From positions 1-46,669 of the IMG/VR virus record IMGVR_UViG_3300036853_000124: a DNA stretch of 46,669 nt, one strand, 5' to 3'. This DNA comes from a virus (lineage: Duplodnaviria; Caudoviricetes). Positions within the stretch are counted from its first letter, which is position 1; each line of letters starts with the position of its first letter. Of this stretch, positions 1-46,669 are shown one piece after another. Position numbers and translations under genes: made by a program. The notes beneath the pieces were generated by a model. That model ran no database searches and was not told the origin of the DNA. It saw nothing but the letters and a program-made list of their open reading frames with translations.

Positions 1-254
1 GGTGCGCGCCTGGCAGTCCTGGGCCCCGCACCTGCGCACGGTGGCGTGGCGGGGTACTCCGGACCGTAGGCGGCAACTGAGCGGCGCGGCGGACGTGTAC
101 GTGGTCAGCTACGACACGGCAACCCGCGACATCGGCACCGTGGCCAAGCCGGGCGCGCTGCTCAAGATGGCGCCGGCCAGCCTCGTGCTCGACGAGTGCC
201 ACCTGATCAAGAACCCGAACAGCAAGCGGTCCACCCACGTGCGCCGGCTGGCTC
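1..254. repeat. Terminal direct repeat, copy 1 (circular overlap with 46416-46669)
   Basis: Identical to 46416-46669 except C127 vs A46542 (CGC/CGA, both Arg). Confidence 0.95.
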
Positions 255-1279
255 ACAAGGCGGGCATCGTCGTCGAGTTAAGTGGTACACCGATCACCCA
301 CGGACCTGACGACCTATGGCCGGCGCTCAACGCGATGAACCCCAACGCCTGGCCGGCTCGGGAGCGCTATGTCAACCGGTACTGCGAGGTAGTTTCGGGG
401 GACTACGGGGACAAGGTCATCGGCCTGGACCCGGCGCACGAAGACGAGTTCCGCACGGCCCTGCTCGGCCAGCACCGCCGGGTAGCCAAGGCGGACGTGC
501 TAGATCAGTTGCCGCCCAAGGTGTACAGCACCCGGGAGGTCGAATTGCCGGCGGCGTACCGCAAGAGCTACGACGACCTGGAGCGGGATATGTACGCCCG
601 CCTGCCGGACGGCCAGGAGCTCGGCGCCGGTCTGATCCTCACGGTCATGGGGCAGCTGTCGCTGATCGCCAGTGCGGCGGCCGACGTCGAGGTCACCTAC
701 GAGAAGGACCCCGAGACCGGACTCGACAAGCCCCACTACCACGTCGAGCTGAAGGCTCCGAGCTGGAAGGTGGACGCGCTGCTAGAGGTGCTGGACGAGC
801 GGCCCGACAAGCAGACGGTGGTGTTCGCTCCGTCCAAGCAACTGGTCATGCTCGCCGGGCAGGCCGCCACCGCCGCGGGGTACCGGGTCGGCTACATCGT
901 CGGCGGGCAGTCGCCCAAGCAACGCACGGCCACAGTGGACAGCTTCCAGGCGGGGGAGCTGGACGTCGTCTGTGTCACCACCCAGGCCGGGGGAGTAGGC
1001 ATCACCCTTACCGCGGCGAGCACGGCTGTGTTCTTGCAGAGACCTTGGTCCCTCGTCGACGCACTCCAAGCCGAGGACCGTCTACATAGGATCGGGTCGG
1101 AGATCCACGAGTCCATCGAGATCATCGACATCGTGGCGTCCAACACGATCGACAGCCGGGTACGCTCGGTGCTCCGTGAGAAGGCCGGTCAGTTGGCCGA
1201 CCTAGTCCAGGACCCGAGGATCGTGGCCGAGCTACTTGGCGGCCAGTCCGTTACCCAGCGAGGAAAGCAGGCGGCATGA
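2..1279 (+). CDS. SNF2/SF2-type DNA helicase, C-terminal piece (true start ATG 46360 across the circular junction; 444 aa)
   Basis: Motif II LVLDECH, motif III LSGTP, motif [10 protein letters not shown], motif [12 protein letters not shown]; no Walker A in this ORF. Confidence 0.9.
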
Positions 1280-1599
1280 GCGACGTAGCCCGGAAGCGTG
1301 TCATCGACCAGGTGTGGGACGAACGGCGCCGGCAGGACGACAAGTGGGGCGAGCAGAACCATCCGGACATCGGCCCACGAAGCCACGCCGACCCCTACCC
1401 ACCCGAAGAGGCGGACGACTGGAAGGAGCGCAACACCGACCGTGCTGCGGACGGAACCCTCTCCTGGGACGGCATCCTCCTCGAAGAGGTCTACGAGGCC
1501 CTGTCCGAATTGGACCCCGCCAAGCTGCGCGCCGAGCTCGTCCAAGTAGCGGCCGTCGCGGTGGCGTGGATCGAAGCTATCGACCGGCGGGCGTCATGA
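1276..1599 (+). CDS. MazG-like nucleotide pyrophosphohydrolase
   Basis: [14 protein letters not shown] and ILLEEVYEA...[17 protein letters not shown] pattern of phage MazG-like proteins; ATGA overlap with helicase. Confidence 0.7.
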
Positions 1600-1610
1600 C
1601 CATGTAGGTT

Positions 1611-1644
1611 GGTTGACTTACACGCAGTCTGCGTGTAGGTTAGG
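1611..1644 (+). promoter_or_regulatory. SigA-type promoter with palindromic operator in the spacer (copy 1)
   Basis: TTGACT(1613-18), 17 nt, TAGGTT(1636-41); palindrome TACACGCAG-T-CTGCGTGTA at 1619-1637; 32/34 identical to reverse complement of 5080-5113. Confidence 0.85.
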
Positions 1645-1647
1645 GGC

Positions 1648-1686
1648 ATGACGAACAAGCGCCAACATGGCTCAGCGGGATGCTAA
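1648..1686 (+). CDS. Possible leaderless 12-aa leader peptide MTNKRQHGSAGC
   Basis: ATG 6 nt after the -10 box; stop overlaps the start region of the GT2 gene. Confidence 0.4.
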   Translation: MTNKRQHGSAGC

Positions 1687-2726
1687 TCGCGTTGGTACCG
1701 GCCCATAACGAAGCCCGCAATATCACCAACGCGATTAGCGGCCTGGAGACCCAGTCGGTTGCCCCGGACAAGATCGTCGTCGTGACAGACAACTGCACTG
1801 ACGACACTGCCGCCGTAGCCCAGGCGCTAGGTGCGGAGGTGTTCGAGACCGTCGACAATGGACACAAGAAGGCGGGTGCGCTTAACCAGGCGCTCGCGTG
1901 GCTGCTGCCCCAGTTGTCACCAGACGACGTGATCCTGGTGCAAGACGCTGACAGCGTCCTAGACGCGCCATTCATCGCCACGGGGCTGGACTACCTAGCC
2001 AAAGGCTTTGACGCCGTCGGTGGCGTGTTCAGGGGCGAAGCGGGGCACGGCCTACTGGGGATGCTCCAGCGCAACGAGTACATGCGGTACGCCCGCGAGC
2101 TGTCGCGCAAGCCTCGCGTGATGGTGCTGTCCGGTACGGCGTCGATGTTCGCGGTCGCCACGCTCCAGGCGGTCAGCCAGGCGCGGCATAGTGGTGAAGT
2201 GCCGGAGGGTGACGGAGTCTATGACACCACAGCACTCACCGAGGACAATGAACTGACGCTGGCCTTGAAGACCTTGGGACGCAGGCTCGCGAGTCCGGCC
2301 GAGTGTGGCGTGAGTACCGAACTCATGCCGACGTGGCGTGCGTTGTGGAAGCAGCGTCTCCGCTGGCAACGAGGGGCACTGGAGAACATCAGGCGCTACG
2401 GCCTAAGCCGGGTCACCCTGCCCTACTTCGCGCAACAAGTGGGTATGGCTATCGGTGTGCTCGCAATGACTCTTTACCTCGGCATGTCACTGACTGCCTT
2501 TGTCCTGCTGGACGCTCCGTTCACTCTCAGTCCGTTCTGGACAGCCGTAGGTCTGGTGTTCGTGGCGGAGCGAGTAGCCACTGTCAAGGGTCGGGCGGCT
2601 AAGGCCCTGGCCTTCCCACTGCTGATCGAGATGGCATACGACCTGTTCCAGATGGGCGTGTTCCTAGCAAGCGTTACGCAGATCGTCTTTAGGCGTGAGG
2701 CCAAATGGTCTCACTTTGTGCAGTAG
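1680..2726 (+). CDS. Processive family 2 glycosyltransferase (PgaC/IcaA/cellulose synthase-like), membrane-bound
   Basis: VPAHNE, DNCTD, KAGALN, DADS (DxD), TED and QRLRW (QxxRW) motifs; C-terminal hydrophobic helices. Confidence 0.9.
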   Translation: MLIALVPAHNEARNITNAISGLETQSVAPDKIVVVTDNCTDDTAAVAQALGAEVFETVDNGHKKAGALNQALAWLLPQLSPDDVILVQDADSVLDAPFIATGLDYLAKGFDAVGGVFRGEAGHGLLGMLQRNEYMRYARELSRKPRVMVLSGTASMFAVATLQAVSQARHSGEVPEGDGVYDTTALTEDNELTLALKTLGRRLASPAECGVSTELMPTWRALWKQRLRWQRGALENIRRYGLSRVTLPYFAQQVGMAIGVLAMTLYLGMSLTAFVLLDAPFTLSPFWTAVGLVFVAERVATVKGRAAKALAFPLLIEMAYDLFQMGVFLASVTQIVFRREAKWSHFVQ

Positions 2727-2740
2727 AGGTTGGGGTCACA

Positions 2741-2893
2741 ATGTACGGAAAGCTTACTGCTAGTACCGGCGGCGCCCTGGCGTGGACCGGCTTCCAGTCC
2801 CTATGGTTGGTCGTCGCGGGGTTGACCCTAGTGTTCGCAGGGTTAGCGATCATGAAGCTGATGCCCAAGCGTGACAAGGAGAGTAAGCGATGA
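2741..2893 (+). CDS. Small single-pass membrane protein (50 aa), likely partner of the glycosyltransferase
   Basis: MYGKLTASTGGALAWTG, one TM segment, basic tail; RBS-like GAGGTTGGGG. Confidence 0.65.
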   Translation: MYGKLTASTGGALAWTGFQSLWLVVAGLTLVFAGLAIMKLMPKRDKESKR

Positions 2894-2917
2894 GCGGTCA
2901 GTTTGGGTCCTTGCTGC
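2881..2917 (+). repeat. 37-bp direct repeat across a stop/start junction, copy 1
   Basis: GAGTAAGCGATGAGCGGTCAGTTTGGGTCCTTGCTGC; 36/37 identical to 3036-3072. Confidence 0.9.
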
Positions 2918-3048
2918 GGGATTACTGGCGGCTAGTCACTACGTACCCGCTGTGGTTCGGGACGCTCCCGGGCATAGTCCTCTGGTACACCGTACACAGT
3001 GAGGACGAACGGGACGAGATGGTGCGTAAGGCACTGAGTAAGCGATGA
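2890..3048 (+). CDS. Small hypothetical protein (52 aa, MSGQFGSLLRDYWRLV...)
   Basis: Translated by hand; ATGA overlaps at both ends; not in ORF track. Confidence 0.6.
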   Translation: MSGQFGSLLRDYWRLVTTYPLWFGTLPGIVLWYTVHSEDERDEMVRKALSKR

Positions 3049-3072
3049 GCGGTCAGTTTGGGTCCATGCTGC
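3036..3072 (+). repeat. 37-bp direct repeat, copy 2
   Basis: Matches 2881-2917. Confidence 0.9.
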
Positions 3073-3161
3073 TGGGGTCGGCCCTGACCGTGGGTGGACT
3101 CTACGCCGGCTGGTACGGCACGCGTCTGGTCGAGCGCTGGCAGGCCCGGAGGAGCAAGTGA
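3045..3161 (+). CDS. Small membrane protein (38 aa, MSGQFGSMLLGSALTVGG...)
   Basis: Translated by hand; ATGA/GTGA coupling; hydrophobic stretch. Confidence 0.6.
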   Translation: MSGQFGSMLLGSALTVGGLYAGWYGTRLVERWQARRSK

Positions 3162-3634
3162 TCCGGATCCTTGGCATCGACCCGGGCGGGACCACGGGGT
3201 TCGCAGACCTCATCGGTTGGCCGGGCTACTACCACGTTGAACCGACCCAACTCCGCGGCCGGGACACCGGAGACATGGACCCTGTTGGCGCCGTCAAGGC
3301 GATGCTCGGCATCCGGACGTACACCGTCGTCGCCATGGAGCGGTTCGTGGTGTCCCGTCGGGCCGGTCGGTCCAAGACGTCCGGAGCGGGGGAGCAGGCC
3401 CGGAACATCATCGGTGCCGTCACCTCCCTCTGCCAGGAGGCCGGCGTGCCCGTCGTGCTGCGGTCGGCTAGTCAGGTCAAGGCCTGGGCCACCGACAATC
3501 GCCTTGAAGCGGCCGGCCTACTCGCTCCCACCCGCGGCCTGCCCCACGCCCGGGACGCCACCCGCCACGCTCTGTACGCCGCTGTCTGGGACTGCGGACT
3601 ACCCGACCCACTGTCCGGAAGGGACAACGCATGA
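3158..3634 (+). CDS. RuvC-like Holliday junction resolvase
   Basis: ILGIDPGGTTG, VAMERF, HARDA acidic catalytic motifs. Confidence 0.8.
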   Translation: MIRILGIDPGGTTGFADLIGWPGYYHVEPTQLRGRDTGDMDPVGAVKAMLGIRTYTVVAMERFVVSRRAGRSKTSGAGEQARNIIGAVTSLCQEAGVPVVLRSASQVKAWATDNRLEAAGLLAPTRGLPHARDATRHALYAAVWDCGLPDPLSGRDNA

Positions 3635-3726
3635 CGTACGTAGACCTAATCCTCCTCCAGGTGGGGCTGATCGGCTGGTCCCTGTTTGGGATCATGATCT
3701 ACCTGCGCCGAAGGGACAACTCTTGA
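3631..3726 (+). CDS. Small membrane protein (31 aa, MTYVDLILLQVGLIGWSLFGIMIYLRRRDNS)
   Basis: Translated by hand; one TM helix plus basic tail; coupled both sides. Confidence 0.6.
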   Translation: MTYVDLILLQVGLIGWSLFGIMIYLRRRDNS

Positions 3727-4145
3727 GCGACAACCCACAGGACTACAACTGGACGAGCTCGGGCAAGGCCTTCGTCACCAAGGACTCAGGCGCCCGGCAG
3801 GAGTTCCCCTCGGGCAGCGTCCGCGACACCAGCGTGGGCAAGCCCCGGCCCGACCTGATCTCGCCACGAGCCACCCTTCGCCACGCCGCGCTGATGTCTC
3901 GTGGCGCGGAGAGGTACGGGGAGCGGAACTGGGAGCTGGGCCAGCCGGTCAGCCGGTACCTGGAGAGCCTCCTACGGCACATCCTGATGTATCAGCTTGG
4001 GGAGCGGACCGAGGACCACCTCGCCGCCGCCCGGTTCAACGTCGACGGGATGATCCACTTCGAGGGCACCTCGTTCGACGACATCAACGGCGGCGAGCCA
4101 CTGACTGTGGACTGGCCGAACGAAGAGCCGGAGGCGCAGTCATGA
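3723..4145 (+). CDS. DUF5664 dATP/dGTP diphosphohydrolase-domain protein
   Basis: KDSGARQEFPSGSVRD...GKPRPDLI...GAERYGERNWELG...SLLRH...DHLAAARFN; TTG start overlapping upstream stop. Confidence 0.8.
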   Translation: MSDNPQDYNWTSSGKAFVTKDSGARQEFPSGSVRDTSVGKPRPDLISPRATLRHAALMSRGAERYGERNWELGQPVSRYLESLLRHILMYQLGERTEDHLAAARFNVDGMIHFEGTSFDDINGGEPLTVDWPNEEPEAQS

Positions 4146-4300
4146 CGGTCACTGTCAAGTTGGTTAACGGAGACTCTCGTACCCACAAGCTCCGACATGG
4201 CGGGTGGGTGGTTGACGTCAACGGAGTCTTGCATGTGCGGGACGGCAACCACGTCATCCAGGCGAGCTACGCACCGGGTGTATGGGCGGAGGTCCAGTGA
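4142..4300 (+). CDS. Hypothetical protein (52 aa, MTVTVKLVNGDSRTHKL...)
   Basis: Translated by hand; coupled both sides. Confidence 0.6.
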   Translation: MTVTVKLVNGDSRTHKLRHGGWVVDVNGVLHVRDGNHVIQASYAPGVWAEVQ

Positions 4301-4686
4301 CCCGCAAGTGGGAAGACGTCAAGGCCGAGAAGGCGAGGATCGACAGGAAGAACGGGCGTGTGCGCAGGCTCTACATCGCCGGCCCGATGACCGGCCTGCC
4401 CGAGCAGAACTTCCCGGCCTTCCGCGCGGCGGCGGCCCAGCTCGTCGAGGCGGGCTACGAGGTGACCGACCCCTCGACCCTCGGCGAGCACGACGACTGG
4501 GCCTGGGCCGACTACCTCAAGCGGGACCTGCCCGAGCTACTGAAGTGTGACGGTGTGGCCGTGCTCGACGGCTGGAGCGAAAGCAAGGGTGCGTCCATTG
4601 AGGTGCGAGTGGCCGACGAGCTGGGCATGCAGGTCTGGTCGGTCCTGTCGTGGGTGGTCAACGCCCCTCGGCTACTCGCGGCTTAG
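4297..4686 (+). CDS. DUF4406 / nucleoside deoxyribosyltransferase-like protein
   Basis: YIAGPMTG...NFPAF...WADYLKRDL...CD...GWSESKGASIE. Confidence 0.8.
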   Translation: MTRKWEDVKAEKARIDRKNGRVRRLYIAGPMTGLPEQNFPAFRAAAAQLVEAGYEVTDPSTLGEHDDWAWADYLKRDLPELLKCDGVAVLDGWSESKGASIEVRVADELGMQVWSVLSWVVNAPRLLAA

Positions 4687-5075
4687 TCCAGCGCCTCTAC
4701 CGGGACCCTGAGCGTGGTGATGACGTGGCTGCCTCCAACCCGGGTGTCCCGCTTCAGGACCGCGACCGTCCTGAGCGGACCGTTATCGCCGTGCTCGACG
4801 AGGTAGTGGTCACCCCCAAGCCGCTTCACCAGGGCGTGTAGGGAGCGGAACCGGTACTGGGTCTGATCACCGTAGGGCTCAAACGCTGTGTACATCTCGG
4901 TCTGTCCTGTCAGGTCGGTACGGGCGCCCTTCCCCAGGCGGGGGATCGCCAGCACCTGGTGGGTCGGGTAGCCCCGAACCTGCCGGATGCCGTGGTCGGA
5001 GAGGAGGCGCCGGGCGCTAGCGGGGGTGATCCCGAAGTGCTCGGCGATCTCTTCGATGGTCATCAGTTCGTTCAT
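4683..5075 (-). CDS. Helix-turn-helix DNA-binding protein (probably leaderless)
   Basis: MTIEEIAEHFGITPASARRLL HTH and RLGKGARTDL motif; ATG 7 nt after the -10 box of promoter copy 2. Confidence 0.75.
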   Translation of the reverse strand: MNELMTIEEIAEHFGITPASARRLLSDHGIRQVRGYPTHQVLAIPRLGKGARTDLTGQTEMYTAFEPYGDQTQYRFRSLHALVKRLGGDHYLVEHGDNGPLRTVAVLKRDTRVGGSHVITTLRVPVEALD

Positions 5076-5079
5076 TTGT

Positions 5080-5113
5080 CCTAACCTACACGCAGTCTGC
5101 GTGCAAGTCAACC
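5080..5113 (-). promoter_or_regulatory. SigA-type promoter with palindromic operator (copy 2), driving the HTH gene
   Basis: Minus strand GGTTGACTTGCACGCAGACTGCGTGTAGGTTAGG. Confidence 0.85.
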
Positions 5114-5147
5114 CTCGCTACCAACCCTTCTAGGAGGGGACTTCTGC

Positions 5148-8100
5148 ATGCCCGAAACCAGCCCGTCACCCGTTGACAACGCCATCCGCCTGGTCGTGGC
5201 CGGCGCCACCGTGTTCCCGGTCCGCCTCGCCCTCGACGCCGACGGCAAGAAGAAGCCCGCCTACCCCGGCTCCTGGGACCAGTACCAGATGACCGCGGCC
5301 ACCGCCGGAGAGATCGCCACTGCCGGGGCCTACGGGGTCGACTGTGGACGGTCCGGTGTGGTCTACGTGGACCTCGACCGCAAGGCTGACATCGACGGCG
5401 TCGAGCTGTGGAAGTCACGCGGCCTGCCGGTCAGCCCCTTCGTCGTCAAGACCCAGTCGGGCGGCGAGCACCACGCCTTCCGTGCCCCGACCGAGCCCGT
5501 CGGCAACGCCTGCTTCAAGACCCTGGGCGTGGATGTGCGTGGTGCCGGTGGCCACGTCTTCGGTCCAGGCTCGACGGTCGAGGGGGGTGGGTCCTACGCC
5601 CTGGTTGGCTCTCTGCCGGCCTCTCTCGCCGACCTACCCGAGTATCCGGCCGACGCCGTAGAGGCGCTCAGGGCCGAGGACAAGGCCAACAAGCGGGCTC
5701 AGGCGGCCGAGCGCCGGCCAGAGGCGTTCACCCCGGCCCCTCCCGGCTCAGGCACCGTCGAGCAGTGCGAGCACCGCGTCCGCGAGCAGATGGCCATCCT
5801 CGAGGAGAGCGTGTCCGGCGGGTTCAACGACGAGCTCAACCGGCTGTGCTTCCTCGTGGGTCAGCTCTGCCGGGCTGAGAACGATCACTGGGATGAACCC
5901 CGGTACGCCGTCGAGGACGTCCGCGACCGGGTCATCGAGCTCTGCGAGGAGTCCGAGGCTATCGGCCCCCTCGACGCCACCGACTGGGGCACGATCAACT
6001 CCAGCGGCGCTCAGTCCGGACTCGACTCGCCGTACAACCCCGGGGGGCCGACCGAGGCCGAGCTGTCCTGGTCGGACATGATCACGGTCGAGGCACCCGC
6101 CCCGATCAACGCCGACCCCCTCGCCGGGCTGTACGTCGTCGAGGACCAGCCGGCAGTTGCCGGGCCGCCCCGCTCCAGGCTCTGGGGCAACATGCTCGAC
6201 GTCGACCGGCTCAAGGGCGACCCGCCCCCTACCCCGCCGTTCGTGCTCGAGGGGCTGCTCCGTGAGGGAGAGCTCGCCGCGCTGGTCGCCGGGGCCGGGG
6301 CGGGCAAGAGCCTGCTCACCTTCGAGCGGGCGCTCCAGGCCATCTCGGTCGGCCGCCGGGTCATCTACTTCGACGCGGAGAACTCCGAGCACGAGATCCA
6401 CACCCGGGTGGCGGCCTATGGCTTCAACGCCGACGAGGCCGACCTGACGGGGCTGGAGTACCTGTCGTTCCCCTCACTGAGCCTGGATGCCGAGGCCGAC
6501 GCCCGGGAGCTGCTGACCTTCGTCGCCGAGCTGACCGTGACCAAAGGCAAGATCGACGCGGTCATCTTCGACACGGCCTCCCGCTTCATCGCAGGGGTCG
6601 AGAACGACGCGGCGCCGTGGCTGGCCATGTACAGGCTGGCCCTGCTCCCGCTCAAGCGGGCTGGTATCGCCGTGCTCAGGCTCGACCACATGGGCAAGGA
6701 CGAGACCAAGGGTGCCCGAGGCAACTCGGCCAAGTCCGGGGACGTCGACACGATCTGGGAGCTCCAGGCGGGCAAGCCTCCTCCTGGCAAGAAGGTCCCG
6801 GTACGGGTCGAGCTGACCTGCACCAAGCAGCGATCGGGCACGCACGCTCAGTACACAGTGCTCAGTCGCGACGTCGACGCCAATGGCGTCCTCGGACACC
6901 GCGTCGACGGGTCGATGGGCGACGGAGTCATGCCGACGATGGCCCCACCCCGGGTGTCTCCGGTGGACGATGTGGTGGCCGTGCTGGACCGCTCGGGGTG
7001 CCCCAACGACACCGGTCGGCCGGCCGCTCAGGACTGGCTCCGGGACCGTGGGGTGCCCCTCCCGAAGGCAGGCACGACCGAGTGGGCAGCCGCCATCCGG
7101 GAACGCAAATCCCGGCCCGTTCAAGATCCAGTAGCGCCTCCCGAACAAGATCCACATGGCGCCGAATCGGGCACTGACGAGCTGTCCTGGGAGCTGTCCC
7201 AGAGATCAACAAAAACCAAGATCAGGACAGCTGTTCCGGACAGCTCAGGACAGCTCCAGGACAGCCAGGACAGTTTGGCTGTTTGTGCTGGTCAGGCTGT
7301 CCCGGGCGCTGTTCCCATGATCGACTGTTCGGGGGCCACAGGCACCGTTGTCCCCGCCCTGGGGCTGTCTATAGGACAGCCCAGGCAGGACAGCCTCAAA
7401 AATGATCATGAGGACGGTGCAGCCACTGGAGATGAAACTGAGGGGGGTACGCCACCCCCGGCCAAGATCAAGAAGGGGAGGCTCACTGACGAGGAGAAGG
7501 CCGAGCGGAAGCTGGCTCAGACCGAGGCTCGCCGAGCGGCGGCTGCGGAGAAGCGAGCGCTGGCTCTCGCCGAGGCGTCCGGCCCCCGGGTCGAGCTCCC
7601 CGCGGTAGTCGACCGGGCGGGCACCATCCGAGAGCTGACCCTCGCGGAGGCCATGCACACGGTGTCCGCCGCGCACGAGCGCTCCGGCTCGCTGACGGTG
7701 GACGTGGAGACGACCGGCCGACCGATGGGTCACCGGGAGTACGCACTCCGCACGGTCCAGCTCGGTGACGCGCTGGAAGCAGTCGTGTTCGATGCAACCC
7801 AGCACGCCGCCGCGGTGAAGACCCTTCTCGGTGAGGCGGACAAGCTCCACGCGTTCAGTGCCAGTGCCGACCTGGTCCCGCTCATCGCGGCGGGGCTGGC
7901 CGATGAGTCCATCTGGGCTCGGATGCTCGACGTGGTGATCCCGGCCAAGCTGGCGGACCCCTCATCCACGGGCTCCAGCGCCGACGGCCTGAAGGACTTG
8001 TCCGGGGACATCCTGGGCAAGCTGTCTGTCTCGCCGGCCGCGGAGGTCGACAAGAACGCGATGTTCAAGGCGGCTGGCTGGCTGGTTCAGACCAAGTTCG

Positions 8101-9419
8101 ACACGCCTACCGAGCGCAATGGTTGGGCCCAGGTAGACCCGAACAGTTCGACCATGGTCCGCTACGCGGCCTGTGACGTGCTGGACGGCGCCGCCCTTGC
8201 CCTCAAGCTCCCGTGGCCGGCACCCGCCCTACTGGAGCGGGAACGGGTCACCGCCGAGATGACCTCTCGGGTGGCCCATCAGAGCCGCGGGCTGAAGCTC
8301 GACGCGGCCAAGGTTGCCGAGCTGTTCGACGCGCAGACCGCCGCTAAGGCTGAAGCCGCCAAGCGGGTAGCCGGGCAGGGTGTCACCCCGGGCAGTGATG
8401 CCCAGGTGGCTGCCAAGCTCACCGAGATGGGCGTGGTGCTACCTAGGACCAAGCCAAGCAAGACCCACCCCACCGGACAACCAAGCGCGGCGGAGGGGGC
8501 TATCGAGCCGCTGCTCCACCAGGAAGGACCGTGGCAACCGCTGGTACGCGCGGTGCTCGACTACCGCGAGCACTCCAACCGCCTGAGCCTGTTCCTGGGC
8601 CCGTGGCGGGAGCTGATCGAGAACGGTGACGGCCGTGCCCGGCCCACGGTGTACACACTGGAGGCCAAGACCGGACGCATGTCCTGCCGACGCCCGAACT
8701 TCCAGCAAGTGCCGAAGGTCGGCGGGTTCCGAGCCTGTGTCGTTACCGACCCGGGGTACCTCGGCATCTCGGCCGACTTCTCCGGTGTGGAGGTTCGCAC
8801 CGGCGCCGCGCTGTCCGGGGACACCCAGCTCGCAGCCATGATCGAGAGAGAGGACGAACTCGGCAAGGAGCACGGCCTCCTCTGGACGATCGCACGTGAG
8901 GTGTGGGGCCCAGACGCCACCAAGGCCGAGTACTACGCGGTCAAGGGGGTCGTCTACGGACGCTTCTACGGCGGCGGGGTGGACACCCTGGCGGACAACG
9001 CTGGCATCTCCAAGACCCTGGCAGCCTCCACCCTCGAAGTACTCGACTCCATGACGCCAACGCTGGCGCGGTGGTCGCGGGCGCTCGATCAGGGCGTCAA
9101 GGCGGGCCGGACGATGTTCGAGACCTACTCGGGCCGAACCATCCACCTGGATCCGAAGGTCACCTACAAGGCGGGCAACTACGCCATCCAAGGGACCGCA
9201 AGGGAGCTGTTGGTGGACGGACTTATGCGCTGGCGGGAGACCCGCTGGGGCACGTGCACACTCCTTCCGGTCCACGACGAGTTGATCGTGATGGTGCCGG
9301 CGGACGAGGCCAAGGAGGCGACCGCCGAGCTGGTCCGGTGCATGGAGACCGAGCTCTACGGAGTCAAGATCAAGGTCGAGGCCGACGAGCCTTGGACCGC
9401 CTGGCCAGACGCTGCTTAG
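5148..9419 (+). CDS. Fused bifunctional primase-polymerase (AEP) / RecA-type AAA helicase / family A DNA polymerase with 3'-5' exonuclease domain
   Basis: N-term VDLD, TQSGGEH, DVRGAGGHV; Walker A AGAGAGKS, Walker B VIFDT, GARGNSA; exo DVETTG and YAACD; PolA TGRMS, PNFQQVP, ADFSGVE, K...YG..YG, NYAIQG, PVHDE; RBS AGGAGG. Confidence 0.9.
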   Translation: MPETSPSPVDNAIRLVVAGATVFPVRLALDADGKKKPAYPGSWDQYQMTAATAGEIATAGAYGVDCGRSGVVYVDLDRKADIDGVELWKSRGLPVSPFVVKTQSGGEHHAFRAPTEPVGNACFKTLGVDVRGAGGHVFGPGSTVEGGGSYALVGSLPASLADLPEYPADAVEALRAEDKANKRAQAAERRPEAFTPAPPGSGTVEQCEHRVREQMAILEESVSGGFNDELNRLCFLVGQLCRAENDHWDEPRYAVEDVRDRVIELCEESEAIGPLDATDWGTINSSGAQSGLDSPYNPGGPTEAELSWSDMITVEAPAPINADPLAGLYVVEDQPAVAGPPRSRLWGNMLDVDRLKGDPPPTPPFVLEGLLREGELAALVAGAGAGKSLLTFERALQAISVGRRVIYFDAENSEHEIHTRVAAYGFNADEADLTGLEYLSFPSLSLDAEADARELLTFVAELTVTKGKIDAVIFDTASRFIAGVENDAAPWLAMYRLALLPLKRAGIAVLRLDHMGKDETKGARGNSAKSGDVDTIWELQAGKPPPGKKVPVRVELTCTKQRSGTHAQYTVLSRDVDANGVLGHRVDGSMGDGVMPTMAPPRVSPVDDVVAVLDRSGCPNDTGRPAAQDWLRDRGVPLPKAGTTEWAAAIRERKSRPVQDPVAPPEQDPHGAESGTDELSWELSQRSTKTKIRTAVPDSSGQLQDSQDSLAVCAGQAVPGAVPMIDCSGATGTVVPALGLSIGQPRQDSLKNDHEDGAATGDETEGGTPPPAKIKKGRLTDEEKAERKLAQTEARRAAAAEKRALALAEASGPRVELPAVVDRAGTIRELTLAEAMHTVSAAHERSGSLTVDVETTGRPMGHREYALRTVQLGDALEAVVFDATQHAAAVKTLLGEADKLHAFSASADLVPLIAAGLADESIWARMLDVVIPAKLADPSSTGSSADGLKDLSGDILGKLSVSPAAEVDKNAMFKAAGWLVQTKFDTPTERNGWAQVDPNSSTMVRYAACDVLDGAALALKLPWPAPALLERERVTAEMTSRVAHQSRGLKLDAAKVAELFDAQTAAKAEAAKRVAGQGVTPGSDAQVAAKLTEMGVVLPRTKPSKTHPTGQPSAAEGAIEPLLHQEGPWQPLVRAVLDYREHSNRLSLFLGPWRELIENGDGRARPTVYTLEAKTGRMSCRRPNFQQVPKVGGFRACVVTDPGYLGISADFSGVEVRTGAALSGDTQLAAMIEREDELGKEHGLLWTIAREVWGPDATKAEYYAVKGVVYGRFYGGGVDTLADNAGISKTLAASTLEVLDSMTPTLARWSRALDQGVKAGRTMFETYSGRTIHLDPKVTYKAGNYAIQGTARELLVDGLMRWRETRWGTCTLLPVHDELIVMVPADEAKEATAELVRCMETELYGVKIKVEADEPWTAWPDAA
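7181..7394. repeat. Iteron-like GGACAG(C) array with A-rich core; candidate replication origin
   Basis: GGACAG at 7225, 7238, 7248, 7259, 7268, 7374, 7388; GCTGTCC at 7181, 7193, 7296; A-rich 7201-7223. Confidence 0.6.
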
Positions 9420-9427
9420 GAGGACAA

Positions 9428-9637
9428 ATGAAGCTAGGTAGGCGTACGGCCAAGTTGGTACAGGAGGCCGCGGTACTGGGATTTGTCGAGGGCGTTGTGC
9501 ACGCACATGGGCGGACATGGGAGGAAGCTCGAAGGGACTTCCCTCCCGATCTCGAAGTTCTTGCCCGCGTCCTACGTGCCGCTCACTCACACGCTGACCT
9601 CTACCCGACGTTGTCCCGTGTGGAGGAGGCGCGTTGA
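9428..9637 (+). CDS. Hypothetical protein (69 aa)
   Basis: RBS AGGAGG then ATG 9428; coupled to next gene. Confidence 0.7.
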   Translation: MKLGRRTAKLVQEAAVLGFVEGVVHAHGRTWEEARRDFPPDLEVLARVLRAAHSHADLYPTLSRVEEAR

Positions 9638-10392
9638 CCGAATGTGTGATCGACGGCCAGCCCACCGACGGCGCTGTCCTGTGTGGTGCGTGCGTGGCCA
9701 AGCTCCAGGCCCGGCTTGGCCACGTGCCCGCCCTGGTCGCGGAGCTGGAGGTGACCATCACCCGGCAGGACCGCACCACGGCCAGCAAGGTCGGCGGACG
9801 CGGGTCCGAGACACCCAGCCCCTACAACGAGCGGGCCAGCGACACCGGGGCCCAGCTCCGCGATCGACTCAGCCTGTGGGCTCGGGCGGTTGCGGAGCAC
9901 TTCGGGGCCAGCGTGCCGCACGCCGAGCCGAGGAACATAGCCGTGGTGGCCGCTCAGTGGCTCATGGAGCACCCCTGGACCGTAGCGGGCTACCCGGCGG
10001 CCGGCGACCTCTTCGAGGAGATCTCAGACGATGTCAGGGCCGCGTTCCAAGTGATCGACCGGCCACCCGACGCCGTGTTCGCTGGCCGCTGCCAGTGCGG
10101 GGGCTTGCTCTACGCCCGACCAGGCCACCAACTGGCCACCTGCCGGGCGCCGGATTGCGGCCTCGACTACGGCGTGGAGGAGATGCGGACCTGGATGCTC
10201 GGCGAGATCAAGCACCGCGAGGGCACGGCCACCGAGGTGTCGGCCATCCTCCGGGCGGTGGGTATCAAGATCAGCTACACCACTATCCACCGCTGGCACG
10301 CCCGAGGCAGACTAGCCAGGGCGGACGGCTACCGACCAGTGTACCGAGTAGGCGACGTAGTGGCCGTGGCCACGGGGGAGGAAGCAGCATGA
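9634..10392 (+). CDS. Zn-finger plus C-terminal HTH protein; candidate late-gene regulator
   Basis: Several Cys pairs (CGAC, CQC, CRAPDC); C-term TATEVSAIL...ISYTTIHRWHARGRL...YRVGDV; lies just upstream of the late promoter. Confidence 0.65.
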   Translation: MTECVIDGQPTDGAVLCGACVAKLQARLGHVPALVAELEVTITRQDRTTASKVGGRGSETPSPYNERASDTGAQLRDRLSLWARAVAEHFGASVPHAEPRNIAVVAAQWLMEHPWTVAGYPAAGDLFEEISDDVRAAFQVIDRPPDAVFAGRCQCGGLLYARPGHQLATCRAPDCGLDYGVEEMRTWMLGEIKHREGTATEVSAILRAVGIKISYTTIHRWHARGRLARADGYRPVYRVGDVVAVATGEEAA

Positions 10393-10394
10393 GC

Positions 10395-10433
10395 GGGGAG
10401 GTGGGACCCATTACCAGTAGGTCCCACCTCCCC
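10395..10433 (+). terminator. Stem-loop after the early/middle operon
   Basis: GGGGAGGTGGGACC / GGTCCCACCTCCCC 14-bp stem, no U-tract. Confidence 0.5.
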
Positions 10434-10492
10434 CGGGTCGTCCAGGAGCGTACTGGTGAACCCGGCCGGTAGCGTACATCACGATTCAGCTC

Positions 10493-10521
10493 TTGACAAA
10501 CCCGAACTGTCCACGTAATCT
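10493..10521 (+). promoter_or_regulatory. Near-consensus promoter for the late/structural operon
   Basis: TTGACA, 17 nt, TAATCT. Confidence 0.8.
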
Positions 10522-10531
10522 GAAGTAGGTT

Positions 10532-10585
10532 GAAGAAACCTGTCCCGACGCGGCCCTACGAAGGTGCTTCGGGACAGGTTTCTTC
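10532..10585 (+). terminator. Promoter-proximal hairpin (attenuator/terminator)
   Basis: Perfect 17-bp stem GAAGAAACCTGTCCCGA / TCGGGACAGGTTTCTTC. Confidence 0.65.
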
Positions 10586-10603
10586 CATGCCCGGAGGTCC
10601 CTA

Positions 10604-10843
10604 GTGTCGCTGAAAGACGCCCTGAGCATCCCACCAGCCCCACGACGGAGCACTCGATGCGCCGTGGGCCGGCTGTTGGACTCCCTGTCCGCCGAGGACG
10701 CTACCACCTTGGCTTCTGCCCTGCAAGACGACCGTTGGACCAGTACGGCCATTCGCACCGCGCTACGGGCCGAAGGGCACCACCTGGCGCGAACCACCGT
10801 CTCTCTCCACCGAAGGGACGGGTGCAACTGTGGCACTGTCTGA
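10604..10843 (+). CDS. Small hypothetical Cys/His protein
   Basis: RBS GGAGG; C...HRRDGCNC. Confidence 0.7.
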   Translation: MSLKDALSIPPAPRRSTRCAVGRLLDSLSAEDATTLASALQDDRWTSTAIRTALRAEGHHLARTTVSLHRRDGCNCGTV

Positions 10844-12005
10844 CGCCTTGAGCGCCCTCCCCACGCCTGACGCCCGCCGGACTCGCGCTGAGCACCCCAC
10901 GACCCTCTACGAGGCCGGCCAACTGGTCTCAGCGGCCATCCCGCTCGCCAGGGTGCCCGAGGAGGCCAAGTGGCGCGAGGAGATCACCCGGGTCACTGGT
11001 GTCGAGGTCCCTGAGCACCGCGAGGTCATCCTCGAAGGTGTTCGCTACTGGGGCAACCCCGATGCACTCAACGTCTACTGTCGCTTCAAGATCCAAGACT
11101 TCCCTATCGCCGGCTCACCGTCCGATGTGGACGCGGTCGCGCTGCTCAGGGCCCTCCGCAAGGGCCGTAGTCGTCCAAAGGAGACACACACAGGGGAGAC
11201 AACCCTAGTGGTGTCCTGGAACGACTGGCAGACCGGCAAGGCAGCCGGAGGGGGAACCGCCGCACTGGCCGAGAGGCTGGACGCGGCATACGACGGGGTG
11301 GCCCAGCGGGCACGCGAGCTACGGAAAATCGGCCGCGACCTGGGCCACCTCGTCATCCTTGGCGGTGGGGACATGATCGAGGGCTGTTCGATCTTCCCGA
11401 ACCAGGCCTACGAGATCGATGGGGACAGGCGTACGCAGGTACGCAACACCACGGCATTCATCCTTGACGGGATCGATCGCCTGGCCCCGCTGTTCTCGAG
11501 GGTCACCCTCCTGGTGGTCGGTGGCAACCATGGTGAGAACCGCCTTGGGGGCGTCCGCACTACCCGCCACGACAACGACGACTGCGCGGTCTTCGAGCAC
11601 GCTGCGTTAGCGGTCTCTCGGGACAAGCAACTGTCTCACGTGGACTTCAGCATCGCCCAGGATGAGCCCGCCAAGACGATCGACGTGCACGGCCACATCC
11701 TGGCCACTACGCACGGTCACGCCTTCGGCAAGAATGTCTCGGGCGCCGTGGAGCAGAAGGCTTTCCGCTGGTACTCCGGCCAAGCAGCCGGCCACCAGCC
11801 CGCCGGAGACGCCCACGTCCTGGTCACTCACCACTTCCATCACCACGCATCCCGCGACTGGGGAGCGTGCCAGTGGGTGCAGACGCCCGCCATGGACGGT
11901 GGCTCACCCTTCTTCACCGACTTCAGTGGACAGTCGGCCAAGCCCGGCATGTTGTCCTTCGTCGTGACCCCCGAGCACCGCTACGTGGATGCGCAGGTCC
12001 TCTAA
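10830..12005 (+). CDS. Calcineurin-like metallophosphoesterase (Mre11-like)
   Basis: NDWQ, GDMIEG, GNHGE, THGH, HHFHH metal-binding motifs. Confidence 0.8.
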   Translation: MALSDALSALPTPDARRTRAEHPTTLYEAGQLVSAAIPLARVPEEAKWREEITRVTGVEVPEHREVILEGVRYWGNPDALNVYCRFKIQDFPIAGSPSDVDAVALLRALRKGRSRPKETHTGETTLVVSWNDWQTGKAAGGGTAALAERLDAAYDGVAQRARELRKIGRDLGHLVILGGGDMIEGCSIFPNQAYEIDGDRRTQVRNTTAFILDGIDRLAPLFSRVTLLVVGGNHGENRLGGVRTTRHDNDDCAVFEHAALAVSRDKQLSHVDFSIAQDEPAKTIDVHGHILATTHGHAFGKNVSGAVEQKAFRWYSGQAAGHQPAGDAHVLVTHHFHHHASRDWGACQWVQTPAMDGGSPFFTDFSGQSAKPGMLSFVVTPEHRYVDAQVL

Positions 12006-12233
12006 ATGATCATAGAGGTGCAGCTCGACGGCCGCGGTGCGGTTCGCATCGAAGCGGACTACGCCATCTCGGTCAAGCAGACCAAGGGCCTGATCGACCA
12101 TGCCACTGAGGCGCTGAGTCGTTCTCGGCCCAAGGCACAGCCGATCGGCTTCGGGGCGGGTTCGGGCTCCGACACAGAGCGTAGCCACCACCAGGACCCC
12201 GATCCTTACGAGTTTGGACAGGTGTACCGATGA
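12006..12233 (+). CDS. Hypothetical protein
   Basis: Tight packing in operon. Confidence 0.6.
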   Translation: MIIEVQLDGRGAVRIEADYAISVKQTKGLIDHATEALSRSRPKAQPIGFGAGSGSDTERSHHQDPDPYEFGQVYR

Positions 12234-12496
12234 CCTTCGTAATCGGCAAGGCGGCGCCCCTGCCCAACGCGGTCCTACAGGGCCAGATCACTTCAGCGTG
12301 GTCAGAGGTGCAGAGGGCTAGGGCCTTACAGCAAGAGGCAGCAGAGGCCTGGAGAGTGGACGAGGCAGTCAAGCAGGGCATCAGGGCTACCTGGTTCGAG
12401 GACCGCATGAACGCGACCCTGGACGCCCTGGCGATTAGGCTGCTCCCCCCTGCCCCTGCTGTGCCCCCCTCGTTCGAATACCCCCCCACAGCCTAG
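12230..12496 (+). CDS. Hypothetical protein
   Basis: ATGA coupling. Confidence 0.55.
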   Translation: MTFVIGKAAPLPNAVLQGQITSAWSEVQRARALQQEAAEAWRVDEAVKQGIRATWFEDRMNATLDALAIRLLPPAPAVPPSFEYPPTA

Positions 12497-12508
12497 GTCT
12501 ATCCCCCT

Positions 12509-12784
12509 ATGGCTTGGGCACGTACCCGTGCCTTCCCCTCAGCTACACGCATGCGCATCTTGAGGCGCCATCCTGTGTGTGTGCACTGCAAGGTGTATGC
12601 ATCCACGATTGCTGATCATGTGATCCCTGTAGCTGAGGGAGGCACGGACGATGAGAGCAATGGGCAAGGCTTGTGCACTATGTGTCACGATAAGAAGACA
12701 CAGCGTGAGATAGCCCGGGGTCGTGCCCGCTTGAACGGGCTACGCAGACGACCTGTCGAGCCGCATCCAGGGTTATTACCCTAA
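12509..12784 (+). CDS. HNH endonuclease (terminase-associated)
   Basis: CVHC...DHVIP...GGT...N...LCTMCHDKKT; adjacent to terminase small subunit. Confidence 0.9.
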   Translation: MAWARTRAFPSATRMRILRRHPVCVHCKVYASTIADHVIPVAEGGTDDESNGQGLCTMCHDKKTQREIARGRARLNGLRRRPVEPHPGLLP

Positions 12785-12934
12785 AAGTGATGTTTAGGCC
12801 TTGACATCGGTCGAAGGGTGGGGGACCACCCCTCCCCGGCCCCCGAAGTCGGATGGTAGGTGCTGTGGCTCGCTGTGCGTACGGGTCTGGTGATCATGAT
12901 CGGATAACGGACACGCTGTAAGGGAGGCCCTGTC

Positions 12935-13381
12935 ATGGCTGGATATGGGCCTCCCCCGGCCGACGTCAAGCGCCGCCGCAACGAGGACGTTTACGCAGGT
13001 CAAGAGGTGTCGATCCCGGCCAATGCGGTCGTGGTCGCGCCGGCACTTCCCCGCGCGGACCAGTACTCCGAGGCCACCCTGACCTGGTACGCCAATTGGT
13101 GCAGCGCGCCCCAGGCCGCGACGTTCGTGGTCACTGACTGGCAGCGCCTGCACATGCTGGCCCCGCTGGTCGACAGGTTTTGGGCCGATCCCGACTCGAA
13201 GATCATGACCGAGATCCGTCTCAATGAGACGCTGCTCGGTGCGACGCACATCGACCGGGTGCGCGGTCGCGTGACCATCGGCATTCCGGTCGTGACCACC
13301 TCGACCCCGGCGCCGGCCAATACGGCGGTCGTTCGGGACGAGGTAGCCGACCGCCGCGCCCGCTTGACCCAGGGTGCCTAG
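12935..13381 (+). CDS. Terminase small subunit
   Basis: MAGYGPPP...TDWQRL...EIRL...GAT..DR; precedes large subunit; RBS GGGAGG. Confidence 0.85.
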   Translation: MAGYGPPPADVKRRRNEDVYAGQEVSIPANAVVVAPALPRADQYSEATLTWYANWCSAPQAATFVVTDWQRLHMLAPLVDRFWADPDSKIMTEIRLNETLLGATHIDRVRGRVTIGIPVVTTSTPAPANTAVVRDEVADRRARLTQGA

Positions 13382-15068
13382 GGAAGTAATCCAGGCTCCG
13401 GAGCACGACCGAAACCGCTCGCTCGGCTGGCTGGCGCTGGCCTGGCTCGAGCACTTCGCCGTGCACGGACCTGGAGATGTACAAGGACGCCCGCTCAACC
13501 CCGCCGACCCTGATGGCCTACCGCTGGATGACGAGTTCGCCGGCCTGATCGTCGACCACTACGCGCTGGACCACAACGGCCGCCGTCTCTACGACTCCGC
13601 GTTCACCTCTCGCGCGAAGGGCCGCTCCAAGAGCGAGCTGGCCGCGTTCGAGGTTCTCTTCGAAGCGTTCGCGCCGTGCCGGTTCGCCGGCTGGGCCGAG
13701 GGCGGCGAGGTCTTCGAGTGGCGTGACTTCCGGTACGAGTTCCAGCGAGGCGAACCCCTCGGCCGGCCAGTCGTGTACCCGTTCATCCGTTGTCTAGCGA
13801 CGGAAGAGAGCCAAGCAGGCAACACCTACGACAACGTGTACTTCAACCTGACTGAGGGCCCGCTCTCGGAAGGCCTGGCCTCCAACGTCGCCGGCCTGTC
13901 GCGCACGCTGCTCCCGCACGGGGGCGAGATCGTCCCGAGCACCGCGAGCAACGCGGCCAAGGACGGCGGCAAGGAAACCCACGTCGTCTTCGACGAGACT
14001 CACCTCTACATCCTGCCCGAGCTCCGCCGTATGTATGCGACCGTCACCCGGAACATGGTGAAGCGCAAGGACGCGTCGCCGTGGTACCACGAGACGTCCA
14101 CGATGTACCTGCCCGGCGAGAACTCGACGGCCGAATATACACACAAGCTGGCCTCCAAGATCTCACAGGGCAAGGTCCCGCGCGGACGGCTGTTCTTCGA
14201 CCATCGCTGCGGCCCAGAGAACGTCGACTTGGCCAACGAAGTTGAGCTTCGTGCCGCGCTCCGCGAAGTCTACGGACCGTTCGCCGACGTGATGGACCTT
14301 GAGCGGATTATTGACCACATCTGGGATCCCCGTAACGCTCCGGGCGATTCGAAGCGCTACTACCTGAACTTGCCAACGTCCGCGATTGACGCGCTGCTCG
14401 CTGACTACGAGTGGGCCTCCTGCAAGGACGAGGAGAAGACGGTCCGCTTCGGCGAGTACGTCACCCTCGGCTTCGATGGGTCCCGCGGGCGCGCGCGCGG
14501 AAAGCCTGACGCCACCGCGCTTGTCGGCTGTCGGGTACCTGACGGGCACCTGTTCGAGATCAAGGTATGGGAAGCGCCCGATGGACCGGGACAAGCTGAC
14601 TGGGAGCCCCCGCTCGGTGAGATCACGGCCGCCATCGACGACGCGTTCAGGCGCTACCGGGTAGTCGGGCTCTACGCAGACCCCGCGAAGGACTGGCGGT
14701 CGTACATCAACACCTGGGAGTCCAAGTACGGCAAGCGAGTCAAGGTCAAGGTCTCCGAGAAGCACCCCTTCGAGTGGTGGATGACCGGCGGCCGATCGAT
14801 CGTGAACCAGCGGGCTATCGAGCAGTTCGAGGGCGCGGTACGCAACGGCGACGCCAGCCACGACGGATCGTTCAAGCTCACCCAGCACGTACTCAACACA
14901 CGCCGCCGGATCGATGGCAACCAACTGAAGCTAGCCAAGAAGCACGACTACAGCCCGGACAAGATCGATGCCTGTGTGGCAGCGGTACTGGCCTGGCAGG
15001 CGCGTTCAGACGCGGTAGCCAAGGGAATCGGCCGACAGGCCACCGGGATGATCAGAAGGGCTAGGTGA
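13374..15068 (+). CDS. Terminase large subunit
   Basis: RAKGRSKSE Walker A, VFDETH Walker B, LGFDGS...DATAL nuclease, KIDACVA. Confidence 0.95.
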   Translation: MPREVIQAPEHDRNRSLGWLALAWLEHFAVHGPGDVQGRPLNPADPDGLPLDDEFAGLIVDHYALDHNGRRLYDSAFTSRAKGRSKSELAAFEVLFEAFAPCRFAGWAEGGEVFEWRDFRYEFQRGEPLGRPVVYPFIRCLATEESQAGNTYDNVYFNLTEGPLSEGLASNVAGLSRTLLPHGGEIVPSTASNAAKDGGKETHVVFDETHLYILPELRRMYATVTRNMVKRKDASPWYHETSTMYLPGENSTAEYTHKLASKISQGKVPRGRLFFDHRCGPENVDLANEVELRAALREVYGPFADVMDLERIIDHIWDPRNAPGDSKRYYLNLPTSAIDALLADYEWASCKDEEKTVRFGEYVTLGFDGSRGRARGKPDATALVGCRVPDGHLFEIKVWEAPDGPGQADWEPPLGEITAAIDDAFRRYRVVGLYADPAKDWRSYINTWESKYGKRVKVKVSEKHPFEWWMTGGRSIVNQRAIEQFEGAVRNGDASHDGSFKLTQHVLNTRRRIDGNQLKLAKKHDYSPDKIDACVAAVLAWQARSDAVAKGIGRQATGMIRRAR

Positions 15069-15074
15069 TTCAGC

Positions 15075-16625
15075 GTGCCGAGCCCTGAGCAGTGGCTAGA
15101 GATTCTAACCGCCCGACTGGACCGACGCCGGCCCCGCCTGGCGGTGCTACGTAGCTACCTCGACGGAGATCCGCCGCTGCCTGAGGGCGCCGATGGCTGT
15201 CGGGAAGCTTACGTTGCGTTCCAGCGGAAGTCGCGAACCAACTACGCCGAGGCCATCACCGAGGCGGTTGTCGAGCGCATGCGTCTCGGCGGGTTCAGGG
15301 TCGGAGAGTCCAACGAGGACGACGACGACGCACGCAAGGTCTGGACCGCGAACCGGCTCAGCACGTGGGCGCCGGACACCTTCTCGGACATGGTCGCACT
15401 GGGCATCGGCTACATGTGTGTCCAGCCGGTTGCCGCGGGCCGGGCGACCATCACCTATCAGCGCCCCGAGCAGACCATCACCGATCACGACCCGAGCCGG
15501 CCGGACCTCGTCCGCGCGGGCCTGATCGTGTACCGGGACGACGTCGAGGGCCGCGACTTCGCGTTCCTTCACGTCCCCGGCCTGGTGTACCGATACGTCC
15601 GAAGCATTGCCCCGAACGCATTGGTGCAGTCACAGTTGCTGTCGGTATCCGGCGGCTGGGTGCCCGCGGAGGCGGACTCGGCCAAGAAGGCGGTCGGCTA
15701 CCCTACCGGCTTGAACACGGTCCCGATCGTCCCATTCCCGAACCGCGGCGACCGCGGCGAGTTCGAGACGCACACGGATCTTCTCGACCGTCTCAACTGG
15801 AACACCCTTCAGCGCCTGGTGATCGTGGCGATTCACGCCTACCGCCAGCGCGCGATCAAGTCGAGTGACCTTCCCGAGTCCGACGAGGACGGCGACCCGA
15901 TCGACTACGGCAAGCTGTTCGAGCCGGGGCCGGGCGCGCTGTGGATGCTGCCTGAAGGCGCCGAGATCTGGGAGTCCCAGCAGACAGACCTGTCAGGCAT
16001 CCTGGAGTCCGACAAGGCCGACTTGCGCGCGCTCGCGGCTGTCACGCGTACGCCGATGAGCGCGCTGGTCCCCGACGGCGCCAACCAATCCGCCGAAGGC
16101 GCCGCGTTCGCACGCGAGGGCCTGGTCTTCAAGGCCGAGGATCGTTGTGAGCGCGCGTCTATCGGCTGTGCCGAGGTCGTCCGACTGGCCCTCGCCATCG
16201 AGCGGGGTAGTGAGGACGACGTTCCGGAGGTGGCCGCGTACTTCCTGCCGCCAGACCGGCCGAGCATGGCCGAGCGGTACGACGCGCTCACGAAGGCTGG
16301 AGCGGACATCCCCTGGCGCTCGAAGATGACGAAGATCCTTCAGTTCGACGGTGACGAGGTGGACCGTATGGCCGCCGAGCGCGCCGAGGACATGATCCTC
16401 ACCGCGACGATGGGAGAGCCGGGCGAACCGGTCACCGCTCCCGGAGCTACCGACGCCGCCGCGGTGAAGGCTAAGGCCGACGCCATGGGTGTGCTGATCC
16501 GATCGGGCGTTGCGGCTGAGTCCGCTGCGCAGCAGGTCGGGCTGACCGGGGTCGAGTTCACGGGCGCCGTACCGGTGTCTCTGAGGTTGCCGGAGAGCGA
16601 AGCGGGATCACTAGAGGAGGCCTGA
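15075..16625 (+). CDS. Portal protein
   Basis: Position after terminase, size, VPIVPFPN...GEFE...DLLDRLN pattern. Confidence 0.9.
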   Translation: MPSPEQWLEILTARLDRRRPRLAVLRSYLDGDPPLPEGADGCREAYVAFQRKSRTNYAEAITEAVVERMRLGGFRVGESNEDDDDARKVWTANRLSTWAPDTFSDMVALGIGYMCVQPVAAGRATITYQRPEQTITDHDPSRPDLVRAGLIVYRDDVEGRDFAFLHVPGLVYRYVRSIAPNALVQSQLLSVSGGWVPAEADSAKKAVGYPTGLNTVPIVPFPNRGDRGEFETHTDLLDRLNWNTLQRLVIVAIHAYRQRAIKSSDLPESDEDGDPIDYGKLFEPGPGALWMLPEGAEIWESQQTDLSGILESDKADLRALAAVTRTPMSALVPDGANQSAEGAAFAREGLVFKAEDRCERASIGCAEVVRLALAIERGSEDDVPEVAAYFLPPDRPSMAERYDALTKAGADIPWRSKMTKILQFDGDEVDRMAAERAEDMILTATMGEPGEPVTAPGATDAAAVKAKADAMGVLIRSGVAAESAAQQVGLTGVEFTGAVPVSLRLPESEAGSLEEA

Positions 16626-16626
16626 C

Positions 16627-17439
16627 ATGGCCGCTCCTGAGGTGACTCGTCTAGTGCAGGCGTACATGTCCGCGGACGCCCAGGTGCGCGCGCGGGTGGC
16701 GCAGTTCGTTACCACCGTCTGGGATGGCCTTGGGTCCTACCGGGATGCTGACATCGAGCGGTTCATCCGCGCGGTGGTCCCGGTAGTGCTCGGGGGACAG
16801 CGGCAAGTAGTCGCGCTTACGGATTCCTACCTAGCGACGATCGCAGCCCAGACGCTCGGCGGCCCCACGCGGGTTGCGGGCGTGCGCCTAGCGGACGTGA
16901 CGGGGGCCGCTCTGCGCGGCGTCGCACCGACCGAGGTCTATCGACGGCCCGGCGTGGACGTCTGGACGGCGCTCTCCAAGGGCAAGTCTCTTGTGGACGC
17001 CGTGAATGCCGGACGCCGCCGCGCGCTGAACCTGGCGAGCACGGATCTCCAGCTCGCCAAGACCCACACCGCACGATCCATCTTCCGCAAGGACTCCCGG
17101 GTAGTCGGACATCGACGCACCCTGTCCGGGTCCGAAGACTGCGGAATGTGCGTGGTGGCGTCTACTCAGCGCTACCACAAGGAAAGCCTCCAGCCCATCC
17201 ACGGGGGCTGTGACTGCGGCGTCGAGCCCATCTATGGCGACCGCGACCCGGGCCAGGTCATCGACGAGCAGACGCTCAGCGAGGCACACGGCGCCATCCA
17301 AGACCGGTTCGGCGTGTCGTCCGACGGCGCCCGATCCGCACTGGACTACCGAAAAGTGCTGCTCGTCCGCGAGCATGGCGAACTCGGGCCAGTCCTCACC
17401 GTGAAGGGCCAGAACTTCACCGGCCCTAGCGATTTCTGA
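16627..17439 (+). CDS. Head maturation / MuF-like minor capsid protein
   Basis: CGMCVVASTQRYH...PIHGGCDC motif; follows portal. Confidence 0.7.
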   Translation: MAAPEVTRLVQAYMSADAQVRARVAQFVTTVWDGLGSYRDADIERFIRAVVPVVLGGQRQVVALTDSYLATIAAQTLGGPTRVAGVRLADVTGAALRGVAPTEVYRRPGVDVWTALSKGKSLVDAVNAGRRRALNLASTDLQLAKTHTARSIFRKDSRVVGHRRTLSGSEDCGMCVVASTQRYHKESLQPIHGGCDCGVEPIYGDRDPGQVIDEQTLSEAHGAIQDRFGVSSDGARSALDYRKVLLVREHGELGPVLTVKGQNFTGPSDF

Positions 17440-17450
17440 TCCACACCCCC

Positions 17451-17500
17451 GCTGGGCGCGATGCCCGGCATTCCACAAATGGAGCTGTCGCGATGACTGC
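17451..17500 (+). promoter_or_regulatory. Twin GCGAT-loop hairpins over the scaffold RBS/start
   Basis: GCTGGGC-GCGAT-GCCCGGC and GCTGTC-GCGAT-GACTGC (contains ATG 17493). Confidence 0.5.
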
Positions 17501-18128
17501 ACCCGTCCCAACCCCTCCGGCCAACGCGGGCGACCCGCCGAAGCCCACCCCGCCCGTCACCGCCCCGGCGCTTGGCACACAGCCGCAGTTGCCGGAGCCG
17601 AAGACGGAGCCCGCCAACGACAAGGCGGACGAACCCCTCGGCGAGGGCGGCATCAAGGCGTTGAAGGCTCTCCGCGAGGAGAACAAGACGCTGGCCGCCG
17701 AGCTGAAGGCGTTCGCACCGCTGAAGGAGCTGGCCGAGAAGTTCGGCGCCGTCCCGGCCGCAAAGCCCGAGGACGACGTCACTGCACAACTGGCCGCGAT
17801 CAAGGCCGAGCTTCAGTCCGAACGCGACATCCGGCTCCGGCTGGAGATCGCATCCGAGAAGAAGCTCACCCCGGCCCAGGCTGCGCGCCTGCATGGCAGC
17901 ACTCGCGATGAGCTGCTTGCCGACGCGGACGCGCTCCTCTCCCTGTTCCCCGCGGCCCCGGCGACCGGGACCTCGACGGGCCAACCGGCCGACTTCGGCG
18001 GCGGACACCGCGGCACGGACGTCGCCCCGGCTGACATCCACGCACAGATCGCAGCGGCTGAGCAGTCGGGCGATTTCAGGGCGTCCATCCGGCTGAAGTC
18101 ACAACTGCTTCAGCAGCAACAAAAGTAA
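17493..18128 (+). CDS. Scaffolding protein
   Basis: Pro-rich N-term, LGEGGIKAL coiled coil, RLHGSTRDELLADAD; precedes capsid gene. Confidence 0.85.
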   Translation: MTAPVPTPPANAGDPPKPTPPVTAPALGTQPQLPEPKTEPANDKADEPLGEGGIKALKALREENKTLAAELKAFAPLKELAEKFGAVPAAKPEDDVTAQLAAIKAELQSERDIRLRLEIASEKKLTPAQAARLHGSTRDELLADADALLSLFPAAPATGTSTGQPADFGGGHRGTDVAPADIHAQIAAAEQSGDFRASIRLKSQLLQQQQK

Positions 18129-18170
18129 CTCGTCGGGCGGTAGTGCCCGGTCTCGAAAGGACGAACCATT

Positions 18171-19388
18171 ATGGCCGGAGTTTCCGGGCAGGGCACCACG
18201 TTCAACTTGCCCAACTACGTTGGGGAGCTGTTCGCGGTTTCCCCGACTGACACCCCCTTCCTCAGCTCGATTGGTGGGCTGACTGGCGGAGAGACCACCA
18301 CGTCCACCACGTTCCAGTGGCAGGGCTACGACCTGCGTGACGCGGACGAGACTCGCCAGCGGCTGGAGGGCGCCAACGCGCCGACCGCCGAGGAGCGCGT
18401 CCGGTTCAACGTCAACAACGTCGTTGAGATCCACCAGGAAGCCCTTGAGGTCAGCTACACCAAGCAGGCCGCGACCGGGCAGTACAACGCGACCGGTGCC
18501 GGACACCCCGGAGCCGCTGGCATCAACGGGTCCAACCCGGTCACCAACGAGTTCGACTGGCAGGTCCAGCGGCACCTCGAGCAGATCGCTCGGGACGTCG
18601 AGCTGACCTTCCTCAAGGGCGTCAAGAGCGACCCGGCCACCAACGCCACCGCACGTAAGACCGGCGGGATCATCTCGTCCACGGTTACCAACGTCCTCAG
18701 CAACGGCACGGCGGTGGGTACCGCGGTCATCACGGCCTCCGACGAGAAGTTCACGATCGCAGCCCACGGACTCGTCGCGGGCAACGTCGTGACGGTCTCG
18801 GCCCTGACCGGTGGCGCTGTCGGCGTCGTCAAGCCTGACACCCAGTACTACGTCAAGACGGTCCTGACGAACTCGTTCGAGCTCTCGCTCAAGCCGGGCG
18901 GGGCGACGGTTGCCTTCGCATCCGACGGTGGCGCGCTCGTCACCCGGGCCACGACCCTCACCGAGGGCGGGGTCATTGACCTTCTCCAGCTGGTGTGGGA
19001 GAACGGTGGCATCCAGAACGGCGAGACCGCCACGTTGATGTGCAACGGAACGGTCAAGCGCGGCCTGACCAAGGTCTTCATCACCGACAAGAACTACCGC
19101 GAGGAGACTCGCAACGTCGGTGGGGTCTCGGTCCAGACCGTCGAGACCGACTTCGGCCGCCTCAACCTGATGCTGAACCGGCACATGCCGACCTCGATCC
19201 TGCAGGTCGTCAGCCTCGAAGAGTGCGCACCGGTCTTCCTGAACGTCCCGGGCAAGGGTTTCCTCTTCCAGGAGCCCCTTGCCAAGGTCGGCGCTGCTGA
19301 CCGCGCGCAGATCTACGGTGAGATCGGCCTGAAGTTCGGGAACGAGCGCAAGCACGGCAAGATCCTGAACCTCGGCCCGGCAGCCTGA
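18171..19388 (+). CDS. Major capsid protein with an inserted domain
   Basis: TTFNLPNYVGELF...TPFLS...GEIGLKFGNE..HGKI; position after scaffold. Confidence 0.9.
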   Translation: MAGVSGQGTTFNLPNYVGELFAVSPTDTPFLSSIGGLTGGETTTSTTFQWQGYDLRDADETRQRLEGANAPTAEERVRFNVNNVVEIHQEALEVSYTKQAATGQYNATGAGHPGAAGINGSNPVTNEFDWQVQRHLEQIARDVELTFLKGVKSDPATNATARKTGGIISSTVTNVLSNGTAVGTAVITASDEKFTIAAHGLVAGNVVTVSALTGGAVGVVKPDTQYYVKTVLTNSFELSLKPGGATVAFASDGGALVTRATTLTEGGVIDLLQLVWENGGIQNGETATLMCNGTVKRGLTKVFITDKNYREETRNVGGVSVQTVETDFGRLNLMLNRHMPTSILQVVSLEECAPVFLNVPGKGFLFQEPLAKVGAADRAQIYGEIGLKFGNERKHGKILNLGPAA

Positions 19389-19406
19389 TAGAGAGGGGAA
19401 CTGTCC

Positions 19407-19760
19407 ATGACTGAATTCCGCTGTGGACGGTTCCCCTCAGGGGTCGTTCCCATTAGGACCACCGCTGGCATCGTGCACTTCCACGACGGCGTGGCCGAGG
19501 TCGACGACTCCGAATTGGCCGACGCGCTAAGCGAGGTGCCGGCCCTGTTCGAGATCGAGCAAGTACCCGACGAGACCCCCGAGGAGGAGCCATGTCAGAC
19601 CGTGACCTCTGAAGCACCCAGCCTGCCGGCTAATGAGGAGCCTTCCCCCCGGGCTACGGAACTGCGCGCGTGGGCGAAGGCCAACAACGTTCCCTGCCCC
19701 GCTAAGGGTCGAGTTCCTCAGGCTGTCGTTCGGGCGTACCTGACGCGCCGCTCCGAGTGA
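19407..19760 (+). CDS. Protein with C-terminal Lsr2-like DNA-binding domain
   Basis: LRAWAKANNVPCPAKGRVPQAVVRAY resembles Lsr2 IREWA..NG..V..RGRIP. Confidence 0.7.
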   Translation: MTEFRCGRFPSGVVPIRTTAGIVHFHDGVAEVDDSELADALSEVPALFEIEQVPDETPEEEPCQTVTSEAPSLPANEEPSPRATELRAWAKANNVPCPAKGRVPQAVVRAYLTRRSE

Positions 19761-19772
19761 CCGGGAGGTCCA

Positions 19773-20303
19773 ATGCCGACACTACCTAACTTGGTGACGG
19801 CCGGGGACATGACGGCCTACGGCTACGACGCGGTGTCGGCAGGCATGCTCGCCCGCGCCTCCGCACGCGTACGCGGGTACACCGGCCAGAACATCACAAC
19901 AGGCACGTCCATTGTAACACTGGCTGGTTCCAGCCCCTGGCTGCTGCCTCAGCGGCCGGTCACCTCCGTGACGTCTCTCCTGGACGCCGACGGTAACGAT
20001 GTCGAGTACACCCTGTCGGGCCCGTGGGTATTCGCCGACGCGTGTGGTCCCTTGACGGTCGAGTTCAGCCACGGCTACGCGGTTCTGCCAGACAACCTCC
20101 TTGAGCTGGTCTGCGCCATCGCCGCTCGTATGGGCGGCTTGCCCTCTGCTGTGGCCGCTGGCGCTCGAACTGAGCAGGCCGGGGGCGAGGCTGTCACGTG
20201 GGGCGTCGAGGCGTTCAACAGCTCCTCAGGGCTTACGTCCTCTGAGGAGAAGTCGCTCCGGCGGCTCTTCCCCAAGCGGCCGCGCTCCTGGCGGCTGGTA
20301 TGA
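19773..20303 (+). CDS. Head-to-tail adaptor
   Basis: Synteny; ASARVRGYTGQ...LPQRPV..V...HGY..LP. Confidence 0.75.
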   Translation: MPTLPNLVTAGDMTAYGYDAVSAGMLARASARVRGYTGQNITTGTSIVTLAGSSPWLLPQRPVTSVTSLLDADGNDVEYTLSGPWVFADACGPLTVEFSHGYAVLPDNLLELVCAIAARMGGLPSAVAAGARTEQAGGEAVTWGVEAFNSSSGLTSSEEKSLRRLFPKRPRSWRLV

Positions 20304-20635
20304 GCATTTCGTTCCTCACGCAGACCATCACGCGCGTGCGCCCGGTGTACACGACCGAGCGCGGGGACCAGGTCGCCGACTGGACCAACGCCACCACGAC
20401 CGACCTGACCGGCTGGCGGCTCCAACCCCTCGTGGGTGAGGAGCTTCTCGGTCTCCGCGACGCAGTGACCCGGCGCTGGAAAGCGTTCGGCCCACCCGGC
20501 GTCGACGTGACCGAACTCGACCGGATCAGGTACGCGGGCGTGGAGTACGAAGTGGACGGATTCGTCCAACGCTGGCCCTCACCGACGGGCGTGCTCGCGC
20601 ATACCGAGCTGATCCTCAAGCGCGTGGAGGGCTGA
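20300..20635 (+). CDS. Head-to-tail stopper
   Basis: Synteny; DW...QP...DRI...YEVDG...W...H. Confidence 0.8.
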   Translation: MSISFLTQTITRVRPVYTTERGDQVADWTNATTTDLTGWRLQPLVGEELLGLRDAVTRRWKAFGPPGVDVTELDRIRYAGVEYEVDGFVQRWPSPTGVLAHTELILKRVEG

Positions 20636-20886
20636 TGGCGACGCAAGTCACAATCAAGATCAAGAACGCCGCGATTCGGGACCTGCTCCGCTCGGCCGCC
20701 GTCCGGGCCGACCTTGAACGTCGAGCCGAGGCAATCGCCAACGCGGCCGGCGAGGGTATGGAAGTGGACTCCGATCTAGGTAACAAGCGCGCACGCGCGT
20801 CAGTCCGTACCGCATCCGTCAAGGCGGTCATGGCCGAGTCGGAGCACCGCGCACTGACGAAGGCTATCGACGCCGGGCGGGGGTGA
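20635..20886 (+). CDS. Neck/tail completion protein
   Basis: Synteny and size. Confidence 0.6.
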   Translation: MATQVTIKIKNAAIRDLLRSAAVRADLERRAEAIANAAGEGMEVDSDLGNKRARASVRTASVKAVMAESEHRALTKAIDAGRG

Positions 20887-20889
20887 CCC

Positions 20890-21294
20890 GTGGCTGAGGC
20901 CATCCAGTTCCCCGACGTCGAGGCCGCGCTGGTTACGTACCTGACGGCCGCCCTTGCGGCCCGGGGAGACACCGCTTCGGTGCATGTCCGCATCCCCAAG
21001 CAGCGGCCGGCCCGATTCGTACTCGTGCCCCGGCTCGGCGGGACCAAGGCCAACCTGGTCGCCGACGAACCCACTATCGGCTTCGAGTGCTGGGCCAACA
21101 CCGATCTCCAGGCGTCCAACCTCGCCCGCCTCACGCGCGCGCTGGTACACGCACTCCGAGGCCAGACCACCGCGGGCGTCACCTTCTACCGCGTGACCGA
21201 GTTCGCCGGCCCGGCCAACCTCCCGGACCCGACCTCGAACCAGTCGCGCTACGTCTTCACGGTCGCCGTGCAGGTTCGCGGCTCCGCGCTGTAA
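20890..21294 (+). CDS. Tail terminator
   Basis: FPDVE...RLGG...ECWA...PDP...RY. Confidence 0.8.
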   Translation: MAEAIQFPDVEAALVTYLTAALAARGDTASVHVRIPKQRPARFVLVPRLGGTKANLVADEPTIGFECWANTDLQASNLARLTRALVHALRGQTTAGVTFYRVTEFAGPANLPDPTSNQSRYVFTVAVQVRGSAL

Positions 21295-21355
21295 CTCCTC
21301 CTCCCCGCTGCCCGCGCCGGCGGTTTCCTTGTCAGACCTTAGAAAGGACCGCCGC

Positions 21356-21904
21356 ATGGCGCTCAACTCTGCCAACGTGGACGTCGCCATCACAGGCGCG
21401 GTCTCGTTCGGCCCCACGGCCACTACCGCCCCAACGACCGCGATCAGCGCGCTGGCCGCTGGATTCCGGGACGTCGGCTACATCTCCGACGACGGTGTGT
21501 CCGAAGTCATCGACAAGTCCACCAACAACATCGTCGCCTGGCAGGGCTCCGCGGTGGTCCGGACGGTCGTCACCGAGTCCTCGATCTCGCTGACCTTCAC
21601 GATGATCGAGACCAACGCCAACAGCGTCGAGCTGTTCTACGCGGCTCCCGTGAGCGCGGTCGACGGCTCTGTGGCCATCGTTCCTGCCGCTACGGGCGGG
21701 CGCCGGAGCTTCGTCCTGGACTATGTGGACGGCGCCAAGATGGTCCGCCTGTACATCCCGCAGGGCGAGGTCACCGAGGTAGGGGAAGTCACCCTCGCGT
21801 CGGGTGACCCGGTCGGCTACAACGTGACGATCACCGGTTACCCGGACGTCACGCTCGGCGCCTCCGCTAAGAAGTGGTACTCGGCGCTCGATACCACCCC
21901 GTGA
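21356..21904 (+). CDS. Major tail protein
   Basis: GYISDDGV...AWQG...TFTMIET...GYNVTITGYP; RBS GAAAGGA. Confidence 0.9.
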   Translation: MALNSANVDVAITGAVSFGPTATTAPTTAISALAAGFRDVGYISDDGVSEVIDKSTNNIVAWQGSAVVRTVVTESSISLTFTMIETNANSVELFYAAPVSAVDGSVAIVPAATGGRRSFVLDYVDGAKMVRLYIPQGEVTEVGEVTLASGDPVGYNVTITGYPDVTLGASAKKWYSALDTTP

Positions 21905-21989
21905 TAGCTCGCGGTGCCGGTAAGCCGCGCGGGTCTGCCGGCGCCGCGTCTCCTCCCTTAACCCGCGCTCTCGAAAGGACAACCCGCGC

Positions 21990-22361
21990 ATGAGCACCAA
22001 CCGCAACAGGTCCCGGAATCGACCCCGTACTCCCGCCGAAGTGACCGAGTCGGTCAAGGCCGCCGTACCGGGCGCCGCGGGCAACTACTCCTTCATGCAC
22101 CAGGGCAAGGCGTACGCGCTCCCGCCCGCGTCCGAGTGTGCGACGAAGATCGAGGCCGGCGTCCTGATGGATGCGATGCTCGAAGGTGGGGACACGGCGC
22201 AACTCAAGCTTGGGCTGGCCATGCTGGTGGCCGCGGACGTGTCCGGCGAGACGATGACCGCCCTTCGGTCCATGACCATGGGTGACTTTGGTAAGCACCT
22301 CACCGCGTGGATGACGAAGGCGGGTGTGAGGCCGGGGGAATCCGACAGCTCATCGAGCTAA
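21990..22361 (+). CDS. Tail assembly chaperone (short form)
   Basis: Between major tail and tape measure genes; ends ...PGE at slippery site. Confidence 0.8.
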   Translation: MSTNRNRSRNRPRTPAEVTESVKAAVPGAAGNYSFMHQGKAYALPPASECATKIEAGVLMDAMLEGGDTAQLKLGLAMLVAADVSGETMTALRSMTMGDFGKHLTAWMTKAGVRPGESDSSSS

Positions 22362-22729
22362 TCGGTGAGCACCCCGACGCCTTCGCCTACGACTGGCGCA
22401 CCCGCTTCGGGCTCCCGCTGGAGTCCATATTCGACGGCCGCATGAGCTGGAACGAGGCTGCCACCCTGACCCGGACGCTGACCGCGGACCCAACCTCACG
22501 CGTCGGCGCCGCACTTCAGGGCTGGCAGTACCCCGTGTCACATGACGCGGTGGTCCTGATGGACCTGTACGACCTGACCCTAGCTGCGGTGCCAAAGAAG
22601 AAGAGTGACCAAAGCAAGCTCAAGCCCTACCCCAGACCATGGCCTCAGGAGTCTGACGCTATTCGCAGCGAGGCTCCAACTGTGAGCCAGGAACAGATCC
22701 GTAAAGCCTTGGCGGCGCGCGGACACTAG
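22334..22729 (+). CDS. Tail assembly chaperone -1 frameshift extension
   Basis: Slippery GGGGGAA at 22334-22340; -1 frame open (GIRQLIELI...PKPYPRPW-like end) to 22729. Confidence 0.75.
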   Translation, partial: GGIRQLIELIGEHPDAFAYDWRTRFGLPLESIFDGRMSWNEAATLTRTLTADPTSRVGAALQGWQYPVSHDAVVLMDLYDLTLAAVPKKKSDQSKLKPYPRPWPQESDAIRSEAPTVSQEQIRKALAARGH

Positions 22730-22739
22730 GGGGTAGACG

Positions 22740-24941
22740 GTGGCTGGTATCGAGCTTGCGTCCGCATACGTCTCGTTGATCCCATCCTTCAAGGGCGGCG
22801 CGGGCAAGATCTCCGAGGAGCTCGGCGGACCAGCCAAGAAGGCCGGCGACGACGCGGGGGAGAAGGCCAGCGAGGGGTTCGGCAGCAAGTTCAAGGCCGG
22901 CATCAAGGTCGCCGCGCTCGCAGCAGCCGCACTCATCGGAGCCTCCCTCGTCCAGGGCATGGACGTCGAGGCCGCCACCGACAAGCTCGGCGCGCAACTC
23001 GGTCTGACCGCCGACGAGTCCAAGCGCATCGGTGGCGTAGCCGGGCACCTGTTCGCTAACGCGTACGGTGAATCGATCGAGGACGTGACTGCCGCTACTG
23101 GCGCGGTTGTGTCCTCGATCGACGGCATGCGGAACGCGAGCTCATCGGCCGTAGAGGGCATCACCGCGAAGGTGCTGGACCTAGCGTCCGCGTTCGAGAT
23201 CGACACCGCGCGGGCCGCTCAGATCGCCGGACAGGCCGTCTCCTCGGGCCTTGCCAAGGACGCCACTCAGGCGCTCGACCTCATCACCGCGTCACTTCAG
23301 GCCGTCCCCACCGCGGTGCGGGAAGACCTCCTCGACGCGCTCGACGAGTACGGGCCTTTCCTCGACGCGGTCGGCCTCACGGGGCAGAAGGCGTTCGAGA
23401 CCCTCGTTGGCGGCGCCGAAAAAGGCATGTATGGGATCGACAAAACCGGCGACGCGATCAAGGAATTCGGGATCCGCGCCACGGACATGTCCAATCTCAC
23501 GGGCACGGCGTTCGACACGCTCGGCCTGGACATGCAGGGTACGACCAACGACTTGCTTGCTGGTGGCGACCGGGCCTCCAAGGCGTTCTCTACGATCGTC
23601 AAGGGTCTCCAGAAGATCAAGGACCCGGCCGCTCAGTCGGCCGCCGCCCTGGCTCTGTTCGGTACCCCGCTAGAAGACCTTGGCGTCACCGAGATCCCCA
23701 AGTTCCTGGACTCACTGACGTCTGCTGAGGGCTCACTGGATGGGTTCGAGGGCGCCGCCGGGCGCATGGGCGCGACGCTCAACGACAACGCCAAGACTAA
23801 CCTGACCGCCTTCTGGCGTTCGGCACAGATGGCGTTCGTCGACATCATCGGTGGCAAGGTTATCCCCGTCATCAGCTGGGTGGCGAAGATCCTTCTGTCT
23901 GCCCTCAAGCCTGCCCTTGATCTTGTAGGCGCTGGCTTCAAGGCTGTGGGCAAGTTCGCCAAAGACCACCCGATGCTGTTCAAGCTGATCGGTGGTGCAG
24001 TAGCGGGAGCCGTTGCTGGGTTCGTTGCCTACAAGGCAATCATGGGAACCATTACCGCAGTGACCAAGGCATGGGCAGCGGCGCAAGCCCTGCTGAACTT
24101 CGCGATGGCCGCCAACCCACTAGGGATCATCCTCGTTCTCCTCGGGGCACTGATCGGCATCATCGTCGTGCTGTGGAACAATAGCGCCGGGTTCCGGGAC
24201 TTCGTCATCGGCGCCTGGGCGGCCATCCAGAACGCCTTCACGGTGGCTATCAACGCCATCGTAACGGCCGCCAAGGTAGCCTGGGATCTGATCACTGTTT
24301 CTTTCCAGTCGTTCGTTCAGTTCTTTGTGGACCGTTGGAACTGGGCCAAGGACACCTTCTGGGCCGTGATCGACTTCATCGTGTCCGTCGCCACGGGTGC
24401 CTGGTGCAAGATCACCTCCTCCTTCGGCGCTGCTGTACAGTGGGTCAAGGACCGGTGGAACGGCCTGCTCGACATCTTCCGCTCCGTCGGAGGCTTCTTC
24501 GCCAACATCGGCAAGGGCATCGGCGAGGGGATCAAGAATGGCGTCAAGTCGGCTGTGAACTTCGTGATCGGGCTGATCAACGGTCTGATCAAGGGGATCA
24601 ACTTCCTCATCCGGGGCATCAACCTGGTGAACCCGTTCTCGGACATCCCCAACGTCCCCAGTGTCCCGAAGCTCGCCAAGGGCGGGTTGGTCACCGACGG
24701 CGGCATGGCGATGGTCGGCGAGCGGGGACGGGAACTGGTGTCTCTCCCCGCGGGCGCGCGCGTCACGTCCAACCGCGACACCGAGTCCATCATGGCGGGC
24801 TCCGGCGGAGGGGGCGTTCACATCGACCACCTGGAGGTCAGCTTCCCGGGCGCGCTCAACGCGATGTCCAAAGCGGACCTACGTAAGGCGGCCGAGGTCA
24901 TCAAGGACGAGATTCGAGAGCTGGAGAGGAGCCGGGCGTAA
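22740..24941 (+). CDS. Tape measure protein
   Basis: AYVSLIPS start, Ala/Gly-rich, DKTGDAIKEF, ANPLG, Trp/Phe-spaced repeats, LAKGG..VGERGRELV. Confidence 0.95.
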   Translation: MAGIELASAYVSLIPSFKGGAGKISEELGGPAKKAGDDAGEKASEGFGSKFKAGIKVAALAAAALIGASLVQGMDVEAATDKLGAQLGLTADESKRIGGVAGHLFANAYGESIEDVTAATGAVVSSIDGMRNASSSAVEGITAKVLDLASAFEIDTARAAQIAGQAVSSGLAKDATQALDLITASLQAVPTAVREDLLDALDEYGPFLDAVGLTGQKAFETLVGGAEKGMYGIDKTGDAIKEFGIRATDMSNLTGTAFDTLGLDMQGTTNDLLAGGDRASKAFSTIVKGLQKIKDPAAQSAAALALFGTPLEDLGVTEIPKFLDSLTSAEGSLDGFEGAAGRMGATLNDNAKTNLTAFWRSAQMAFVDIIGGKVIPVISWVAKILLSALKPALDLVGAGFKAVGKFAKDHPMLFKLIGGAVAGAVAGFVAYKAIMGTITAVTKAWAAAQALLNFAMAANPLGIILVLLGALIGIIVVLWNNSAGFRDFVIGAWAAIQNAFTVAINAIVTAAKVAWDLITVSFQSFVQFFVDRWNWAKDTFWAVIDFIVSVATGAWCKITSSFGAAVQWVKDRWNGLLDIFRSVGGFFANIGKGIGEGIKNGVKSAVNFVIGLINGLIKGINFLIRGINLVNPFSDIPNVPSVPKLAKGGLVTDGGMAMVGERGRELVSLPAGARVTSNRDTESIMAGSGGGGVHIDHLEVSFPGALNAMSKADLRKAAEVIKDEIRELERSRA

Positions 24942-26131
24942 TGGTCGAGACTGTCCAGATTGGCCGGCTCACTCTTCACGAGGACTTCCCCGCGGCGCTT
25001 TCATCCAGCGCTGACGGGGGGTTCTCGCTGTCCGGCATCGAGTTCGCGGACACCCTCACCCCCGACCAGACGCGCCGGATCGTCGAGGACATCCGCACGC
25101 TCGGCAACGGCGCGGTGGTTCCGGTCTACTGGAACTCCCGCCCCGAGCAGGCGCTGTATTGTCGCGTCGCATCCGTATCGACGAGCGTCGCCCGGTACGC
25201 CACGGACGCCAACGTCATTACCTGGTCGGTCGATCTAGAGCGGCTCGGGTCCGAGTACGAGGTGGACATCGAGTCCCGCATCTCTGGCCCGCTCACCCGC
25301 AACACCAACTTCGCCGTGACGGGCGAGCGCTGGGACGCCCCCCCGATCGGGCACTACGCCTACTGGACCGGCGCCACGATCCCCTCCGTCGTCGTACGGA
25401 CCGGGTCCGACGGCGCCATGACCGTGTACCGCGACATCCCGGCGACCTCACCTCGGTGGGGTTGCGCGCCGATCGACTTCCCCGAGGGCCGAGTTCGGTT
25501 CCTCGACGACACGCTACGCGAGCGCCCAGGCGCTGGCTTCACCGTCACACCCACCGACTGGGAGCTGACTAACGGACACGTCCGCGTCACCCCTACCACA
25601 CTTCCCGGCGAGCTGGCGGTTGCTGCCTTCACGGGCGGCTCCTGGCAGACCAAGCTGTGGACGATCTCGACGGCCGGCACCCCCCTGCCCCTGCCGAAGT
25701 CGGTCACCGTGCTGCACAACGACTTCCACGAGGTCTCGCTCCGCATCCTGTACGCGTCGGCGCCGGGCCGCTTCACCGTGGACGTAAGCCTTCGACGGGG
25801 GTCTCGGTTCACCGAGCTGTACGTCCAGGGGGCGACCTCATCCACCCTGGCCGTCAAACGGTCGGCTGTCGAGGCCGCCACCGCGGCGACCGGCTACATC
25901 CGGGCCACGGCCAACGACGGCGTAGGCAACCGCTACATCGTCGGCAGCGCACACACCCACACCCAGGACCTAGTGAACGGCGGGATCTCCCTGGCCGCCA
26001 CCACCAAACTGGACGCCTTCGTGGGCGTCATCGCGGGTGGCTCGGCGGCCGTCGCGGGAGACCAGGCAGCCGACATCTACGAGCAGTACCTTGGCACCCC
26101 CGGAGAGGTGGTCGCCGCGGTACGGAGGTGA
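24941..26131 (+). CDS. Minor tail protein
   Basis: Directly after tape measure; beta-rich composition. Confidence 0.75.
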   Translation: MVETVQIGRLTLHEDFPAALSSSADGGFSLSGIEFADTLTPDQTRRIVEDIRTLGNGAVVPVYWNSRPEQALYCRVASVSTSVARYATDANVITWSVDLERLGSEYEVDIESRISGPLTRNTNFAVTGERWDAPPIGHYAYWTGATIPSVVVRTGSDGAMTVYRDIPATSPRWGCAPIDFPEGRVRFLDDTLRERPGAGFTVTPTDWELTNGHVRVTPTTLPGELAVAAFTGGSWQTKLWTISTAGTPLPLPKSVTVLHNDFHEVSLRILYASAPGRFTVDVSLRRGSRFTELYVQGATSSTLAVKRSAVEAATAATGYIRATANDGVGNRYIVGSAHTHTQDLVNGGISLAATTKLDAFVGVIAGGSAAVAGDQAADIYEQYLGTPGEVVAAVRR

Positions 26132-28932
26132 GTACCCGCGTGCCGATCACTGAGTCACACCAAGCTCTTGGCTCCTGGACCCTGACCCTCAAAGCCGACA
26201 CCCCCCGAGAGATCCTCGACCGCGTCAGCTACCTCGGACACATCACCGTCCACACTGGCCGGGTCGATCCCCGCACCACGGGCGACACGCTGTTGAGCAC
26301 CTCCCGGTACACGGGGGTCGTGCGGGGCAAGGACCTGACCGACAGCGGGCACACGCTCTCGGGCGCGGGCATGGCGTTCTGGCTCGGGGACGAGGACGGC
26401 AAGGGCGACGTCATCGAGACGCCCGTCGCTATCGTCGCCGAGACCTTCACCCAGTCGGTGCGCGACCTGCTCCCGGCTTCCGGAGCCGTCACCGAGGGCA
26501 CCTTCCACGCCATCACGGGCACCTACACGGGCACGCACCAGTACCAGAGCCCACGCACGGCCATCGACTACGTCTGTACGACGATGGGCGGAGAGTGGCG
26601 GGTCAACGGGAACGCCACCCTGGACGTCGGCGCCGTCGGGGACCTCTACGTCACGACGCCGGTAGCCGCCATCATCCGTCACGGCGCGGGCGTGGACATG
26701 AACCTGCGCGCTCTGCCCGGCGAGGCTGGTGTCACGACCGACGTCGAGGACTTCACGACGCGCGTGGTACTGCTCGCCGAGGGCGAAGGTGACGCGGTCG
26801 CAACCGGCTCGGCGGACATCGCGCCTGGGCTGAACCCATACCTTGACCTCCACGGCAACCCGGTCAAGCTGACCCGGCTGGTCTCGGAGTCCGGCACCGA
26901 CGCGGTGAACGCAATCGCGCGGGCCCAGCTCCAGCTCAACCGCTTCACCTCGCCGCGTGACGCCCTTCGTCTGTCCACCCAGGACTACGACGTCAAGGGA
27001 ACCGTCGCCGTTGGGGACTACACGTGGGTGTTCGACCCGGACATCGGGCTCGCCGACCTCGCCAACGAGGTGCAGTTCCGCGGACTCCGGCTGTACCCGG
27101 TCAAGCTCCGCGTCATCGAGCTGACCTTCCCCGTCGTCGCCGGCTCGACCGTCGCATACCGGGACAAGCTCGGCGCCTGGACGGACCTCTCGGACTACAT
27201 CGAGTGGGAGTCCGACGCCACCACGGTTCAGGTCGGCGGCTACAGCCGGTCCCTGTCCAGCTCCGGCGAGGTCGTCGGTAGTCGGCCCAAGCCAGACTCC
27301 TCGGTGCCTGGCATCGTGACCTGGAATGAGCCGTTCCGCGTGGGCGTGTACCAAAGCCCGGTGACCGGCTCGGCACGCGGGGACGTCTTCCTCAACTGGG
27401 ACCGCCCCAACAACACCGACAGCACGCCGATCATCGACGGGTCGCACTACGAGATCCGCTACCGCCACGCCACCACCCCGTTCTACCCCGCGGTGTGGGA
27501 CCAGGTGGAAGGCCTGTACGGGGTGTGGGACAACTGGGAAGCTACCGGAGCGACGTGGGACTCACCCATCGTCTACCCCGAGACCGAGTGGCAGACGGCC
27601 ATAGCTTCGTTCGACGACACCACGTTCCGTCTCCAGGAGCTCATCCCGAGCACGCCCTACGAAGCGCAGATCCGCGCGGTCGACCTAGCCACCCCCTTCA
27701 ACGCGGGCGCCTGGTCGGCTTTGGCTCTGTGGCAGACAACCAACGACAACATCCCCCCGGTCACCCCAGCGCCTCCTGAGGTTCAGGGGAACCCGATGGC
27801 CGTACAGATGGTGCACCGGCTGGGAGCTGCCTCGGGCGGCACGTTCAACCTGGACGCGGACTTGCACCACCTGGAGCTACACGGCGGATCCGAGCCGATC
27901 TTCACGCCCAGCGAAGACACGATGCTGGGTAAGGTGCTCGCCAACTACGGCTTGATCGTCGGCGAGATCCCCGTCGTCGCCATGTTCCAGATCACGTCCG
28001 TGGCCCCGGTCTACTTCAAGGTGATCGCGGTCGACGAGGCCGGGAACAAGTCCGCCCCCAGTGTGGCCGTCATGGAGACTGCCGACCTGATCAGTGACCA
28101 GTACATCGGCTCACTGACGGCGTCGAAGATCACGGCCGGAACGATGACGTCCAATGTGATCGTCGGTGGCAGCATCGCGACGGGCGGTGAGTTCTCCTTC
28201 CCCCGCGTCGAGATGACCAGCGCGGGACTCCGCGGACTGGGCTCGTCGGCGAACACACTGTGGACCGCGGACACCAGTACCGGCAAGATCATGGTCAACG
28301 GTACCGGCGGGATCGAGATCAACGACGGCCGGATGATCTGCCGGAACGGCTCCGGAACCACCATCGTCGAGATTGGCGAGTGTGCCGACGGCCGCCACGG
28401 AATCCAGGTGTACAAGGACAACGGCACCCGAGTCGCCCGCATCGGCGAGCTCGCGAGCGGTACCGAGGGTATCGAGCTGATCAACGATCTCGGGCAGCTA
28501 GTGCGCGTGGACACGTTGGCGTTCGGGATGAAGTCGGCCAGTAACGCGGCTGTCGGCTCTCGCGGTGAGGGCGCATGGGGACACCTTGGATCACCCAGCC
28601 CGGTGGTCACCGTAACGCTGGGCAACAGTGGACGTTGCATCATCCTCCTGTCTTGCACCATCCAGGGGGACGGTACTTCCAACGTCTGTAACTCGGCAGT
28701 CAGCTTCGAGATGTCGGGCCCGGGGACGGCAATCGGGGCGAACACCTACGGGTCCCTGTGGAGCCAGATCGTCGAAACGGCGGACGGCTACCTCGGCTCC
28801 CGCCTGGGAGCGACCCGAGTGTTCCAAGTGGAGGGGCTTTCGGCCGGAGTCTATACAGTCCAAATGATCTACTGGAGCGGCGCCGGCACAGCCGAGTTCC
28901 AGGACCGCAACCTCGTGGTTATTCCCTACTAG
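26128..28932 (+). CDS. Minor tail protein (large baseplate/central fibre, Fn3-like segments)
   Basis: GTG 26128 coupled to upstream stop; YEIRYR, YEAQIRAVD, AVDEAGNKS, LTASKITAGT. Confidence 0.8.
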   Translation: MSTRVPITESHQALGSWTLTLKADTPREILDRVSYLGHITVHTGRVDPRTTGDTLLSTSRYTGVVRGKDLTDSGHTLSGAGMAFWLGDEDGKGDVIETPVAIVAETFTQSVRDLLPASGAVTEGTFHAITGTYTGTHQYQSPRTAIDYVCTTMGGEWRVNGNATLDVGAVGDLYVTTPVAAIIRHGAGVDMNLRALPGEAGVTTDVEDFTTRVVLLAEGEGDAVATGSADIAPGLNPYLDLHGNPVKLTRLVSESGTDAVNAIARAQLQLNRFTSPRDALRLSTQDYDVKGTVAVGDYTWVFDPDIGLADLANEVQFRGLRLYPVKLRVIELTFPVVAGSTVAYRDKLGAWTDLSDYIEWESDATTVQVGGYSRSLSSSGEVVGSRPKPDSSVPGIVTWNEPFRVGVYQSPVTGSARGDVFLNWDRPNNTDSTPIIDGSHYEIRYRHATTPFYPAVWDQVEGLYGVWDNWEATGATWDSPIVYPETEWQTAIASFDDTTFRLQELIPSTPYEAQIRAVDLATPFNAGAWSALALWQTTNDNIPPVTPAPPEVQGNPMAVQMVHRLGAASGGTFNLDADLHHLELHGGSEPIFTPSEDTMLGKVLANYGLIVGEIPVVAMFQITSVAPVYFKVIAVDEAGNKSAPSVAVMETADLISDQYIGSLTASKITAGTMTSNVIVGGSIATGGEFSFPRVEMTSAGLRGLGSSANTLWTADTSTGKIMVNGTGGIEINDGRMICRNGSGTTIVEIGECADGRHGIQVYKDNGTRVARIGELASGTEGIELINDLGQLVRVDTLAFGMKSASNAAVGSRGEGAWGHLGSPSPVVTVTLGNSGRCIILLSCTIQGDGTSNVCNSAVSFEMSGPGTAIGANTYGSLWSQIVETADGYLGSRLGATRVFQVEGLSAGVYTVQMIYWSGAGTAEFQDRNLVVIPY

Positions 28933-28941
28933 GAGGGGTTG

Positions 28942-29151
28942 ATGTACGAAGAGGACGGCATCAACATGCAGGCGGTCTTTGAAAGCCCGAAGGGGGAACG
29001 GCACACCCTGTTCCTCGACGATGAGGCGTTCGCGTACCTCTTGAACGAGGGGTGGGTTTTCATAGAGGAACTCCGAAAGATCCATCGGGATGACGTCCCC
29101 CGCGGCGTAGAGCACCACCCTCCCCTATCCGTCTTCAGAGAGGTGGCCTAG
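28942..29151 (+). CDS. Hypothetical protein
   Basis: RBS AGGAGG. Confidence 0.6.
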   Translation: MYEEDGINMQAVFESPKGERHTLFLDDEAFAYLLNEGWVFIEELRKIHRDDVPRGVEHHPPLSVFREVA

Positions 29152-29154
29152 CCC

Positions 29155-29967
29155 ATGTCGACGACCACGCCAAACTTCGGACTCACCCTCCCCGCCGGAG
29201 GCCCCCCGGGCGTAGGCGACCCGATCAGCCGCACCCAGCTCAATGCCAACTGGACGCTGCTCGACACCCTGGCTCGCGCGGTCCCCTGTACCTCGACGAC
29301 CCGGCCCTCCTCGCCGTTCCCTGGACAGGTGATCTACGAGACTGACACCAAGGTCGCCTATATCCGTAACGCCGCCAACACATCGTGGACGCAGTGGTAT
29401 GGGGTCCCGACGGTCAGCAACACCAGCGACATCGCCGCACCCTTCAACGGGCAAGTGGTGTGGTCGTACACGGGGTTCGGGATGTACGTCTACAAGTCGA
29501 GCACGACTACGTGGACGCCGTTGACGCACGATCAGTACTTCACCTACCGACAGGGCGTCACGACGAGCATCAGCAACACCGCTTGGACCCCCGTGCCCTT
29601 CGTCAACGCGGGAGAAGGCGGAAGCCAGGGGATCAGCACCTCCGACAACATCACGTGGACGCTGAACGAGCCCGGCGTTTGGACGGTCGGAGTCACCTTG
29701 GTAAGCAACTCGAACATCTCGTTCGTCGCCGCGCTGTACCGGGGCACCATCAACGACCCGTTCAACGTGGCCAACAGCGAGATCTATTCGATGGCCTCCT
29801 GCTCCCCCGTGCAGACCGTCGCGGGCCTCACGCTGACAGCTGACATTCGAGTAGCCACTGGCGGATCACGCACCGTCCGGTGCACCGCGATCGGCAGCGC
29901 GACGTTCTCCTTGGTCAGCTCGGGCCCGATCAAACCGAGGATCTCATTCAAATGGGCTCCCCTGTAA
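29155..29967 (+). CDS. Minor tail / fibre protein
   Basis: TTPNFGLTLP...LNANW..LD and RPSSPFPGQVIYETDT motifs. Confidence 0.75.
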   Translation: MSTTTPNFGLTLPAGGPPGVGDPISRTQLNANWTLLDTLARAVPCTSTTRPSSPFPGQVIYETDTKVAYIRNAANTSWTQWYGVPTVSNTSDIAAPFNGQVVWSYTGFGMYVYKSSTTTWTPLTHDQYFTYRQGVTTSISNTAWTPVPFVNAGEGGSQGISTSDNITWTLNEPGVWTVGVTLVSNSNISFVAALYRGTINDPFNVANSEIYSMASCSPVQTVAGLTLTADIRVATGGSRTVRCTAIGSATFSLVSSGPIKPRISFKWAPL

Positions 29968-30029
29968 GCAAAGCTGGGTCCAGTCCCCGCCCGGCGTACC
30001 GGTACTACTCTTGGAGGGGACCTAGGCGA

Positions 30030-30464
30030 ATGACAACCTACATCCGAAGCGGACGCGAACCGTTCGAGGTCAGCATCCTGCTGGTGTGCCTGCTCTACGG
30101 CGTCGCCGGCCTGGCCTTCTACAACAGGGTGTCGTCGACGTCCATCCGGCTGTACCCGGCTCCGGGTGGCTTCATCTTCCTGGCCGCGCTGGCGGTGGGC
30201 GCCGTGGTCGCACTGTATGGTCTGTTCGGCCGCCACTGGCAGACCGCCCAAGGCGTACGTACCGAGCGCGCCGGGCTGGTGATGCTGACTGGGATGTCTG
30301 TGGCCTTCGCGGCATGGACTCCGTTCGCCGTCGGTGCGAGGGGCGTTAACATCCTGCTGTTCCTTGGCGTCGCTGTCGCGGTGCCCTGTGTCTGGCGACT
30401 CTGCCAGATTGGCCGCTTCCTTCAGGCGCTAGCCAAAGAGGACACCGAGGGAGCAGCGCCATGA
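30030..30464 (+). CDS. Four-TM membrane protein (lysis cassette, possible holin)
   Basis: Four hydrophobic segments; RBS GGAGGGG. Confidence 0.6.
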   Translation: MTTYIRSGREPFEVSILLVCLLYGVAGLAFYNRVSSTSIRLYPAPGGFIFLAALAVGAVVALYGLFGRHWQTAQGVRTERAGLVMLTGMSVAFAAWTPFAVGARGVNILLFLGVAVAVPCVWRLCQIGRFLQALAKEDTEGAAP

Positions 30465-30829
30465 ACTTGCCCGACGTGGCCCAGGCGGTAGTTGCCCTGC
30501 TCGGCACGGGCGGATTCGGGACCGGCGCTGTGATGCTGTTCCGTGCCCGCTCGACGAACCGCAAGACCAACGCCGACTCGGCCGAGGTCCTGTCAACCGC
30601 CAGCACGTCCTACGCGGCCGGGGTAGTCGAGGACATGGCTGTGTTGCGCAAAGAGTTCGACGAGTTCGCCCGGGAGCAGCGTCGGCGCGACGTCGAGCAG
30701 CAGTTACGAGACCGCGCCCAGGACCGGCTACACCTTCTCCACTCCCGCTGGGACTACCTGGCCGCTCAACAGATCCGGGACCTCGGTGGCGACATCGCTG
30801 ACCCTCCCCCGCTCTACCTGGCAGCCTGA
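30461..30829 (+). CDS. Membrane-anchored coiled-coil protein (lysis cassette)
   Basis: N-term TM then charged coiled coil. Confidence 0.6.
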   Translation: MNLPDVAQAVVALLGTGGFGTGAVMLFRARSTNRKTNADSAEVLSTASTSYAAGVVEDMAVLRKEFDEFAREQRRRDVEQQLRDRAQDRLHLLHSRWDYLAAQQIRDLGGDIADPPPLYLAA

Positions 30830-31206
30830 TGGGCGAGCCCACTAGCTACGAGCGCGGAGTCAAGGCCGGCAAGGTTGATGAGGAACTAGCCAATCACGGG
30901 CGGCGGCTCGACAAGATCAACGGGTCAATGGAGAAGGTAGCCGAGCGCCTCAGCTCGATCGACCACCGCGCGGGAGGCATGGAGATGTCTCTTCAGCGCC
31001 TCGAAGACCAGATGGTGGCAGCCAAGGCCACGGTCGAGGCAACCGCCAAGGCCCTACGCGAAGCAGACGAAGCCCGCCGGCTGGCCGACGAAACGAAGCG
31101 CACGACGGCGGAGCAGCGTTGGACCCCGGTACAGCGGGCGGTTGCCGTGCTCACCGTCATCCTGGTGGCGGCTGGCGTCCTCGTCTCGATACTCGCCCTG
31201 ACGTGA
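30829..31206 (+). CDS. Coiled-coil protein with C-terminal TM helix (lysis cassette)
   Basis: Heptad pattern; hydrophobic C-terminus. Confidence 0.6.
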   Translation: MGEPTSYERGVKAGKVDEELANHGRRLDKINGSMEKVAERLSSIDHRAGGMEMSLQRLEDQMVAAKATVEATAKALREADEARRLADETKRTTAEQRWTPVQRAVAVLTVILVAAGVLVSILALT

Positions 31207-31234
31207 CCTACGCAAGAGAAGGAAACCCGGACTG

Positions 31235-32161
31235 ATGGCTTTAAGCTCTGGCCGCAACGGCACCCGGGTCATCTGGGTGGTCGTCCACACCGCCGAGGGA
31301 ATCCGCAAGGCTGCGGACCTGAAGGCGTTCTTCGATCGGTCGACGAACTCCAGTGCTCACGCCGTCGCCGATGACGTCACGCTGCTGGACAACCTGGTCC
31401 CCTACGGCAACGCCTCCTGGACCCTCCGCAACGGTAACTCGCGGTCGGACAACCTGGAGCTGTGCGGGTTCGCCAGTTGGTCGCGCGCCGAGTGGATCAA
31501 CAACCACCAAGGCATGTTGACGAACGCCGCCATTTGGATTCGATCCCGCTGCCACGCGCGCGGCATCCCCGTCGTGAAGCTGTCGCCCGCCGACGTACGC
31601 GCGGGCAGGGCCGGGGTGATCGGACACGTCGACTACACACAGGGCGCCGGTGACGGAACCCACTGGGACCCAGGGCCCGGATTCCCTTGGGACGTAGTGA
31701 TCGCTCGCGCTGCGGGCGGCGGAAGTGAGGATGACATGTTCGAGCAGGTAGACCGGGACGCGCTGTATGCCTTAGGTGAGCGCTTCAAGGCCGTCTTCGA
31801 CCTCGCCGACAAGGTCCGGGCCGACGCATCCCCCGCTTCCGTGCGGGGTAACAGGTCCGAGTTCGTCGTAGGCCTGAAGGCCCTTGCTGGTCGGACTGAG
31901 GCCCTGCTGAACGACAAGCCGGCCGTGACGTACGGGCCGACCGTGGGTGAGCCGAACAAGCTGCATCAGGAACTCGCCAGCCACAAGGCCGAGCTGGCCG
32001 AGCTGCGGGCCGCGACGAAGGCACCTGTGGTCGTCGACTACGACCGGATCGTCAGCGGTGTCGTGGCGCACCTTGAGGCCAACCCCCCGCAAGCCGTCGT
32101 CGACGCAGCGGCCGTGGCTAAGGCCGTCAACGACGAGCTGGCCAGGCGGGCCGCTGACTAA
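31235..32161 (+). CDS. Endolysin, N-acetylmuramoyl-L-alanine amidase (Amidase_2)
   Basis: VVHTAEG, SAH, ELCG, GHVD...HWDPGPGFPWD. Confidence 0.9.
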   Translation: MALSSGRNGTRVIWVVVHTAEGIRKAADLKAFFDRSTNSSAHAVADDVTLLDNLVPYGNASWTLRNGNSRSDNLELCGFASWSRAEWINNHQGMLTNAAIWIRSRCHARGIPVVKLSPADVRAGRAGVIGHVDYTQGAGDGTHWDPGPGFPWDVVIARAAGGGSEDDMFEQVDRDALYALGERFKAVFDLADKVRADASPASVRGNRSEFVVGLKALAGRTEALLNDKPAVTYGPTVGEPNKLHQELASHKAELAELRAATKAPVVVDYDRIVSGVVAHLEANPPQAVVDAAAVAKAVNDELARRAAD

Positions 32162-32658
32162 TGCCCTTCATCGAGACGCCCCTCGACGTCCGTAAGGTCG
32201 GGGACAACACCTGGCAGTTGCTCGCCCCCGTCGTGTACCGCGGCGACTACGGCACCTACACCGTACCGGGCAACCCCGAGGGAACCGGCTACGTGACGGA
32301 CTTCGCCAGCGTGCCCCGACTGATGTGGACACTGTTCCCGCAGTCGGGCCGCTGGGACCAGGCCGCTGTGGTTCACGACTACCTCATCACCGACGTACTG
32401 ACAACTGGCCGGGGCTGGGTCACTCCTCGGGGTACTTACCTCCCGACCAGTGCTCAGGTAGACCACGAGTTCCGGGGCGCTCTGAAGGCGCTCAAAGTCG
32501 GCCCCGTCCGGCGCTGGTTGATGTGGGCGGGTGTCCGCTGGGCCGCAGCCCTCAATCCCGTCCGGCGTCACGGCTGGCTGCGGACCCTCCCTCTCCTCCT
32601 GGCCGTAACGGCCTCCGCTCTGGCGCCATTCGTCGCTGTGGCCCTGCTTCTCATCTGA
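32161..32658 (+). CDS. DUF1353 family protein
   Basis: TDFASVPR...AAVVHDYL...D..F...MWAGVR. Confidence 0.8.
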   Translation: MPFIETPLDVRKVGDNTWQLLAPVVYRGDYGTYTVPGNPEGTGYVTDFASVPRLMWTLFPQSGRWDQAAVVHDYLITDVLTTGRGWVTPRGTYLPTSAQVDHEFRGALKALKVGPVRRWLMWAGVRWAAALNPVRRHGWLRTLPLLLAVTASALAPFVAVALLLI

Positions 32659-32674
32659 CCCGAAGGGGGCCGGC

Positions 32675-35137
32675 GTGCCGCTACCTGTCGACGCCAACAC
32701 TGTCCGTCTATATGGGACCTACACCAACCCGGACGGCACGCCCGCCTCTGGACGGCTGACCTTCACCCCGTCGGTGCCCGTCTACTCAGCGACTACCTTC
32801 ACCAAGATCATCCCTTCCCCGATCACGGTCAAGCTCGACGACTTCGGGTCGTTCTCCATCTACGTCCCAGCCACCAACGACACGGACATCACGCCTACCG
32901 GCTGGACGTACTCGGTCACCGTGGCCCTCACCGGCTACACGACGACGTTCTCCTTCGCCGCTCCGCTCGGCGCGGACATCCCCCTGCCTGGTGTCGTCCC
33001 GTCGGCCACGGTCACCCCGACCTACACCTACGTCAAGACGATCAACGGTGTCTCGGCGGACGCACTTGGCAACGTCGTCGCGGGGCCCGTGCTTTCCAGC
33101 GACTACTACACCAAGATCGATGTGGACGCCCTTCGCCTCCGGTCGTTCGCCGATGTCAAGCGCTACGGCGCGGTTGGCGACGGGGTCACGGACGACACGA
33201 CGGCCATCAACTCCGCGATCAGCGCTGTCGAGGCGGCCAAGGGTGTCGTCTACTTCCCCCCGGGCACCTACCGGGTCGGCACGTTCACCGGCACGGGCAT
33301 CACTCGGCGGGCCATCACCGCCAAGGCGGGCGTGACCCTGCTGGGAGCGAGCCGGGAGTCCGTCACTATCAAGATCCCAGCGGCAACCGGGAACTACTTC
33401 GCCATCATCACGGCGGCCACGGCTGGCACCAACATCGACGGGTTCTCCCTTCGCAAGATCACGTTCGACCACAACACCCAGAACAACGTGGTCGCCTCCT
33501 CGGCCACGATGGTTGCCGACGTCAACATCCGGGCAACCCTGGTGGCCTACATCGGAAGCCGGATCGTCATTGAGGACTGCCGGTTCACCAACCTCGACTG
33601 TGTGTGGCAGTTGGCCACGTACGGTAACGATGTGACGGTCCGCGGGTGTCTGTTCGACGGCTACGTAGCTTCAGGCGCGTACCACGACTCTTCGACTATC
33701 TACTCCTCCGGCAAGCGGAACTCCTTCCGGGACAACGTGTTCAATGGGACGCTGTCCGCCAACGGGAGCTTCTGCGCGATCGAGACCCACGGCGGGGCTT
33801 TGGTTGTGTCGGACAACGTCATCAACAACTTCTTCAACGGCATGAACATCACGGGTATCGCGGTAACGGACGCCATCGGGATCTCGGTAGGCCACAACGT
33901 CCTGACGAACTGTTCGACCGGCGTCGTTCTGTGGTCCTCCACCACCGGCAACACCTCGGGCTGGGGCCTGGAGAACGTCGTCGTGTCGGGGAACTCCGTC
34001 TCGATCGACTACGACGCCTGGCGCCCACTGGCCAACACATGCGGTGGCATCCAGCTGGACCCGACGTCGAACCTCGGCGCTCGGAACGTCAAGATCACGG
34101 ACAACATCGTCCAGTACAAGACGTTCGCGCTGACCCCGACTGCCAACGACTTCCGGAACGCCGGGATCAGCTGGTACCGACCGGGCACCGTCACCGGAGT
34201 GGTCGATGAGAACGTCGAGATCACGAACAACCAGGTTGTCGGTTCCGTCGGCGCGGGGATCTACATCCAGCCGAAGTCAGTGATGAAGGCCCTCCGCATC
34301 CGGGGCAACACGATCACCAACCCCGCGACCGGGGGCGGCGCCGCCTACGACCAGTCCAACCGGGTCGGGATCAAGGTGTCGGCAGCGCAGGACTCATTCG
34401 CTGGTCTGTACCTTGAGGACAACCTGACCGTGGACAACCGGGCTACTGCGGTCGTGACGGCCGGAGTGGACACCGCTAACGTCTCGGTGGCCGTGACCGA
34501 CGGTCAGTACCTGGACAACGTGCTCCAGGTGGCCGACGCGGCAAGCACCGCGGCTGACTTCAAGCAGTCGGCGGTCACCGCAGCCTCCCTCAGGGTGCGC
34601 GCGCGGGGAGCGGCTATCGGCGTACAGCCAAGGGCGGGTTACTACGTGGGTCCTCAGGGGTCCCGTACGACGGCTGCGCTCACCCAGTCGGTCGAGTACT
34701 CCGTCCCGGTCTACCTGGCCGTCGGCGGCGTCCTCAGCCGCCTTGGGTGCGAGATCACTACGGGAGTCGCGTCCACTACGGTCCGACTCGGAGTTCGAGC
34801 TGACTCCAACGGGCTGCCCGGCGCCCTGCTCCTGGACGCGGGCACAGTGGACGCCAGCGCTGCCACGGCCAGTGGTATCGAAATCACCGGCCTATCTCTG
34901 CGCCTACCCCCTGGCCTGTACTGGTTCACCGCTACAGGCCAGGGGGGGGCGCCGACGCTACGAGCACAGACCGGGGATCAAACGCCCTGCCTGGCCCCCT
35001 CGCTGGCCAGCGCCGTCGGAGCATCTACCAGCAGCGGGTACATCACCACGGCGACTGTGACGGGTGCCCTCCCGGCCACGTACGCCGCTTCGTCCCGCTC
35101 TGGTGCTGTGCCCCGCGTGGTTGCCCTTATCGCCTGA
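32675..35137 (+). CDS. Tail spike / depolymerase with pectate-lyase-like beta-helix
   Basis: VKRYGAVGDGVTDDTTAI...VYFPPGTY; repeated (I/V)xxN rungs; N-terminal anchor-like domain. Confidence 0.85.
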   Translation: MPLPVDANTVRLYGTYTNPDGTPASGRLTFTPSVPVYSATTFTKIIPSPITVKLDDFGSFSIYVPATNDTDITPTGWTYSVTVALTGYTTTFSFAAPLGADIPLPGVVPSATVTPTYTYVKTINGVSADALGNVVAGPVLSSDYYTKIDVDALRLRSFADVKRYGAVGDGVTDDTTAINSAISAVEAAKGVVYFPPGTYRVGTFTGTGITRRAITAKAGVTLLGASRESVTIKIPAATGNYFAIITAATAGTNIDGFSLRKITFDHNTQNNVVASSATMVADVNIRATLVAYIGSRIVIEDCRFTNLDCVWQLATYGNDVTVRGCLFDGYVASGAYHDSSTIYSSGKRNSFRDNVFNGTLSANGSFCAIETHGGALVVSDNVINNFFNGMNITGIAVTDAIGISVGHNVLTNCSTGVVLWSSTTGNTSGWGLENVVVSGNSVSIDYDAWRPLANTCGGIQLDPTSNLGARNVKITDNIVQYKTFALTPTANDFRNAGISWYRPGTVTGVVDENVEITNNQVVGSVGAGIYIQPKSVMKALRIRGNTITNPATGGGAAYDQSNRVGIKVSAAQDSFAGLYLEDNLTVDNRATAVVTAGVDTANVSVAVTDGQYLDNVLQVADAASTAADFKQSAVTAASLRVRARGAAIGVQPRAGYYVGPQGSRTTAALTQSVEYSVPVYLAVGGVLSRLGCEITTGVASTTVRLGVRADSNGLPGALLLDAGTVDASAATASGIEITGLSLRLPPGLYWFTATGQGGAPTLRAQTGDQTPCLAPSLASAVGASTSSGYITTATVTGALPATYAASSRSGAVPRVVALIA

Positions 35138-35155
35138 CCCTACGTCACCGTGACG

Positions 35156-35206
35156 AAAGCCCCCTACCTCCTGGTCCCACAACGGGCCGGGAGGTAGGGG
35201 GCTTTT
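35156..35206. terminator. Bidirectional intrinsic terminator
   Basis: AAAGCCCCCTACCTCC...GGAGGTAGGGGGCTTTT between convergent genes. Confidence 0.85.
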
Positions 35207-35212
35207 CTGCGT

Positions 35213-35308
35213 TCAGGGCTTGCCGTAGTTGGAGCACCCGTACAGGCCGCAGGTGCCGTTGCTCTGCACCATGTGCCCGCAGCTCGCGCGCTCGACCTCG
35301 TCGTTCAT
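35213..35308 (-). CDS. Cys-rich micro-protein (31 aa, MNDEVERASCGHMVQSNGTCGLYGCSNYGKP)
   Basis: Translated by hand; fills gap before terminator. Confidence 0.5.
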   Translation of the reverse strand: MNDEVERASCGHMVQSNGTCGLYGCSNYGKP

Positions 35309-35315
35309 CTTGAGC

Positions 35316-35573
35316 CTACCTTGGGGGTGTGCCTATCTCGATGACTACATCTTGAATCGCTCCGGTCGCCATGGCGGACACCCTACCCATCTGGTCCTGC
35401 GTCCAGCCGTGGGCCAGGAAGGTTGACGTCGAACAGATGATCGAGACCATGGCCGTCTCCTTCCACCCTCGGGATGCGATGGCCAGGTCCGACTCAGGTA
35501 TCGTCTCGAAGTGCCAGGCGGGGTCGCATAGCTTGTTCTGGAGGTAGTCGACCACGGGGCGAAGAGGGTCCAT
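35316..35573 (-). CDS. Hypothetical protein
   Basis: RBS GGAGG upstream of MDPLRP; coupled to upstream gene. Confidence 0.6.
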   Translation of the reverse strand: MDPLRPVVDYLQNKLCDPAWHFETIPESDLAIASRGWKETAMVSIICSTSTFLAHGWTQDQMGRVSAMATGAIQDVVIEIGTPPR

Positions 35574-36043
35574 CACCCGTCCACCCCTCCGGTCGGCAGT
35601 TCGTCTGCTTCCAAGACGAGTTGTCCGAGTGACCCCCAAGTACCGAGTGGGCTCAGAACAAGAGGGGATGGCAGGTCGTCAGGCAGCCGACACAGCGACG
35701 ATGGAGTCCCGCCAGCATCCGGCGCCTTGGGGTCGTCCGGGGCCGGCAGCGCGTAGAGTGCACGGAACGTCTGCGCCGGGTCTACGTACTCTGTGTGGTA
35801 CTGCCAGTGGACCGACGTGGGACGGAACAGCTCCCAGTCGCCGAGGTACCTCGTTCTGTACGCGGACGCGGACCTCTCTCCCCGCAGAAGGATCACGTCC
35901 ACCTCGGGGCGCCGCACCCAACGCCGCACCATGGCAAGCACGTCCGGCGCACTGGGGTCTCCCCACCTGTAGAGCCAGAAGCCCCTGTGTCGTAACGCCG
36001 CGATGAGGTCCGTCAGGTCGTCGCTGCCACACTTGACGCTCAT
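35573..36043 (-). CDS. Hypothetical protein
   Basis: LRHRGF...VDVILLRGE..ASAYR; resembles from memory small proteins of Pseudonocardiaceae mobile regions (unverified). Confidence 0.6.
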   Translation of the reverse strand: MSVKCGSDDLTDLIAALRHRGFWLYRWGDPSAPDVLAMVRRWVRRPEVDVILLRGERSASAYRTRYLGDWELFRPTSVHWQYHTEYVDPAQTFRALYALPAPDDPKAPDAGGTPSSLCRLPDDLPSPLVLSPLGTWGSLGQLVLEADELPTGGVDG

Positions 36044-36196
36044 GAGGCACCGCCTCTGGGGTCAAGCGACTTTCCCAGCTCCCCGTGTCCCCACGGAACG
36101 CTGTCAGCTTGGGTGTGTGTCATGGATCTGTTCCTTGCTCGGTGGCCGGCCCTCCTGCTATGAGCCCGCTCGGATGTGCCCGACGGTAACACCCGA

Positions 36197-36400
36197 TTAT
36201 TCCTCTGTCACGAGATACTCTGTGTGTCCCACCCGTGTGGAGGATGCCCCCGCCGTTAGATCGTCGAGCGCCTGGCCGGCCTGCTCTGACAGCTGGTCCT
36301 TGCCGAAGTGCTTCCAGCCCCGGCGGGCCATCTTGAGCTCTTCCTCCAGCTCGACACGAGTGCCTTCTACCTGAGTGAGATCCCGAGAGTATCTGACCAT
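36197..36400 (-). CDS. Hypothetical protein (67 aa)
   Basis: Protein-like portion of the 36197-36598 ORF from ATG 36400. Confidence 0.55.
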   Translation of the reverse strand: MVRYSRDLTQVEGTRVELEEELKMARRGWKHFGKDQLSEQAGQALDDLTAGASSTRVGHTEYLVTEE

Positions 36401-36750
36401 GGCTATGAGGGTACCCGTGCCGAGGCGGGGAGGGGCCCTGCTAGGCTCTCGTCCCGGCGAGACCAGCGGGGCTGTAGAGCCGGGGGAGATCCCCGGACAA
36501 AACGGTCCAAGGGCCGCATCATCACTGATCACCCTGCTGGTCTCGCCCCTTCCCATCTGGTCTGCTAGGCTCCCGTTCCGGCGAGACCGGTAGGGCATAC
36601 GAGCCGGGTCGCTGTAGGTCCACGCTCCACCCGCAGGGGGGCCTACAGCGGCGGTCAGCGTTTCCAGGGTGTAGCTTTCGCCGGATGACCCTGACGTCGC
36701 GACCAGGAGATCTCCGGACGGGGTTTCAGCAGGTAACCCGAGTGATCACC

Positions 36751-36996
36751 CTACCGGTCTCGCCGCCCCCCGAGGATTGGCACCAACTCGAAAGGGTTGG
36801 GCTGCCGGGGTTCGGGGCCACCGAACTGCCCGTTCGAGAAGATCCACAGGCAGGTCAGTGCCGACCGGAAGGCGACAGCCCGGCCGAGGTGGTACTCCCT
36901 GGCCCCTTCAGTTACCGCTTCCAGAGCCTGCCGGATGGCGTCATCCCGCTGGTGCGCCAAGTCGTCGGCGAGCTTACGGAGCCGGTCGTCATTCAT
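36751..36996 (-). CDS. Hypothetical protein
   Basis: Coupled downstream of the secreted-protein gene. Confidence 0.6.
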   Translation of the reverse strand: MNDDRLRKLADDLAHQRDDAIRQALEAVTEGAREYHLGRAVAFRSALTCLWIFSNGQFGGPEPRQPNPFELVPILGGRRDR

Positions 36997-36998
36997 CG

Positions 36999-37343
36999 TC
37001 ACTCCGATCCCACGAAGACCATCTGGTCCCACGCCCACTTGCCGCCGGGCAGTTGGTGCCGCCCCTGGCAGGCCTTGAACGCCCGGGTCCAGTCCGCCCG
37101 CGCCGACGAGCTCGCCGAGCGCCACCAATCGGCGTACGCGCTACCCTCAAGCGGGATGTCTCGGGTGTCGGCCTCGGCGGAGTAGCAGACGTGGCGGGCG
37201 TCGGTGATGCGCGACGGGAGGTGGTAGTGACACACGCTGGCCGTCGACGGGCAACGATCGTGCCGGACCGTCGGGTAGGCCGCAGGCGACGTCAGGGTGA
37301 ACGCCAGCACGCCGACCAGTAGGGTGACGAGAAGCTTCTTCAT
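36999..37343 (-). CDS. Secreted Cys-containing protein with signal peptide
   Basis: MKKLLVTLLVGVLAFTLTSPAA signal; RBS AGGAG; 4 Cys. Confidence 0.7.
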   Translation of the reverse strand: MKKLLVTLLVGVLAFTLTSPAAYPTVRHDRCPSTASVCHYHLPSRITDARHVCYSAEADTRDIPLEGSAYADWWRSASSSARADWTRAFKACQGRHQLPGGKWAWDQMVFVGSE

Positions 37344-37399
37344 GGTGGACTCCTAGGCTGGTGACACTGTACGTCGCCGCTGCTCAACCCGCCGACCCT

Positions 37400-37600
37400 A
37401 GGCAGACGCTAGATCGACTCTTGTCAGTATCATGTCGGCTATAAGGCTCATCAGTAACCTGCCGTTCCGCCTGGTCGGCACAACGTACGAGCGCTGATAC
37501 TGAAGAATGATACATACAATTGCAAGGTCTGGCTATAGCCTTTGACCTGCTGGTTTGTGGGTACTTGGCCGGTTGACAGCGTGGTACAAGGCTCAATGAC
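37400..37600. other. Probable attP region
   Basis: AT-richer intergenic DNA directly upstream of the integrase; inverted TCAGTATCA (37424) / TGATACTGA (37495); core not identified. Confidence 0.5.
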
Positions 37601-37616
37601 GGTATACTCTGAGGCT

Positions 37617-38552
37617 ATGGTCTACGTCGCGCCCGACGGCGCCCACCCCGACTTCGGTGCCCTGGTTCCGTCCTGGGAGCTTGGTCTCCAGGTGAGTCGG
37701 TGCTCTCCGAACACCGTCAAGAACTACATCCGACGGTTCGAGAACCTCGCCCGCTGGGCCGCCACGGAGCGCCCGGACCTCGGACCGCTGGAGCTCACCA
37801 GGCACGACCTCCAGGTTTGGGTGAAGTGGCTGTTGGACACCATGGCTGACAGCAGTGCGGCTGCCAACGTCGCAGGGGTCAAATCCTTCTACCGGTGGGC
37901 CGCCAGTGAGGGCGAGATCGCCGAAGATCCAATGCGCCCAATAGCAACCCCGCGGGTCGGCAAGTCGGCTCCGGCCGTCGTCCCTCCTGACGTCTTCCGG
38001 CGACTGCTTGAAGGCTGCGACCGGCAGACCTTCACCGGGGTCCGCGACGAGGCCATCCTGCGTGTCCTCGTCGACTGCGGGCTGCGGGTCGACGAGGTGT
38101 CCTCGCGCGACCTTGCGTCCGTCGACCTGCCGGGGCGCCTGCTCCGTGTCGTAGGCAAGGGCGCCCGGCGCGAGGGCCCGAGGGTGCGGACCGTCGCATG
38201 CGGCGTGAAGACAGCTGCGGCCCTGGACCGATACATCCGAACCCGGCGGAAGGTTCCGGGCGCCGCCGACCAAACCGCGCTGTGGGTCATTTCGAACGGC
38301 CGGCCCTTCTCCCGAGCAGGCATCCAGCAGATGATCAAGAGGCGAGGTGAAGCGGCCGGCTTCCGGGTGTACCCGCACATGTTCCGACACACTTGGGCCA
38401 GCGACGCGCGGAAGCTAGGCCTCAGCGACGGTGACCTGATGTACCTGGCCGGCTGGGAGAGTCGGGCCATGCTGGACCGGTACGGCGCCGCCGAGGCCGA
38501 GCAGCGGGCCCAGGAGTCCTACCGGAGCCGGAGCGTAGGAGACCAGTACTAG
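37617..38552 (+). CDS. int: Tyrosine integrase (XerC-like, no obvious arm-binding domain)
   Basis: GLRVDE, GKG, HMFRH, AGW, DRY catalytic set; TATACT 8 nt upstream of ATG; start could also be 37596. Confidence 0.9.
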   Translation: MVYVAPDGAHPDFGALVPSWELGLQVSRCSPNTVKNYIRRFENLARWAATERPDLGPLELTRHDLQVWVKWLLDTMADSSAAANVAGVKSFYRWAASEGEIAEDPMRPIATPRVGKSAPAVVPPDVFRRLLEGCDRQTFTGVRDEAILRVLVDCGLRVDEVSSRDLASVDLPGRLLRVVGKGARREGPRVRTVACGVKTAAALDRYIRTRRKVPGAADQTALWVISNGRPFSRAGIQQMIKRRGEAAGFRVYPHMFRHTWASDARKLGLSDGDLMYLAGWESRAMLDRYGAAEAEQRAQESYRSRSVGDQY

Positions 38553-38558
38553 TCCCCG

Positions 38559-38942
38559 TCATTCCCCGCCCGGCGTAGGCACCACACGCAGCCTCGGAGC
38601 GGGGGGCGGCAGGTCTGGGACGCCGTGGTCCACGGGCAGATCCGCCAGGGCGTACGCGAGGTCTTCGAGGTTGTCCTCAAGGCGCCGGTTGGTGCAGCGG
38701 AGGTCGGCTATCTCGTCGGCTATCCGGTCGTCGTGGCGCTCGACGTGCCGCTCCACGCGGTGGTAGGTCCAGATGAGGGGACCCCACACGGCTGCGACGA
38801 GAGCGCACGTGGTGGCGTACCAGAACAGACGGCGACTGTCCCCAGGGGCCTGGGCGACGACGGATGCTAGGTAGAAGAAGGCCAGGGACGCGGCGCTAGG
38901 AAGGCCTACGGCCAGGGTCATACGGGTCCGAATGGACATCAT
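38559..38942 (-). CDS. Two-TM membrane protein downstream of the repressor (possible superinfection exclusion)
   Basis: Two hydrophobic helices plus coiled coil; same strand as repressor. Confidence 0.6.
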   Translation of the reverse strand: MMSIRTRMTLAVGLPSAASLAFFYLASVVAQAPGDSRRLFWYATTCALVAAVWGPLIWTYHRVERHVERHDDRIADEIADLRCTNRRLEDNLEDLAYALADLPVDHGVPDLPPPAPRLRVVPTPGGE

Positions 38943-38991
38943 GCCCCCTAAGGGGGAGAGGTACTGCCCAGTCCTAGTAGGACTGTCCCTA

Positions 38992-39405
38992 TCAGCCTAT
39001 CACGCGGGAGCGAGCCTGCTCGGCGGACTCCTCGCCCTCCATGATTCCGACCTCCCGCCAGAACGCGGCCGGGCCCATGCGCTGCCTGATCACCCGGAGC
39101 ATGGCCGACAAGTCGTCAGTCTCTGGGCGCGCGCGCGGGGCTGGGAGCGGCCGGGACAGGACGGCGTCCACATCCACGACCGTTGGCTCCCGGCCCGCGT
39201 CGATCTCCGCCATGGAGCCCTCAGCCCAGGACAGTGCTGCCTCGACGTTGCGGATGCTGCGAGGGTGGGTGCCCTCGCCCCGCTCGATGCGCTTGAACGT
39301 CTGCCGGGCCAGCCCCGTCTGCCGCAACAGTTGCGTCTGAGTGAGTGGCATCTGCTCCATTCGCTCGCTGATCCACTGTTGCCGTGACTTCTGGTTCCGC
39401 GCCAT
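38992..39405 (-). CDS. Immunity repressor (XRE-family HTH)
   Basis: LTQTQLLRQTGLARQTFKRIERGE...VEAALSWAEGS; divergent from early operon, near integrase. Confidence 0.85.
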   Translation of the reverse strand: MARNQKSRQQWISERMEQMPLTQTQLLRQTGLARQTFKRIERGEGTHPRSIRNVEAALSWAEGSMAEIDAGREPTVVDVDAVLSRPLPAPRARPETDDLSAMLRVIRQRMGPAAFWREVGIMEGEESAEQARSRVIG

Positions 39406-39538
39406 GGGGGCTCACTTTACCCCCTGGAGCAGGGCAAACACTCCCCTAGTCACCCGGATGGTCGAACGCTCTGTGTATATCGCCTGTACACACAAGGTCA
39501 AAGTTAGCGGTTCTAGGGGCAAAGTTGACCGTCCACTA

Positions 39539-39568
39539 TTGACTTTAGCGCTCACTTGAGCGCATGCT
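39539..39568 (+). promoter_or_regulatory. Early lytic promoter with palindromic operator
   Basis: TTGACT, 18 nt, CATGCT; GCGCTCA-CT-TGAGCGC at 39548-39563; ATG 6 nt downstream. Confidence 0.65.
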
Positions 39569-39574
39569 CTGTAC

Positions 39575-39715
39575 ATGGCACCGACACTCTCCACCACCAC
39601 CGAGGAGAAGGCCCCGTGTGAGCCCTGCCGGGGCAACGGCACCCGCTGGACTCGCCGCGACAACCGCAACGTTGAAACCTCCTGCGTCGACTGCGGCGGA
39701 GAAGGCGAACTCTGA
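39575..39715 (+). CDS. 46-aa DnaJ-type zinc-finger micro-protein (leaderless)
   Basis: Translated by hand: CEPCRGNG and CVDCGGEG (two CxxCxGxG). Confidence 0.7.
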   Translation: MAPTLSTTTEEKAPCEPCRGNGTRWTRRDNRNVETSCVDCGGEGEL

Positions 39716-39876
39716 TGACCCGCGACGGGACGGACTCGATGCCCGAGCCCCCCGCCTGGCTGCCGCTGTCTCCGGATAGCGCCCGGCGAGCCTGGGAGAG
39801 AGGCAAGAACGCACCGCCGATGGACGCGGAAACTCGCGCCGCGGTAGCGCTCCTGGTCCGCCCCGTCGCTCTCTAA
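39715..39876 (+). CDS. Hypothetical protein (53 aa, ...APPMDAETRAAVALLVRP)
   Basis: Translated by hand; TGATG coupling. Confidence 0.6.
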   Translation: MTRDGTDSMPEPPAWLPLSPDSARRAWERGKNAPPMDAETRAAVALLVRPVAL

Positions 39877-40027
39877 CTTCCCGTCCGCTCAGGACGGATC
39901 CTGCTCAGGCAGCTACCAAGCTAAAAGCCTCGCCGGCTAAGACCCGGGATGGACGCTGCCTGCGTACCTCATAGCCTCGCAAGGGGCAGCGCAGCGGGTC
40001 GACGCACCGAATATCGCCCGCACACAA

Positions 40028-40090
40028 CCGCCTGGCTAGGCAGCCAAACGTCCGCTCTGGACGTACCCCGGTTCGATTCCGGCAGGCGGA
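40028..40090 (+). ncRNA. tRNA-like 63-nt cloverleaf (non-canonical)
   Basis: CCGCCTG/CAGGCGG acceptor-like stem, GCT-AGGC-AGC, ACGTCC-GCTCT-GGACGT, CCGG-TTCGATT-CCGG T-arm. Confidence 0.55.
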
Positions 40091-40129
40091 CTTAACCCCC
40101 TCTCACACACCTCATGAATCGAGCACCCG

Positions 40130-40429
40130 ATGACCTCGCACTCGCTCTACAAGGGACGCACGATCACCATCGAATCCGCCGGCGCCATCTCCCGCGAAGA
40201 CAACCTGTTCGACGCCTTCCCCGCCAGTCGCGACGAGTTCAAGCGGGTCGTCGTCAACGGCTCGGCACAGTTCGGCTTCCAAGGCGACGACAGGTTCGTG
40301 CGCGCCGAGACCGAGCGCTACATCGACGCCGTGGACGCAGCGGCCGAGCGCTCCCGTCAGAAGGCCGCCGCGGGGGGCTACACGTCCGGACGCAACACCG
40401 ACTTCGCAGAGAGCTGGAACCGGTCATGA
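40130..40429 (+). CDS. Hypothetical protein
   Basis: Phage-like codon usage; first of a coupled series. Confidence 0.7.
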   Translation: MTSHSLYKGRTITIESAGAISREDNLFDAFPASRDEFKRVVVNGSAQFGFQGDDRFVRAETERYIDAVDAAAERSRQKAAAGGYTSGRNTDFAESWNRS

Positions 40430-40653
40430 ACGTCTTCGACCTTGGCGACAACCGCTACACCGCGCAGGTGGTTCCCGACTGCTACCCCCACGAGCGTCAG
40501 CCGGCACTGGCCAACTGGTCCTATGAGGAGCTTGAGATGTACTGCGGGATCTACCCGGTCCGCACGCAGGTCCGCGCCGACGGTGTCAGGGTCACGACCT
40601 TCGGTCCGGGCGCCCTGTATGACTCGGTCGTCTACGAACTCCCGGACGCGTGA
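40426..40653 (+). CDS. Hypothetical protein
   Basis: ATGA coupling (MNVFDLG...). Confidence 0.65.
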   Translation: MNVFDLGDNRYTAQVVPDCYPHERQPALANWSYEELEMYCGIYPVRTQVRADGVRVTTFGPGALYDSVVYELPDA

Positions 40654-40823
40654 TGTCCTTCACCGGCCAAGACCTCGCCGCCCTGGAGCACGCCGCAGCC
40701 ATCGTCAACGAAGTGATGGACCGGCACCCCACGCAGGACCTCCGGGTCGTCTCCGCCCTCTGCTCCGCTGTCCAAGACATCCGCCTCGCCGCACGCTACG
40801 ACCACGCTCAGACAGGACGCTGA
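40653..40823 (+). CDS. Hypothetical protein (56 aa)
   Basis: Translated by hand; TGATG coupling. Confidence 0.65.
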   Translation: MSFTGQDLAALEHAAAIVNEVMDRHPTQDLRVVSALCSAVQDIRLAARYDHAQTGR

Positions 40824-40826
40824 CTC

Positions 40827-40955
40827 ATGCCCAACCGCTACCACGGCAAGCAGGCCCGAGGATCCGCCCGCATCCAACGCGAGCTCAAGCGCGAAGAGGC
40901 CGAGGCCCGTAACGCCGCCACCCCGCCCGAGCGACGCAAGGCGGCCCGGCGATGA
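40827..40955 (+). CDS. Small basic protein (42 aa)
   Basis: Translated by hand MPNRYHGKQARG...; coupled to next gene. Confidence 0.6.
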   Translation: MPNRYHGKQARGSARIQRELKREEAEARNAATPPERRKAARR

Positions 40956-41140
40956 GCGACATCCTGTACTACACGCGGCGGAGTCAGCCTGAGCTGATGT
41001 GGCGTATCGACACCGAGCTGTCCCTCGTGGAAGTTGCACCCCTCGGACAGCAGGGCCCGTGGATGCTGTCCCACTTCGACTGGACGCACATCGACTCCAT
41101 GGCCGAGCGCGGAGAGGCGGAAGAGGTGCCTGCTCCGTGA
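40952..41140 (+). CDS. Hypothetical protein
   Basis: ATGA/GTGA coupling. Confidence 0.6.
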   Translation: MSDILYYTRRSQPELMWRIDTELSLVEVAPLGQQGPWMLSHFDWTHIDSMAERGEAEEVPAP

Positions 41141-41388
41141 CCGAGTCCTACGCCGAGCGCTCCATGAGGGGCCGGCTCGCCGCCCACACCCGCTGGGCCC
41201 AGACCGCCGACCGCTCAGCCGCCACCGCCCCGGCCCGCAGAGGCCTCCTGGACCGCTTTGAACGCGAGGTTGACCCAGAGGGACAGCTCGACCCGGGGGA
41301 GCGGCAGCGGCGAGCTGAGTCGGCGAAGAAGGCGTTCTACACCAGGCTGGCCCTGGCATCGGCAAAGGCCCGAAGGAGGTCGGCGTGA
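41137..41388 (+). CDS. Small basic helical protein of actinobacterial mobile elements
   Basis: RLAAHTRWA..DRSAATAPARR...RFEREVDPEG.L...ER.RRAESA pattern. Confidence 0.65.
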   Translation: MTESYAERSMRGRLAAHTRWAQTADRSAATAPARRGLLDRFEREVDPEGQLDPGERQRRAESAKKAFYTRLALASAKARRRSA

Positions 41389-41588
41389 CTGAATACGTAG
41401 TCTGGGGATTCAACGGCTCGTATCAGCGGACCCCGATCAAGCTCACCGGGGGAAACCTCCAGCGGTGTAGGCGAGAGACGCACTACTGGGCACGCGACGG
41501 CTGGACGTGCGCTACGTACCTCGTCGGTACCGCTCCGGAAGGGCTCCGGGATCAGGCCCGTGCCACGCTGAAGGCCGAGGCAGCATGA
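41385..41588 (+). CDS. Hypothetical protein
   Basis: Coupled both sides. Confidence 0.6.
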   Translation: MTEYVVWGFNGSYQRTPIKLTGGNLQRCRRETHYWARDGWTCATYLVGTAPEGLRDQARATLKAEAA

Positions 41589-41737
41589 CAGGCAAGAAGC
41601 TTCTCCGGTCCCAGCGCTCCGGCCACTGCGAGAGCGGCGCCGTCGGGGGCCACGGTCGCTGCAAGTACTACTTCACCAAGCCCGGCAAGGTCTGCTCCTG
41701 CACCTGCCACACCCCACCGAAGGACGAGGCGGCATGA
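41585..41737 (+). CDS. Small Cys/His-rich protein
   Basis: C...H..C...CSCTCH. Confidence 0.6.
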   Translation: MTGKKLLRSQRSGHCESGAVGGHGRCKYYFTKPGKVCSCTCHTPPKDEAA

Positions 41738-41934
41738 CCGGCTTCGAGCCCGGGGACAAGCTGACCAAGCTCGACGACCCCCGCGCGGAACCCGTCGTCT
41801 ACGTCCTCACTGGCCGCCCGTACTACACGTTCGGCGGCTGGCTGGGTGACCTCCTCACTGATGGCTTCGTCCGCCGATACCCCCTCGACGAGTTCCGCCT
41901 CGCCACACCGACCACAGAGGACGACAAGCCATGA
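41734..41934 (+). CDS. Hypothetical protein
   Basis: FEPGDKL start; coupled. Confidence 0.65.
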   Translation: MTGFEPGDKLTKLDDPRAEPVVYVLTGRPYYTFGGWLGDLLTDGFVRRYPLDEFRLATPTTEDDKP

Positions 41935-42290
41935 GCACATTCAAGCCGGGCGACCGGGTCCAGGTGGCCTACGAAGGGGTGGTAGCTGGCGTGAACGCCG
42001 ACGGCAGCATCGACTATCTGGGAGCTGGGCACCACCTCCCGAAGGGCGCCACCGTCGAACTGATCGAGCGCGCCGACGACCCGAGCAAGGACCCCGTTGG
42101 CACGGTACGCCGAGACCCGAGGGAGGGCAACACCTACATCCGTTCGGACTACAACGATCTGTATCCATGGATCTCATTCGGACCGATGACCGGCGTCCAA
42201 CATCACCGGGTCGTCGGCTGGGAAGTAATCGGTGCTGTGCCAGGGACGCCGGCCGCCGAGGCGCAGAAGTCACGGAACCACTTCGAATGA
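41931..42290 (+). CDS. Hypothetical protein, paralogue of 42887-43195
   Basis: Shared KPGDRV, ADDPSKDPVGTVRR, GAVP blocks. Confidence 0.75.
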   Translation: MSTFKPGDRVQVAYEGVVAGVNADGSIDYLGAGHHLPKGATVELIERADDPSKDPVGTVRRDPREGNTYIRSDYNDLYPWISFGPMTGVQHHRVVGWEVIGAVPGTPAAEAQKSRNHFE

Positions 42291-42613
42291 CCGCCCCCGA
42301 ACCGCCGCCCCGGGCGCTGGTCCCTGCCCCGCCCGGTAGCCGACTCGCCGAGCTGGCCGCCCGGTACGCCGCACTGAAGCCTGCCGCCGATGAGGCCGCT
42401 GCCCTGCTCGAGGAGGTCAAGGCGGCTATCAAGATAGAGCTCGCCAACGCCGCGCCCGCCTCGGAGGACATCACCCTGCAAGGGGACGTGCCGCTCAGGC
42501 TGCGGGCCAAGACGTCCATGCGGTTCGACACCAGCGGGTTCAAGACCGCCGACCCGCTCACCTACGCCCGCTACACCAAGCAGCAGACCAGCTGGGAGCT
42601 GAGGGAAGCGTGA
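42287..42613 (+). CDS. Coiled-coil protein of the recombination module
   Basis: RFDTSGFK..DP..YARYTK resembles C-termini of YqaJ-type/Gam-like proteins. Confidence 0.6.
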   Translation: MTAPEPPPRALVPAPPGSRLAELAARYAALKPAADEAAALLEEVKAAIKIELANAAPASEDITLQGDVPLRLRAKTSMRFDTSGFKTADPLTYARYTKQQTSWELREA

Positions 42614-42729
42614 CCGTGTTGCTTGGTATCGCTCATGGCCTGGCCGTCTCGGCAGTGCTGATAGCCCTCGACTGCTGGTTCTGGCGAAGGCTACGGAAGG
42701 CCATCCGCGACAGGAGCGACCAGTCGTGA
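42610..42729 (+). CDS. Small membrane protein (39 aa)
   Basis: Translated by hand; TM plus basic tail. Confidence 0.55.
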   Translation: MTVLLGIAHGLAVSAVLIALDCWFWRRLRKAIRDRSDQS

Positions 42730-42890
42730 CCAGCAGACACCCCTACGCGGTTCGGGTGTACGACGACCTCCGGTCCCGGGGTTGCGCGCCGCCTCTGCCC
42801 CGGGAGTACGGCCTGAACCTGGTGTCCGAGACCCTCCGCGCCGCCGACCACATCCGACTACTTGAGACACCCCTGGAGAAGCAGACATGA
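42726..42890 (+). CDS. Hypothetical protein (54 aa)
   Basis: Translated by hand; coupled both sides. Confidence 0.55.
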   Translation: MTSRHPYAVRVYDDLRSRGCAPPLPREYGLNLVSETLRAADHIRLLETPLEKQT

Positions 42891-43195
42891 CCGAGATCAA
42901 GCCGGGCGACCGGGTCCGCGTGACCTACGAAACTTTCGTGGACCCGGGTGGACACTTCCGGGGGGAGTCAACCCTTCAGTACTACGGAGCCACCGTCGAG
43001 GTGATCGAGCCCGCCGACGACCCGAGCAAGGACCCCGTCGGCACGGTGCGACGCACCCCACGCACCCTGGCGCGGCAGGTCGTCAAGGTCCGCAGGAACT
43101 ACTGGGTGTTCGTCCGCGACCAGGACAGCGAGCCGCTGCGCTTCAGCGACACAGACGTTCGCGAATACCCAGTCGTCGGTGCTGTGCCCGAGTGA
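42887..43195 (+). CDS. Hypothetical protein, paralogue of 41931-42290
   Basis: Shared blocks as above. Confidence 0.75.
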   Translation: MTEIKPGDRVRVTYETFVDPGGHFRGESTLQYYGATVEVIEPADDPSKDPVGTVRRTPRTLARQVVKVRRNYWVFVRDQDSEPLRFSDTDVREYPVVGAVPE

Positions 43196-44013
43196 CCGAC
43201 CTCGATCTCGGCGACGTCATGCGCGCTCCGAAGCCCAGGCCGATGTCAGGCAACACGCCCTGGGCTTCCGACTACGCCATCAAGGACATGCGCAGGGTCG
43301 CCGTCGAGCAGGCAGCCCAAGCCCCCCGTTCGCTACAGCGCCACCTCGGGCCGTCGGAGCTGGGCCACGAGTGTGACAGGCAGGTCGTCGCGAAGATGGC
43401 GGGGGTACCGGGCACCAACCACCTCCTCGACCCCTGGGCGTCCATCGTAGGCACCGCCATTCACGCCTGGTTGGCCGACGCCTTCGAAGGCGACAACGCG
43501 CGGTCAGGTACGCCCCGATGGCTGACCGAGTACCGCGTCACGCCGGCGCCGCTCGTCAACAACCCAGGCACGGGCGACCTCTACGATGTACAGACCCGGG
43601 CGGTGGTCGACCACAAGTGCCAGGGGGATTCGGTCCGCGCCAAACTCCGCCGGGATGGCCCCTCACTCCACTACCGGGTCCAGCTCAAGCTGTACGGGCT
43701 GGGCTTCCGCGCGCTGGGGCTGCCCGTCGAACGGGTGGTACTCGCCTCCTGGCCGCGCACGAAGTCCACGTTGGACGACCTGTACGTCTGGGAGGAGCCG
43801 TTCGTCGAGGACGACCCCGAGCTTGCCTGGGTGTTCAAGAAGACCCCCGAGCGGGAGGCGCTGGCCCAGATGGTCGCCGCCGGGCAGCTCGACATCAACC
43901 AGGTGAAGGCGACGCCCTCCGACGCTGACTGCATCTGGTGCCCGATCTACCGCCCCCAGGCCGCCGACGGCGTGACGCCTGGTTGTCCAGGCATGAAGGG
44001 AAAGCGACCGTAG
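43192..44013 (+). CDS. Cas4-family / PD-(D/E)xK exonuclease
   Basis: GPSELGHECDR, GTAIH, GTGDLYD...VVDHK, QLKLY, CIWCP...C. Confidence 0.85.
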   Translation: MTDLDLGDVMRAPKPRPMSGNTPWASDYAIKDMRRVAVEQAAQAPRSLQRHLGPSELGHECDRQVVAKMAGVPGTNHLLDPWASIVGTAIHAWLADAFEGDNARSGTPRWLTEYRVTPAPLVNNPGTGDLYDVQTRAVVDHKCQGDSVRAKLRRDGPSLHYRVQLKLYGLGFRALGLPVERVVLASWPRTKSTLDDLYVWEEPFVEDDPELAWVFKKTPEREALAQMVAAGQLDINQVKATPSDADCIWCPIYRPQAADGVTPGCPGMKGKRP

Positions 44014-44067
44014 CCCCTGCCTGACCCAAGACGACCCGTCGGTCCACCTCGGACAGGCGGGCTTTTT
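44012..44067 (+). terminator. Intrinsic terminator-like hairpin with U-tract
   Basis: AGCCCCTGCCTG...CAGGCGGGCTTTTT. Confidence 0.6.
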
Positions 44068-44097
44068 CATGCTCCCATAACGAAACGAGACACACAC

Positions 44098-44835
44098 GTG
44101 ACCACACCTCCCGTTGACCCCGCGGCCTTCCAGGCGTTCCTCGCCCAGCTCGCCGCACAGCAGGGCACCACGCCGGCCGCCGGCATTCCCGTGACCCCGG
44201 CCGCGCCTGTCGCGGAGCTGGAGCCCACCGTGGACGTCGACATCTCAGACGTGCTCGGTGGCTCGGCGTATGGCCCGAACCTGCTCGACAAGAACGACCC
44301 GATCGGGACCACGTTCACCGGCACCCTGGCCCAGAAGGTCACCGCCAAGCAGGACCGGGACTTCAAGACCAAGCAGCCGAAGTTCTACGACGATGGCAAG
44401 ACCCCGGTCCCGTTCCTCACCGTCGCGCTGGACGTGCCGGTGAGCGAGCGTCACCCCGACGGCCGCGCCACCTGGTACGCCCGAGGCAAGGACATCAGGG
44501 AGCTCGACCGGGCGGCAGTCGAGGCCGGCGTTCCGCGTGAGGTCATCAAGGCGGGCCTGGACATCGGCGCGATCCTGACCATCAAGTACGAGCGGGACCA
44601 AGTCAACCCTCAGTACCCGGCCAGCAACCCCGCGAAGATCCGCTCGGTCACGTACACCCGACCGGGACAGCCCGCGACGCAGGCGGCTCCTGTCGCTGCT
44701 CCGGCAGTTGCTCCCGTTCAGGCTGTCGCTCCGGTCACCGCACCCGTGGCCCCGGCGGCAGGTCCGGCCCGACCCGAGGGACTCACCGACGCACAGTACG
44801 CGGTGTTCCTGAAGGCGCTCGGCCAGGCTGCCTGA
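44098..44835 (+). CDS. Single-stranded DNA-binding protein (putative)
   Basis: GTTFTG...KQDRDFKTKQPKFYDDG pattern; Ala/Pro tail; follows exonuclease. Confidence 0.65.
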   Translation: MTTPPVDPAAFQAFLAQLAAQQGTTPAAGIPVTPAAPVAELEPTVDVDISDVLGGSAYGPNLLDKNDPIGTTFTGTLAQKVTAKQDRDFKTKQPKFYDDGKTPVPFLTVALDVPVSERHPDGRATWYARGKDIRELDRAAVEAGVPREVIKAGLDIGAILTIKYERDQVNPQYPASNPAKIRSVTYTRPGQPATQAAPVAAPAVAPVQAVAPVTAPVAPAAGPARPEGLTDAQYAVFLKALGQAA

Positions 44836-44847
44836 CCAACCGGCCAT

Positions 44848-44897
44848 AGCACGAAGGCCCCCGCTGTCCACGTCGGACGGTTGGGGGCCTTCGTGCT
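44848..44897 (+). terminator. Long GC stem-loop
   Basis: AGCACGAAGGCCCCC...GGGGGCCTTCGTGCT 15-bp stem. Confidence 0.65.
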
Positions 44898-44920
44898 CTC
44901 CACGACGAGAGGGAGTAGCC

Positions 44921-45565
44921 GTGACGAGACCCAGACTGCTCGACCTGTTCTGCTGTGCCGGGGGTGCCGGCATGGGCTACCACCGCGCGGGCTTCGACAT
45001 CGTCGGCGTGGACATCGATCCTCAGCCTCATTACCCCTTTGAGTTCCACCAGGCCGACGCAATCGAGTTCGCCAAGGAGCACGGCCACGAGTTCGACGCG
45101 ATCCACGCCAGTCCTCCGTGTCAGGCATTCAGCGCGTATCGACGCCGCGGCGCTGGCGTGGGGGCTACCGCGCTCAACCTGATCCCGGCTACTCGTAAGG
45201 CTCTGTCCCAGTTCGACATGCCAACAGTCATAGAGAACGTCGAGACCGCCCGCGCGGAACTCGTAGGGCCAGTCCGGATGTGCGGGTCCAGCTTCGCCCT
45301 CGACGTACGCCGGCATCGGTTGTTCGAAAGCAACGTCGGCCTGACTACACCCGCCTGCGCCCACAACTGGCAGACGCCCCGATTCCCACCAGCCACCAAC
45401 CGTACCAACCTACGGCGAACGGTTGAGGTTGGCGTCTACCGCATCCCCCTTCCGGTCCAGCAGAAGGCTATGGGAATCGACTGGATGACCTTGAGCGAGT
45501 TGAGCCAGGCCATCCCGCCCGCCTACACCGAGTACCTCGGCCGTCAAGTGTTGGCCCAGCTATGA
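44921..45565 (+). CDS. DNA cytosine-C5 methyltransferase (short, orphan)
   Basis: LDLFCCAGG (motif I), SPPCQ (IV), IENV (VI), RRHRLF (VIII). Confidence 0.85.
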   Translation: MTRPRLLDLFCCAGGAGMGYHRAGFDIVGVDIDPQPHYPFEFHQADAIEFAKEHGHEFDAIHASPPCQAFSAYRRRGAGVGATALNLIPATRKALSQFDMPTVIENVETARAELVGPVRMCGSSFALDVRRHRLFESNVGLTTPACAHNWQTPRFPPATNRTNLRRTVEVGVYRIPLPVQQKAMGIDWMTLSELSQAIPPAYTEYLGRQVLAQL

Positions 45566-46008
45566 GGTCCGTACCCATCCACGGTGAGCTCACCGCCGAC
45601 GGCACCCGGGTCGTGCTGATGGCCGCGGGGATGTTCGCCGACGACGTCGAGCGGGTCGGCCGGCAACTCGGCCTGCTCACCCCGACGCCGAAGCCCACCG
45701 AGCCCAAGGGCGGCATCAGCTTCCCGATCTCCTGGGCGCTGTGCGTGCAGCTGGCCATGACGTTCGGCTCGGCCTGGCACCCCGGCCCCCGGCTCAAGGC
45801 TTGGGTGCTAGACCAAGTCCAAGCCCGCACCGCCGAGTCGGCCCCCCTCACGATCTCGCTGCCTGCCGGCAAGGTGCCCCGGCCGTACCAAGTCGACGGC
45901 GCCCAGCTGGTAGCGAACTCCGGCAGTTGCCTGATCACCGACGAACCCGGCACCGGCAAGACGATCACAACCATTCTCGGCCTGCTAGAACGGGCCTCAA
46001 CGTCCTGA
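45562..46008 (+). CDS. SNF2/SF2-type helicase, N-terminal piece (Q motif and Walker A)
   Basis: PRPYQ and LITDEPGTGKT; stop 15 codons after GKT. Confidence 0.85.
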   Translation: MRSVPIHGELTADGTRVVLMAAGMFADDVERVGRQLGLLTPTPKPTEPKGGISFPISWALCVQLAMTFGSAWHPGPRLKAWVLDQVQARTAESAPLTISLPAGKVPRPYQVDGAQLVANSGSCLITDEPGTGKTITTILGLLERASTS

Positions 46009-46024
46009 AGGGACAGGCCATTCC

Positions 46025-46363
46025 ATGACTTTCGAGCACCTGACAGCGACGAGGGCCCTAGCTGACATCACCCTGGAGGAGGGGGGATCACACTGGCTCG
46101 TGGTCGTTCGGAGAAAAGACGACACCACTGGAGCGCACGAGTTCCGCGCCGAGCTGCCAGTTTGTCGCGGAGCCCGAGACGGCCACTGGTTGGGACGGGA
46201 ACCATGCTCGTGTGGAGGTTCACGCAGATGGGGGAAGCGTACTACGTCTGTGAAGGCGGAGCTCGCGCACGGGGACCAGCACTGTCATTGCTGGCACCTC
46301 CCCGCCGTGCGCGAATTTGTCCGCGCAGTACTCAAGACCTACTCAGCCGAGCGTGTTGCATGA
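46025..46363 (+). CDS. SWIM-like zinc-finger protein inserted in the helicase gene
   Basis: CSC-x(n)-CWHLPAV fits CxCx(n)CxH; RBS-like AAGGGA; ATGA overlap with helicase C-piece. Confidence 0.6.
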   Translation: MTFEHLTATRALADITLEEGGSHWLVVVRRKDDTTGAHEFRAELPVCRGARDGHWLGREPCSCGGSRRWGKRTTSVKAELAHGDQHCHCWHLPAVREFVRAVLKTYSAERVA

Positions 46364-46669
46364 CTCCCACCTTCCCCGTCGTCGTCATCTGCCCAGCGTC
46401 CGTCATGGACCCCTGGGTGCGCGCCTGGCAGTCCTGGGCCCCGCACCTGCGCACGGTGGCGTGGCGGGGTACTCCGGACCGTAGGCGGCAACTGAGCGGC
46501 GCGGCGGACGTGTACGTGGTCAGCTACGACACGGCAACCCGAGACATCGGCACCGTGGCCAAGCCGGGCGCGCTGCTCAAGATGGCGCCGGCCAGCCTCG
46601 TGCTCGACGAGTGCCACCTGATCAAGAACCCGAACAGCAAGCGGTCCACCCACGTGCGCCGGCTGGCTC
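46360..46669 (+). CDS. Start of helicase C-terminal piece (continues at 2-1279)
   Basis: MTPTFPVVVICPASVMDPWVRAW = motif Ia; in frame with ORF 2-1279. Confidence 0.85.
   Translation, partial: MTPTFPVVVICPASVMDPWVRAWQSWAPHLRTVAWRGTPDRRRQLSGAADVYVVSYDTATRDIGTVAKPGALLKMAPASLVLDECHLIKNPNSKRSTHVRRLA
46416..46669. repeat. Terminal direct repeat, copy 2
   Basis: Matches 1-254. Confidence 0.95.

Follow-up and report, generated by a model that had tools for sequence, protein, structure and literature searches.

A split SNF2-type helicase in a soil phage genome, probably a two-chain ATPase with a passenger gene in its gap

The window, the whole stretch of 46,669 nucleotides analysed here, holds a soil phage genome that forms a 46,415-bp circle; bases 1–254 repeat positions 46416–46669, and this 254-bp overlap of the two ends contains one mismatch. 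It encodes temperate phage genes (terminase, portal, capsid, tape measure, integrase and DNA polymerase). Because the closest helicase relatives in named genomes belong to Actinomycetota, we infer that the host is an actinobacterium. Across the point where the circle closes lies an SNF2-type SF2 ATPase whose features (Q, Walker A, Ia, DExH, III, V and VI; SNF2-rel and Helicase_C) are all present, distributed over two open reading frames (Table 1). The N half ends in ERASTS, 14 residues past the GKT of Walker A. The C half begins with MTPTFP, runs for 445 aa over the circular junction without an internal stop and carries motifs Ia, II (DECH), III (SGTP), V and VI. Between them lies a gene for a 112-aa protein, with a stop that forms an ATGA overlap with the C-half start codon. 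The two halves share one frame, and the 354-nt gap that separates them contains two in-frame TGA codons. An initial annotation had read the locus in this way, and its coordinates, its view that no motif is lost and that both pieces are open, its in-frame stops, and the ribosome-binding site (AGGGA) and ATGA overlap that it gave the 112-aa ORF are all borne out. The helicase frame is also open for 98 codons beneath this gene (46066–46359), probably by chance in GC-rich DNA. Intact phage SNF2-type helicases (PHROG 62; PF00176 and PF00271) have the same motifs as the split pair but are single chains of about 590 aa. The split helicase is 45–76% identical to hundreds of single-chain prophage proteins of Actinomycetota, and the intact relative P0023 matches solved SNF2 proteins with a best E of 2e-31.

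Table 1. Features of the helicase locus, in window coordinates.
Feature	Position	Strand	Remarks
C5 methyltransferase	44921..45565	+	ATGA-coupled to the N half; second variable slot
Helicase N half, 148 aa	45562..46008	+	Q motif, Walker A and the following helix, then TGA
Q motif PRPYQ	45877..45891	+	From the sequence
Walker A DEPGTGKT	45940..45963	+	From the sequence
N-half stop and 16-nt spacer	46006..46024	+	SD-like AGGGA
Likely passenger gene, 112 aa, small unnamed Cys/His family	46025..46363	+	Follows AGGGA
Helicase C half, start	46360..46669	+	MTPTFPVVVICPASV; motifs Ia and II; ATGA-coupled to the passenger stop
Helicase C half, remainder	1..1279	+	Motifs III–VI; beyond the circular junction

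The arrangement is a sound piece of assembly. A Logan contig of 46,445 bp (depth 47) reproduces window positions 44500–46669 with 0 differences and continues over the circular junction in register, which supports the insert joints and the circular junction, support that the initial annotation had made a condition of its claim, and rules out an assembly artefact as the cause of the split. This contig probably derives from the source sample and is then not sample-independent, so it tests the assembly and not the biology. A search of Logan contigs, with 74% of the run read, found no joint that bypasses the insert. At window position 127 the Logan contig reads A and the window C; the C is therefore likely an end error. 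A search for promoters and terminators over 44700–46669 found none, and no RNA data set was listed as holding the sequence.

The most informative relative is L025, an IMG/VR contig with halves 90% (N) and about 89% (C) identical to those of the window. Its break falls at the same codon, with ERASTS followed by a stop and a C half beginning MTSTFPVVVICP. The spacer has equal length and the same first 8 bases, and the ATGA overlap is the same. The L025 gap of 756 nt, however, encodes a 246-aa D12-class (Dam-type) adenine methyltransferase in place of the 112-aa gene. The two gaps are unrelated and almost fully coding, and have in common their first about 11 nt and their last 2. The gene upstream of the N half is also swapped, L025 carrying a different C5 methyltransferase. 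The search for other genomes with the insert at this site, which the initial annotation had suggested, yielded one with the same break and a methyltransferase rather than the insert. Since an identical break holds unrelated cargo, the split is independent of the 112-aa gene, which is likely a passenger, neither a subunit of the helicase nor the cause of the split, as judged from these two sequences. A 7-bp repeat, CATGACT, at both gene starts in the window was considered as a target duplication and rejected; the repeat includes the ATG, and L025 lacks it.

Comparison of the window with L025 also bears on decay. By the Nei–Gojobori method, applied to this one pair (dS 0.41–0.49), dN/dS is 0.195 for the N half (148 codons) and 0.16 for the C half (442 codons). 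These values support purifying selection on both halves and are not the relaxed ones of the decaying pseudogene that the initial annotation had considered. Over the first 270 nt of the C half the two copies are 91–98% identical, against 62–80% beyond. A recent exchange of the junction could explain this, and some of the dN/dS signal may be older than the split.

The 112-aa insert has a GC3 of 0.66, compared with 0.87–0.91 in the helicase halves, and few relatives: four remote ones by HMMER among 1.84 billion representatives, one by cluster look-up and one in locus L064, where the homologue stands on its own, about 2 kb upstream of a helicase that is intact. A word search found nothing beyond the insert itself, and viral contigs held no relative; GenBank phages gave nothing significant and genomes one weak short match. 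A seven-row alignment of the family has invariant C47, C61, H82, H86, C87, H88 and H91. The initial annotation had proposed a SWIM-like zinc finger, for which CxCxnCxH is the signature and which is known in bacterial SWI2/SNF2 ATPases (PMC10236294). The literal pattern stands (C61-S-C63 ... C89-W-H91); the assignment is not supported, as two of its four ligands, C63 and C89, occur in the window copy only and are absent from 6 of 6 homologues, and Pfam SWIM (PF04434) gave no match to the insert at E up to 1–10. A language-model search led from the insert to SWIM-named phage clusters at 0.92 (the SWIM name being on 11% of one cluster), and the same search with the homologue P0005 gave no SWIM lead. 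A fold model had low confidence (pLDDT 52), and a fold search gave no Z of 5 or more. No nuclease family matched in the 5–7 members scanned against Pfam, PHROGs and NCBIfam. The insert thus appears likely, from its conserved residues, to be a small unnamed Cys/His phage protein that binds metal; a SWIM relationship is not supported, although a distant link is possible.

Breaks at this position recur in other proteins. Among 12 N-half-like proteins of 81–259 aa, eight (the window included) end 13–21 residues after GKT and four are longer fragments. A ninth N-only protein, P0138, has the same end point, and within its Walker A lies a 267-aa HNH intein (residues about 129–395) that keeps its splice residues; two kinds of interruption, a stand-alone N half and an HNH intein, are thereby found within one helicase gene. 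Eight of the nine N-only proteins stop 13–15 residues past GKT. On the other side of the break, the best 120 of 846 C-half matches comprise the window's own partial call, eight that start just before motif Ia and 111 with an N part. The nine C-only proteins start 3–6 residues ahead of the motif Ia proline, with the start at the same position in the eight relatives. Motifs II, III, V and VI are intact in all eight, and the C-only halves, 63–76% identical to the L025 copy, retain all motifs. Three N/C pairs (P0012/P0020, P0010/P0022 and P0014/P0028) match in the size of both members' longest contig (43,599, 16,453 and 11,745 bp), and one size-matched pair groups congruently in the N and C trees. 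These pairs are known from proteins alone and size matching can mislead: P0030 and L042 are both 2,058 bp yet different, a coincidental match. Four C-only and two N-only proteins come from contigs shorter than 2.3 kb and may be fragments.

At the DNA level, 109 records collapse to 70 distinct loci: two split with a gene in the gap, two with frameshift-type breaks, one with an in-frame insertion and 65 ordinary. Split forms, at 2 of these 70, are in the minority. A junction-pattern search found L025 alone in viral contigs and 0 in genomes, P0008 and P0020 as queries gave no further contig, and none of 37 metagenome loci was split. The frameshift-type breaks fall just after Walker A (L056, about 2830; L057, about 710) and may be sequencing errors. 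The in-frame insertion, in L035/L101 and P0035/P0105, places about 36 aa (108 nt) with a CxC in the loop where the split occurs. Twelve intact relatives (L061, L072, L077, L088, L094, L099, L102, L112, L114, L116, L117 and L119) have the Walker A variant DEPRTGK[TS].

The distribution of split forms does not follow simple descent. A single clade is rejected for the 8 C halves (36 rows; AU p 7e-7; 27 of the 111 intact rows used, with P0126 kept out of the tested clade as uncertain) and for the 9 N halves (38 rows; AU p 1e-9), and the intact P0021 nests among split forms. Thus, the split has more than one origin, was passed on by recombination or has been undone; N/C breaks at this loop occur in at least two lineages. 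Three split lineages are an unremarkable 36–40% identical over residues 1–100 and 88–92% over residues 120–145, the latter exceeding the identity of at least 98.6% of 109 intact proteins, in a residue window that was picked post hoc and with a signal that rests on few residues. A Cys two residues before the LITDEPG Asp region (GSCL) is present in 6 of 9 split N halves and 1 of 109 intact proteins. Shared junction ancestry and convergent packing changes both fit this likeness; a windowed ranking on the C side gave no clean junction signal. The break may go back to an original homing endonuclease that was later lost, to a junction spread by recombination or to repeated fission.

How the two halves might work together was approached by alignment and structural models. 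Joined N and C halves were aligned to intact homologues, as the initial annotation had suggested. The loop at the break is 15–57 residues long (median 20) in 109 intact proteins, and the N tail plus C head of the split forms make 21–22 residues; hence nothing was lost and no tails were added. An AF2 model of the L025 N half, a 90% identical copy, has a pLDDT of 93, with a small alpha/beta domain at about residues 1–90 and a last helix (133–147) that ends at the stop; alone, it leaves the Walker A strand unpaired. Foldseek found no match to the N domain at E 0.001 or better; the domain may be HARP-like. A model of the L025 N and C halves as a complex scored 0.88, and the best of three controls 0.00, at a mark reached by 116 of 157 solved pairs and 2 of 215 mismatched pairs. 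Runs agreed in at least 94% of contacts, with a partner pLDDT of at least 85. N residues 122–125 (the Walker A strand) contact C residues 108–112, and N residues 134–142 (the last helix) contact C residues 7, 22–27 and 79–81. The multimer model envisaged in the initial annotation thus predicts an interlocking interface for the L025 pair. In the alignment behind it, 40 of 48 rows are intact proteins, and split-gene halves can pass by likeness to solved folds; given this likeness to SNF2 folds and the mostly intact rows, the score speaks for compatibility and not for binding.

The conserved break, the purifying selection, the recurrence and the predicted interface favour the genes-in-pieces helicase of the initial annotation; the split is real and recurrent, and the helicase is probably functional. 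In the mechanism that we propose, the helicase is broken in the variable loop between the helix after Walker A and motif Ia. All three genes would be read from one early transcript, and translation of the C half would restart by ATGA coupling. Both halves would be made as separate chains that fold together non-covalently at 1:1, the N half supplying the Walker A strand and the next helix, which are predicted to pack on the C half and so make RecA lobe 1 complete, so that the ATP site is completed across chains. The cargo in the gap would be swapped by recombination in the conserved flanks. On the strength of the models and the conserved break, we consider it quite probable that this is a two-chain SNF2-type ATPase that assembles non-covalently and that the gap gene is a passenger. 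A bolder reading, possible but doubtful, makes the broken loop a mobile gene-capture slot with exchangeable, non-nuclease cargo such as DNA methyltransferase. The module would consist of the last ~26 N codons, the stop and SD spacer, the cargo and the ATGA start of the C half; it would move between diverged helicase alleles by recombination, and the cargo would be kept because the C half is translationally coupled to it.

Other explanations would deprive the pair of a joint function. The helicase might be dispensable, its split alleles being dead or dying genes broken at a hotspot that tolerates gene insertion. Ordinary spacing in 65 of the 70 distinct loci shows that intact alleles prevail, split forms do not group as a single clade, the flank of the junction may have been exchanged of late and two loci have frameshift-type breaks nearby; however, such decay is made improbable by a dN/dS of 0.16–0.20, by the retention of all motifs in C halves that share only 63–76% identity with that of L025, by N-half ends and C-half starts that stay in register from lineage to lineage, and by the full HNH intein, splice residues included, in one N half. 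Separate duties for the halves, for example an ATPase-dead, DNA-binding C half and an N half with a role of its own, would suit the confidently modelled domain of the N half. Yet the pair retains the Q motif, Walker A and B and motif VI, a set that is sensible only if its members work together. In the model of the N half by itself the Walker A strand has no partner, and in the complex model it touches the C half; we consider separate duties very unlikely. Two further explanations give the 112-aa gene an active part, and both had been put forward in the initial annotation. The gene might be a selfish element of a new kind, having caused the split as a nuclease or homing factor and now spreading it. 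Its foreign codon use, its conserved Cys/His cluster and the junction-proximal residues common to split lineages, as co-conversion would give, speak for this. It is very improbable, with the same break in L025 that lacks the insert, a free-standing homologue about 2 kb upstream of the intact helicase in L064 and no match to a nuclease family in the 5–7 members scanned (Pfam, PHROGs, NCBIfam). The least probable of all the explanations is a three-subunit enzyme with its halves bridged by a SWIM zinc-finger protein: the insert is missing from the L025 gap, ligands C63 and C89 vary and Pfam SWIM does not match, against the literal CxC...CxH pattern, the language-model neighbours named SWIM-type and the SWIM domains described in bacterial SWI2/SNF2 ATPases (PMC10236294).

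It is also highly improbable that splicing of the RNA, ribosomal bypassing or recoding of a stop codon yields one continuous protein. The length of each gap (354 and 756 nt) is divisible by three, and the last N codon of L025, TCC, recurs in frame at C codon 3. The window, though, has CCC at C codon 3, and the shared phase of the halves follows from one 16-nt spacer and the ATGA overlap. Sequence common to the two gaps is confined to about 11 initial and 2 final nt, and the L025 gap has seven in-frame stops, TAA included. No Rfam intron family, including group I and group II intron cores, was found in the gap. Pfam found no intein N or C parts at the inner ends, no extra sequence follows ERASTS or precedes MTPTFP, and the C halves keep their own start codon. 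A stable hairpin is not conserved between the two junctions, where z is −0.16 for the window and −2.5 for L025. Bypassing is known for gaps of about 50 nt (bioRxiv 10.1101/2022.08.31.505936), and codons of the gene 60 bypass type match near the C start in L025 only, at gaps of 354 and 756 nt. Recoding of TGA was considered and rejected; TGA is an ordinary stop here and the L025 gap has TAA.

The two-chain reading has several known parallels. In Aeromonas phage Aeh1, nrdA is split by mobE into two ORFs with demonstrated activity (PMC2988022), and the resulting NrdA needs insertion-derived tails (PMC3045599). There, as proposed here, one enzyme is encoded as two ORFs around a gene and assembles non-covalently without splicing. 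The Aeh1 gap gene is an HNH homing endonuclease, whereas here no recognisable nuclease is present and the cargo varies; the tails are essential there and none are added here; function was shown there, and we infer it here. Closest in logic is the gp43A/B split, whose inserts differ between phages 25 and 44RR; gp43 of phage 25 is active (PMC2988022). Related phages carry one split with different intervening sequences, and the insert may have entered an already split gene. However, gp43 is a B-family polymerase of T4-like phages, with inserts that are a seg endonuclease or untranslated sequence. T4 topoisomerase with mobA is also described among such genes (PMC2988022), and MobA is associated with repeated splitting at one site, endonuclease loss and re-fusion (bioRxiv 10.1101/2022.08.31.505936). 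Topoisomerase 39/60 with MobA thus offers a way to understand how split alleles could be scattered and the intact P0021 nest among them, but it has extensions of about 44 aa and a 50-nt bypass cassette, neither of which is present here, and the two gaps seen here hold no endonuclease. Finally, fractured phage replication genes, including the gp41 helicase, are rejoined by split inteins (PMC2677866). They too are two ORFs around a free-standing gene, and differ in their intein halves, of which there are none here. On its sequence features, the present case appears to work like genes in pieces but without their endonuclease, tail and intein features. A literature search, in which subscription journals were mostly not covered, found no phage SNF2 helicase split at this site, and the accessible portions of PMC3322345 and bioRxiv 10.1101/2025.01.02.630785 hold nothing on this split.

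If the halves assemble, they make up a natural two-chain SNF2 motor with an ATP site built from two gene products without intein or tails, the Q motif and Walker A being on one chain and Walker B and the arginine finger on the other. The split marks a natural break point in RecA lobe 1 and offers a simple test system for split ATPase assembly. It also suggests that a phage gene in pieces can persist without the endonuclease presumed to have split it, its gap taken over by ordinary cargo. Halves of this kind will be labelled pseudogenes by annotation pipelines.

The region of the window beyond the C half has features of its own. A 34-bp element occurs in two inverted copies with 2 mismatches, at 1611–1644 (+) and about 5080–5113 (−), flanking 1680–5000. 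With TTGACT and TAGGTT hexamers around a palindrome, it looks like a promoter with an operator. Between the copies lie a family 2 glycosyltransferase followed by a small hydrophobic ORF (1680–2893), which are also in L025 and L076, and an ORF with a match to dATP/dGTP pyrophosphohydrolase profiles (3171–4145). Downstream, positions 5148–9419 form a single ORF of 1423 aa with a primase/helicase-like middle and a family A polymerase C-terminal part.
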